A stretch of 64,000 bases of DNA from Octopus vulgaris (taxonomy: Eukaryota): contig OX597823.1 of NCBI GenBank assembly GCA_951406725.2, forward strand, positions 30,938,001 through 31,002,000, read 5' to 3'. The notes below the pieces were generated by a model. It made no database searches, was not told the origin of the DNA, and saw nothing but the letters and a program-made list of their open reading frames with translations. Each line of letters starts with the position of its first letter. Positions within the stretch are counted from its first letter, which is position 1. Positions 1-64,000 of this stretch are shown here, one piece after another. The position numbers and the translations under genes were made by a program.

Positions 1-760
1 TAGACATTCATTTGTATCTATTTATTAATTGGTTACAATCATAGGCGCAGGAGTGGCTGTGTGGTAAGTAGCTTGCTAACCAACCACATGGTTCCGTGTT
101 CAGTCCCACTGCGTGGCATCTTGGGCAAGTGTCTTCTGCTATAGCCCCGGGCCGACCAATGCCTTGTGAGTGGATTTGGTAGACGGACACTGAAAGAAGC
201 CTGTCGTATATATGTATATATATATATGTGTGTGTGTGTTTGTGTGTCTGTGTTTGTTCCTCTAGCATTGCTTGACAACCGATGCTGGTGTGTTTACGTC
301 CCCGTCACTTAGCGGTTCGGCAAAAGAGACCGATAGAATAAGTACTGGGCTTACAAAGAATACGTCCCGGGGTCGATTTGCTCGACTAAAGGCGGTGCTC
401 CAGCATGGCCGCAGTCAAATGACTGAAACAAGTAAAAGAGTAAAAAAAGAGTATATGCATAAGTAATCAAAATAAACGAATCAAATAAGCAAATAAACAA
501 ATAAATAGATAAATAAAAATAAACAAATGAAAAAGAATAAATGAATGAAAAATACTAAGCCCTTACAGCTGTTTCTGCCAAATTTTCCACATCATGACAG
601 AAATATACAGGGATTTTACAAAGGATAAACAAACATTGGACTGCGGTTGGGCAATTACTGAGCCCCAAAGCATCATCAGAGATACTATAATGTTAGGAAT
701 CTAACTTGTGGGGAAATAGGGTAAAATAATAAAATAAAATAAAATAAAATAATAATATAA
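1..760 (-). mobile_element. Penelope-like/retrozyme-like non-coding element (family A) with long-helix-II hammerhead motif, interrupted by SINE at 44-453
   Basis: Reverse complement aligns with 2250-2561, including 1-43 vs 2519-2561. Minus strand reads CTGATGA (679-673)...97 nt...GAAAC AGCT GTA (575-564) with palindromic ACAGCTGT. Confidence 0.7.
44..453 (+). mobile_element. Full-length tRNA-derived CORE-type SINE (octopus OR-like)
   Basis: A box TGGCTGTGTGG, B box GTTCAGTCCC, CORE-like GGCATCTTGGGCAAGTG, internal TA/TG tract, (AAAAGAGT)n tail; close copy at 33962-34354. Confidence 0.9.
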
Positions 761-1984
761 TAGAAATAGTAAGGAATGGTAAAAAACGTCAATTCTAAGG
801 TGATATCCATAATCCATGGGATTACATCTTATGGTAAAGAAAGTCTCCTTCAGGAGTAATCTCCACAGGTTATGAGAGTTAGGTCCTATTACAATTTTAC
901 TGTGGGAAATAGCAAGGGTAAGACGTTGTGGAGTGAGTTTAATGGGATGATCTATATAGCAGGGGTCAAAAGTTAGAGGCTAATTGCTTTTTAATAGAGC
1001 ATCATAAAAAGAATTGAGAAAGTTAACTCATGTGAACTTGATTGGGGAAATCAATACATAAGTATTTCAATGAAAGAATAATTTGGGTAAAACCTTAGTG
1101 CGATGTTATTACTTATTACTTATTACTTGTTAACAAAAATCTCATCCTAACACCCCTATGAAAAATAGTGTGAGGCCATAGTTAATCCTGCAACTTAATT
1201 GGTCCACTAATATTTGAAAACAATGGCGTTGTTCAAGTCCGTTAAATTTGTCAATAAAATCGAAAACAAATAAAAACGAAAAATAAAAGTATTTAAGGAA
1301 TGAATTGTCTAAGGAGCCTTACTCAATGAATGGACGATGAGTAGTGCCTACGTTTATGAGTATAGTACTTTTTAAAATATATCTGAGATATATTGAATTT
1401 ACAAGTCTGAACGAGAAAAATAAAGGATGAAGCAATGAATGGAAAAAATAAACAATACTGGACTCTATTGGAGGGAGGTGGCCGATTAGTACATTAACGT
1501 ATTATGTTTTAATACAGAATTATTAACTTAAATGCCCGACAAATAATGGGATGAATATATGAGCAATATATACTCAAAAATAGACGCTGATTAAAACAGA
1601 ACTTAAAAATCCACGTGCAAAAAGTATCACGCCACTTACGAAACGAACCAGTATGCAAATTAGAAGGTAGTCCAAAAGTTCACTTTAAAAGGACACGAGG
1701 TGAACGCATGAAATAAAGAAGAGTCAGCAAACTTATTTCGATACTTAGAACATAGAATTAAATTAGAGCAATATAACACGTATTAAAATGCAGAGAGAAA
1801 TTATGCACTCATGTAAGATTTAGGGAATATTATTCCGTTATGGATAGATCTAAGTTATACCGTTAAATTTACAAGTAATTGTCCGTAATAGAAAAGCAAA
1901 AGTGGAAATGAATGAATGAAAATGTATTCAGACTTATAAACTATAATTGAAGGGAGGTAACTGTGTATTACGTTCCCATTTCAT

Positions 1985-2240
1985 AATAATAATAATAATG
2001 AAATTATTGTATACAGTGCTCAGGCGCACCACAACTTGTCAAAGGTGCGTATAAAGCATATGCAGTAATGTACAAATGTCTGGAAAGCGAACAGTGTACG
2101 AGTCAGATACATGCTTGCGTGTGTATGGAGGGGAGAAAATCAGGTGTAGTGTTGGCGAATCTCAGGAGGCATGGAAGTTTTGAAGGATCCAGTGCTCCGA
2201 CAACTAACAACTGATGCCGGCAGCTTGTTCCATGCTTCGT
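1985..2240 (-). mobile_element. CR1-clade LINE 3' end
   Basis: Minus strand encodes EAWNKLPASVVSCRSTGSFKTSM..., then 3'UTR and (ATT)n tail; same family as 40377-41065. Confidence 0.8.
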
Positions 2241-2249
2241 TCCCGTTCT

Positions 2250-2561
2250 TTACTATGTTATTTTATTTTATTATTTTACCCGACTTCACCCATATGTTAT
2301 ATTCCGAACATTATAGTCTCCCTGATGAAGCTTTGGGGCTCAGTCATTGTCCAACCCTTGTCCAATATTTGTTCAACCTCAGTAAAATCCCTGTGTATTA
2401 CTGGCATGATGTGGAAGACTAGGTAGATTGGGCAACTCCTTAGTAGAAACAGGTGTAAGAGCTTAGCATTTCCCCACTCATTTATTCTTATTCATTTGTT
2501 TATTTTGATTACTTATACATATCATTGTAATTAATTAATAACTAGATATAAATGAATGCCT
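2250..2561 (+). mobile_element. Family A HHR element, inverted partner of 1-760
   Basis: CTGATGA 2322-2328...117 nt...GAAAC AGGT GTA 2446-2457; alignable to the reverse complement of 1-760. Confidence 0.7.
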
Positions 2562-2623
2562 ACAGGCTGATGTTTTTCGATTGATTATCCACTCTATTTT
2601 CTTAATTGCCTTGTATATATATA

Positions 2624-2696
<73 letters not shown>

Positions 2697-2709
2697 TTAT
2701 ACATATATG

Positions 2710-2987
<278 letters not shown>

Positions 2988-3003
2988 GTGTGTATATTTA
3001 TAC

Positions 3004-3037
<34 letters not shown>

Positions 3038-3800
3038 TTGTTATTTTTATGACGAAAAATTAATCTGCTCAGAGTGAGGAGAAAACTATGTTGTACATAT
3101 GAAACAGCCATTTATACATCTGAGCATACATTTATCCACACAGACACGCGCACGTTCACATATGCATGGTAATTATGCGGTTAGGTAGTTATCAGTTTTA
3201 TTCTGTTTAGCACATGAGATTTTGGCAGAGAGTTCATTAAAAATGAAAAGACTAAATTTAGTGCAAAAATATAAACGATCACATGTAAGAGTAGTTAACC
3301 TCTCTTCGTCTTAACTGTACTTACAACATCCATGCACCCACACCCAACCAAACGCACACACACGTACGCCAATACGGAAATTAGCGCAATATCAAGTTAC
3401 TCGTTTAAGCTGTTTCTGTAAATAACGAGGCGACATGTCCTTGAATCACTGAGATGAAAAGGTGGCGCTGCTTTTCCCAGTATTAACAGGTGTCTCGGGA
3501 TGTCTTTGAAGTCTGTTCAAACTGGGTGTGTAGTTCAATATATATATATGCCAGGTGAGTTTCCGTTTTTATGTGACGTCATCACATATCGTGGATTCGA
3601 TGTCGCTTAAAGCCTTCAGAACTTTTTAATGAATTTTTTATCCACCACGCATTGCGAAAACCCATGGGATAGTGTAGTCCTTGGTAAATAATACATTGTC
3701 TAAGAACAAAAAAAGAAGAAAAAAACAAGAGAAAAGACTGAATGACTACAGGCGGAAATCGTTTGATTTGTTTTTTTCTCAAAGCTGACCTGAGATTAAA

Positions 3801-3839
3801 CAACAACAGCAGCAGCAGCAGCAGTAGCAGTAGCAGCAG

Positions 3840-3896
<57 letters not shown>

Positions 3897-3927
3897 GAGC
3901 AGCAGCAGCAGCAGCAGCAACAACAAT
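3801..3927 (+). repeat. (CAG/CAA)n trinucleotide repeat
   Basis: Direct reading. Confidence 0.95.
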
Positions 3928-4099
3928 AAAAAACGAACTTAACTTGTGTGATTAAAATGTAACAATGGCCATTTCGATTTTCTGTTAGATTTAAGTGTGT
4001 GTTTACTCCGTAACCTGGATAATTCCTTGATATTATGGAATGACATTATCCTTTGTAACTCGGACATTTTCCCACATTAAGGAGATGATCATTTCTTAT

Positions 4100-4506
4100 T
4101 AATGGGTGCAAATTTTAGTACAAGACCAGCAATTTTTCGGTGGGGTTGGGGAAGCTAATCGATTACATTAACCCCAGTGCTCAACTGGTTCTTATTTTAT
4201 CGACCCCAGAAGGATAAAAGGCAAAAATCGACCTCAGTGGAAATTGAACTCAGAACGTAAAGACAGACGAAATACCTATTTCTTTACTACCCACAAGGGG
4301 CTAAACACAGAGAGGACAAACAAGGACAGACAAACGGATTAAGTCGATTATATCGACTCCAGTGCGTAACTGGTACTTATTTAATCGACCCCGAAAGGAT
4401 AAAAGGCAAAAATCGACCTCGGCAGAAATTGAACTCAGAACGTAAAGACAGACGAAATACCTAAGCATTTCGTCCGGTGTGCTAACGTTTCTGCCAGCTC
4501 GTCCTC
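4100..4506 (-). mobile_element. Dimeric tRNA-derived SINE (family 2; central domain GCCTTTCATCCTTTCGGGGTCGATAAA..GTACCAG)
   Basis: Reverse complement of 5996-6390; central domain present twice. Confidence 0.85.
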
Positions 4507-4654
4507 TTAATCTGTTCTCAATAATGCGTGTATATTTTCCAGTCCTCGAGTTTTGTTTACACTACAACCGGAAACAATTTCACCCGGCAAGAAAAACAAT
4601 TCGTTCAAGTCTGGAACAATTTCCCATGATAATCTATCATCTACTATCTTTAAA

Positions 4655-4998
4655 ATATATTTGTTTCAGTTATTGGACTGCCGCCATGCTGGGGCATCGC
4701 CCTGAAAGGTTTTAGTCCAACAAATCGTCTGGGGAATTTACAAGTCTGGTACTTATTTTACTAATTTCTTTTGCCGGACTTCTATGTTATAGGGACGTAA
4801 AGCAACCAACACCGATAATCAAGTAGTTGCAGTGATGATAGTGAGGAAACGCAAACATAAAGATACACACATACATATATACAATGGACTTCCACACAGA
4901 TTCCGTTTACTAAATTCAGTCACAAACCGTTGGTCCGCCTTGGGCTATATATAGTAAATGACACTTTCCCAAGGTGCCATGCAGTAGCACTCAACTCA
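4655..4998 (-). mobile_element. Degenerate CORE-type SINE
   Basis: Reverse-complement similarity to 44-453 (ACTTTCCCAAGGTGCCA, GGGACGTAAA, CCATGCTGGGGCA). Confidence 0.75.
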
Positions 4999-5164
4999 GA
5001 ATAGAGCAAGATTTTCCCATAATCTTGAGCAATTTCTCACACTGATGGAAATATATTTTCTCCATAACCTGGAACATTTTACCACGGGAAAAGGTATTTC
5101 CTCGATAAAAGAAGGAAGAAAATATACTCTCATTGTCGTGGGAAATTATTCCAGATTACAGACG

Positions 5165-5400
5165 AAATATATATCTGCATTATTTACATTTGACGGATAT
5201 TTATCCTCATCTTGTTTGTTGTTACCACAACATTTTGGCTTATTTACTCTCCAGCCTTCATCAGGTGTCCTGGTAGAATTTCGAACCCATTCCTAAGGTA
5301 CTTTTTTGCTATTATTATAATTATTATTCGCGGCACTGCTTGGAATTGAATTCGCAATAAAATAGAAGCCCGCGCATGGAACCATTACGCTATTTGCCCT
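5165..5400 (-). mobile_element. Family C: tRNA-like head + (AAT)n + HHR element, left arm of foldback
   Basis: Minus strand: GGCAAATAGCGTAATGG (A-box-like)...GAATTCAATTCC (B-box-like), then GACAC CTGATGA A GGCTG...AGCC (core 5264-5258). Confidence 0.7.
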
Positions 5401-5483
5401 AGGGCAATTATAGTATGAATTTTAGGGCTTATAAACCTAATATTTTTGCATCCTTCCTTAATACCTGTTCCCATATCTGCACT

Positions 5484-5563
5484 AGGTCTACTAACCCGAA
5501 GACTGCGAGCTCAATTTCAGGCAGTGCCTTGAATAAATAATAATAATAATGATGATGATGATG

Positions 5564-5626
<63 letters not shown>

Positions 5627-5833
5627 TTTTGGCTGATATTATAACATCAGCCAAAAATACCTTAGGAATGAGAACCCAAGGTTGGTTTCAAAATTCTTCC
5701 AGGACACCCGATGAAGGCTGGAGAGTAAATCAGTCGAAATCTGTGGTAACAACAAACAAGATGAGGACACATATCCGTCCCATGAAAATAATGTAAATAA
5801 TGTACAGAATTCCTCATCTCAAAAATATAAAAC
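5484..5833 (+). mobile_element. Family C element, right arm of foldback
   Basis: GAGCTCAATTTC (B-box-like), (AAT)n, GACAC CCGATGA A GGCTG...CAGTC GAAAT; matches 6856-7162. Confidence 0.75.
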
Positions 5834-5995
5834 AGAAAAATATATTTATGTTTGGGGAAAATTGTTCCAGATTACGGGAACATGCGTCTCCATTTTTATG
5901 GAAAATTGCTTCCCAATATGGTGTTTCTGCAATTTTTGCATTATTGACAGAGAATTGGAGAACCTTCAACTGATTTTAAGACTCTTACAGTTAAA

Positions 5996-6390
5996 GGCGG
6001 CAAGCTGGCAGAAACATTAGCACGCCGAGCGAAATGCGTAGCCGTATTTCGTCTGCCGTTACGTTCTAAGTTCAAATTCCGCCGAGGTCGACTTTGCCTT
6101 TCATCCTTTTGGGGTCGATAAATTATGTACCAGTTACGCACTGGGGTCGATATAATCGACTTAATCCGTTTGTCTGTCCTTGTTTGTCTCCTCTGTGTTT
6201 AGCCCCTTGTGGGTGGTAAACAAATACGTATTTCATCTGTCTTTACGTTCTGAATTCAAATTCCACTGAGGTCGACTTTGCTTTCATCCTTTCGGGGTCG
6301 ATAAATTAAGAACCAGTCGTATACTGGGGTTGATCTAATCGACTGGTCCCCTCCTCCAAAATGTTCGGACATTGTGAGTTGAGCAGAAAA
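5996..6390 (+). mobile_element. Dimeric tRNA-derived SINE family 2
   Basis: GGCGG..GCTGGCAGAA head, GTTCAAATTCC B box, duplicated central domain separated by a LINE-like tail. Confidence 0.9.
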
Positions 6391-6502
6391 GGATACTCTT
6401 ACAGTGTGTCATTTCCTTATTCAACATATAAAAAAAAAGCACATGCTTATTATCTTTGAAGAAAAGTAATAACACAATGTATTAAGTTCCTCCAAAGCTA
6501 AG

Positions 6503-6872
6503 TCATGGCTATGTGGTTAAGAAATAACGAGGTTTCGGGTTCAGTCCCACAGCAATGCACTTTGGGCAAGTGTACTCTTCGCTAGATTTAAGCCAACGGA
6601 AACTTTGTGAGTTTTGTAGGTGGAAGCTGTGTAAAAGGTTCTCTCTTTCTCTCTGCCCCCCCCCCCCCACAAACACACGTACATATATATGTGTATATAT
6701 GTGTGCGTATTTGTGTATATATGTGCGTGTCTGTTTCTTACCAAACTCTTTGATAACTATTGTTGATTTATACACGCCACTGTAACTTAGCAGTCTGGCG
6801 AAGAGACCGATAAAATAAGTACCAGACTTAAAAAAAAACGTACTCAGGTCGGTTTATAATAATAATAATGTT

Positions 6873-6931
<59 letters not shown>

Positions 6932-7262
6932 CAACAACAACAACAATAATAATAATAACAACAACAACAACTACAACAACATCGAAAAATACCTTAGGAA
7001 TGAGAACCCAGGTTCGAAATTTCCCCAAGATACCTGATGAAGGATGTGGAGGGTATATCAGCCGAAACGCTGTGTTAACAACAAACAAGATGAGGACAAA
7101 TATCCGTCAAAAGTAAATAATGTACATAATGTACATAATTCCTCATCTCTTAAATATAGAACCGTATCAGGTCGGTTTGCTTGACTAAGTCCTTCAAGGT
7201 GGCATCTCAGCATGACTGCAGTCCAATGACCAAAATAAATAGAAGAGTCCAGAATAAAATGA
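6503..7262 (+). mobile_element. CORE-type SINE interrupted by a family C element
   Basis: Head at 6503, body resumes at 7179; similar to 44-453. Confidence 0.8.
6856..7162 (+). mobile_element. Family C HHR element inserted with ~16-bp TSD
   Basis: Flanks CGTACTCAGGTCGGTTT (6839-6855) and CGTATCAGGTCGGTTT (7163-7178); GATAC CTGATGA (7034-7040)...GCC GAAAC GCT GTGTT (7064-7076). Confidence 0.85.
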
Positions 7263-7299
7263 AACTTCGAACATCAAAGAATTCAAAGAAATTTTTACA

Positions 7300-7490
7300 A
7301 GCCTAGTACTTATTTTACAAATCGCTTTTGCTAGACTATGTTGCAGGGACGTAAATAAACCAACATCGATAGTTGGTTTGTTTACGGTGGTTTCATGGTG
7401 GTGATGGTGGTGAGGAAGCGCAAACACAAAGACACATATGCATATATACAATGGGCTTCCACACAGTTTCCGTCTATCAAATTCAGTAAC
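7300..7490 (-). mobile_element. CORE-type SINE fragment
   Basis: Reverse-complement similarity to the 3' half of 44-453. Confidence 0.7.
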
Positions 7491-7549
7491 AATTTTGAAG
7501 GACTTTGAAGTAGAATGGGCTTATCAGCCTGGACAGACGTCTACTATAC

Positions 7550-7718
7550 TAGTGCTCCGCAACCTGTTTTCACTTGCGGCACACTTTTGAAAATTCAACG
7601 GCACACTTCAACTAAAAATATAACTAAAATATAGGGGGGAAATTATACACAGGTTACACTGCGGCACACCTAGCATTGTCTCGTGGCACACAAATGTTTA
7701 ACAGTTCACCCATGGCTA
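7550..7718. mobile_element. hAT-like MITE fragment
   Basis: TAGTGCTCCGCAACCTG terminus and repeated GCGGCACAC subterminal motifs. Confidence 0.5.
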
Positions 7719-7816
7719 GGCATGTTCTCATAGAATATTGGAAATGAATAACACTGCTTGTATGACGATGACACTCATTTACAATTGTAGCACTATGTCA
7801 AGACACGGAGTCACAA

Positions 7817-7884
<68 letters not shown>

Positions 7885-7912
7885 ATATTGTTAATAATGT
7901 GTATGACTATTT
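7719..7912 (+). repeat. Direct repeat copy 1, identical to 9819-10048 outside the (AC)n tract
   Basis: About 100 bp + (AC)n + about 33 bp match base-for-base. Confidence 0.9.
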
Positions 7913-8655
7913 GCTGTCATATTCAGTATTTGGTATATGTTTTTTTCCACTTTTTATCCGCTGTTAATGTCTAGCTTGTGCCAAACAGACAAGGTTGTCG
8001 ATTCGACTTTGTTTACAGATATACTCTTCCATGTGAATATAAGAGAGCCAGGTAATACTGTGGGTTTTTTTTTTTTTGTATTGGTTTTAGTGTCTGTACT
8101 GGATGTCAGCCTCTTCTCAATATTTTATGGTAGCTAGGCGTTGAGCCAGTGCAACTAAAACCAGTTTTCATTTCTGATGAGAATCGAAAATGTCAGCTAT
8201 TTGCTGTGTGGATTTAAATGCAAACTCGACTTTGTCCGTAGATATCCTCTCAACTATAATAACTTGATAGGTCCACTAAAAAACACCAGCAAACAAGCTA
8301 ACAAAAAAACTGGTTCTTTGCCTTACTGTACAGGTTACAGAGTCTCTACTCAAGGCATTGATCCATTGAAGCTAAAATCTAACTTCAGTTTCTGTTATAA
8401 GCCCAGAGCTTGACAACCATTGTTCGATTTCACTACGACAATGTTCTGTTGAGACTTGCTGAGTATTAACTCTAGACTGGTTTTTCTGTCTATTTATTTC
8501 CTTATACACAATCCCGCTGTTATTTGAGGGAGTTTTGGTAGCTATTTCTAGTAGTAATAGTGGCTGTGATGGTGGTGATAGAGGTGGTAGTGGTGGTGTT
8601 GGCGGTGACGGTGGTGGTGGTGGTGGTGGAGGTGGTGGAGTTGTTGTTGTTGTTG

Positions 8656-8691
<36 letters not shown>

Positions 8692-8798
8692 AAACCGACG
8701 CAAACTTGAGAATCCGTATATAACTCAATTACTAAAGCTTTCAGCAACATCAAATGTAATAGATAGGGGAATGAGAAAGAGAGGATGAGAGCGTGAGT

Positions 8799-8835
<37 letters not shown>

Positions 8836-8999
8836 AGAGAGGGAGAGAGATACAGAGAGAGGGAGGAGAGAGTGAGAGAAGGAAAGAGAGCTGAGAGAGA
8901 AGTCAAAAATACATGTGTTGAGAAATTTAAGCGCGACTTCTGACATTACATAAACATTAGTATAGATGAGAATGTACGTGCGTGGATATGTGTGTAAGT

Positions 9000-9545
9000 G
9001 TGTGTATGTGTGCATGTTTGTATGTATGTATGTATGTATGTATGTATGAATATATGAATGTATATATGTATGTGTGTATGTATGTATGTATGTATGAATG
9101 TATGCATGTATGTATGTATGTATGCATGTATGTATGTATGTATGTATGTATGCATGAATGTATGAATGTATGTATGTATGTATGAATGTATGTATGTATT
9201 GATGTATGTATGTATGTATGTATGAATGTAGGTATGTATGTATGAATGTATAAATGTATTTATGTATGTATGTATGTATGAATGTATGTATGTATGTATG
9301 TATGAATGTATGTATGTATGTATGTATGTATATATTTCTGTATATATGTATGTATGAATGTATGTATGGATGTATGTATATATTAATATGTATGTTTGTG
9401 TCTGTGTCTATATTTATGCATATTTGTCAGTATGTATGTATGTATGTATGTATGTATGTATGTATGTATGTATGCGTGTGTATGTATGCATGTATGTATG
9501 CATATATGTATGTATGCATGCATGTGCGTGTGTGTGTATGTATTT
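9000..9545 (+). repeat. (TATG)n compound microsatellite
   Basis: Direct reading. Confidence 0.95.
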
Positions 9546-9549
9546 ATGT

Positions 9550-9697
9550 AGGGGGAGAATTCACAAAAAAAAACAAAAGACGAAGATAGGTGGTGTAGAC
9601 AATAAACAGATGTATTAGTTTAACGCTCGGGAAGTTAAACATTTTTAACGTTTCGAGTCTACGCTCTTCCACAGAAAGGAACATAGAAAGAAACAAG
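9550..9697 (-). mobile_element. Family B HHR-like element
   Basis: Minus: CTTTCTGTGGAAGAGCGTAGACTCGAAACGTTAAAA. Confidence 0.75.
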
Positions 9698-9818
9698 TGT
9701 GTTCATGTACGAAGCCTTTCAGCCTTTGAGTCAGGCGAAGTGCTAAGAAGTTCGCTTCCCAAGAACATGGTTCCGCGTTCAAATCCACTACGAGGTTGTA
9801 TCAAAACGTTTCCCGGAG

Positions 9819-9957
9819 TAACAGTTCACCCATGGCTAGGCATGTTCTCATAGAATATTGGAAATGAATAACACTGCTTGTATGACGATGACACTCATTT
9901 ACAATTGTAGCACTATGTCAAGACACGGAGTCACAACTACACACAGACAGACAGACA

Positions 9958-10009
<52 letters not shown>

Positions 10010-10048
10010 CACACATACGTATATTGTTAATAATGTGTATGACTATTT
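9819..10048 (+). repeat. Direct repeat copy 2 of 7719-7912
   Basis: Identity as above. Confidence 0.9.
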
Positions 10049-10408
10049 TATCGTTTTCATATCTTTGTCGTAATATTGTATAATTCTTGGAAAACATGAT
10101 GAATTTCCAAATGTGATTTCTTCTATAGAATCCCTGACAATGAAAAAGAATGGTTCAAATTACTCAGAGGTCGACTTTACTTTTCATCCTTTCGGGGTCG
10201 ATAAATTAAGTACCAGTTGCGTACTGGGGTCGCTCTAATCGACTGGCTCTCTATCCCAAAATTTCGGGCCTTGGGCATAGAGAAGAAACGACTTAAAACG
10301 AAAGGTACAAAAATCTCAATGTCATTGATTTCCTTGGGAAATATGGTCGATCTATCTGACCAGCTGATATGTTGTAGAAACACAGGTAAATATTAGCCAA
10401 TTTATATA

Positions 10409-11273
10409 CGAGGTCTGATCAATAAGTATCTGGGCTGTTGCCATAGTAATGAAGCTAAAGCGTGTAGAATGAAGCCGCTTGGTAAAGATTGATATGGAAC
10501 TCTGCTGTGCATGTGCAATAAATTTTAATGTTCTAACTCACTTCCGCTGCTTACAGCAGTGCTTAGAAAGGTGTGTAGCGTATGATCGTCGCATTGACCA
10601 TGAGAGAAAAAGTTGAGCAGAGAATCTGCATCAAATTTTGTCAAAAGCTGCTCAGAGGCCTACGCAAAGTTTCAGAAAGTGTATGGAGAGGAGTGTATGA
10701 GCCACACACAAGTGTACGAGTGGTTCAGACGTTTCCTAGATGGCCGAAAAAATGTCGATATTGACGAACGTTCTGGGAGACTCGCAACCAGCAGCTGTGA
10801 GGGGAGATCATCGAATTACCATCCATGAGTTATCAGAGGATGTACAGATTAGTTACGGTTCAGTTCAGTCCATTATCACAGACGATTTGAGCATGAGATG
10901 CGTGTCTGCCAAGTTTGTGCCAAAACTGCTTTCAGCTGACCAAGAAGACGGTTTCAGATCTCCTTGATTGAGTCGAGAAAGATGACAACTTTTTGAAAAC
11001 TTTGCGTAGATCTCTGAGCAAGCATTTGGCAAAATGTGAGGCAGATTCACTGCTCAGTTTTCTCTGACATGGTCAATACGACAATCACACGCTACATACC
11101 TTCCTTCCAAGCACTACTGTAAACAGCTAAAGTGAGCTAGAATGTTAAAACTTAGTACACATGCACAGCAGAGTTGAAGGTCAATCTGTGCCTAGCAGCT
11201 TTACTCGCTTTACTCTGCGTACTTTAGTTTTGTTAGTATGGCAACAGTCCGGATACTTATTGATCATACCACG
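10409..11273 (+). mobile_element. Mariner-derived non-autonomous element with ~270-bp inverted 5' ends, TA TSD and decayed transposase N-terminus
   Basis: TA-CGAGGTCTGATCAATAAGTATC...GATACTTATTGATCATACCACG-TA; peptides EQRICIKFC, QVYEWFRRF..DERSGR, VSAKFVPKLL (WVPHEL-type motif). Confidence 0.9.
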
Positions 11274-11714
11274 TATATAGTACGTACCACCTTGGCATGT
11301 GTCCTCTACTATAGAACCGAACCGTGTGAATGAATTTGGTAGATGGAAACCGAAAGAAGTCCGTCGTGTATATATCTCATTACTCGTTATGTCCCTTTTC
11401 TAAGATGCAGGAATGATTTGAAAGAAACTTGGCTCTTATTTCAAGCGTCAAGTACAAAGAGGATCACTAATTGCCCTGGATTCTGTACATTTATATAAGT
11501 GTGTAAATGCTTCTCTTACGTAAGGACATAAAGCTACAAACAAAACATACTAGAGTCTGCCTTGGTCTACCCAACGTCGTCTCTTACAAGCAACTATTCA
11601 ACCCTTAAAAAGTCTTACAGTATTTTATTGTGCCAGATAAGATCAGTTCTAGCGTATGATTTATAAAGCTATGGTCGTTTATGTACGCATAGACGTATGT
11701 ATGAACGCAATGTA

Positions 11715-11841
11715 GTCTTTTCTACGCTTGGCACAAGGCCCGAAATCTTTTGAGGAGGGGGGGCAGTCGATTAGATCGACCCAGTACGCAACTGGTACCT
11801 AATTTATCGACCCCGAAAGGATGAAAGGCAAAGTCGACCTC
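11715..11841 (-). mobile_element. SINE family 2, 3' fragment
   Basis: Reverse complement of central domain and tail. Confidence 0.8.
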
Positions 11842-11860
11842 ATGAATGTAATGTAATACA

Positions 11861-11893
<33 letters not shown>

Positions 11894-12281
11894 TGTATGT
11901 CATTATTCAGTTTATTTCTAGATTTCTCGCTAATAGGGAAGGAGCCGGTTTCTAACCTAGATCCAACGCTCCTTCATTGGAATTTCAACATCAGCAACAG
12001 GTTATGTATGTATGTATACATGTATGTATGTATGTATGTATGTATGTATGTATGTGTGCAGATTTGTATTTTTTGCTTTATGTATGTATTCTCATGCATA
12101 TACTTGGATATCTACACATGCTCATATATATTTAAATGATAAACTTCTGGAAAGTTCTACTGACTTTTACAGTTCCAGTGTATGTATGCATGTATGCATA
12201 TCCGTATGTATGTAGTATGTATGTACTTACGTATGTAGAACGGTAGGTATGTGTGTATGCGTGTACATATATAGATATGTA

Positions 12282-12360
<79 letters not shown>

Positions 12361-12365
12361 ATATA

Positions 12366-12414
<49 letters not shown>

Positions 12415-12516
12415 ACCATTTTTCATGCCGAATTCTACTTGGTGGAATTATTAATTACTAGTTAATTAATTAATTTTACCCGTTATTATTATTAATTATA
12501 AATATATGTATGTATG

Positions 12517-12547
<31 letters not shown>

Positions 12548-12551
<4 letters not shown>

Positions 12552-12810
12552 AAACTGAAAAAAATTGTTGTATATATGTATGTGCGTGTATATGTTTGTG
12601 TGTCTGTGTTTGTTCCCCCACCCAACATCACTTGGCAACCAATTCTGGTGTGTTTACGTCCCCGTAACTTAGCGGTTCGGCAAAAGAGACCGATAAAATA
12701 AGTACTAGGCTTACAAAGAATAAGTCCTGGGGTCGATTTGCTCGACTAAAGGTGTTGCTCCATCATGGCCACAGTCAAATGACTGAAACAAGTAAAAGAC
12801 TAAAAGAGTA
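12548..12810 (+). mobile_element. 5'-truncated CORE-type SINE
   Basis: Matches 185-453. Confidence 0.85.
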
Positions 12811-12889
12811 ATCAGTATATATATATATATACATGCAGCCATTTTTCTTCCTGATTACTTTGCCATGGATGCCAAAGACATTTTCCAAT

Positions 12890-14660
12890 GGTTACCGTGA
12901 ATCCATGTCACTATTTAATAAAGTTTATTCCATAACTATTGTAGGTCTTTACAGGCTTCCTCGTGCTCCTCAACTGTGCTTTGAAAAGTGCCTCACCAAA
13001 ATCAATTCCTTTCTCCAAAACTCTGGGAACATATTAATGATGGGTGATTTTAATTTCCTTTATGTGAACTGGCCTACAAATACACGGAAGTTAGGTAACT
13101 GCACTACACCAGACAAAGCAGCAGCAGCCGCAGCCACAGCAGTAGCAGCAGAATTAAGATTTAATTTAATGGATGAATTTTTCCTAACCCAAATTCTTCT
13201 TGAACCAACAAGACAAGATAAAACTATCCTGGACCTGCTTTTAACAAACCTCTCTAGCGCCAACCATAGCTTTTCAGTTGAAAAACCTCTTCTGTCTGAT
13301 CCCGATATGGTACTCTGCAACCTTAGTGTTTGGCATACCAAAGTCAAACCAGTGACATTCGGCCGAGTGCACCTGTTCGACAACATCAATCTTCAGAAAG
13401 CGGACTGGGGATCTCTCACTTATCGATTGATCCTTCACTCACCGTTCCTCTGATATTGAAACAACAAGGCATCGCTTTGAGAATATTGTTACTTATACAT
13501 GCTCAAAACCCGCTCTTACGAAACTCACAAGCACGAACAGAAATTGGCTCCCAAGAGAGAAATAAACACTCAATAAATACAATAAAAAAACTCAATAAAT
13601 ACAATCAAACAATTAAAAGTCAACTACTAACAACATCGGCAATCAACAGCAATAAGAAGACTTGAGTTGAAAAATATTATTCGCAGACAGTATGAAAACC
13701 AACATCAACAACCAAAGAGCTGCAGAGGAAAACCGGGTAACCAAAAAATCAAAAAAAATCAAACAGAACCTGAAAGTGTTCTATTTATATGCCAACAAGT
13801 ATAGGACCGCTGTCTCACCTGTTTGGTCCACTGATTGATGACAACAGCATTCCCCACCATGACACCAAAGGAATAGCAAAAATACTGCAGAAACTATACA
13901 GATCTTTCTTTGGTGATCCCACTGATATTGACACAACGGATCTGAACGAACTCCGTCCCCAACATATCAAATTTGACATAACTTCTACTGCGTCAGACAA
14001 CATAGCTGCAATAAATGGAATCAAGTGTTATTCTGCTGTAGGCACCAATAGATTCCCTGCTGGTGTCCTGAAGGAATGTAGACACCAACTTGCAATCCCT
14101 CTAACCAACCTCTGGAGAAATTCTTTAAACTTTGGCTATATACCGAAACAGTTCTTATCCCAGTTTATTATCCTGGTCTTTAAAAAAGGAAACAGGTCTC
14201 TTGCAGTTAACTATCGTCCAATCTCACTCACCTCCCATATCATCAAAGCGTTTGAAAAAGAGGTGAGATCAAGGACAACTGGTTTCCTGGGGAGCCACAA
14301 TCTTCTAAATTTCAACCAGCATGGCTTTCTTTGCGGCAGATACTGTCTAATACAGCTTTTACATCACATCGATAATGTCCTAAAAGCTTTGGGATCAGGT
14401 TAAAACTCTCTCATATACCTTCACTTCAGCAAAGCGTTTGATACATTCAACCACAATATTCTCCTGTTAAAATTGTCAGACTGTTGCATTAGATTAAGTA
14501 TTTCCAGGTGAACAGAACACAACCGATTACAATCGGTAGAATCCACTCGTGCCCAGCAAAAGTCACCAGTTGTGTCACCCCCAGGGGTTGTCCCTTGGTG
14601 GAGTGGTGTTAATAGTCTATATAAACCACATCTCAAGCGTCATCAAACAGCAAAGTAAAA
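12890..14660 (+). pseudogene. Decayed CR1/L2-group LINE ORF2 (AP endonuclease + N-terminal RT)
   Basis: Motifs GLYRLP, LMMGDFN, EPTR..ILDLLLTN, SDPDMV, FKKGNRSLAVNYRPISLTS, NQHGF, YLHFSKAFD; several stops and frameshifts. Confidence 0.9.
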
Positions 14661-14699
14661 ATAAAATGCTAAAATGACTTTTTAATCTCTCTCTGTGAA

Positions 14700-14777
<78 letters not shown>

Positions 14778-14787
14778 CCTATCAACC

Positions 14788-14887
<100 letters not shown>

Positions 14888-14894
14888 CATAAGC

Positions 14895-15150
14895 AAATCC
14901 AATGGAAAAGGAAAGTAAACGACAAAGGTCCAAAGGTTTTGATGTTAATATTATTAGGCTGACGTTCAAAAAGGGGGAAAAAGTTATAGAGTAAAAAGTG
15001 TGGCATTTCGGTCATTGATTTTCGTCGGACGCTCGACAAAAGTCCAAGGAGAAACAAGGAAGAGACAAATAGGGTTACAAAAAATGAGAGAAGAGAGCCA
15101 GGTAAAAACGGTACGTGGGTTAAGTTGACATGTTTGACCTCTGATATTAA
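14895..15150 (-). mobile_element. Short element with decayed minimal HHR (family G)
   Basis: Minus 15032-14998: GCGT CCGACGA A AATC aat GACC GAAATGCC ACAC. Confidence 0.5.
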
Positions 15151-15275
15151 CACGCACGCACACACACACACACACAAACACACACATACATACACACACG
15201 CACACACATACACACATGAATGTAAAATGATGTGCGTGTGCGTGTTTGTGTGTGTGGAAATGCTTGTTTGTCGAT

Positions 15276-15337
<62 letters not shown>

Positions 15338-15354
15338 TCCCAAGTAAGTATATA

Positions 15355-15530
15355 TATAGTTGAAATTTACAGAAAAACAATAGATGAAGGCAGGCGTATA
15401 AACAACAAGCAGGTGGGTGTATTAGTTTGACGCTTAGGAAGGTGAGGAAGTCTTTTACGTTTCGAGCCTACGCTCTTCAACAGAAAGGAGCACGAGGAAA
15501 TAAACAGAGAGAATAAAAAACTTTTGGAGT
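15355..15530 (-). mobile_element. Family B HHR-like element
   Basis: Minus: CTTTCTGTTGAAGAGCGTAGGCTCGAAACGTAAAAG. Confidence 0.8.
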
Positions 15531-15540
15531 AAGTATACAA

Positions 15541-15577
<37 letters not shown>

Positions 15578-15789
15578 AATACACACACACACACACAAAT
15601 ACACACACACACACACACATACACACATGTATGTACAAGGCTACAAAGAAAACCTTGTGACGTCAGGTAGCAGTTATCTATACCAAAGTCTTCGCATTCC
15701 TCTCTGGTCATTCGAACATTTAACCATAAAAATTACTGACTTTGCTTCAATTTTTCGCCCCCTACAATCCACCTACACCGTCACTCCCG

Positions 15790-15830
<41 letters not shown>

Positions 15831-16011
15831 TTCTATTATATCTTACTGTATCTTCCGTCTCTCTCATCCATTTATATTTTCTCTACATTTATGTCTCTAC
15901 CCTTTCTCAAACACACACACACACACACAGAACTCACCCTCGCTTCTTGTGTTTCTGTCTGTCTGTCTGTCTCTCTCTCTCTCATACCTGCGTATATATG
16001 TGTAAGTTTGG

Positions 16012-16049
<38 letters not shown>

Positions 16050-16051
16050 CT

Positions 16052-16097
<46 letters not shown>

Positions 16098-16213
16098 ACA
16101 ATATATACATTTAATATGTATATGCATATGCCTATATGTATACATATATATGTACACACATACACAAACATGTTAGTATCTTGCACACTACACACACATA
16201 GAGAAATATATTC

Positions 16214-16250
<37 letters not shown>

Positions 16251-16283
16251 TCCCCCCATTTTGTTTACTTAGTACCTCTTTAT

Positions 16284-16320
<37 letters not shown>

Positions 16321-16832
16321 CCGCTCTCACAAACATTCACAATCTCTATTTTCCTCCCTACCCCACTCTTTCTTTAAATACTTATCTCAAACCATTCCTC
16401 CCTCCACTTGTTCACCCCTTTCACTCCCCCTCCATTACTTATTTATCTCCTCCTTTCCTCTCACTTTCCTCCTACCTATACGTTCATTGATACTGCACTA
16501 TTTCCATTACACCTAAAATAAAATACTAAGGCTGACAAAGAAGAAAAAAATTAAGGCTAAAAGATACAATCTCCTCAATTCTTACTTCCTTTTATCATTG
16601 CCCTTTTTTCCCTTTCATTTTTTTTTTCTTCCTATTTTAGTGAATTATCGGTTACTTTATCAAAAAAATTTGAATTCCAGGCTAAGCATTTAAAAAGTCG
16701 TCTGCAAACAAAGTGTATTTTGTCTTCGTCCGAAATGTTATCTGGTTGTAATAGAGTTCCGTTAATGTCGGCAGCGATCGAGATAATACGTGAAATATAT
16801 ATTATGGAAGCCGGTCGGCCGATAATACATGA

Positions 16833-17047
<215 letters not shown>

Positions 17048-17082
17048 AACATATATACACAAAGATATGCATACGTATCTAT

Positions 17083-17132
<50 letters not shown>

Positions 17133-17224
17133 TTATATAAGTGTGTGTGCGTATGTGTATGTGTGTGTATAGAGTGTGCTTATTTTCGGATATATGATCC
17201 ACTGACGATATATGTATCGTCAGT

Positions 17225-17272
<48 letters not shown>

Positions 17273-17510
17273 GCTCTGCGCATGTAACCCAAACATACTA
17301 CCATACGTATGTCACGTACGTACGCGCCTTCCACTGTGTGCATGTTTATGCATGTTTGTATATGAGTGTGTTTGTGTGTGTGTAGTTAACGGCTAACATA
17401 TTTTTATGCGTGACACACTTCATATGTATATATATCGTGTGTGTGTGTGTGTGTACGCTTAAAGACAATTCTACATTAATTTGATGGGTTATTCTACTCT
17501 TATGTAGTAT

Positions 17511-17656
17511 TCTTAAAGAACAAGAATATTATTGACAGTCACTTCGAAGTTTCTGCAACTTAGGCCATTGTTGGACTGTTAAGCCATCGTTGGTAGTCCG
17601 ACGATGGCGTAACTGTCCGAAATTTCGATGTCACTGTCTATAATATTCGTCTTTAA

Positions 17657-17657
<1 letters not shown>
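17511..17657. mobile_element. Head-to-head inverted pair of HHR-bearing element (family E)
   Basis: Plus: GTAGT CCGACGA...CC GAAA TTTCGAT GTC ACTGT (17593-17637); minus partner has palindromic ACTTCGAAGT and ACAGT/ACTGT helix I. Confidence 0.65.
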
Positions 17658-17732
<75 letters not shown>

Positions 17733-17869
17733 CACAAAAATTCCGATTTGAACTGCAATTGAAGATGTAATTTTGTGACTCCTCTTTCTAAAGCGGCTAG
17801 AAGTGGCTTCCCTTTGAGTCGTTAGGTATAGATTAAAGCAGAAAAGAAAATGAAAACGGTTTGGCAAGA

Positions 17870-18280
17870 CTTGACAGGGACATTTAATTTAGCTATATAG
17901 TAAAATTTAGCTATATAATAAAAGTCTCTGGCAGCTGTTTCTAGAATGTCTCAGCTATTGGAATATCAGCGAAGATTCCATATGCTGGGTATACCGTCTT
18001 CGGAAAGAGATAAATTAAACATATGTAACATTTGAAGAAAATTTCTCATCAACGATAGTTATTATTGTACATTATGTCTAGGAAAAAGCCATTTAATCCG
18101 ATTAAAACGAGTATCCATTAGGTAAATCCATTTTTCCTCGCCATGGATTACTATCGAAACATTGTTCATGGATTTACTGTTTTAATCGGATATAACTGGA
18201 TTTCTCCGCCCTTCTAGACATAATGAACCATAACAACTATCGTTGGTGAGGAATTTTCTTCCAATGTTACATACGTTTAA

Positions 18281-18290
<10 letters not shown>
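17870..18290 (-). mobile_element. Foldback element with long-helix-II HHR (family A-like)
   Basis: Inverted repeat ~18005-18108 vs 18179-18287; minus TCTTT CCGAAGA (18003-17997)...GAAAC AGCT GCC AGAGA. Confidence 0.65.
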
Positions 18291-18312
<22 letters not shown>

Positions 18313-18630
18313 AGCCTATGGAATCCTCGCTCGACACGATGGATCAATCCAAAGTGGTGGACCAACAAAACTATAAAGCCGAATTGAATGCCTTGCCGTA
18401 TTTTCTTCCGGCTTTTTGCGCTCTGAGTTCAAATCCTACACCAATTATTTCTTTTGTCTTTCCGGGTGAAATTGAAAAATCAATCCAGGGTGGCGCATGC
18501 TAGGATATCTTGCGCAATTTGTTCTACTCTGCGGTCAAATACCGCCATGGCCTACAGAAAAGATTTATGTTATAACCAGCATAAGAGTACTTGTAAACTC
18601 TGTGTGAGCATGTGTGTGTGTAATATATAT

Positions 18631-21600
18631 GTAGTCTCGGCACTCTTCCGGCAGTTCCTGCAATCAAGCTGGTGCCAAACGTAATGCTCTGCACTCCTTT
18701 GGACTACATCAGCAAGGTCGAGAGAGGAATCCTGACGATTTTCTTATTTCTAACCCAGGCCTGCGCAAAAACTGGTGAGGATGCTTCAGTGCTGCTGTAA
18801 AAAGTGGCTGAAAAAACACGGGAGGTAGCAGTTACGAGTGATAAGTCCATTCATATTGGCGTAAGATATGGGCGCTACGGGTTACCTCTGACGGAAGGAG
18901 GGACCCCGTGTCCCACTGGTTAGCTACTGCCCACCTCAAGCTGGGCAGCCCCCAGTTAATAAGGTGCTGTCCCGCCACAGGCTGCCTGCTTCATTGGGTG
19001 ATTGGAGCTAAGAGTTTGGTTTGAAAAACGGCCTGCAACCTCTGTACCAGGCAAACAACTAAAAGACAAGAAACCACCAGTCCTGCGGTTAGCAAGTTGG
19101 AATGTCAGGACCATGTGCCCTGGCATATCTGATGATCTACTCAGGGTTGAAAACACAAGAAAGACGGCTATCATTGACCGTGAACTAAAGAGGCTTAACA
19201 TAGACATTGCTGGACTGCAGGAGACAAGACTCACCTCAAACGGCAAACTCAAAGAACAGGATTTCACCTTCTTTTGGCAGGGAAGCGATTCAGAAGAACC
19301 CAGTCAGCATGGTGTTAGCTTTGCAGTGAGAAACTAATTACTTTCCTCAATAGAACCATCACCAGGAGGAACTGACTGTATCCTCTCACTGCGCCTCTCG
19401 ACTTCTTCTGGTTCAGTACATCTACTGAGCATCTATGCTCCCGCTCTCTACAGCTCAGAGGAGACCAAGGACCAGTTCTACAAATATCTCAACTGTGTCA
19501 TTAGAAATATACCAACCAATGAAAACATCTACCTTCTAGGAGATTTTAACGCTCGCGTGGGATCTGACCATGATTCGTGGCCCATTTGTGTTGGACACTT
19601 CGGTATTAGCAACATGAATGACAATGGTCAGAGACTACTTGAATTTTGCACATACCATAACCTGTGCATAACCAACACATTCTTTGCCAACAAGCCATCC
19701 CATAAGGCATCTTGGAGACATCCAAGATCTCACCACTGGCATCAGCTGGATCTCATCATTACACGAAAATCTCATCTGAATTCTGTTCAACTGACCCGTA
19801 GTTACCACAGCGCGGATTGTGACACAGATCATTCAATAATAAGAAGTAGGGTGAGGATTCTGCCGAAAAAAGTCCATCACTCCAAGAAAATGGGCTGACC
19901 ACGCATTAACACTGCCAGAACCTCGGACCCTACACTGCGAAAATGTTTTGCTGTTTCTATCAAGGTGTCCCTCAGTAGCTGCCCAACCTCCTCTGCTGAA
20001 AGTAGGTGGAATTATATCAGGGAAGCTTTGTATACCACATCAATAGATACTTTCGGCATGAGAGAAAGGCAAAACCCAGATTGGTTCAGTACTGGGCTCT
20101 CAGAGCTGGAACCAGTTATCGAAGCAAAGCGTGCAGCTCTGATGCAATACAAAAGTGATTCTTCTACAAAGTCACTCGAAGAACTCAGAAAGGTAAGAAA
20201 TAAAACCCAACAGACTGCTAGATGCTGTGCAAATAGGTATTGGCACGAAATCTGTCAGAGTATGCAGTCAGCTGCTGACAGTGGGATGTATGCCGGTTTG
20301 AAGAAGACCCTCGGTCCATCAGCAACCAAGTCAGCCCTTCTGAAATCAACTACTGGGGATTTCATCAAGGACCAAAGCAAGCAAATGGATAGATGGGTGG
20401 AGTACTACCAGGATCTCTACATACGGGAGACCACGGTAGCTTAGGCTGCAATCGAGGGTGTCAAGATCTTGCCAGTCATGTGCGAACTTGACAGTCTGCC
20501 ATCTATAGCAGAGCTCACCAAGGCTATTGACTCCTTAGCAAGTAACAAAGCTCCGGGAAAAGACGGCATCCCCTAGAGATCATCAAAGCCGGCAAAAACA
20601 CCATCCTGCTTCGGAACCTTCATGAGTTTCTGTGTCAGTGCTGGGAAGAGCTGAGGATAAGCGGGATGATAACATCATTACGCTTTACAAAAACAAAGGT
20701 GACCGTTGTGATTGTAACAATTACCGTGGAATATCTCTTCTAAGCACTGTTGGAAAGCCCTTTACTCGCGTTATCCTGTCCAGGCTACAACTGCTTGCTT
20801 CTCGAATTTATCAGAATCGCAGTGTGGCTTTAGAAGAAGCAGATCAACTATTGACATCATATTCTCCATACGCCAACTTCAGAAGTCCAGAGAGCAGAAA
20901 ATGCCATTATATATGGCCTTCATTGATCTGACAAAGGCCTTTGACTTGGTAAGTAGAAAAGGCCTCTTCATCCTGCTCCTAAAAATCGGATGTTCACCAA
21001 AGCTGCTGAGGATCATCAAATCTTTCCATGATGATAAGCAAGGCACCATACATCACAATGGTTCAACATCAGCCGCCTTCCAAATAAAAAACGGGTTAAA
21101 GCAAGGTTGTGTCCTTGCTCCTACATTATTTGGCATCTTCTTTTCGCTGCTGCTCTCACATGCCTTTGAGACATCAGATGATGGAGTGTTTCTGCACAGT
21201 AGAAGTGACGGGAAACTGTTCAATCTCTGGCGTCTGCGTGCTAAGACCAAAATCAGAAGCGTCCTGATCAAGGAGATACTATTTGCTGATGATGCCGCTT
21301 TGGTATCATACACAGAAGAAGCCCTGCAAAGGCTCATCAACTGTTTTGAGCAAGCTTAGTTATCAGCCTCAAGAAGACCAACATCATGGGTCAGGCTACA
21401 TCGGACATCCCAAACATACATATTGGAGACCAGAGACTACAGGAAGTAGAGAAGTTTACTTATCTTGGCTCTACCGTTACCTCTCTGAGTTCAATATACG
21501 CATTGGCAAGGCAGCTGCTGTGATGGCCCAACTCTCCAAACGGGCATGGGACAACAATAAGTTGACCAAGACTACAAAAATGAAGATTTACCAGGCATGT

Positions 21601-22258
21601 GTACTTAGCACTCTACTGTATGCAAGTGAGACTTGGACGCCATACACACGCCAAAAGCGCCGCCTAAATATCTTTCACTTGCGCTACTTCCGGAAAATCC
21701 TTGGCATCAAATGGCACAATCATGTCCCCAATAAAGATGTCCTCAAGCAAGCAGGAATACCAAGCATGTTTGCATTCCTCACACAAAGACGTATGAAATA
21801 GCTTGGACATGTTAGCCGTATGAAAGATGGCAGAATCCCCAAGGACATACTCTACGGAGAGCTTGCTAGGGGCACTAGGTCTGTGGGACGACCGTTCTTA
21901 CGATACAAGGATGTTTGCAAAAGGGACATGAAAGCCTTCGACATCAATATTAGCAACTGGGAAGCAGTTGGCAGCAACCGTGGAGATTGGCGACGTACCG
22001 TAAAAGAGGGAACACAAAGGAGTGACAGAGGGAGAGAGGAGAAATGGAAAGACAAGAAAAGACGTCAACAAGAAACTATGACTTTACAACCAGCCAGGCA
22101 AAGTCTTCGTTACATTTGCGGCACCTGCCAGACGGAGTATTTGTCTAGGATAGGACTACACAGCCACAGCAGGAGATGTATTAGGACATGAAATGTAAAA
22201 GCCGGACTAGATTATTTTATGCGCAACCGAGACAAAAAGGATGCCAACAACAACAACA
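18631..22258 (+). mobile_element. Near full-length decayed RTE-clade (BovB-like) LINE: APE-RT ORF, C-terminal C2H2-like motif, (CAA)n tail
   Basis: LASWNVRT, GLQETR, LGDFNARVG, QLDLI..DTDH, KNKGDRCDCNNYRGISLL, FIDLTKAFD, GLKQGCVLAP, LFADD, CGTC..SRIGLHSH; scattered stops and frameshifts. Confidence 0.95.
18879..19020 (+). ncRNA. Candidate HDV-like (L1Tc/Ingi-type) ribozyme in RTE 5'UTR
   Basis: P1 GGGTTAC/GCAGCCC, P3-L3 CCA CCTCAAGC TGG, J4/2-like GCTAA at 19007; P2 weak. Confidence 0.45.
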
Positions 22259-22280
22259 TCTATATCTATATCTATATCTA

Positions 22281-22361
<81 letters not shown>

Positions 22362-22377
22362 CTATCTATATATATAT

Positions 22378-22617
22378 ACGTTTAAATATTTGTTGTGCAA
22401 GATTTTTTATGTGAAGTCGTGTGTTGAAACAGATATTGTTATATTTCGGAATGGTCATATTGCCAGTTTAGCCAATAAAAACACACGCACTATATATTTG
22501 GCCGAAATAAGATTAAGATTAATGTAAAAAATAAATATCACTGAAGCAAAATAACACCAAATATATAGTGCGTGTGTTTTTATTGGCTAAACTGGCAATA
22601 TGACCATTCCGAAATAT

Positions 22618-22626
<9 letters not shown>
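22378..22626. mobile_element. Perfect ~70-bp inverted repeat element carrying an ORF start (family D2)
   Basis: 22432-22501 is the reverse complement of 22557-22626; minus ATG 22458 reads MTIPKYNNICFNTRLHIKNLAQQIFKR. Confidence 0.8.
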
Positions 22627-22683
<57 letters not shown>

Positions 22684-22734
22684 TATTATATCAAGGGCTA
22701 TTACTATTGCTGTAACGGGACTCTACAGTCAAAC

Positions 22735-23265
22735 TACTTCAATAAATATGCACAGGCACCGAAATCGTGGGAATGACATAGAAGTTCCTTTAAAAAAAAA
22801 AGGTTTAGTTGCATATCATTAATGATTTCATGATCAGCATGTATAGTATGCTCTCCAATCATCAGTGCAAACATAACCAGAAAATATAAATATAAACATC
22901 TCTACATACAAAGCGAACAACAACGCATCTAACAGAGATACTTGATAAATCTTATATAGATTTTATCCTTCTATTTTATCTAAAAATTAAACCGGAATAT
23001 ATTCAGTGCTGAATTATTTCGATTATAACGTGCGGCCGAGATGAACACGAGGAACTATTTTTCCCGGATATATAAGTATGAACATTTGTATATGCTCTGC
23101 AGGATGCGTTGTTGTTCGCTTGATATGTAGAGATGCTTATATTTATATTTTCTGGTTATCTTGTACTGATGATTGTAGAGCATATCATACATGTTAAACC
23201 TTTTTAAAAGAATTTCTCCTAAGCTCATTCCTTCGAATTCGGCGCCAGTGTATATTTATTGAAGT
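22735..23265. mobile_element. Foldback element (family F) with ~200-bp arms
   Basis: 22735-22960 vs 23070-23265 inverted; HHR complete in left arm, 3' half deleted in right arm. Confidence 0.8.
22809..22870 (-). ncRNA. Type-I hammerhead ribozyme motif with intact core
   Basis: TTGCA CTGATGA TTGGAG AGCAT actatac ATGCT GATCAT GAA ATCATTAATGAT A TGCAA; 5-bp helix I, palindromic helix III, AUA triplet; base of helix II irregular. Confidence 0.65.
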
Positions 23266-23939
23266 CGGTTGACTTTAGAGTCCAGTTACAGCGTGAGGCG
23301 TTACTTATAGTAATAGCCCTTGGTATAATAATGTATTTCATATATAAGAAAAAAATTATATACTTTGTATTAATTTTTTCCTCAATTGGTTTTCCACGCT
23401 GGCTACTTCATAAATTTTGTATAGATTTTATCCTTATGTATATATATATATATATGCCTGCGCAATTGTTTGTATGTCTATCTCTCTCTATCATCTATGT
23501 CCCTTTCACACACAATATATATATATATATATATATATGCCTGTAGGTATACATATATAAATGTATTTGTGTTTGCGTGTGCATGTGTGTGTGAATGTGT
23601 GTGAATGTGTGTGAACGTGTGAATGTGCGTGAGTGTGTGTGTGCGTTATAGACGCAAAGAAAGTGAATTTTCTGCTTGTAAGATTAATGAACAAAATTTG
23701 AATGAATGTCTTTTGAACTCGCCATTGTATCTGCTCTTCAGATGAGGACTTTACAAACCCACTCAATTTCTGCTTGTTTCTACACACCACCTTCTATTAT
23801 TAAATCCTTGATTTTTCTAGATCAAAGAAGAAGCTAGTTCTGTCTGGACCTACTTTTACACTTTGTAGAGAATATATTTCCCTTTCCTTTTCCCCATTCT
23901 CCCACTTTTTAACTTCGCTTTTTCTTGCGCTAGGCGGAT

Positions 23940-24029
<90 letters not shown>

Positions 24030-24414
24030 ATGCTTCCATGTAGATAGATCTGGAAACTATCGATGGTAGTTATTCCGTCATAGAAGTTAAGCTTAACAGA
24101 ACAGGTCTAACAGAAGGCGCATCATATCTGCAACGATTAAGTCTGGCTAGATATTGCTGGGCTGCAGTGAGAACATATTGTATGATGTGTCAGGATATAT
24201 GGAATAAGATGTACTGAGAGCAGGTCATGTGCAGAGTGTTCAAGTCAGAATATTATATGCGGGATACACTCCGAATATATACCCTTTCTTTCAGACTGGT
24301 ATTCATCATGGGCAACACCTGGACGTTGCTGACTCGAGTCTTGATTCAAAGGGCCGGTTACCTGGTTTTCATGACGTACAACTGACCGAGTTCGCAATAT
24401 TACCCCTGGACAGA

Positions 24415-24965
24415 ACGCGAAATGCTTTTTGCCACGAAAGTTCCGGACCCCAGTCATGAACTCATTTGCATGCTGCCAATCAGAGCTCAACTATCAAACT
24501 AATTTATGAGTGCATAACAAGTGATGGGTGATACGATAAGGACACTTGGGTAAGGAATGACCATGATTCTTTTCTCTTCTAATAATGCTTGTTGTTCTTG
24601 TTTCAACCATCGCAGCCTCTGTGTGGTTATTTTTGTCGTTGTTTACTTTCTAAAACAATAAGGGAAGAGGGTTGCTAGCACATCACCCTCTATCCACATT
24701 TTTCCCATCCACATCTTTACCATATGGGGCCCTAACAAAATCAAATAATAGATACAGATGCAAATCTATCTAATTACTTGTCTCCTTCTAAAATCAGGCA
24801 TAACTTGGCGATCGGTCGACCTACAACACTGTTCTACGTCTTGAGTTTAGTTGGTAGAGTGTGTTTGTTAACTTGACAACAAGGTCAAGGTGATCTCTGA
24901 TTGGCTGTATGCAAATGGGTTCATAACTGGGGTCCGTAACTCTCGTAGACAAAAAATTTCGCGGA
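24415..24965. repeat. Divergent ~80-bp inverted repeats containing CCAAT + octamer
   Basis: 24415-24495 (-) vs 24890-24965 (+): CTCTGATTGGC.G.ATGCAAATG.GTTCAT.ACTGGGGTCCG. Confidence 0.75.
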
Positions 24966-24984
24966 CGGGACATCAGTTCATCGG

Positions 24985-25127
24985 AAGCTCATCCATTTAC
25001 AGCTGAGTGGACTGCAGTAACGTGAGAGGAAGTGCTTTGTTTCCGAACGTAACTTTACTGCACGGTTCGGGAATGGAAACCATCCTCTTACGATAGCAAC
25101 CCTTTTTAACAACTGGGCCACGCGCCT
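24985..25127 (-). mobile_element. Degenerate tRNA-derived SINE
   Basis: Minus begins GGCGCGTGGCCCAGTTG, with B-box-like GGTTTCCATTCC and CACTCAGCTGTAAATG. Confidence 0.6.
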
Positions 25128-25975
25128 TCTTCAGTATGGTATTGGAGATGGAGATATCTTGGGGTGGTTGAGTATACACACTGAGCAATGATGGCGGCTA
25201 TGTTCCGCCTTAATAGAATTTTGATCAATCAGATTTACAGTCGAAGGCATTCCAGCAATCTCGTCTCGGTCTACATTTTTCAATCTGTCCTTCCTTTCTT
25301 TAGTATATTAGAATACGATATGAGAGATTTGGTTGATATTTCTATGTCACTACGAGACGATCTTGATGACTTGCAAGACATTTGCAATGTTTGGTTAAAT
25401 GACACATATTCTGGGTGAACGGTGACGACTAATATGGTTTTCACGTACAGCGCAATTGTAGTATAACTTCGTTTACTTTTCGTTGAACTTTTGCAATTTA
25501 TATACATAATTGGACATTAAACATAATTTTCTAAGGAATATTCTGTTGTTCTTTAAAAAAAAAATCAGAATTCAATTAAAATGTTTCTATTATAAAAATC
25601 TGTAACCGAAATTTCAAACCCTCTTCTCATTTCGCTTATATCAAGATTGCAAACCTTATATAAATTTTTCATCAAACATTTCTGAAACTGTATTTTTCTA
25701 TAGACATGCAAATATAAAGCAGACATATATTTTATACACTCAAAAACACACAACTCTATCGCCTCGAGCGAAAAACCAGCTTGCACGGAGATGATACAAC
25801 TCGTTATGAAGATATTTGAAATTTGCCGAAAATACAAAAAGCAATTAAAAAAAGGTAAAAAAAAAAGAGAGAGAAAAAGGATCCAAAGAACCAATATATG
25901 GTAAATGCTTCGGGGCAACTAAGAGGGAAGAAAAAATGGTAAAAGCTGTTGGCTATTTTCGAAAAATTATTCGTT

Positions 25976-26006
<31 letters not shown>

Positions 26007-26259
26007 TTTTTTTTCCATCACTGTAAAATATATAAGATGTATTTCTCGAGATTTTGGAATATTTGATATTATTAGATATTTAATATACATACATACATAC
26101 ATACACACATGCATGCATACTTATATACAGACATATATAAGTACATGTATGTATGTAGGTATGTATGTATATATTATATATTTATAAATGTATGTATGTA
26201 TATACATATATACATGTGTGTGTATATATGTATATATATATACACATACATATATATGA

Positions 26260-26347
<88 letters not shown>

Positions 26348-26350
26348 CTG

Positions 26351-26390
<40 letters not shown>

Positions 26391-26486
26391 CACATACATA
26401 TATATGAATATGTATATATATATATGTCTATAATCTAGAATCTGTGAATATATATATATACATACACATACATATATATGAATATA

Positions 26487-26551
<65 letters not shown>

Positions 26552-27047
26552 GTATGTATGTATATGTTATTACTGTACTTGTTTGATGTATGATGTGTGT
26601 TGTTGCTGTTGTTGTTATTGTTGTTATTATTGATATCATTGGTTTGTTGCAGTTCTGGTTATCAAGCGATGTTATTGTTGCTGTTGTTGATGTTGCATCT
26701 GTCGTTGTCGTTGTTGCTAAGGAAACCGTCTTAGATTTTCTCCATAGTTGTCGTTGTTGATGACGATGCTTTGCGAAGAGTTTTTATTGTTTTTGCCAAT
26801 ATTTTTATTGTTGTTATCGTCGTCGTTGTTGATGTTGTTGTTGGTGTTGTTGTTGTTATTGCTGGAAAGGGAAAATCGGGATTTGGCAAACGGTTCTTTA
26901 CAGTTCGTCCCGGTTTTGTCGCTTTTACCATAAAAAATTTTTTTACAAACTTTTCTTCTTTTTCTTTTTTTTTTGTCATTTTCTCTGCTTCCCGTGTATA
27001 GATTATGCTCATGTGTTTATACAAGTAAGGAGTGTGCAACTATATGT

Positions 27048-27107
<60 letters not shown>

Positions 27108-27514
27108 GAGAATGAGAGAGAGAAACTGGTAGAAAGATAGAGAGGAGTAGATAGAAACTTATCAGAGAACAGTAGCACGCACACATATGCACACACATAC
27201 ATACACACACACGCGCGCACACATACACGCACACACACATATATGGACACACATATACATATATATATGTATGCATTTATACACGAATACACTCATACAC
27301 ACGCGCGCACACATTCACGCACACATACACACACATACACGCATACGCGCAAACATTCACGCACACACAGACACACACATATATGAATACATATATGTAA
27401 GCATACATGTATGTATACATTTATACACACATACACACACACATATACGCATACACATATACATATACATACATGTATGTTTGCTTTCACACACACGCAT
27501 ACACACATATATAC

Positions 27515-27574
<60 letters not shown>

Positions 27575-27649
27575 CTTTGCTCTTTTTCTCTTTTACTTGT
27601 TCCACCTCGAGAACCGCGACCATGCTAGGGCAGCGCCATTTGGTCTTAC

Positions 27650-27932
27650 TACACCTTCATTAATTTGCTGAATGAAGCAGTTTGACGCTGCTACCCTCAT
27701 CTGCACAAACTGTCGTGAAGTCACCTGGATCTCTTCACACCAGGTAATCCGGTTTGATTTTGAAGGCATCTACATCCACCCGATGTATATCCCTCAGGTC
27801 CGTTGGGAGGATGTTGAAAAGCCCTTGGACCTTGAATCGTAAGCTATTGCAATATCTGGCCCTGTATTTTGATGACAACGGTAGAATATTGGGCACTATG
27901 TAATGGCGCCCTAATGCGGTGTTAGTATACCA
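27650..27932 (-). mobile_element. CR1/L2-group LINE 3' fragment
   Basis: Minus translates to GRHYIVP...YCNSLRFKVQGLFNILPTDLRDI..DVDAFKIK. Confidence 0.65.
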
Positions 27933-27977
27933 TTGGAAACGATAGCCAAAACGGCTTCGGAGAAATGTCCTCTAGGG

Positions 27978-28044
27978 CAGTGCTTTTCAAACTGTGGGTC
28001 CTGACACTTCAGTGGGTCGAGACAAAAAAGTTTGAAAAATGGTG
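27978..28044. mobile_element. Tiny hAT-like MITE
   Basis: CAGTGCTTTTCAAACT...AGTTTGAAAAATGGTG termini. Confidence 0.5.
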
Positions 28045-28238
28045 CCCTTGAGGTTACCTGGTTTCTTGTTTTGAAAGTTCTGAGAATCCATCCGGCCAGA
28101 CTTCACACTTCGTTGCCAACTTAGTAACAAGCTCAGGTTAAGCACTATTTATAATTCTGTGAATGTAGTTCCTCCAATTGTAATGCATTTTGTCTCATTG
28201 CGTTTGTCCACTTACTGCGTGTAATATATATATATATA

Positions 28239-28743
28239 CTAGCAGTATCGCCTGGCGTTGATCGGGTTTGTAAGGGAAATAACTATATAAGCATTTTTAG
28301 AGAGTTACTTCCGTTATAGATGCCAATTCGGGCTTTCTTAGCCATTTCTGTTTTGGTGTCTTCAAGCCATGAAGTCGTTGTTCTAAAAGAACGCTGGTCT
28401 CCTTGACAACGCTTTACGACGTTGATTTCCTTACACTCCCTTCTCCACAGCTTCACGAGGGAGGGAAGAAGGGGAGAAGCAAACAGGTGCAGGTGTGACC
28501 ATGGACGCCAACTCCGCCGCCATCGACACACGAAAAATTATGCATTAAAATGGAATAAAAAATGATTATTTTTAAAATCGTAGACTCATTGTAGACGCGC
28601 GCTAATACTCAGACGGGTTCGATATGAATCCCGACTATAAGATACCCGAATTTGGTTAAACTGCACCGCAAAATGTGGGAGTGGTTAGGAATCTAAATGG
28701 AAGGGGACAGACACTCACACAACTACAGTTTTATATATATAGA
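28239..28743 (-). mobile_element. Non-autonomous Helitron
   Basis: Minus strand starts TC and ends with subterminal hairpin CCCGATCAACGCCAGG then CTAG; inserted at A^T in a TA tract. Confidence 0.8.
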
Positions 28744-28793
28744 TATATATACACACGTACAGATGTAAGCATGTACATATACGTATGTATATA

Positions 28794-28868
<75 letters not shown>

Positions 28869-28951
28869 ATATATATTATTTATATATATATATATATACA
28901 TACATACATACATATATACATACTTACATACATACATACATATATACATAT

Positions 28952-29141
<190 letters not shown>

Positions 29142-29264
29142 TACTATACATGTGTGTGTGCGTGTATGTGAAAACACACTTACGTATAGACATACATGTA
29201 TATAAAATATTACAAAAATAATATTCGCAATATTATAAGTGTACTTAGTATAATATAAATATAT

Positions 29265-29717
29265 TACATATTAATTGCTAATTGGGACACCGTATTTTGT
29301 TTAGCATCCATTATGTACTAAGAAGTGTATTAAAGCTTTTTAAGTCAATCCTGTGTCTTTCATTTGTGATAGCAGTGCGATTCAATAACTTATACGTTAT
29401 CTGTATAGATATTCTATAGAATTTAGAGCCAGCACTGAAAGTTTCGTATACGAATAAGTCTTTGTAAACAATGTCATCGAAATTAGAAAACAAAATAATG
29501 AGTGCATTATGCATATTCCAGGAATTGTTGTTCCTTCTTCAACACTCCATCCAACTCATTAACCAGCAAAGAACACATTGCTTAAATAACCATTAAATTT
29601 AACGGTATAACGCAAAATGAAAGATCACAGTATTGGCTTATAAGCCTTTAATGTACTTGATGGTATATAATGGATGCTAAATGAAATACGGTGTCCCTGT
29701 TAGCGACTGATATGTAC
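29265..29717. repeat. Degenerate foldback with ~125-bp arms
   Basis: GGGACACCGTATTTTGTTTAGCATCCATTAT vs ATAATGGATGCTAAATGAAATACGGTGTCCC. Confidence 0.75.
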
Positions 29718-29919
29718 ACACCAAGTATGAGGAATGCGTTTAATATATAAATTGGTTAGTTCAATAATTCTACATCACTAATAAAACTTAGTGACTAATT
29801 AAGCAACGCGATCGTGAATGGTTAGTGGATGTGGTACTGGAGAAAGCTCAATAACTCCTGAAATCTACATACATATATATGAGCGTGTTCCTGTATATAT
29901 ACATATATTCTGAGACATG

Positions 29920-29985
<66 letters not shown>

Positions 29986-30115
29986 TATATCTATATTTAT
30001 ATGTATATGTCTGTACGCATGTACGTATGTGTGTGTTTGTGTATGTATATATGTACGTATGTGTTTGTGCATGTGTGTGCTTGTGTGTGCAAAAAGATAT
30101 GTATATATGTATGTG

Positions 30116-30147
<32 letters not shown>

Positions 30148-30439
30148 GGCATGTATGTGTGTATATGTGTATATATGTGTATGTGCACACACATGCAAAC
30201 ACACACTGAGTCGGAAAGTCTAGGCTGTGCACTTTTTGCACAAATTTTACCCGCTAAACTTTAATCTGCAAAATAGGTGTAAGCTGTACTATTGTACGTA
30301 GACACAAGAGAACGTTAATGCCATAACACACACAGGCGCACACGTACACACACACATCTACACACCCTCACACACACACATTCACGCACACACATATCTC
30401 TCTATATATACGTATATATATATACATATATATATATTC

Positions 30440-30561
<122 letters not shown>

Positions 30562-31057
30562 TGTATGTGTGTATGTATGTATGTATGTATGTGCATATGT
30601 ATATTTAATTCTTGTTACTTTTATATTATCATTGAATAAGAAAGAAATTCTTTAAGCAGAGCCATTTTAATTTTCTTATCAAGCACTTAACAAAGAGATG
30701 AAATAAAAAAGCTAACGCTGAGCTTTTGTATTCAGTGGTGTGTTGGAATGAAAGGAGAGAAAATAAACTGAGATGGAATTTAGAAGAAAAATAGCGAAGC
30801 ATTGCGAAGATAACGAATAAGGAACGGCACGTTTTTTAAGGTCAGGAAACTTACCAATTGGTGAAAATGAAATGGAAGCCAATACGGTGCGCATTGTATG
30901 TAAGAATATGTGAGTTTAATGTATATATAATGTATGTATATGCATATACATACATACATATATATACATTCGTATATATATATATATATATATTTGTATA
31001 TACATACCTATATGTGTATACATATATATATATATGTGCATATATATATGTATACAT

Positions 31058-31118
<61 letters not shown>

Positions 31119-31136
31119 CATACATACATACATACA

Positions 31137-31197
<61 letters not shown>

Positions 31198-31435
31198 GTG
31201 TGCCTATCTTTTATGCGCAGCTGCAAATATGTATGTATATATGTGTGTGTATATATATATATATACATAGATAAATATATATACACACACACATATATAT
31301 ATATGTATACTTAATACATACATGCATGCATACATACATATATACATACAGGCATACATACACACATACACACACACACACGCACGCACACACGCACACA
31401 CACGCACGCACACACACACACGCACACACTCACAC

Positions 31436-32569
31436 ACAAACCATTACGTTCCTTATCAAATACAAATGCTGTACGTGAAGTAGACGAAGAAATGTTTGCG
31501 AAGGTCAAAAGTCAACTGAGAAAAGGTATAATTTCTTGATTCAGCGATTGCATAAAATTACACACTGACGTCTCAACTCCAGCGAACACCACTGCATTGT
31601 GTCTAACGCCGCGTTTCATTTATTTCATTTATTATGGCCATAAAAACGTTTTGTATTGCGGCTTCTGTTAATATTTGTTGTTACTTTTCTTTCATTTTAT
31701 TACGTATATGACACGATTGAAGCTGTGTAGTCTGAGCCTGAGGCTGTAGGTCGGAGAATGAGTGTTGGGAGCGGATACTTGCTCTTCGTATTTTGGATAA
31801 TCTTGGATCTATAAGGTTCGTTGATTGGCTCTAAGTAGATAAATAGATGTCCTGTCTTTCAAGACTACATCACTATATATATATAAGATAAGAGAACGGA
31901 GAGGATATAAAATCGACAGACATCAGCCAGTAAACATTCCAGTATATCTATTTATTCAATTGTATTGGATGAATACACACACGTGTATGAGTGATACAGA
32001 TTAACGAGTGGAAAAAGCTAGAAACTGCATAGACAAGGGGTGTGAATACATACAAGCATATAGAAATAAATGAGCAAAAATATAAATGGGTGCCCAGGTA
32101 CTAGCTCCTTACGGCCGTTTCTGCCAAGTGGCAAAAAAATCTTTCAGGATTTCTCCAATACTTTAATGTTATGCAGGGATCACAGACAGGGCTTGGATAA
32201 TGGATGTGCTCCTAGACTTCTTCAGAGGGTCTAAGTAGTTGTGGGAAATAACACATAAAAATCCAGTGGTGGGGAGGTAAATAATATCACTTTATTTACC
32301 TCCCCACCTCTTGATGAAATAGCATGGATTTTATGAATACTTTATGAGAAGTCTGTACCTTGTTTCCCTTTGCTATGCCCACACAATATTGTACTATACT
32401 ATATTCTCTTGTATTCTTGCTTTTGCAGTGGTGTTCGCTGGAGTCGAGACGTCAGTGTGTAATTTTATGCAATCGCTGAATCAAGAAATTATACCTTTTC
32501 TCAGTTGACTTTTGACCTTCGCAAACATTTCTTCGTCTACTTCACGTACAGCATTTGTAATGGTTTGTG
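31436..32569. mobile_element. Near-perfect 136-bp inverted repeats enclosing ~830 bp
   Basis: 31461-31596 vs 32424-32559, one visible mismatch; symmetry extends into flanking microsatellites. Confidence 0.9.
31890..32420 (-). mobile_element. Family A-like element with long-helix-II HHR
   Basis: Minus: CCCT CTGAAGA (32225-32219)...97 nt...GAAAC GGCC GTA AGG; palindromic ACGGCCGT; tail resembles 1-43. Confidence 0.7.
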
Positions 32570-32674
32570 CGTGTGTGTGTGTATGTATGTATGTATGTAC
32601 GTATGTATGTATGTATGTATGTATGTATGTATGTATGTATGTATGTATGTATGTATGTATGTATATCATAGCTG

Positions 32675-33005
32675 CACCCCCGTTACACGAGAAAATCCAT
32701 TGCCAAGAAGACTTACTGAAATGATTCATGATTGTTGCCATGTGATGCCCTTATATGACTTTTAAGCCCAGCCAAACTTTTACACATTTAATTACATACT
32801 GGACAACTGTGCTGGCTGGCAGGAGAAACAGGTGCCACCATATGCACTCTCTTAACATATATTTTTAGAGCTCCAACTGAGAGGCACACCTTTCCACATT
32901 TTACACACGTTTTGTTGTGAATTTTAATAGGCATATCACTGTTTATCGTGGGTGAACTCCTGTGAGATTTTTGATGGCTCACCAGGCCTGCACGATTCAA
33001 ATACC
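32675..33005 (-). mobile_element. 3' end of an RTE-like LINE (tandem C2H2-like motifs)
   Basis: CVKCGKVCLSVGALKIYVKRVH...CPVC..CKSLAGLKSH, then short 3'UTR. Confidence 0.55.
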
Positions 33006-33048
33006 CCCACAAACCACACGCATATATATACATATATATATGCATACA

Positions 33049-33203
<155 letters not shown>

Positions 33204-33674
33204 GAAACTTACCTGGAAGAGTATGCGTGGTGTTCAATAATATAATAATATATGCCATCTTTCTTTCTTCCCCTAACTTGTGTTTCTTTCTCTCCGTTGT
33301 AGCTGGAACTAGGAAGATGTGTTGTCTGTCTCCTGTCCAAGCTTGATTTATGCATTCACCACCACAACCTCGCTTGGGCTTAGCAGCTCTTCCTGTTTGT
33401 TTTCACTGTCCTGTTTGTATAACCAGTTTTGACATTCTGCTTATTTAATTTGCTTTAAGGGAGCAACTGTTTTATCGAAAGCGTATATTGTTGTTAAATG
33501 CTCGAAATACGAGAGTAGAAAAACAGCTAACAACTGATGAAGGGTCGTTCTTTATGTTGCTTGTCTCGTTTTCCATTTGTGTCTTTCGTTGTTCGAATAA
33601 ATAGTTCGTATTCCATGTACTCGTACTTCGTATTCTTTTATTGTACACGTTTCGTGACGTCCTGTGCCCATATA

Positions 33675-33725
<51 letters not shown>

Positions 33726-33803
33726 GTATAGATGTAAGTATTTACATATACTACGTATATATATGCAAACGCAAACAAACACACACACACACACACACAC
33801 ACA

Positions 33804-33845
<42 letters not shown>

Positions 33846-33961
33846 GTGTGTGTCTGTAGATTTCCGGACAATGGACACGAGTTAGAATAAAAACAGTAAT
33901 AAACGAGTGAAGAACGAATATACACTACGTGCGTTTATTTGGCAACAATAAAGATAGCATA

Positions 33962-34354
33962 GGCGTGGGAGTGGCTGTGTGGGAAGTAGCTTGTTTATCA
34001 ACCACATGGTTCCGGGTTCAGTCCCACTGCGTGGCCCTTTGGGCAAGTGTCTTCTACTATAGCCTCGAGTCGACCAAAGCCTTGTGAGAGGATTTTGTAG
34101 ACGGAAACTGAAAGAAGCCCGTCGTATATATGCATATATATATATATATGTGTGTGTGGGTGTATGTGTTTGTGTGTCTGTGTTTGTCCCCCCAACATTG
34201 CTTGACAACCGATGGTGGTGTGTTTACGTCACCGTAACTTAGCGGTTCGTCAAAAGAGACCGATAGAATAAGTACTCGACTAAAGTACTCGACTAAAGAC
34301 GGTGCTCCAGCATGGCCACAGTCATATGACTGAAACAAGTAAAAGTGTAAAGAG
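33962..34354 (+). mobile_element. Full-length CORE-type SINE, apparently inserted in a family-D2-like element
   Basis: Matches 44-453; flanks rejoin to ..GCATAACATTCCGAAATACAACAATAT, resembling 22600-22626. Confidence 0.9.
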
Positions 34355-34565
34355 TAACATTCCGAAATACAACAATATATCTATATCGATATATATATAG
34401 TAAAAATATATTTGCCAACATAAGATGGCAGTCTTGTGTAGGACCATTGTACTACGCAGGGCTGCCACCTTACTTTGCCAAATAGATTTTACTATGAAGT
34501 ATAGTTACTATTTAGATCTCATCCATATATATACATACATACATACATATCTCTCTCTTTCTCTT

Positions 34566-34618
<53 letters not shown>

Positions 34619-34753
34619 GAAACGATCGTAGTGTTATACTAATTATCTTTTTTTAATAATTTTGATATATATTTAAAATAATATAAATTAATTAATCCTA
34701 TGTATTGGCTTAAGTTTTTCATTGTATGATTTGCCTAATAGTGGTTTTATCTC

Positions 34754-34827
<74 letters not shown>

Positions 34828-35899
34828 TAATAACTATACTTCGTAGTAAAATTTATTCTTCTCTCATTCGTATCCTTTATAAACCCTCACGCCATTTGCG
34901 TACCATCACATACACAAACACACACACGTATCCCCGTAAAATGTTGTGATCCCCTTTTGAATGGCAGATGGTGTAATGTATGCATAGGCCCCTTGTGACC
35001 AATATAAAAACGTTTATTGCAATTGTTTTTATCAGAAGTAAATCTGTTAAAAACGTTTACCACTTCCAGTATTCTCTCAGTGCTAATATTTTAGTTTATT
35101 TAATGAAAGGTAAATTTATTTATTATTCACTCATTCCTTTGCAATTATTCTTCCTTTCTTTCCTGCTTTCTTCTCGTCTTGTCTTTCTTCTTTCCGTTCT
35201 TTCCTTTGTTTAACTTTTACCAATTTATTCTTCAGAAAGTTTCGTCTTTCTTCCGAGATTAGAAACAAAATGCAACGATTAGTCTGAAATAGGATTTACC
35301 CTGATTAGAGAAGGGAAGCAGTATTTTACGAGAATATTATCTGAAATGTAGATATAAAATCTTTTAAGGGCCATAGAACCCCGCTTTTTAATGGTTCGGT
35401 GATTAGATCCAGTTTCATGGAGTGAAACAGATAAGAGATAACTTCTCCATGTTCCGTACATTCCAGTATGGTCTGGTGGTACTCTGGTACCTATTTATGC
35501 TCACAGCTTGGTGAAGTGAAGGTACAAGTCTATCAGAGGTAACATCCCTAGATGATCTGGTCCCTATTTCTACTGATAGCTACATGAAGTGAGGACTCTA
35601 GTCTATTACAGGTAAAAAACCATTCGGAAGTACTTATTGATAACGACTGCTGGATGAAACGTGGGTACGTGCCTCTCACAGGTAACATCCCAATATGATC
35701 CAGTGGTAAGTGCCACTCTTCCCCACTTCTCTGTCATACAGTCACTCACTCTCTATGTTATACATGTTTTACAGTTGACGGCGATCATGGCTTTCCATGC
35801 TAAGATTTGAAGGTTCAGTAATACCTCGCTATATCGCGGTTCACTTATTGCGTTTTATTAAGTTACGTCGATTCCTCCGTGTTGCTGTTTTGCATTTAT

Positions 35900-36740
35900 G
35901 CTGTTGGCATCCTTTTTGTCTCGGGAGACAATGGAGTTGAGCATAAAATAGTCTAGTCTGGCTTTTACATTTCATGTCCTAATACATCTCTTGCTGTGGC
36001 TATGTAGTTCTATCCTGGACAAACACTCCCTCTGGCAGGTGCCGCAAATGTAGAGAAGACTTTGCCTGGCTGGTTGTAATGTCATACTTTCTTCTTGACG
36101 TCTTTTCTTGTCTTTCCATTTCTCCTCTCTCCCTGTGTCACTCCTTTATGTTCCCTCTGTTACGGTACGTCGCCAACCTCCACGATTGCTAGCAACTGCT
36201 TCCCAGTTGCTAATATTGATGTCGAAGGCCTTCATGTCCCTTTTGCAAACATCCTTGTATCGTAAGAACGGTCTTCCCACAGACCTAGTGCCCCTAGCAA
36301 GCTCTCCGTAGAGTATGTCCTTGGGGATTCTGCCATCTTCCATGCGGCTAACATGTCCAAGCCATCTCATACGTCTTTGTGTGAGGAGTGCAAACATACT
36401 TGGTATTCCTGCTTGCTTGAGGACATCTTTGTTGGGGGCATGATTCTGCCATTTGATGCCAAGGATTTTCCGGAAGTAGCGCAGGTGAAAGATATTTAGG
36501 CGACGCTCTTGGCGTGTGTATGGCGTCCAAATCTCACTTCCATACAGTAGAGTGCTAAGTACACATGTCTGGTAAATTGTTGTGGTCTTGGTCAACTTAT
36601 TGCTGTCCCATGCCCGTTTGGAGAGTTGGGCCATCACAGCAGCTGCAATGCCAATGCGGATATTGAGCTCGGCATTAAGGGATAGGTTGTAGGTGACGGT
36701 AGAGCTAAGATAAGTAAACTTCTCCACCTCCTGTAGTTTT
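35900..36740 (-). mobile_element. RTE LINE 3' portion, same family as 18631-22258
   Basis: High nucleotide similarity to 21436-22250; LQEVEKFTYL...WLGHVSRMEDGRIPK. Confidence 0.95.
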
Positions 36741-37093
36741 CTACCCTCCACCGTAACATGTAATTCTTCCCTTCCTGGAAGGTAGATGAGCTCTGGGAAC
36801 TTGTGAATAGCTTCTGGTTGACTGTGGAGGAGTAACTCCACACAAGTCCCAGACCAATTTTCACGTCGTGTTCTTTTGACCTCCAGGAGGCTGTTATTCC
36901 CTTCCAAAACGTTCGCTGCGAGAATCCACCACAGGTTTACCTCTGTTGGCACCCCAGCGACCTTTATGCGCACCATCCTCTTCCTTCCTAAATAGGATGA
37001 ATGAAGCACATATTTTTCATTCCGGCAGAAAACCACGGAGTGTTTGGCGGCCAGAGCTTCAGATTTAAATAAAGAGCACTGAAAAGTCCGCAA
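36146..37093 (-). CDS. Chimeric open frame: Tx1-like ORF1 C-terminal part fused in frame to RTE ORF C-terminus (probably non-functional)
   Basis: 315-aa ORF; switch at ...VEGRK|LQEVEKF (~36740). Confidence 0.5.
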   Translation of the reverse strand: MRTFQCSLFKSEALAAKHSVVFCRNEKYVLHSSYLGRKRMVRIKVAGVPTEVNLWWILAANVLEGNNSLLEVKRTRRENWSGTCVELLLHSQPEAIHKFPELIYLPGREELHVTVEGRKLQEVEKFTYLSSTVTYNLSLNAELNIRIGIAAAVMAQLSKRAWDSNKLTKTTTIYQTCVLSTLLYGSEIWTPYTRQERRLNIFHLRYFRKILGIKWQNHAPNKDVLKQAGIPSMFALLTQRRMRWLGHVSRMEDGRIPKDILYGELARGTRSVGRPFLRYKDVCKRDMKAFDINISNWEAVASNRGGWRRTVTEGT

Positions 37094-37992
37094 ACTGTTT
37101 TGCCCTTGAAATATGAAGAATGTCGAATGTTATGTCTTTCAGTGCCCTTTACACGTCCGCCTGGTTCGCCGTCTCTGGCCGCTTCGTGTTGTCTGTACAA
37201 ACACTGTTTTCTTTTTTTGTTTCTGTCAACATCTCGTGGGGGATGACAATACTGACTTGCGCCGTTTCCAGTCTTATTAACTCAACTGCCTCAGCTAGAC
37301 ACATGTCTTTCTGAAGCAGATCCATACAAAAATATTCTTTGCTTCTTGCTACTGTCTCTGCGAAAGAAGTAGTATGGCTCATGTTGTCATTTATTATTAC
37401 GATCTTATTCGTTGTAGTGGTGGCGGTGGTGCAGTTGGTTGTGGTCGAAAGACTGTCACTATGTGCTGTCTTTTGTTTATTCGTTGTAGTGGTGGTGGTG
37501 GTGTGAGTGGTGGGTGGTGGGAGCCGCGGAGTTGTCTGCACTCTTGATACAGCTGCTATGAACTGTCTTTTGAGTTGCAGTATTCCAATGAATTGGAGGG
37601 AATTCAGCTTCGTAGTTTGTGATGTCGCTAAAGATGTTCGTATTATTATTGTTTGAAGTATCTGCAATTTCGTGTGCGATAATTTGGACCTGCTGTGTGC
37701 TCGCCTCCCCTTCTATTGGTGAATAGTAGGTGGAGGGCACTTCGGTGTCTTGCATCTCTCTATCTCAAACACTTCTCAACTCCTCTTCTATGTTCTTCAA
37801 CAAAGCTGGTTTCACCATATTCGCTTTGTTTTAAAATTAATTTTGAAACAATTAGTTTGAGATTACAGACTGCAAAGGGGGCACTAACAACACAAAAAAA
37901 CGTTTAGTAACAAAAGAAACAATTAACAACTTAGAAACAAAATTTTGGAGGAAAAACTTAGGAGTGGACAAACACGTGCAACCGACCAGGAC
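36741..37992 (-). mobile_element. 5' UTR + ORF1 of a Tx1/L1-like non-LTR element
   Basis: ATG 37382 MSHTTSFAETV; RRM-like VRIKVAGVP; FPELIYL..LHVTVEGRK, the motif that normally precedes the ORF1 zinc knuckle; stops and frameshifts present. Confidence 0.7.
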
Positions 37993-37999
37993 AACGAAA

Positions 38000-38094
<95 letters not shown>

Positions 38095-38096
<2 letters not shown>

Positions 38097-38648
38097 CCCT
38101 GATGCAGTATCAGGCAGTGGCTCTCGTGGCTTCTGTTCTTAACTGATTGGAATTGTTATCATGTACATTGTTTTGTCTTGGTATAAAAGATGGGCTACAG
38201 CAAATATTCTGCTCAATACCACAGATTTGCTTGTCAGTTGTTTGACCTTAACCAGTTGAGCATGTCCCTTAGTGGCTGACGATATGTGCTTCTCTGATCA
38301 CGAGCAGATGTAGTGGAGGAGCATCATAGCCATGTGTTGAGAGGGATTCTTTGGGGTTTGAATAATTCACTTCTGGAAACATGGGTGTTTTCTTCATCAT
38401 CCTTAATACAAACCTTATTCAGGGACCTTTTGAGCGGGATGGGCTACACGACCTGAAGAAAATTCTAACTGGGCCCCACCCGTAAGGTCATGCACTGTTT
38501 ACCTTGACATGAGATCACCATGTCACGCACATATGGTTGTGATGCATGTGCCTAGTGCACCATTATTAGACGGGTAGTCATGATGGGTGTAATGGGCTTC
38601 GTATATTTTACCCCAGTGTCATTTTGATGGTATACCCAGCTCTCTCAT
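38095..38648 (+). mobile_element. ~550-bp (AAT)n-flanked non-coding element (possibly R4/Dong-associated)
   Basis: Starts GCCCTGATGCAG, ends CTCTCTCA + (AAT)n; copies at 44471-45035 and 51382-51889. Confidence 0.85.
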
Positions 38649-38669
38649 AAAATAATAATAATTATTATT

Positions 38670-38872
38670 TCAAATTTTTGCCACAAGGGCAGCGTGGGGG
38701 AGGTGGTGATGAGTCGATGACGTTGATCCCAGTGTACTTATTTTTTATCGACCCCGAAAGTATGAAAGGCAAAGTCGACCTCGGCGGGATTTGGAATCAG
38801 AACGTAGCAACGGGCGAAATACCGTTAAGCATTTCGTCCCAGCGTGTAAACGATTCTCGCAGCTTACCCCCT
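38670..38872 (-). mobile_element. SINE family 2 monomer
   Basis: Reverse complement of 5996-6150. Confidence 0.8.
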
Positions 38873-39413
38873 TATTCAATAATGATGATGATGATGATGA
38901 TGATTTAGCTATTGACCGCAAAGGGTTAACATCTAGAAAAACATTATGGACAGTACAGGACAAAATATTGAATGTCCGTATGTGTGTGTGTATGTCTGTG
39001 ATAGAAATCTGCCGCGTTAGCAACGCCCTCTGCCGTTAGATTACACGTTATATAATTGACGTTGGTGACTGTAAACTTTATTTTCTTTTTAATGTCATAT
39101 GTAAAAAATTTGGGTTCTTTTGCCTTTGTCATTTTAATTCCTACAGCGAAGCACGTGACACGGTTGATGTTTATCAGAGGTCAAGTGGAATTGTCGCCCT
39201 TCAGCCGAATGAGCCAAAGCAGATTTTATCGAAAAGAGACGATAACAAACAAATATATAATAAAATTTAAAAAGCCTTGCTCCCCCTCCTTACTTCCCCC
39301 TCCTCATTCTCTCTCTCGCAATACACACACACACATATGCATACAAACATTAAAACAGAGCATATATGCACACATATATGTAAATATGTATACACACATA
39401 CACACACACACAC

Positions 39414-39499
<86 letters not shown>

Positions 39500-40376
39500 T
39501 CCACATTCTACACTAATGTAAAAATAATTGCATAATTGCGAGTTTAGTTATTTTATCTTCGATGCTTATTTTGGAATAAACTGCCTTTAAATCTGTTCAT
39601 ATTACATACCGTTTTGAAGTACATATTTCGGTCTTTTGTTTTGTAAGGATGAATTTGTTTTCCTTCTTCTTTCGACTTTATTTTAAGCTTTTAAATTAAT
39701 TACAAAAATAACACAAATTCGAGAAATGTTTTTTTGCGTTAGTTTATAACAGAATGCAAAACAGCAAATCTTATTCTCAGTATTAAGCAAACATCTTGCC
39801 AATGGGCCGTCAAGGAATGCATAGCTCAGTTTTGGGTCTCAAAATTTTGTTGTGGAGACCGTAGAAACAAAGAGAGCGACCATTTGGAAGTTATTCTTGA
39901 GACAGACCTCAAAAAAACCGTTGTTCGTAATCCCTTCAAAGGATGTTTTGTCCTTGCGATTTTATGTGGCATTTATTTTACGTGTCATTTTATGTTCATG
40001 AGTTACATACTGGTAGAAAATGCAGATATTTAGAGCATTTGCATCAATTGTTAAATTTATTGTAGGTAAAGAAGGTAAATCTGCAGGAGCCTTTGTTTTC
40101 AATGCAATGAGTTAACCCTATTACCGCATAGCTGTGTCTCATTAGTCTAACCTTGTAATGCTTCTACTAATTATCATGTTAATAGCACCGAGAACGCACT
40201 TACTATATCCACGCAAGCACATTTTCAATCTTCTTTAATCAAACTTGCTCTCAATAATTTTTTAATTTGCAACTTATTGCAAGCTTAAAATAACTTCAAA
40301 CTTGTCTAGATTAGCGTTGTGTAAATTGAGACTTCAGTTAAGGAGTTTAATAGAATCTTTTTGCATTATAATCTTG

Positions 40377-40627
40377 ACTTCGTTTATAACATTGTTACTA
40401 ACATCTACTAATAAAATCTGAACTTGTATTTAGTACTCAGGTGCACTACAACTAAAATAAACTTCGTTTATAACATTGTTACTAACATATACTAATAAAA
40501 TCTGAACTTGTATTTAGTACTTAGGTGCACTACAACTAAAATAAACTTCGTTTATAACATTGTTACTAACATCTACTAATAAAATCTGAACTTGTATTTA
40601 GTACTCAGGTGCACTACAACTAAAAAA
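40377..40627. repeat. 84-bp tandem repeat x3 at CR1 3' terminus
   Basis: Units begin ACTTCGTTTATAAC at 40377, 40461 and 40545. Confidence 0.95.
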
Positions 40628-41065
40628 AACATGAAAGAAAAGAAATAGAGGTGGGGGCATCGGGTGTACTGTTGGTGAATTTCAGGAATCATGGAAGTTT
40701 TTAAGTATTTAGTGTCACGACAGCTAACAACTAATGCAGGTAGTTTATTCCATTCTTCAGCAATTCTGAGTATGGAATAATGTTTCCGAAAGTCATAAGT
40801 GCTGTGTTGTTTTTTTGATTTTGTAAGCATGTTCACGTTTGTTAGACATGGAATTTAAATAGGTGTACGAGGTTGTCGCCGGAAAGACGATGGATATTCG
40901 TAAAGGTGTCTGCCAAGTCAGTTGCCAGACATCGTAGCTTTAATGTGTCCATGCCCAGGGAAGCAAGATGTTCAGAGTATGGCAGATGCCTGATGGCAGG
41001 TATTCGTTTCGTTGCACGTTTCTGAACACTTTCTAGGAGATTGGTATGCTGAGCTAGATAGAGGT
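40377..41065 (-). mobile_element. CR1-clade LINE 3' fragment
   Basis: LLESVQKRATKRIP..LPYSEHL..LGMDTLKLR; RIAEEWNKLPALVVS. Confidence 0.9.
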
Positions 41066-41290
41066 TCCCGACTGGTAATGAAAACTCTGAAAACATATCT
41101 CTCGACATATGCCCTCCAAATATGTTATGTCCAAACTTAATAGGTGTGCAGTCTAACCTTAATATTTCTTTGGTCCAATGTAGGACACCTGGCATATCTA
41201 CAGATATGGGTTCGTTTCTCGTGGGAAGCCTTCGAATTTTACTATCTAAAAGGCTTCTTTGACCCATTATTAATATGGCATTCTTTAGAT

Positions 41291-41551
41291 CAGTTATTCC
41301 CAAACATTTTCGGACTGCCGCCCCATTGACAGGCCATATTCCTAGCTCCACTCCCCCAGCCTACTTAACTATCACAAACGTAGACATCTTTCTGAAGCAA
41401 ATTTAAAGCAACTGTATTTCACAAATAAAACTTAACCTAGTGAACCCGTTATTTTGTTGTTTTTAAATGAATCGCTATCCCATTATCGCCCCACTTTTCT
41501 TCAACGCTGCCTGGGGGAAGGAGGTAATACCGCCCACTTCGGGAAGCTCTA
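41291..41551. mobile_element. hAT MITE, same family as 55331-55608
   Basis: CAGTTATTCCCAAA...TTCGGGAAGCTCTA termini; internal match. Confidence 0.8.
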
Positions 41552-41762
41552 CTTTATAGCTTTACGTCTGCATCGAGATCCACTATTCCCAAAATATGTA
41601 TGTATATATAGTGAGAGTGAACAGGCTTGTTGCAGCTATATTAAACAATATATAAAGAAAATAATTGAAAACATTAAATGGAAGTTTAAAAAGGAGAAAG
41701 AAGTCAGGGAGGGAGACACATCATAGCTCTATTGACATCCAGCCCTAGAATATATATGTATG

Positions 41763-41815
<53 letters not shown>

Positions 41816-41987
41816 GTATATAACTGTTTGTGTGTGTCCGTGTGTGTGAGCTGACTGGATAGCGGGAAGGAATGGATTGACATGTACAATACTGCACCCA
41901 CTGACAGGAAATATGACCCCCATGAGTGCTGCAAAAAATATGATACACACGTACACACACACATACATACATACATACATACATACA

Positions 41988-42023
<36 letters not shown>

Positions 42024-42151
42024 TATATACATGCGCGCACGCATATATATACATATATGCGTGTGTGTGTATGTATGTATGTATGTATGGATGGATAGGT
42101 GGATGGATGGATATGTATGTCTGTGTATGTATGTGTGTGTTTGTGTGTGTT

Positions 42152-42184
<33 letters not shown>

Positions 42185-43061
42185 GAGTGTGTTTGTGTGT
42201 GTGTGTGTGTTTCTGTGCGTGTGTTTGTGTATGTGTGTGTGTGTGTGTGTGTGTCTGTATGTGTGCGTGTATGTATATATTTCTTGACACTTCCGAAAGC
42301 TGTAGCCTTGACTTTTGGGTGTCAAGACGTCACATTTGTTGGTTTGCTTTGTTTTTATATTGTTTTGGTTTTCGGAATTGTATTCCCACACTAGCCGGAG
42401 CACACACATATCCATTCATATACACACTCACGTACACACACACACGTTCACACACATATCTGCCTCTATGTGATAGTCTGTGTGTACGTGTGTGTGTATG
42501 TGTGTGTTTGTGATCATAGTACATTCGTCAACAATAAAATACACACTCTTAAACACATGTGCAGATGTTCGTATCTATACATACACGCGCGCAAATACAC
42601 ACATATACACATACACGCGCGCACTGTATCTATTTTACACACGCACAGACACACATATATACACTCACACATATATGGTTATACCCACGTGCTTGTGAGT
42701 GTGTGCGATTGTATGAGAGAGAGTGTGTATGTGCGTGTCGTAGTATGTGTGTGCGTATACATACATTTATATACACAGCTGCATATACTCTAACGAGACC
42801 GTGGTGGAAATACACATACACACACACAGATACGCATACATATACACATACTTATACACATATACACATACATACACACACATACATATACATTCACTTT
42901 TTTTCGGTTTAGACCCTACATCCGTTTCGTGGTCACGTAGCAAACTACCGACGATCCAAACTACCTAATTGTATAGTTAACATATACGTTGCTGAGTATT
43001 CCACAGGTTCGTGTACCTCGAACGGAATTCTTACACATAGAAACAGAGAGAAAGACACACT

Positions 43062-43108
<47 letters not shown>

Positions 43109-43163
43109 CGTTTTCTTTTACCCCATCAACACATTGATGAGGTGTGCGAAACAGAAAGTGTGT

Positions 43164-43199
<36 letters not shown>

Positions 43200-43390
43200 C
43201 AGACAGACAGACAGAGGAACAGAGAGAGAAAAAACAGACAGTCAGAATGAGAGAGAAAAAGACAGTGTGTGTGTCTATGTGCATGTGTGTGTGCGTTTCT
43301 TTTAACCCCATCAACACACTTACTCTACAACGATGTCAAATTGGTACAGCATCCAGGACAAAAATATAATAAATAAATAAAAACAATAAT

Positions 43391-43722
43391 CTGTTGTGTC
43401 TGGGGAGAGTCATTTTCTTTTTGTACCTTATTATTTAAAACACTCACCGGTAAAATTTCCACTTATTCCTTATTATTATTTTCCTAAAATTTTCGTTGCG
43501 TCTTGCAACCTTTTCAATAATCTTGTCACATGAGTCAAGACAATTGAAAAGGTTGCAAGTAGCAACGAAAATAAAAATAAGGAATAAGTGGAAATTTTAC
43601 CGGTGAGTGTGTTAAATTATAAGGCACAAAAAGAAAATGACTCTCCCCAGACACAACAGAATATTCTTCAACATACGAACTCACATAAAGAATATTTGCA
43701 AACTAAATCCCAAAACGAAAAA
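43391..43722. mobile_element. Palindromic foldback element (family D) with U3-A8 HHR-like motif and ORF start
   Basis: 43391-43525 mirrors 43536-43659 about CATG; ATG 43637 MTLPRHNRIFFNIRTHIK. Confidence 0.85.
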
Positions 43723-43729
43723 CAATAAT

Positions 43730-44468
43730 GTTAATGATCATATGATTAACAACTTCCCAGGAGAAAGTTGACAATAATTAAATTCAGACAATTTGTCGAT
43801 GGAAATTATCACCAGTATCCACAGGATTTCCTTAACAACTTGAATCCACCGAGAGTACCTATGCATGGGATCTCACTGAAAAAGTACTGTCCTATAATGC
43901 TCCTACGAAATTCTGACCCTGCCAATGGACATTGCAACGGAATAAGATACACCGTCACGCAACTCAATTCTCACGTCATCGACGCAGCCATAGCGATTGA
44001 CCCTCAAAGTGGAAAGCGTCTGTTTTTACATCGGATACCACTGGTTCCCTCCGAAACTGGTTTCCATTCCAATTACCACACAGACAGTTTCCCATCAAAC
44101 TAGCCTTCTCATTCACAGCTAACAAGTCTTAGGACCAGACTTTAGATCGTGTTGGTGTGTTTCTATCCACTCCGATGTTTACACTCGGCCAGTTGTATGT
44201 CGCTATGAGCAGAGCAACGGACTCAGCTAATTTGAAAATTAGTGTTGATCAAACACAAAATATCGCTGACAAAGAAGTTTTGTTTTGTAAACGTAATAAT
44301 ATCATGAATATGTATGATGTAAAGCTGCACATAAGTAGAATCAAAACCTACCATTATATTTTGTTACATTTCCCATGCCATATTTCAATATAAATACATT
44401 CATACATTCACGTTGTTATTATTTTCCACCCTCCTTTCATTTCCCATCGTAGATGGGTAGATTTGCTA
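43730..44468 (+). mobile_element. Helitron 3' part: decayed PIF1-like helicase plus 3' hairpin
   Basis: PIMLLRN.DPANGHCNG.RY, RIPL, P.FTLGQLYVAMSR; hairpin CCCATC GTA GATGGG then CTA(A). Confidence 0.85.
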
Positions 44469-44470
44469 AT

Positions 44471-45035
44471 GCCCTGATGCAGTTCCAGGCAGTGGCCATC
44501 ATGATCTCTGATCTTAACTAATTGGAAGTGTTATCATGTACATTGTTTTGTCTTGGTATATATGATGGGCTACAACAAATATTCTGCTCAATACCACAGG
44601 TTTGCTTGTGAGTTTTTTTACCTTAATCAGTTGAGCATGTCCCTTTATGGCTGACAATATATGCTTCGCTGGTCACGAGCAGTAGTAGTGGAAAGTATGA
44701 TAACCATGGAGAGCATGTTGAGAGGAATTCTTTGGGAGTTTGGATAACTCTCCTTTGGAAACATGGGTATTTTGTTCATCATCCATAAAAAACATTTATT
44801 CAGGGACCTTTTGAGCAGGATGGGCTACTCAACCTGAAGAAAAATTCTAACTGGGCCCCACCTGCAAGATCATGCGCTGTTTATCTTGATATGAGATCAC
44901 TATGTCGAGGACATATATGGCTGTGATGTATGTGCCTAGTGTAGCCTTATCAGATGGGTAGTCATGATGGGTGTAATGGGCTTCGTATATTTGTACCCCA
45001 GTGTCACTTTGATGGTATACATAACTCTCTCACTC
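44471..45035 (+). mobile_element. (AAT)n-flanked 550-bp element, copy 2
   Basis: Aligns end-to-end with 38095-38648; followed by ~300 bp of AAT/AAC repeats. Confidence 0.85.
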
Positions 45036-45117
<82 letters not shown>

Positions 45118-45179
45118 ACAATAACAATAATAATAATAACAATAACAATAACAAAAACAATAACAACAACAACAACAGC

Positions 45180-45212
<33 letters not shown>

Positions 45213-45269
45213 AATAACAACAACAACAACAGCAACAGCAACAACAACAACAACAACAACAACAGCAAC

Positions 45270-45328
<59 letters not shown>

Positions 45329-46743
45329 TAGTATTATATGCGAAATCCATGGCGAACCAGCTGATCTGCTTCAGGACAGATTACATCTTAATATCACGGG
45401 TGTTGGTACCGGCTGTTACATTAGTACTAAGAGGCGAAATAATCTACTCTCAAGCAATGAAAGTCGAAAGTCCCCATATACCGCCATTATTGCGAGCTTT
45501 TACCCACGACACCATCGTTACAATGTGTTCTGTCATTGCGATAGCTAAGAACCAACAATTTTTGGATGACATATTCTCGTAAAGTTGATTCGCAAAAATG
45601 TCGTGGTCTTACTATAAAACCGGAGCCCAAGTTAAGGAATTCCTCTTCGAACTTAGAAGAAAGCCGGTTCTAATGATCAAGCAGCCGGTAATTGGAAACC
45701 TTGTGTGTATTTAGACAGGCTACTAAAATGATGGCTACTAAGAGAGGTTCCTAGATCGAGTCCAAGCTAAGACAAGGTTTAATTGCCATTGAGAAGGGAG
45801 TGAGGACGTGACAGGAATACCCTTCTCAAGAGGAGGTCGTCATAATTGCGAGTTGGTAATTGTAATACATCCTCTAGAGGTAGAGATTATTTTAGTAAAT
45901 CAAGAATTTATGTTGTATGGTATTTGATATACCCGTATTCATCTATGTTGATCATTCTGGCCATTCTGAGTTATTTTTCGTTCATTATTATTTTTTTGTT
46001 TAAATTATCTAATTATCAGCATGGATTTCGTTTGTTCTTCAGAACTTCAGGGTACTCATTGACAAGAGGGAATAATCTGGAGAAATATGTGGACAAAGTT
46101 CTTACGAAAATGGCTCGGTCACATCGTCGCGCTTAATGAGAAATGGATGTAGGGTGAGTACAAGAGAAAATCTCCAGCTGCTTTGATGTCGTTTAATGGA
46201 ACTGTTTAAAGTAGCCAAAAAGCACTCTTCCCAAAAACTACGGGATTTACACACACACACAATCTCTCTCTCTTTCTTCCCCTCTCTGTCAGTCTCTCTC
46301 TCTTCCCCTCTCTGTCGGTCTCTCTATCTCTCTATCGCTATCTCTCGCACACACACGCATCCATACACGCACATACATGCATGCGTACTTTTGACAAAGC
46401 AGCTCATGTTTGACATGTGATCCATGCAAAAGTACACCTGAACTCCGTTTACTCTTTCTATTTCAGTCAATATTTTCAAGCTTTTATACTTACCTATCTA
46501 TATATATTCATATATCTATATGTTTATATCTTTAACGACAGTGCAATATATTTACATATTTAATAATATAAGTTTACAACTATGTAATGTTTACAATTTT
46601 TTTTTTATTTCGTGACGTCAGTACATATACAAAAATATACACAAAAACTAAATTTTATGATATTCTGCATCAGACATGCGATTTAAAATAAGGTTTAGTG
46701 AGAATGTTTACTATATTTTTTCTCCTCAATATGAATTATTAAG

Positions 46744-47168
46744 ACAGCGAACTGGCAGAATCGTTAGCACGCGGGGCGAAATGCTTAGCGGTATTTCGTC
46801 TGTCGTTACGTTCTGAGTTCAAATTCTGCTGAGGTCGACTTTGCTTTTCATCCTTTCGGGGTCGATTAAATAAGTACCACTAACGCACTGGGTTAATGTG
46901 AACGATTGAAACCCTTTGTCTGTCCTTGTTTGTCCCCTATATGTTTAACCCCCTGTGGGCAATAAAGAAATAAATATGAATTATACACCTTAGCGTGCCG
47001 GGTAAAATGCTGATCGGCATTTCGTTTGTCTTTACGCTTTGAATTCATATTCCGCCGAGGTCGACTTTGCTTGCTGGGTCGATTAAATAAGTATCATTTG
47101 AGCACTGGGGTCAGAGTAATCAGCTTACACCTCCCACAAAATTGCTGGCCTTGTACCGAAATTTGAAA
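46744..47168 (+). mobile_element. Dimeric SINE family 2
   Basis: Matches 5996-6390. Confidence 0.85.
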
Positions 47169-47307
47169 TCAATATGAATTATGATATGTTGCCAACAAAT
47201 AGGTATATCAAATTCTAAATGGGTTTTAAGTAATTATGATGATATACGTTGTACAAGATTTTGATAAAGTTTAACATCTGAATGTCTAACACGAGAAAAC
47301 ATTCATG

Positions 47308-47375
<68 letters not shown>

Positions 47376-47376
<1 letters not shown>

Positions 47377-47570
47377 GGGAGAATTGACAAAGCAAAAAAA
47401 GAAAAGACGAAGACAGGTGGTGTAGACAACAAACAGATGTATTAGTATAACGCTCGGGAAGTGAAAAAGCCTATAACGTTTCGAGCCTACGCTCTTCCTC
47501 ACAAAGGAACACAGAAAGAAACAAGGAGAGAAAATAAAGAACGTGTAGTGGCTACCGATCTATCATCTAT
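47376..47570 (-). mobile_element. Family B HHR-like element
   Basis: AACGTTTCGAGCCTACGCTCTTCC on plus strand. Confidence 0.8.
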
Positions 47571-47591
47571 CATATATCATATATATATATA

Positions 47592-47894
47592 TTTCGTTTT
47601 GGGATTTGGTTTGCAAGACACTTTATATGAGTTCGTGTGTTGAAGCAAATTCTGTTGTGTCTGGGGAGAGTCATTTTCTTTTTGTGCCTTATAATTTAAC
47701 ACACTCACAGGTAAAATTTCCACTTATTTCTCATTCTTATTTTCCTAAAATTTTCGTTGCGTCTTGCAACCTTTTCCATAGTGAAGACTATTGAAAAGGT
47801 TGCAAATAAAAATAAGAAATAAGTGGAAATTTTACCGGTGAGTGTGTTACATTATAAGGCACAAAAAGAAAATGAGTCTCCCCAGACACAACAG
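47592..47894. mobile_element. Family D palindromic foldback, copy 2
   Basis: 47652-47781 mirrors 47787-47894; minus ATG 47674 MTLPRHNRICFNTRTHIKCLANQIPKR. Confidence 0.85.
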
Positions 47895-47928
<34 letters not shown>

Positions 47929-48187
47929 AAGCAGGTAGGATATTCTAGTCAGTTATGGCCCATTTAAATAATGCTTAAGTGTTAAGCAAAATTGTGGATA
48001 CAAGGATAACGTTTTAGGTTGACTCTACCTACACAGTCAAGCATCTGCCATAAACAAACCAAACAATGATACCTGGTGGTTGTCAAAAATGACTGAAAGG
48101 TTGATAAATTGAGAGCAGAAGGTTAGGTAAAAGATTATATTTAGCTACATGATCACCTCCAACCACACCAAGTCGTTATTGTTGTTA

Positions 48188-48321
<134 letters not shown>

Positions 48322-48482
48322 ATCTTGAATCCAGCTAGCTACATGATGCTTTCATCATTTAATGGTCCATATTTTACATGCTTGCATGAAGCAGATTTTT
48401 TACAGCTGAATACCCTTGCCTATCCAAGAAGGTAATATTTTCCCATGCTTAAACACATTTTGCTCTGATGACTGGAAGCAAA

Positions 48483-48912
48483 GGCGGCTAGCTGGCAGAA
48501 ATGTTAAGTACGCCGGGCGAAATGCTGAGCGGTATTTCGACTGCCGTTAGGTTGTGAGTTCAAATTCCGCCGAGGTCGATTTGCCTTTCATCATTTCGGG
48601 GTCGATAAATCAAGTACCAGTTACGCACTGGGGTCGATATAATAAATGTATTCCCTTTGTCTGTCCTTGTTTGTCTCCTCTATGTTTAGCCCCTTGTGGG
48701 CAATAAAGAAATAAGAAAAACATGCCGGGGCGAAATGCTTAGCGTTATTTCGTCTGTCTTTACGTTCTAGATTCAAATTCCGCCAAGGTTGACTTTGCTT
48801 TTCATCCTTTCGGGAGCGATAAATTAGGTACCAGTTTTGTACTGAGGTAGATCTAATCGACTGCCCCCCCCAAAAAAAAAAGTGTCGGGCCTTGCGCCTA
48901 GAGGAGAAAAGA
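48483..48912 (+). mobile_element. Dimeric SINE family 2
   Basis: Matches 5996-6390. Confidence 0.9.
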
Positions 48913-48993
48913 AGACTCGAAGCAAACAAATCACATGTAAGGTGATGTTTCTCATTTACAGTTATATCTGATCAAAGCACACACAAACATATG

Positions 48994-49039
<46 letters not shown>

Positions 49040-49076
49040 CATATATATATATATACACATACATAAATACATACGT

Positions 49077-49107
<31 letters not shown>

Positions 49108-49161
49108 CATACATACATACATACATGCATGCATACATACATACATACATACATACATACA

Positions 49162-49193
<32 letters not shown>

Positions 49194-49204
49194 CACATAT
49201 ACAT

Positions 49205-49400
49205 ATGATAGATCGTTAGCCACTACACATTCTTTATTTTATCTCCTTGTTCCTTGTTTCTTTCTGAGCTCCTTTCAATGGAAAAGCGTAGGCTCGAAAC
49301 GTTAAAGACCTTTTCACTTCCCGAGCGTTAAAGTAATACATGTTTGTTGTCTACACCACCTGTCTTCGTCTTTTGTTTTTATTTTGTGAATTCTCCCCCC
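49205..49400 (+). mobile_element. Family B HHR-like element
   Basis: AGCGTAGGCTCGAAACGTTAAAGAC. Confidence 0.8.
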
Positions 49401-49402
49401 AC

Positions 49403-49483
<81 letters not shown>

Positions 49484-49846
49484 CTATACCCTTAATTATT
49501 GTTATAAACATATATAAAACTTCTTGTATAAGTTTTTACCGAATATGGTTCTTTTCCATACCGAAACTATTTGGTAAAATTTATTAATTATAAATTAATA
49601 ATTTTTTATCCCTATATCTATAATGATTATATATATATCCTCTGTGTGTCTTTGTTTGTACCTCATCAGTGCTTGACAATCGATGTTGGTTTGTTTACGT
49701 CCCCGCAACTTAGCAGTTCAGCAAACAGACCGATAGAATAAGTACAAGGCTTACAAAGAATAAGTCCTGGCGTCGATTCGTTTGACCCAACCCGTCAAGG
49801 CACTGTTCCAGCAATGAGAGTCAAAATATTTCTTAGCCAAGTGAGA

Positions 49847-50120
<274 letters not shown>

Positions 50121-50185
50121 AAAAGATATTGCAAAAAAGGGCGATAATAATAATAATAACAATAATAATAATAATAATAATAATG

Positions 50186-50221
<36 letters not shown>

Positions 50222-50554
50222 GTAATAATAATATATACACATACATATATGTATACACACACATACACACTCTCTCGCTCTCTCACACACACACATAGGT
50301 TAGCTGAGTAAGAGGTTAAAATAACCGTGTAAGGGATAGAAGTATCTATTACACTACCGGTATGTTACCTATGTTTAACCATGGGTATATACCAGTGTAT
50401 ATATCAAAGGGCATATATCAGTAGCAATACCATACAACATTGGAAGCAGAAACAGTTGTTAGATGGGATGCAGTCTATTTGTATTGAATTAATAAATAAT
50501 AATTGACGTAAGTCAATTGTTGTTCATCAAATTTCTACATTTTGTGTCTTCTAA

Positions 50555-51381
<827 letters not shown>

Positions 51382-51889
51382 GAGTGAGAGAGCAGTTCAT
51401 GCCTTCAAAGTTACATTCGGGTTAAATATGTGAAGCCCAATAAATCCGTCATGACTACCCGTCTGATAAGGATATACCAGGCACATGCATCACAACCATA
51501 TGTGCGTGACATGGTGATCTCACATCAAGATAAACAGCGCATGACCTTGCAGGTGGGGGCCCAGTTAGAATTTCTTTCAGATCGAGTAGCCTATCCTGCT
51601 CAAAAGGTCATTGAATAAAATGAGTTTCAGGATGATGAACGAAACACCCACGTTTCTGGAGGTGAATTATTCAAACCCCAAAGAACTCCTCTGAGCAAAT
51701 GGCTATGATGCTCCTCCACTACTTCTGCTCATGATCAGAGATGCAGATATCTTCAGCCACCAAGGGACATGCTCAACTGGTTATGGTCAAACAACGGACA
51801 AGCAAATCTGTGATATTGAGCAGAATATTTGCTGTAGCCCATCTTTTATACCAAGACAAAACAAAATACATGATTACACTTGCAATCAG
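51382..51889 (-). mobile_element. (AAT)n-flanked element, copy 3, 5' end replaced by Tx1 fragment
   Basis: Reverse complement of ~38143-38648. Confidence 0.85.
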
Positions 51890-52453
51890 CCGAATCCATA
51901 GTGAAGATTTCCCCGCCGACCTCCTTTAACAAGGAGGGCGAAGCCGTTTTCCTGTGCCTAGTGGCTGTGGCGAAAGAGATTGTATGGTGGACCCGTTTGA
52001 AAGCGCTAAAGTCAGACACTTTCCTCTTTGGTCAAGGCCTCATCAACTTTTTCAAGTTTCACTTGAAAAGGAAGATGAGGTTAGAGAGGAGAGTGCTGTC
52101 CGATAGCAAGTTTTCTGAAAGGTGGGTGAATTGTGCGAGAATGGCCAGTATAAATGGACCAATTCTCAGGTTTCGCCTATAATTGAAAAAGGTTTTATAA
52201 AAGGAGAAAGGGGCTCTCTACCCCTCTTTTGACCAGGCTCCCGTTGGCTTTTATGGGTTTTTTTCCCACCAGGAACCTTTCGAAGCGCCTCCCTCTATTG
52301 GGAGTTTTTCGTTGTTATATTATTTGATTGTTACACTGTTTTTACACGATTTTTTCACAAACGGACAAAACCCTTTGTAACCTTTCGTCCTGTTTTGTCC
52401 CTTTATGTTTTCTAATCATGTGTGTCAGCCCTTGTGGCCAATAAAAAGAATAA

Positions 52454-52455
<2 letters not shown>
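51890..52455 (+). mobile_element. Tx1/L1-like LINE 3' end (ORF2 C-terminus + 3'UTR) followed by (TTA)n
   Basis: CLVAVAKEIVWWTR...FSERW; 3'UTR ending AGCCCTTGTGGCCAATAAAAAGAATAAA. Confidence 0.75.
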
Positions 52456-52510
<55 letters not shown>

Positions 52511-52782
52511 ATATATCAGTATATGAGTAGATAAACATTTGTCATGTAGAAATCCAAGCGGTGTCTACGTCCTGCTGGTTTCCCTTCAGTCTCGTGTACC
52601 TTCTTCTACACACTGTGACAGATAACACAGCTTGGCCTGCATCACCGTCAACAGTTTTGCTATAATTCATGCTTAACTCCCGCAGAGAAACAGCAGGTCA
52701 AAACAATCATCTTCTCACCAGGTTCTTGCTTTGTAGATACTAACAAATGTGCATGACATTACTTTAATTGTTCTCTCTCTCT

Positions 52783-52834
<52 letters not shown>

Positions 52835-53050
52835 ATTCTTTTATTTGGTTCAGTTGTTTGACTGCGGCCATGCTGGGGCACCGCCTTTTAGTCGAAGAAA
52901 TTGACCTGAGGAATTATTATTTGCGAGCCTGGTACTTATTCTATCGGGTTTTTTTTTTACCGAATCATTAAGTTACGGAGACGTAAACATGCCACCATCG
53001 GTTGTAAAGCGATGCTGGGGGCGCCAAACGCAGGCACATAGACACATACA
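52835..53050 (-). mobile_element. CORE-type SINE 3' part
   Basis: Reverse complement of 240-450. Confidence 0.8.
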
Positions 53051-53199
53051 TAAATATATACATATATATATATATATACATATATTACATGGGAAAATGC
53101 GAGCAAGAGAAATAATATTTTTAACAGTATAAACCTGGAAAAGTACAGGACAAGTTATTACACTTGTAATATTATATATATATACATATATACATAGAT

Positions 53200-53278
<79 letters not shown>

Positions 53279-53294
53279 TATATACATATATACA

Positions 53295-53410
53295 TATGAT
53301 AGATCGCTAGCCACTACACATTCTTTATTTTCTCTCCTTGTTTCTTTATGTGTTCCTTTCTGCACCACTTGTCATCGTCTTTTGTTTTTTTTTTGTGAAT
53401 CCTCCGCCCC
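53295..53410 (+). mobile_element. Family B element with ribozyme core deleted
   Basis: GTTCCTTTCTG joined directly to CACCACTTGTCATCG. Confidence 0.7.
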
Positions 53411-53413
53411 CAC

Positions 53414-53465
<52 letters not shown>

Positions 53466-53609
53466 TCTGTGTGTCTTTGTGCCCCATCACCGCTTGACAA
53501 CCGATGTTGGTGTGCTTACGTCCCCGAAAACTAGCTGTTCAGCGAAGAGACCGATAGAATAAGTACTAGGCTTACAAAGAATAAGTCTTGGCGTCGCCTT
53601 GTTTGACGA

Positions 53610-53770
53610 GCGGTTTTACATGGATATTTCTCAATGATGATATTGACAGTCATTGATGACGGATGGGCGTCCACTATGCTCGCGATCTTCAAGGCTCAGG
53701 TCTCTACTCGAAATTGTTTAAACTATTTTCAAGCTGACTACTCCCATGTCATTTCCTCACCAAGAGACAA
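53610..53770 (-). mobile_element. Mariner transposase fragment
   Basis: Minus: FKQFR..DLSLEDREHSGRPS. Confidence 0.65.
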
Positions 53771-53991
53771 TCGCAGGATGGGTCGAAACGATCGACGTAC
53801 AAAATAAAGTCTAACACTAAATTCATCTTCTGTTTACTTAATTGATTATTATCTCAACTTACACTGCGGAATTCCTGAAGGAGATTCAACGGAAATATAC
53901 CCGGCTGCTGATGACACCAGGTAGCCTGAACTGTGCCAGTGCTTTACTCAACACACCAGCACACTAATTGACATATACTCATTAGTCTGAA

Positions 53992-54055
<64 letters not shown>

Positions 54056-54477
54056 AAAGGTAAAAAAACATATATGTCCGGTTTAGGCATTGTACTTTTA
54101 CGGCCGACTGCCCTTGAGGTCAATCGCATTTGTTCTGTTCTGTTCTGTCTTGCAATCTGGTCAGCTAAGATTCTTCCATTTCTTTTTCCCCTACACTAGC
54201 TTACTATACTCGTCTGATAGTCGAAAGACCCTTTCTGTTTGCTACTTCTTTTGTTTTTTGTATATGTACATTCATTTGCCTTGACCAGGGGCTTAATGCT
54301 TCTAGCTAAGTCCTTGGCCCAGCCGGTTTCGAGTAGTATCGGAAAAAATTAGGCGAAGCTACGTGGACGTTTCGAAATCCGACTGAAGAGCAAATGATCC
54401 GTGTATCATGTCCTATTTGCCGTGGTTGTTCTATCGTCCTTTTTCTGCTTGCTGTTCCGTTTGTTGTGTTTTTTTAC

Positions 54478-54584
<107 letters not shown>

Positions 54585-55330
54585 CCCCCCCCACACACAC
54601 ACGTAATTGTGTGTGTCTTTGTGTTTTTGTTTTCCCCTCAACCCCTTGACAATCGGTTTTGTTTTGTTTACGTCGTCGTAACCGAGCGTTTCGGCAAAGA
54701 AACCAATATAATGAGCAGCAGACTTTAAAAAAATAGTAATGAGACCGATAGTAATGAACTTTTCAAGGCGATGCTACAGTATGGCTGCAATCCAATGACT
54801 GAAACAAGCAAAAGATAAAACACATATGCCTTACTATAAGTCATTCTGGAACTGAAAAACTCTCCTCTTATTTTAACTTTAAACAACCCATAAGTAGTTT
54901 ACTAAATGATATGGGAATATTATTGTTCTGGATCCGCCGCGGTTGTCTTTGCCTTTCATCATTTCGGGGTCGATAAATTAAGTACCAGTTGCGTACTGGG
55001 TCGATGTTATCGACTAGTCTCCCCCCTCAACATTTCAGGCCTTGTGCCTATAGTAGAAAAGAATATTATCGGTCTGGATGATTTCGTTGCTTGAGTGAGG
55101 CACGGTCGTAGAACTGTCTAAAACTACATGAGATTAGAACATCAAATAGCAATGGTCATTCACTCTTACAACTTTGCCTTGAGCTGAATCTTGTTATTGA
55201 AAATAAAGGATTTCTTAAAAATACTTTAAAACACCATTGCTTTAACTGCTGATATTTGATGGTGCAGAATTCTTTCTATTATAGATACAAGGCCAAACAT
55301 TTAGCGAGGCAAGAAGCTGATCAACTACAT

Positions 55331-55608
55331 CAGTGATTCCCGAACGTTTTCGGGCAACCATCCCCTTGACACCCAGGCCACATTCCTAGCGCGCCCACCC
55401 CAACTAACCATCACAAACATGGACCTCTTTCTGAAGCAAATTCAAAGCAACTGTATTTCACAAACAAAAACTTAACTTAATGAAACCATCATTTTTGTTG
55501 TTTTTACATGAATCGCTCCCCCATTATCACCCAATTTTTCTTCAACAACCCCCTTGGAACTTTCCATCACCCCCAAAGGAGCAATACCACCCACTTTGGT
55601 AACCACTA
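55331..55608. mobile_element. hAT MITE with 8-bp TSD AACTACAT, nested in a degenerate family 2 SINE (55270-55745, -)
   Basis: TSD 55323-55330 / 55609-55616; TIR CAGTGATTCCCGAA / TTTGGTAACCACTA. Confidence 0.9.
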
Positions 55609-55814
55609 AACTACATCGAACCTTGTGCTGAACTGCAACTTATCTTATCGACCCTGAAAGGGTGTAAAACAAAGTCAACATCGGCAGAATATGAACTTAG
55701 AACATAAAGAGCCGGAAAAAATGCTGCTAACAATTCTACCGGCTGGTTTCTGATGTATCATATAATAGTAAACCATCGAATTCAAAGGTTTAAATCACTC
55801 GATGATATATCAAT

Positions 55815-56350
55815 CAAAAATGTTGACGATTTGGATCACACATAGTAGACTCCCAAAAGGACTTTCGCATGCGCGAAGCCCTTGCTTGGGAGGCATGGAA
55901 CAGACTTGATCAGACCTGGCACTCAAACCTTCCACCACGTTAAAAGTTAAAATATTTAGAACACTGATTGAGCTGGTCCTTCTGTATGGATCAAAGACCT
56001 GGACCTTATCGGCTGTCTTAGAAAAGCAACAAGATGGGACATATACCAACCTGCTCAGAAAGATACAGAACATCAGTTGGAGATCACAACCAACACTTAG
56101 TAACATCTACGGAAATCTGATACCAATATCCCTCAAGCTAAAGCAGAAATGGCTACAATTTGCTGGCCACAGTCATCGGGCAGAGAAAGAGGTTATCTCG
56201 TCCCTGCTCCTATGGCATCCCCCTGGAAGTGTTTTCTCCAGGAAGCTGACATTTCCAGACTCCGATATCTCGGGACTCAGGGCTGGATATTAGAGATCTG
56301 AACACAGCAATGCAGGACTGTGTAGTGTGGAAAGGAGTGATGATGAAGGT
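55815..56350 (+). mobile_element. RTE-group LINE 3' fragment (different family)
   Basis: KVKIFRTLIELVLLYGSKTWTL...QFAGHSHR, frameshifted. Confidence 0.8.
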
Positions 56351-56574
56351 TTATTTCACAATCCAAGAACAAAAACGTATTCAACATTAAAAGTGAGGCC
56401 CAGTTTTTTCTTGAGAAACTTAACCAGCTTTCGGAACCTGATGAAAGTAGTACATTATAAGACTTTATGGTAAAAGATTTATTCAACTTTTGAATGAACA
56501 ACTGGGTTTTAGAAGAGAAAATCTAACGGCTAATTTCCAAGGAAACTAAATGCATTTGTGTGTGTGTATGTGTT

Positions 56575-56661
<87 letters not shown>

Positions 56662-57272
56662 GAGTGCGTATGTGTGGGTGTGTTTTATACTGTTACATTT
56701 TTGCGTTTACCGAAAAAAAATGCATATTTTTTTCAAACTACAGTACTAATTTAACTAATTGCACTAAATGACTTTTTTCTAATCAGTAAAATTTCTCAGA
56801 ACCTGCTTCGGTGCTTGTGGGTATACATTGCTCTAAATAGCTTTATCTTTTCAGTCAAGAGGTTAAATCCAATTTTAAATGAAGTCACAGAACTTAAGAT
56901 GTTCAACATTCTCTATGAAAAGATATTGCTGTGAAGAACTTCATCGATTTAAATGCAAAACTGGGTCCTGCATCGTGCAACATATGCATTTATATATATG
57001 TGTGTATATATAAAGTATATATGATATTTGTCTATATATACATATATATGAATATGGTATGTATGTGTATATGTATATGTATGTATGTATGTGAATATAT
57101 ATATACATATATATATTAATAATAATATGACAACAAAAGAATGAATGCGACCTCGATATTATGTAAATTGAGGAATTTATCTATAAATATATAATATAGG
57201 ACAATCAGTTAGTTGTCATAATAAAACTCAGAGTTTTAGAATAACAATTAACTGATTGTCCTATATTATATT

Positions 57273-57308
<36 letters not shown>

Positions 57309-57339
57309 CGTATGTATGCATGTATGTATGCATACATAT

Positions 57340-57415
<76 letters not shown>

Positions 57416-58774
57416 CAGAAGATGTCTGTCTGTGTAACTGCATGCATTTCTACATTTTATAACCGATTTGCACCAAATTTCATTGATAAGTTTCTGAAGT
57501 CACATTACGCGTCGTTGTCTATTTTATTTTTCCATACATCGATTGTGCCCCATCCCAGGGGCAGGTAACTCTCTTAAGTATCTCTGTTTGAATCAGCAGT
57601 ACTACAGCATAAAGGCCCAGTAATTCCTGCAGTTTGCCTCCCATCTTCACCAAAATTAATCTTTTGTTTGCTTATCGCCTACAAATAAAGTTGCAGGCAT
57701 TCACTTGCGCAGAAATTCATGTAGGGGACCCCTTGTGTAGCAGTAAACCGATTTTGATGAATGTTGAAGTTGCTATCATCAATGCAACAAAACATCATGA
57801 CTACTTGAGTTGGCGTTTGGTTTCCACGAAACGAGACGTATTGATTACCCATGGCTCACAGAGGAAAGGGAACACATGAACTTTTACTTGAACTTATCAA
57901 AGGGAGCTCTGGCGGAGCAGTAAGCCCCTCCACCCGATTTACCTATTGAAGTTCACATTAACATTGTATTAGTACCTGAAATTTACGTTCGATTTTAATT
58001 TTACGGGACACATTGGTTACTCATTGCCTAAAGATGATGCTGAAGACACTGTCTATACCCGGCACAAAAAGGGGACCCCAGGGGAAGTAAGCTCTGGTGA
58101 GTCATTTATTGAATCTAGCTATTGTAATACAGCAAAGGGTCATAGCTTCGATAATTGGTAGTCCCATAAAATGAATTTCGACACAGTTGTTATTCATTTG
58201 CTACAGATGAAGATACAGTGAGGCACATCTACTTCCATTTCAGTTCAGTAAGAGGACCCCCTCGGTGGACAAGAGCCTAAATCATTAACTCATAAAACTT
58301 CAAACTGCCACAATAAAACAAGTATCAGAATCTCGAGAGTTAATTATGGTTATTGCCTGCCATAAGATAAAGTACCGCAGATTCGTTACCACTTGAATTC
58401 TGCAAAGGATCCCCCTAGGGAGGGCAGTGAGCCCCTTTGGGCCACTTTTCAAGTTCATATTATGGTCGCGGCAAAGCATTTTAACTTCTGGAAATAACAA
58501 ACAATTTAAACGAAAGTTGACACATCAGTTACTCATGTCCTACAAATGGAGGAGCAAATTTTTAAATCCCCCACACTAAACCTTAGTTTGCTTAGTTTAG
58601 GATGATTAAATTTAATTTTGCAACCGGTTGTCTCCACCGTGTAATTGTACAAGAATTAAGTATGGAATAGGGAGTTAATTTTTTTCCTTGAACTTTGGCG
58701 TCCTTTTACACTCCTGACCAAGAAAACACGATTTAACCCAGGTGTAAATTTTAACGCCTACTGTTTGTGGATTG

Positions 58775-59200
58775 TTAATTACCTCACGGAAGTTCTTAAC
58801 TCCCAAGACCTCCCCCCCCCCCCCGGATTGCCACCACACTTATTGCTCTTCAGGAATTTGGAACGCATCTGGTCGTCGAAAAGGCGATGCCTCATGTTAT
58901 AGAGGCAACAATACTTACAGGATGTAGAAAGGGGGATATTGTCTTCGTACCAAGGATACCTCTCATTCCATCCGGTAAAGACATTCCTTTCGCATTCAGA
59001 AGGCTGCAATTCCCTCTTCGGCTCAGTTTCGCCATGTCGATTGACAAATCACAGGGTCAGACGCTGATGGTCACATGGATTAATTTAGAAGACCCGTGCT
59101 TCTCTCTTGGTCAACTATATGTTGGCTGCTCTCGAGTGGGGTACCGACATAACCTATTTGCTTTTGCAACACGCGAGAAAACCCCAAATATATGTTGTTT
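58775..59200 (+). pseudogene. Helitron PIF1-like helicase fragment
   Basis: VIEATILTG..GDIVFVPRIPLIP...RLQFPLRLSFAMSIDKSQGQTL..FSLGQLYVGCSRV. Confidence 0.9.
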
Positions 59201-59733
59201 TTTTTGTATAAGTTCTAGCATTTGTTGTATCCTTGTGCTATTTTTGTCCTTTTGATAATATCATGTACACCTCTGAGGATGCCATTGTTATACGTTATAA
59301 ATGTTCATTGTCTCAGTTTTCCGCATTCATATGTTGCTATCATGTTTTGCTATTGATGTTCCGTAGTTTTAACTTAATTAATCTACTTTTCCCTACAGCT
59401 TATTTACACACTTTTTTGACATTCCAGCATGATCTTGCCAAGGCCGTTTTTGTGGCCACCGGCTTTTGCATGCTTTTCTAGGATACAATCTCAAATAACA
59501 AGCAAAGTAGATACGACACACCAAAGTGGTGTGAAGGACTTCTTAAGGGCCACCACCTCTAATCGGAGCCGTCTTTGCTGACAGCACCGCCGCTGAGACT
59601 TTCAAGAGTGAACGATCCAAGGCTCTCCTCAGGGCCAACAAGATTACATTGCTACCATCGTATTCATCTTTGCTGGCAGCACCACCGCAGAGATATTTCA
59701 ATGACAATGATGATCATCACTGCAACTACCACC

Positions 59734-59780
<47 letters not shown>

Positions 59781-60257
59781 TATCATGATGAGAAGATTAG
59801 TTGTTGCAATAATTGTTTCCCACCCCCAGCTCCGACCGGGAAGACATCGATCATATTCTATGTGCAAAGGACTACCTTATCCTACATGTTTATTTTGAGG
59901 GACAAAAAAGGATCAGGTGTTATTTGGGGCAGGTATAGTTGCTATTTCTAAAAGGTATAGCAATCACATGAAGGGTGCTCTTGTTGGCTGGAGGACCGGG
60001 TTGTTTCTTGCGGTGGTTATCACGTGAAGAAGATACTGTGTTTTGTATGGTGCTAACACGTGAGAAATTGTGTTGCTGTATCATAAGAAATTACCATGTC
60101 CGTATGAAGTACAGATACACACATATTTACAAACACACACAAACACACACACACGCACGCACATGCAGTGCGTGTGTGTTATATATTAACAGTTCTTTAT
60201 CTATTACGATTAGCATTCATGAAATTATACACCAACTGTTTTCTATCTATCTATCTG

Positions 60258-60338
<81 letters not shown>

Positions 60339-60415
60339 ATGTCTGTCTGTCTGCCTGTCTGTCTATCTGTTTGTCTGTCTGTCCGTCCGTCTGTCCGTCC
60401 GTCTGTCCGTCCATC

Positions 60416-60446
<31 letters not shown>

Positions 60447-60449
60447 CTA

Positions 60450-60612
60450 TTTTTTTTTGTTCTTTTCTTCCCTTTTACGATCCCTCTTGATCGAAAACCT
60501 ACGCCACCCCTTTTTTTTTCTTTTGTTTTTTGTTCTCTTCATCCCCCAAAAGAAAAGCTCTACCTTGTAACTTGTCCCATCTGTGTGCAGCCCTGTGTGG
60601 CCAATAAAGAAA
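60450..60612 (+). mobile_element. Short Tx1-like 3'UTR end within (TATC)n
   Basis: GTGTGCAGCCCTGTGTGGCCAATAAAGAAA resembles 52420-52450. Confidence 0.55.
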
Positions 60613-60636
60613 CTTATCTATCTATCTATCTATCTA

Positions 60637-60695
<59 letters not shown>

Positions 60696-60727
60696 GTTTG
60701 TCTGTCTGTCCGTCCGTCTGTCCGTCC

Positions 60728-60801
<74 letters not shown>

Positions 60802-60862
60802 ATATATATATCTATTTATCTATCTATCTATTTATCTATCTATCTGTCTATCTGTGTATCTG

Positions 60863-60900
<38 letters not shown>

Positions 60901-61769
60901 CATCCATCTCTCTATCTCTATCCATCTATCTATCATTACTGCTCATTCTCCTAATGTATACTACATGAACGCATGCATAAGTACATACATACAGACACAA
61001 ACATATATATTTTATATTTTATATGTATGCATATGTATATGTATGTAGGTGCGTATGTGTATTTGTATATATGTATTTCACACACATACACACACACATA
61101 TATATATTAGTGGGTATTTGTGTGCGAGTGCTTTGAGTTGCGTATATTCTCATATTCGTATCTATGTTAGTTAATTCTTCAGGTACATGTATTCTCTGAG
61201 AACGTGTCCGTATGAGAATATGGATGATTAATGTATGTGTGCGTATGGTTGCCTCTTCATTCTACGTTTAATGTTTTCTACATCACAGATATCATACTGG
61301 TTGACAAGACAGGGAATGTTTCTGAAACAAGACAGAGAACAATTGCAAAGAAAATGGCGGCGGCGGTACTTGAAATAATTAGTTAAGCAGACGATGAAAT
61401 CAACTTGATTTGATGTGCACCAAATGTAGTTTGTATGAAATACGAAAAACATTATCGGGTCGCCATTTTGCTGAAAGGTTAACTCCAGCATGTCGTTTGT
61501 TCCAAGTACTGAAATGACTTTAATGATAATACCGAAAGATTAAGAGTAATAAATTATAAACACGATAAGATAGAATATAAAATGAAAAACGGTAAAAATA
61601 CGAAAAATGCTAAACGAAATAATTTAAAGTGTTATGGTTAGTAATGTCAGAATCAATGGAAATTAAAAGAAGAAATACACGCAGATACACATATATAATT
61701 ATACCTGCACACACACACAAAACACACACATATCTTATTCATATATTATACATATATACATACATACTA

Positions 61770-61832
<63 letters not shown>

Positions 61833-62149
61833 ATGTATATATATATACGCGCGCATATATATTCAAGTATATGTTAATGCATATCTATGTACATAGACAG
61901 AGATATATGCATACATATGCACGCACACAACTGCATGTGCATGCACACACACGTTACATACACACTCACACACACATATACGCGCATGCACATATATTTT
62001 CTTCCACAAACCGCCATTTTACGGATTAATGTAATGATTTGCAAGAAAAAATACTCGACCTCAGCATTAGAGAACGATGATAAAATTGACTATGTGGCTT
62101 CATGCCTTTCCCAAACTATTTATAACTACAGAGGGATAGCTGATAACTA

Positions 62150-62540
62150 TCAGGTCATCCCATAAGTTCTGTCCGATTTTCCCTTTTTGAAAACTGAATG
62201 AAATTTAATAGTATTTTAGAATGTCTAATGGAATAAATAATATTTTTATGTATTTGTGTACATTTAAACTTATCAAATTTTATTTTACAGAAAATAGAAT
62301 TAAAATTTCTTTGATTAAAACCCCTTCTAACATAGACGTATTCGAAGAGCATTTGAGGCACCTAATGCTTTTTGAGTACAAAAACGGAAACTCTGCAGCC
62401 GAAGCGACTCGAAACATTACACTCAGTTTATGGGAAAGAATGCTTGAATGAAAGAACTTGCAGAAGATGGTTTGCAAAATTCAGAAGTGAAGATTTCAGC
62501 CTTGAAGATGAAGATCGAACAGGACATCCAGTTGAGTTTT
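62150..62540 (+). mobile_element. Mariner 5' fragment
   Basis: TA-TCAGGTCATCCCATAAGTT terminus; EHLRHLMLFEYKNGNSAAEATRNI..RTCRRWFAKFRSEDFSLEDEDRTG. Confidence 0.85.
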
Positions 62541-64000
62541 CCTGAATATGTCTGCTGCAGTTGGGGTGAGTCTAATATACCCATGTGTCTTTTATGCTAT
62601 CAAATATGGCGGCGCAACTGCAGCTAATGAATGTAAGTTTACATGGTTGCACCATTTGTTAAAAATCTCAGAGCACCTCTCCTATTGCATCCTATTGTCT
62701 GAACATAAAGATGGCATTAGATAATGTATTCCTGTCTGAAAAAAGAAAGACGACTAAAGATGGAACAGTTTTGTCTGAAACTTTCTTAATCATAGTTATG
62801 TTGGATAAAGATATACTTGAAGTGTAACAACAACAATATAATACTGAATATGTATGTGAACTCACAGACCATGTCTTATCCAATATTGGATATTGCTGGA
62901 AGCGACACAGACTCTTCCATTACCCACCTTCCATCCTTTTCAAAGACCAATGCTTTCCTATGGCACAAAACCACAAGCTAGGTTTACAGAAACTCATCTT
63001 GTTATCGTTTCCCAGTTCGGTCGTCATATTTTCTCTGCTTACGAAATTATATCCTGTTTTGCAAAGCCGTGTCCTGGTTTGCTTAATTTGTTTGTTGGCC
63101 GTTTATCTTTTAGCTGATTCAGAAGTTGGTCTTTTCCTATAGATAACACTATTTTTGTCCGTCCACTTCATTAATTCTTCTTTTATTACGGAAGTCGCTA
63201 AAGATATTTTTCATCTATTCTATATATGGGTTTGAAATATAAGTCTAACCTCTCTACAGAGTAATTCTTTTACGTTGATTACGTTGATTACTTCTTTTAG
63301 TTATTTTTAATAGTTGTTTTGTTTTGTTGTTGCTTCTGTGACCGCTGGTGTCCTACACTTGTTCCGTCAATATCCTACTAGTATTTTGGTGCATTTAAAA
63401 AAGATAACTTTACTCTTTCAGTAACGACATAATGGCTGGTATTGAGCAACAATTTGTTGCATATCTGTTATTTTTTATTCTTTTATTTACATTTTGCTAC
63501 AATCTACAGCTAGACTATACTGGCACCTTTTATATAAGGGATGTCACTGTTTATAATTATACCTATATATCTTTTCATTCTATATCTATTTTGATAGCGA
63601 CGTTTCGTAATTTTCTGTAAATTTTATGTGAAACACACATTAGCCCGCGCGTGCACAAACATACATACATGTAAATACACATTTATTTACATATGGATAT
63701 ATATACACAAATAATTGCCCTCCCATCTCCCCCCACGTATACCCACACACTTATATATATAAATACAAGTAAACGTTATCAAGTACAACTTTAGGTCAGA
63801 GGGAAAAAACGTCATACTATAATAATGTAAGATATTATGTGGATATTCGATGGTTCAAAACCGAACGGCTACAAGTTGTTTCGTTTTGAGCGAGATTTCA
63901 TCCGGAGATTGGTTTTTAATAAAAAAAAAATTGAAGAGGCTTATATTAGAAATGGAGTATAAAGAGAAATACGGTATGTACTTCTGGATTTACATTTTGC

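Follow-up and report, generated by a model that had tools for sequence, protein, structure and literature searches.

Hammerhead motifs in the window

The window, the whole 64-kb stretch of Octopus vulgaris DNA that was analysed, contains hammerhead motifs in which a long insert separates the two halves of the core. These motifs lie within fragments of dispersed repeat families (A, C, D and E), as follows:

1..1990 (-): old Penelope-like insertion of family A, long arm; 3' UTR, hammerhead and tail; 5'-truncated
44..452 (+): repeat inserted in the family A tail; a later insertion, ends approximate
554..690 (-): hammerhead copy A; helix I strands 680-683 and 560-563; GAAAC-palindrome-GUA 564-575
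1504..1778 (strand not given): unrelated repeat inserted in the family A 3' UTR, with its own set of matches
1989..2250 (strand not given): unrelated repeat between the two family A arms, beside a (TAA)n run
2254..2614 (+): short inverted family A arm; 5'-truncated; terminates at the short fixed 3' end, against (TA)n
2312..2466 (+): hammerhead copy B; core 2322-2328; full 117-nt insert 2329-2445; site 2446-2457
17727..18085 (-): family D copy; hammerhead 17922-18011 with 55-nt insert 17942-17996; inverted pieces at 18165-18348
31888..32261 (-): family C copy; hammerhead 32101-32234 with 97-nt insert (family 98 nt); inverted piece 32294-32426
50415..50552 (+): 5'-truncated family E copy; what is left is the helix II 3' strand, GAAAC, an imperfect palindrome, GUU and the tail

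Copy A has its core at 673-679(-), separated from GAAAC by a 97-nt insert (576-672); the palindrome ACAGCTGT and then GUA follow, and the predicted cut site lies between 564 and 563. Because the insert is 116-118 nt long in most sampled family A loci (20 of 30 fetched loci, with seven of other lengths and three unmeasurable), we read the 97-nt spacing as a private 20-nt deletion, which removed the 3' strand of helix II and left this helix unclosed. In copy B, one change each disrupts the palindrome and the first helix I pair. Copy C has its core at 32219-32225(-), a 97-nt insert at 32122-32218 and the palindrome ACGGCCGT. The core of copy D (17997-18003(-)) reads CCGAAGA and its site GCC, two departures from the consensus; its palindrome is broken, and about 10 nt have been lost relative to family D, whose inserts measure about 61-65 nt. 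Copies of family E elsewhere carry 87-96-nt inserts.

A strict pattern (core, 40-140 nt, GAAAC, palindrome and GUH) matched three sites in the window and none in each of 200 simulated windows with a dinucleotide content like that of the window. The core-to-GAAAC spacings of 97, 117, 97 and 55 nt given by an earlier sequence-only reading proved to be exact, and the 3' half that it placed at 50449(+) is real, belonging to the 5'-truncated copy that starts at 50415. That reading also described the copy at 32101 as having the same architecture around a different insert; the architecture stands, but the insert is not unrelated, being homologous to that of family A, though diverged.

None of the flagged copies is an intact ribozyme. 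The unchanged core CUGANGA...GAAA...UH is present in window copies A, B and C, as it is in the young family described below, and is lost from copy D. All window copies are nonetheless damaged by a deletion, a broken palindrome or core changes. The four window inserts, together with copy L006, folded no better than shuffled sequences. The hammerhead fold of copies A, B and C lay 7-13 kcal/mol above the predicted dimer minimum, with helix II open under constraint. The window copies are decayed relics and likely dead as ribozymes.

The long arm at the window start extends about 220 nt beyond it, reaching the long fixed 3' end of the family; the fixed 3' end of the short arm lies 156 nt past the cut site. 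Because the short end is where copy B terminates, whereas copy A runs on to the long one, we infer that the copies at 679(-) and 2322(+) are two arms of one old insertion, split later by other repeats. The repeat at 44..452 is presumably a tRNA-like SINE. Interruptions 90-97 nt past the cut site recur in independent family A copies (window 44-452, L005, L011, L016, L018, L021, L109 and L143), mostly through the same tRNA-like SINE, which marks an insertion hot spot inside the family A tail.

Elsewhere in the window, we noted short-helix minimal hammerhead-like motifs in other repeat families at 2760-2805(+) (10-nt spacer and 4-nt palindrome), 7025-7085(+) and 5215-5275(-), the last one degenerate. 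A GC-richer stretch at about 18700-21500(+) looks to us like a decayed LINE reverse-transcriptase gene, and a perfect short inverted repeat adjoins a (TA)n run at 17199-17226.

The host element

The family A hammerhead is separated from the end of an upstream GIY-YIG gene by 1.65-2.1 kb of non-coding sequence. The end of the endonuclease (EN) coding sequence, the UTR and the hammerhead are colinear in six loci (L140, L141, L142, L143, L145 and L207), and the sequence upstream of the family A UTR comprises EN plus part of the reverse transcriptase (RT). A family A 5' end placed at a (TA)n run turned out to be internal. We also rejected a Penelope-type ORF 3.6 kb upstream of L013 (in L068) as the host, as unrelated repeats intervene. 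L068 holds a different Penelope-type RT-EN fragment at 3969-5114(-), with a weak Pfam GIY-YIG match, and about 2 kb downstream of it, at about 1930-2020(-), what by eye looks like a further hammerhead, its insert measuring about 54 nt.

Using the family A EN fragment as the query, we reached a young family with long open frames. Its locus L208 contains a single 960-aa ORF, with RT followed by a C-terminal GIY-YIG endonuclease (YRDD at 389 and YIG at 856). The ORF carries RWR (for RWK), DKT, a CxCX5C linker and, in EN, CxxC and CxH, and is without GxKF/Y. The published traits of the Hydra clade of Penelope-like elements (PLEs) are RWK, DKT, the CxCX5C linker, CxxC and CxH in EN and no GxKF/Y (PMC8557442), and in a comparison by eye the L208 motifs resembled the published Hydra consensus sequences. 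Family A fragments carry the C-terminal motifs; RW and DKT were not seen there. The tail motifs of L208, both terminal motifs included, are common to family A. A protein library yielded 314 relatives of the ORF at E<=1e-30. Pfam returned no match. Insertions show partial tandems of the pLTR, inverted 5'-truncated arms and (TA)n targets. Judged by sequence motifs, the host is a Hydra-clade Penelope-like retroelement, an identification absent from the sequence-only reading. The 960-aa ORF (L208:3774-6653(-)) contains long Asn-rich stretches, and its best library relatives are mostly shorter, at about 700-800 aa.

The L208 hammerhead lies 2 kb past the stop codon, with a perfect core, a G10.1-C11.1 pair, an 85-nt insert and the family A palindrome; the young-family hammerhead has 1,321 exact matches in the genome. 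The 23 young loci examined showed back-to-back arms and partial tandems with a 5,579-nt unit flanked by two hammerheads. Copies finish at either of two fixed 3' ends, which lie about 202 and 376 nt past the cut site; in L284-L303, the two ends are 174 nt apart, one per arm of inverted pairs. Tails of Hydra-clade elements have been described as 30-40 bp long (PMC8557442). Contigs of the young family were present in four sequencing runs presumed to be RNA, although these contigs show no ends, strand or level.

Long-armed hammerheads across the genome

We searched the whole genome (2.8 Gb, 227 contigs) for one palindrome class, the helix III palindrome being demanded by the search pattern. Spacers of 40-140 nt gave 8,738 matches, some of them false (for example, L279 and L280), compared with 16 for the reversed pattern. 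Spacers of 90-140 nt gave 2,608 matches versus nine for the reversed control, and those of 4-39 nt gave 2,763 versus four, the length classes overlapping slightly. The insert ends closed with a probability above 0.5 in 20 out of the first 30 unselected long-spacer matches, compared with 33 out of 600 shuffles. For hand-picked long-spacer matches, helix II closed in 26 out of 40, compared with 20 out of 400 shuffles.

Family A is dispersed, with 143 candidates (40 scored). Family C, represented by the copy at 32101, has 309 candidates and a 98-nt insert homologous to that of family A, of which it is a sister lineage; family D, represented by the copy at 17942, has 103 candidates. The exact core is kept in 15 of 23 family A copies, 13 of 23 family C copies and 4 of 20 family D copies. 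Copies of families A and C are about 92% identical to their own consensus, and only six family A copies keep both the exact core and the helix base; these two families are old and decayed. CCGAUGA replaces CUGAUGA in family D (L182-L201) and in some short-helix copies (L279 and L280), alongside CpG-type decay products, and this U4C core may be ancestral in both.

The shared terminal motif was found in 1 out of 30 unselected long-spacer loci, so the membership of most long-spacer families in the lineage of A, C and the young family is not established. The sequence upstream of family C copies yielded no ORF, and family C is linked to A by homology only. A Hydra-like ORF was found near none of 13 loci of a family with 21-nt spacers, and a metagenome scan with a distant relative yielded no locus.

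The insert is predicted to fold as an extended helix II

The strand order of these motifs is that of a canonical type I hammerhead with an open helix I and is not rearranged. In majority consensus sequences (from 23 A, 23 C and 20 D copies), the insert folds as one closed arm, with helix II closing beside the core. The predicted minimum-energy fold of each consensus dimer is the double hammerhead (-79.5 kcal/mol for A, -85.7 for C and -65.9 for D), which beats two monomers; for the young copy, the double hammerhead lies 3 kcal/mol above the predicted dimer minimum. All dimer energies describe secondary structure only, with the core not modelled. The palindromic helix III suits the double hammerhead in the A, C and D consensus sequences and in the young copy. 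Unconstrained RNAalifold on 23 family C copies returned another fold and not the hammerhead.

We aligned 32 copies from A, C, the young family and sister families. The proposed structure paired in 82.8% of cells, helix III being fixed by the search pattern, and sliding the partners left 24-48% pairing. Two-sided changes occurred in 45 cells, compared with 18.6 in shuffles, in a statistic that ignores relatedness among copies and counts the proximal helix only, because MAFFT lost register in the distal rod. Counted by pairs or by pair types with two-sided changes, this alignment did not exceed shuffles. Pairing and covariation are evident over roughly the first 10 pairs of helix II, and a G-C or G-U pair occupies the second helix II position in all 32 copies. 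An A.A mismatch sits at the helix II base in families A and C. Helix I has 4 bp in the A consensus, 3 in C and 2 plus a distal extension in L208, with 83% of cells paired over three positions. The sequence-only reading is borne out in calling these hammerheads and in assigning the long insert to a closed helix II: in the consensus, the two ends of the insert pair with each other, and they covary from one family to another.

A CUUCAG/CUGAAG hairpin occupies the arm tip in L226, L249, L256 and some family C copies. It is possible that its 5' strand pairs with a CUGAAGA core, giving an alternative fold.

Relation to known hammerheads

The published RNAmotif descriptor caps stem II at 7 bp and its loop at 10 nt and accepts one extra base per side (PMC4209133). 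As it allows an extra N10 and N11, the A.A flank is already known, and 26 nt between the core halves is its ceiling. The helix II arms of 85-117 nt described here fall outside this descriptor, at more than three times its limit. Rfam cmscan returned no hammerhead match at E<=10 for the window pair or the intact young copy, and none for seven other loci. An Rfam scan of the whole window gave 443 matches, and the 150 of them listed were stretches of microsatellite that mimic miRNA and snoRNA models. The suggestion that standard hammerhead searches miss such motifs is therefore correct for both this descriptor and Rfam. In addition, hammerhead matches with a 10.1-11.1 mismatch were rejected in one published survey (PMC3088659).

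The minimal type I hammerheads of metazoan PLEs share with the motifs described here the type I order, a short helix I, a dimer-suited palindromic helix III, optional extra bases flanking helix II, the pLTR location and the presence of many sequence-distinct families per genome; their helix II, however, has 3-8 bp and a 3-10-nt loop (PMC4209133), whereas here it is a bulged rod of 85-117 nt, in places about 135 nt. Hydra-clade hammerheads share the protein motifs, (TA)n targets, the 3'-tail position and a helix II flanked on each side by a mismatch or an extra base, but all 26 Hydra rows of File S2 have 26 nt or fewer between the core halves (PMC8557442). Published Hydra-clade elements are also generally shorter than about 3 kb, a tendency and not a defining trait (PMC8557442). 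The young element measures 5.6 kb; a 2-kb UTR comes before its hammerhead, and its fixed 3' ends, two in number, are separated by 174 nt. The longest entry in File S2, PLE-X1_sMoe from spike moss, likewise has an enlarged helix II (a 9-bp stem and a 35-nt loop, about 54 nt) and is marked as deviating from canonical. This arm is half the length of those seen here, and it is a single plant case, in an endonuclease-less element, not described as a widespread class (PMC8557442). PAc, from the Anolis element Poseidon, resembles the octopus motifs in its likely action, being a weak PLE hammerhead with protein-dependent cutting, and in its two reverse-transcription start sites, which give two fixed ends as here (PMC11167929). 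It belongs to a different clade, its motif overlaps the ORF start, and a long helix II is not described in the accessible part of that source (PMC11167929).

Non-LTR retrozymes of animals are protein-free, head-to-tail repeats of a few hundred nucleotides, which is not the layout here. In the discontinuous Clec2 hammerhead of mammals, the insertion is not known to lie in helix II, and the ribozyme works as a monomer. It too is a natural hammerhead split by a long insertion and located in a 3' UTR, but it is a host-gene motif with several hundred inserted nucleotides, unlike the PLE motif here (PMC6765202). We found no description of a helix II of about 100 nt in PLE hammerheads in the literature searched, in which supplementary data were incompletely covered. 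The octopus motif is genuine and abundant. It is a long-armed form, apparently not described before, of a ribozyme that is itself known, as is the class of element that carries it.

Proposed action and alternatives

In the elements described here, the core is complete, helix III consists of 2 bp with the palindrome as its cap, helix I is short, and helix II is long and closed. We favor the view, with a probability of roughly 0.68, that they are minimal type I hammerheads in the 3' tail of a Hydra-clade PLE, with helix II drawn out into an arm of 85-117 nt, and that intact copies likely cut only when two of them pair through the 8-nt palindrome, the window copies being decayed and likely dead. 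In a partial tandem, the two hammerheads flanking the 5,579-nt unit would pair through helix III and cut slowly, probably aided by the element's own protein, as has been reported of another Penelope-like element (PMC11167929). Cuts at both pLTR copies would release unit-length RNA. Low activity is predicted from the helix I of 2-4 bp before mismatches and from the A.A mismatch in families A and C, and PLE hammerheads have been found to cleave poorly alone and weakly as dimers (PMC4209133). For PAc, the element protein is needed for cutting, and cleavage is unnecessary for insertion in vitro (PMC11167929).

The arm extends outward, away from the core, which can therefore tolerate it, and the conserved, bulged rod may double as a folding scaffold or protein contact. 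Whether the arm has its own job is close to an even call. It could instead be neutral baggage on a working ribozyme, with helix II grown by slippage and selection acting only on its base; this alternative, which we rate somewhat below even odds, differs from our preferred reading only over the role of the arm. Spacers range from 21 to about 135 nt across families sharing the core and palindrome, and the 21-nt family thrives in the same genome. The family A insert contains an 11-nt tandem repeat (autocorrelation 0.53 at 11 and 0.49 at 22, about 0.25 elsewhere), by which it grew, and the stability of its consensus was not above that of shuffles (z -0.66). Set against this are the young rod (z -6.6 versus shuffles), a sister copy (z -6.0) and 16 out of 20 sister-lineage inserts at z -2 or lower (10 shuffles each), as well as a 1x1 mismatch following the fourth pair and a 5'-side bulge that recur across families. 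Moreover, in six comparisons of young subfamilies with L208, insert identity was 0.83-0.96 and that of the adjoining tail 0.68-0.80, with pair-keeping changes; this better preservation of the insert points to selection on the arm.

A larger claim would be that helix II turned into a regulatory arm of about 100 nt across a whole radiation of PLEs, binding RT and licensing cleavage as a protein-gated switch that couples processing to retrotransposition, and that long-armed forms outnumber canonical ones in some animals and have been missed everywhere. We consider this doubtful.

The motif might also have been retained as an RNA structure for the element's RT or for RNA pairing, with no useful cutting left. 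The weak helix I, the A.A mismatch in A and C and the CCGAUGA core of the family D consensus fit this idea, as does the dispensability of cleavage in vitro for PAc (PMC11167929). All young arms at the 23 loci read through the cut site, which implies that the template was uncut or re-ligated. Among the alignments listed and the young arms, we found no copies starting at the cut site, in samples chosen for containing the hammerhead, and the PAc study found no RNA reads ending there (PMC11167929). Read-through, however, would also be seen if the template were a re-ligated circle or an uncut precursor. Dozens of families with distinct sequences keep the full catalytic core while their flanks have diverged beyond recognition, and the young family has the canonical G10.1-C11.1 pair, which makes a purely structural role unlikely.

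It is very improbable that family A represents a retrozyme or SINE-like repeat without a protein of its own, and not the tail of an autonomous element. Most sampled family A copies lack an ORF, but the six loci with EN coding sequence colinear with the UTR and hammerhead largely refute this idea for A, and head-to-tail arrays of 150-500 nt were absent among 60 A and C loci. For families D and E, to which no ORF was tied, it is a possible reading. Chance juxtaposition of a core and a distant GAAAC in AT-rich repeat DNA explains L279 and L280, in which an upstream CTGAAGA was matched to a short hammerhead whose true core is CCGATGA, and would fit the 10 out of 30 unselected matches with helix II unclosed, but the genome-wide excess over the reversed pattern, the closure rates and the covariation refute it for families A, C and D and the young family, leaving it a negligible prospect.

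Implications

The long-spacer motifs (8,738, about two-thirds closing helix II in a sample of 30) outnumber the short ones (2,763) within one palindrome class. Because the published descriptor and Rfam cannot see long-armed motifs, genome counts of hammerheads may be too low, and claims that an element lacks one may err. That a hammerhead tolerates a long helix II is expected, and both the chemistry and the link to PLEs were known already, so these results extend the existing picture and do not overturn it. The octopus genome holds a natural helix II length series, from 21 to about 135 nt on one core, and a young intact family with its protein, which eases testing of the role of PLE hammerheads and of the help they receive from protein.
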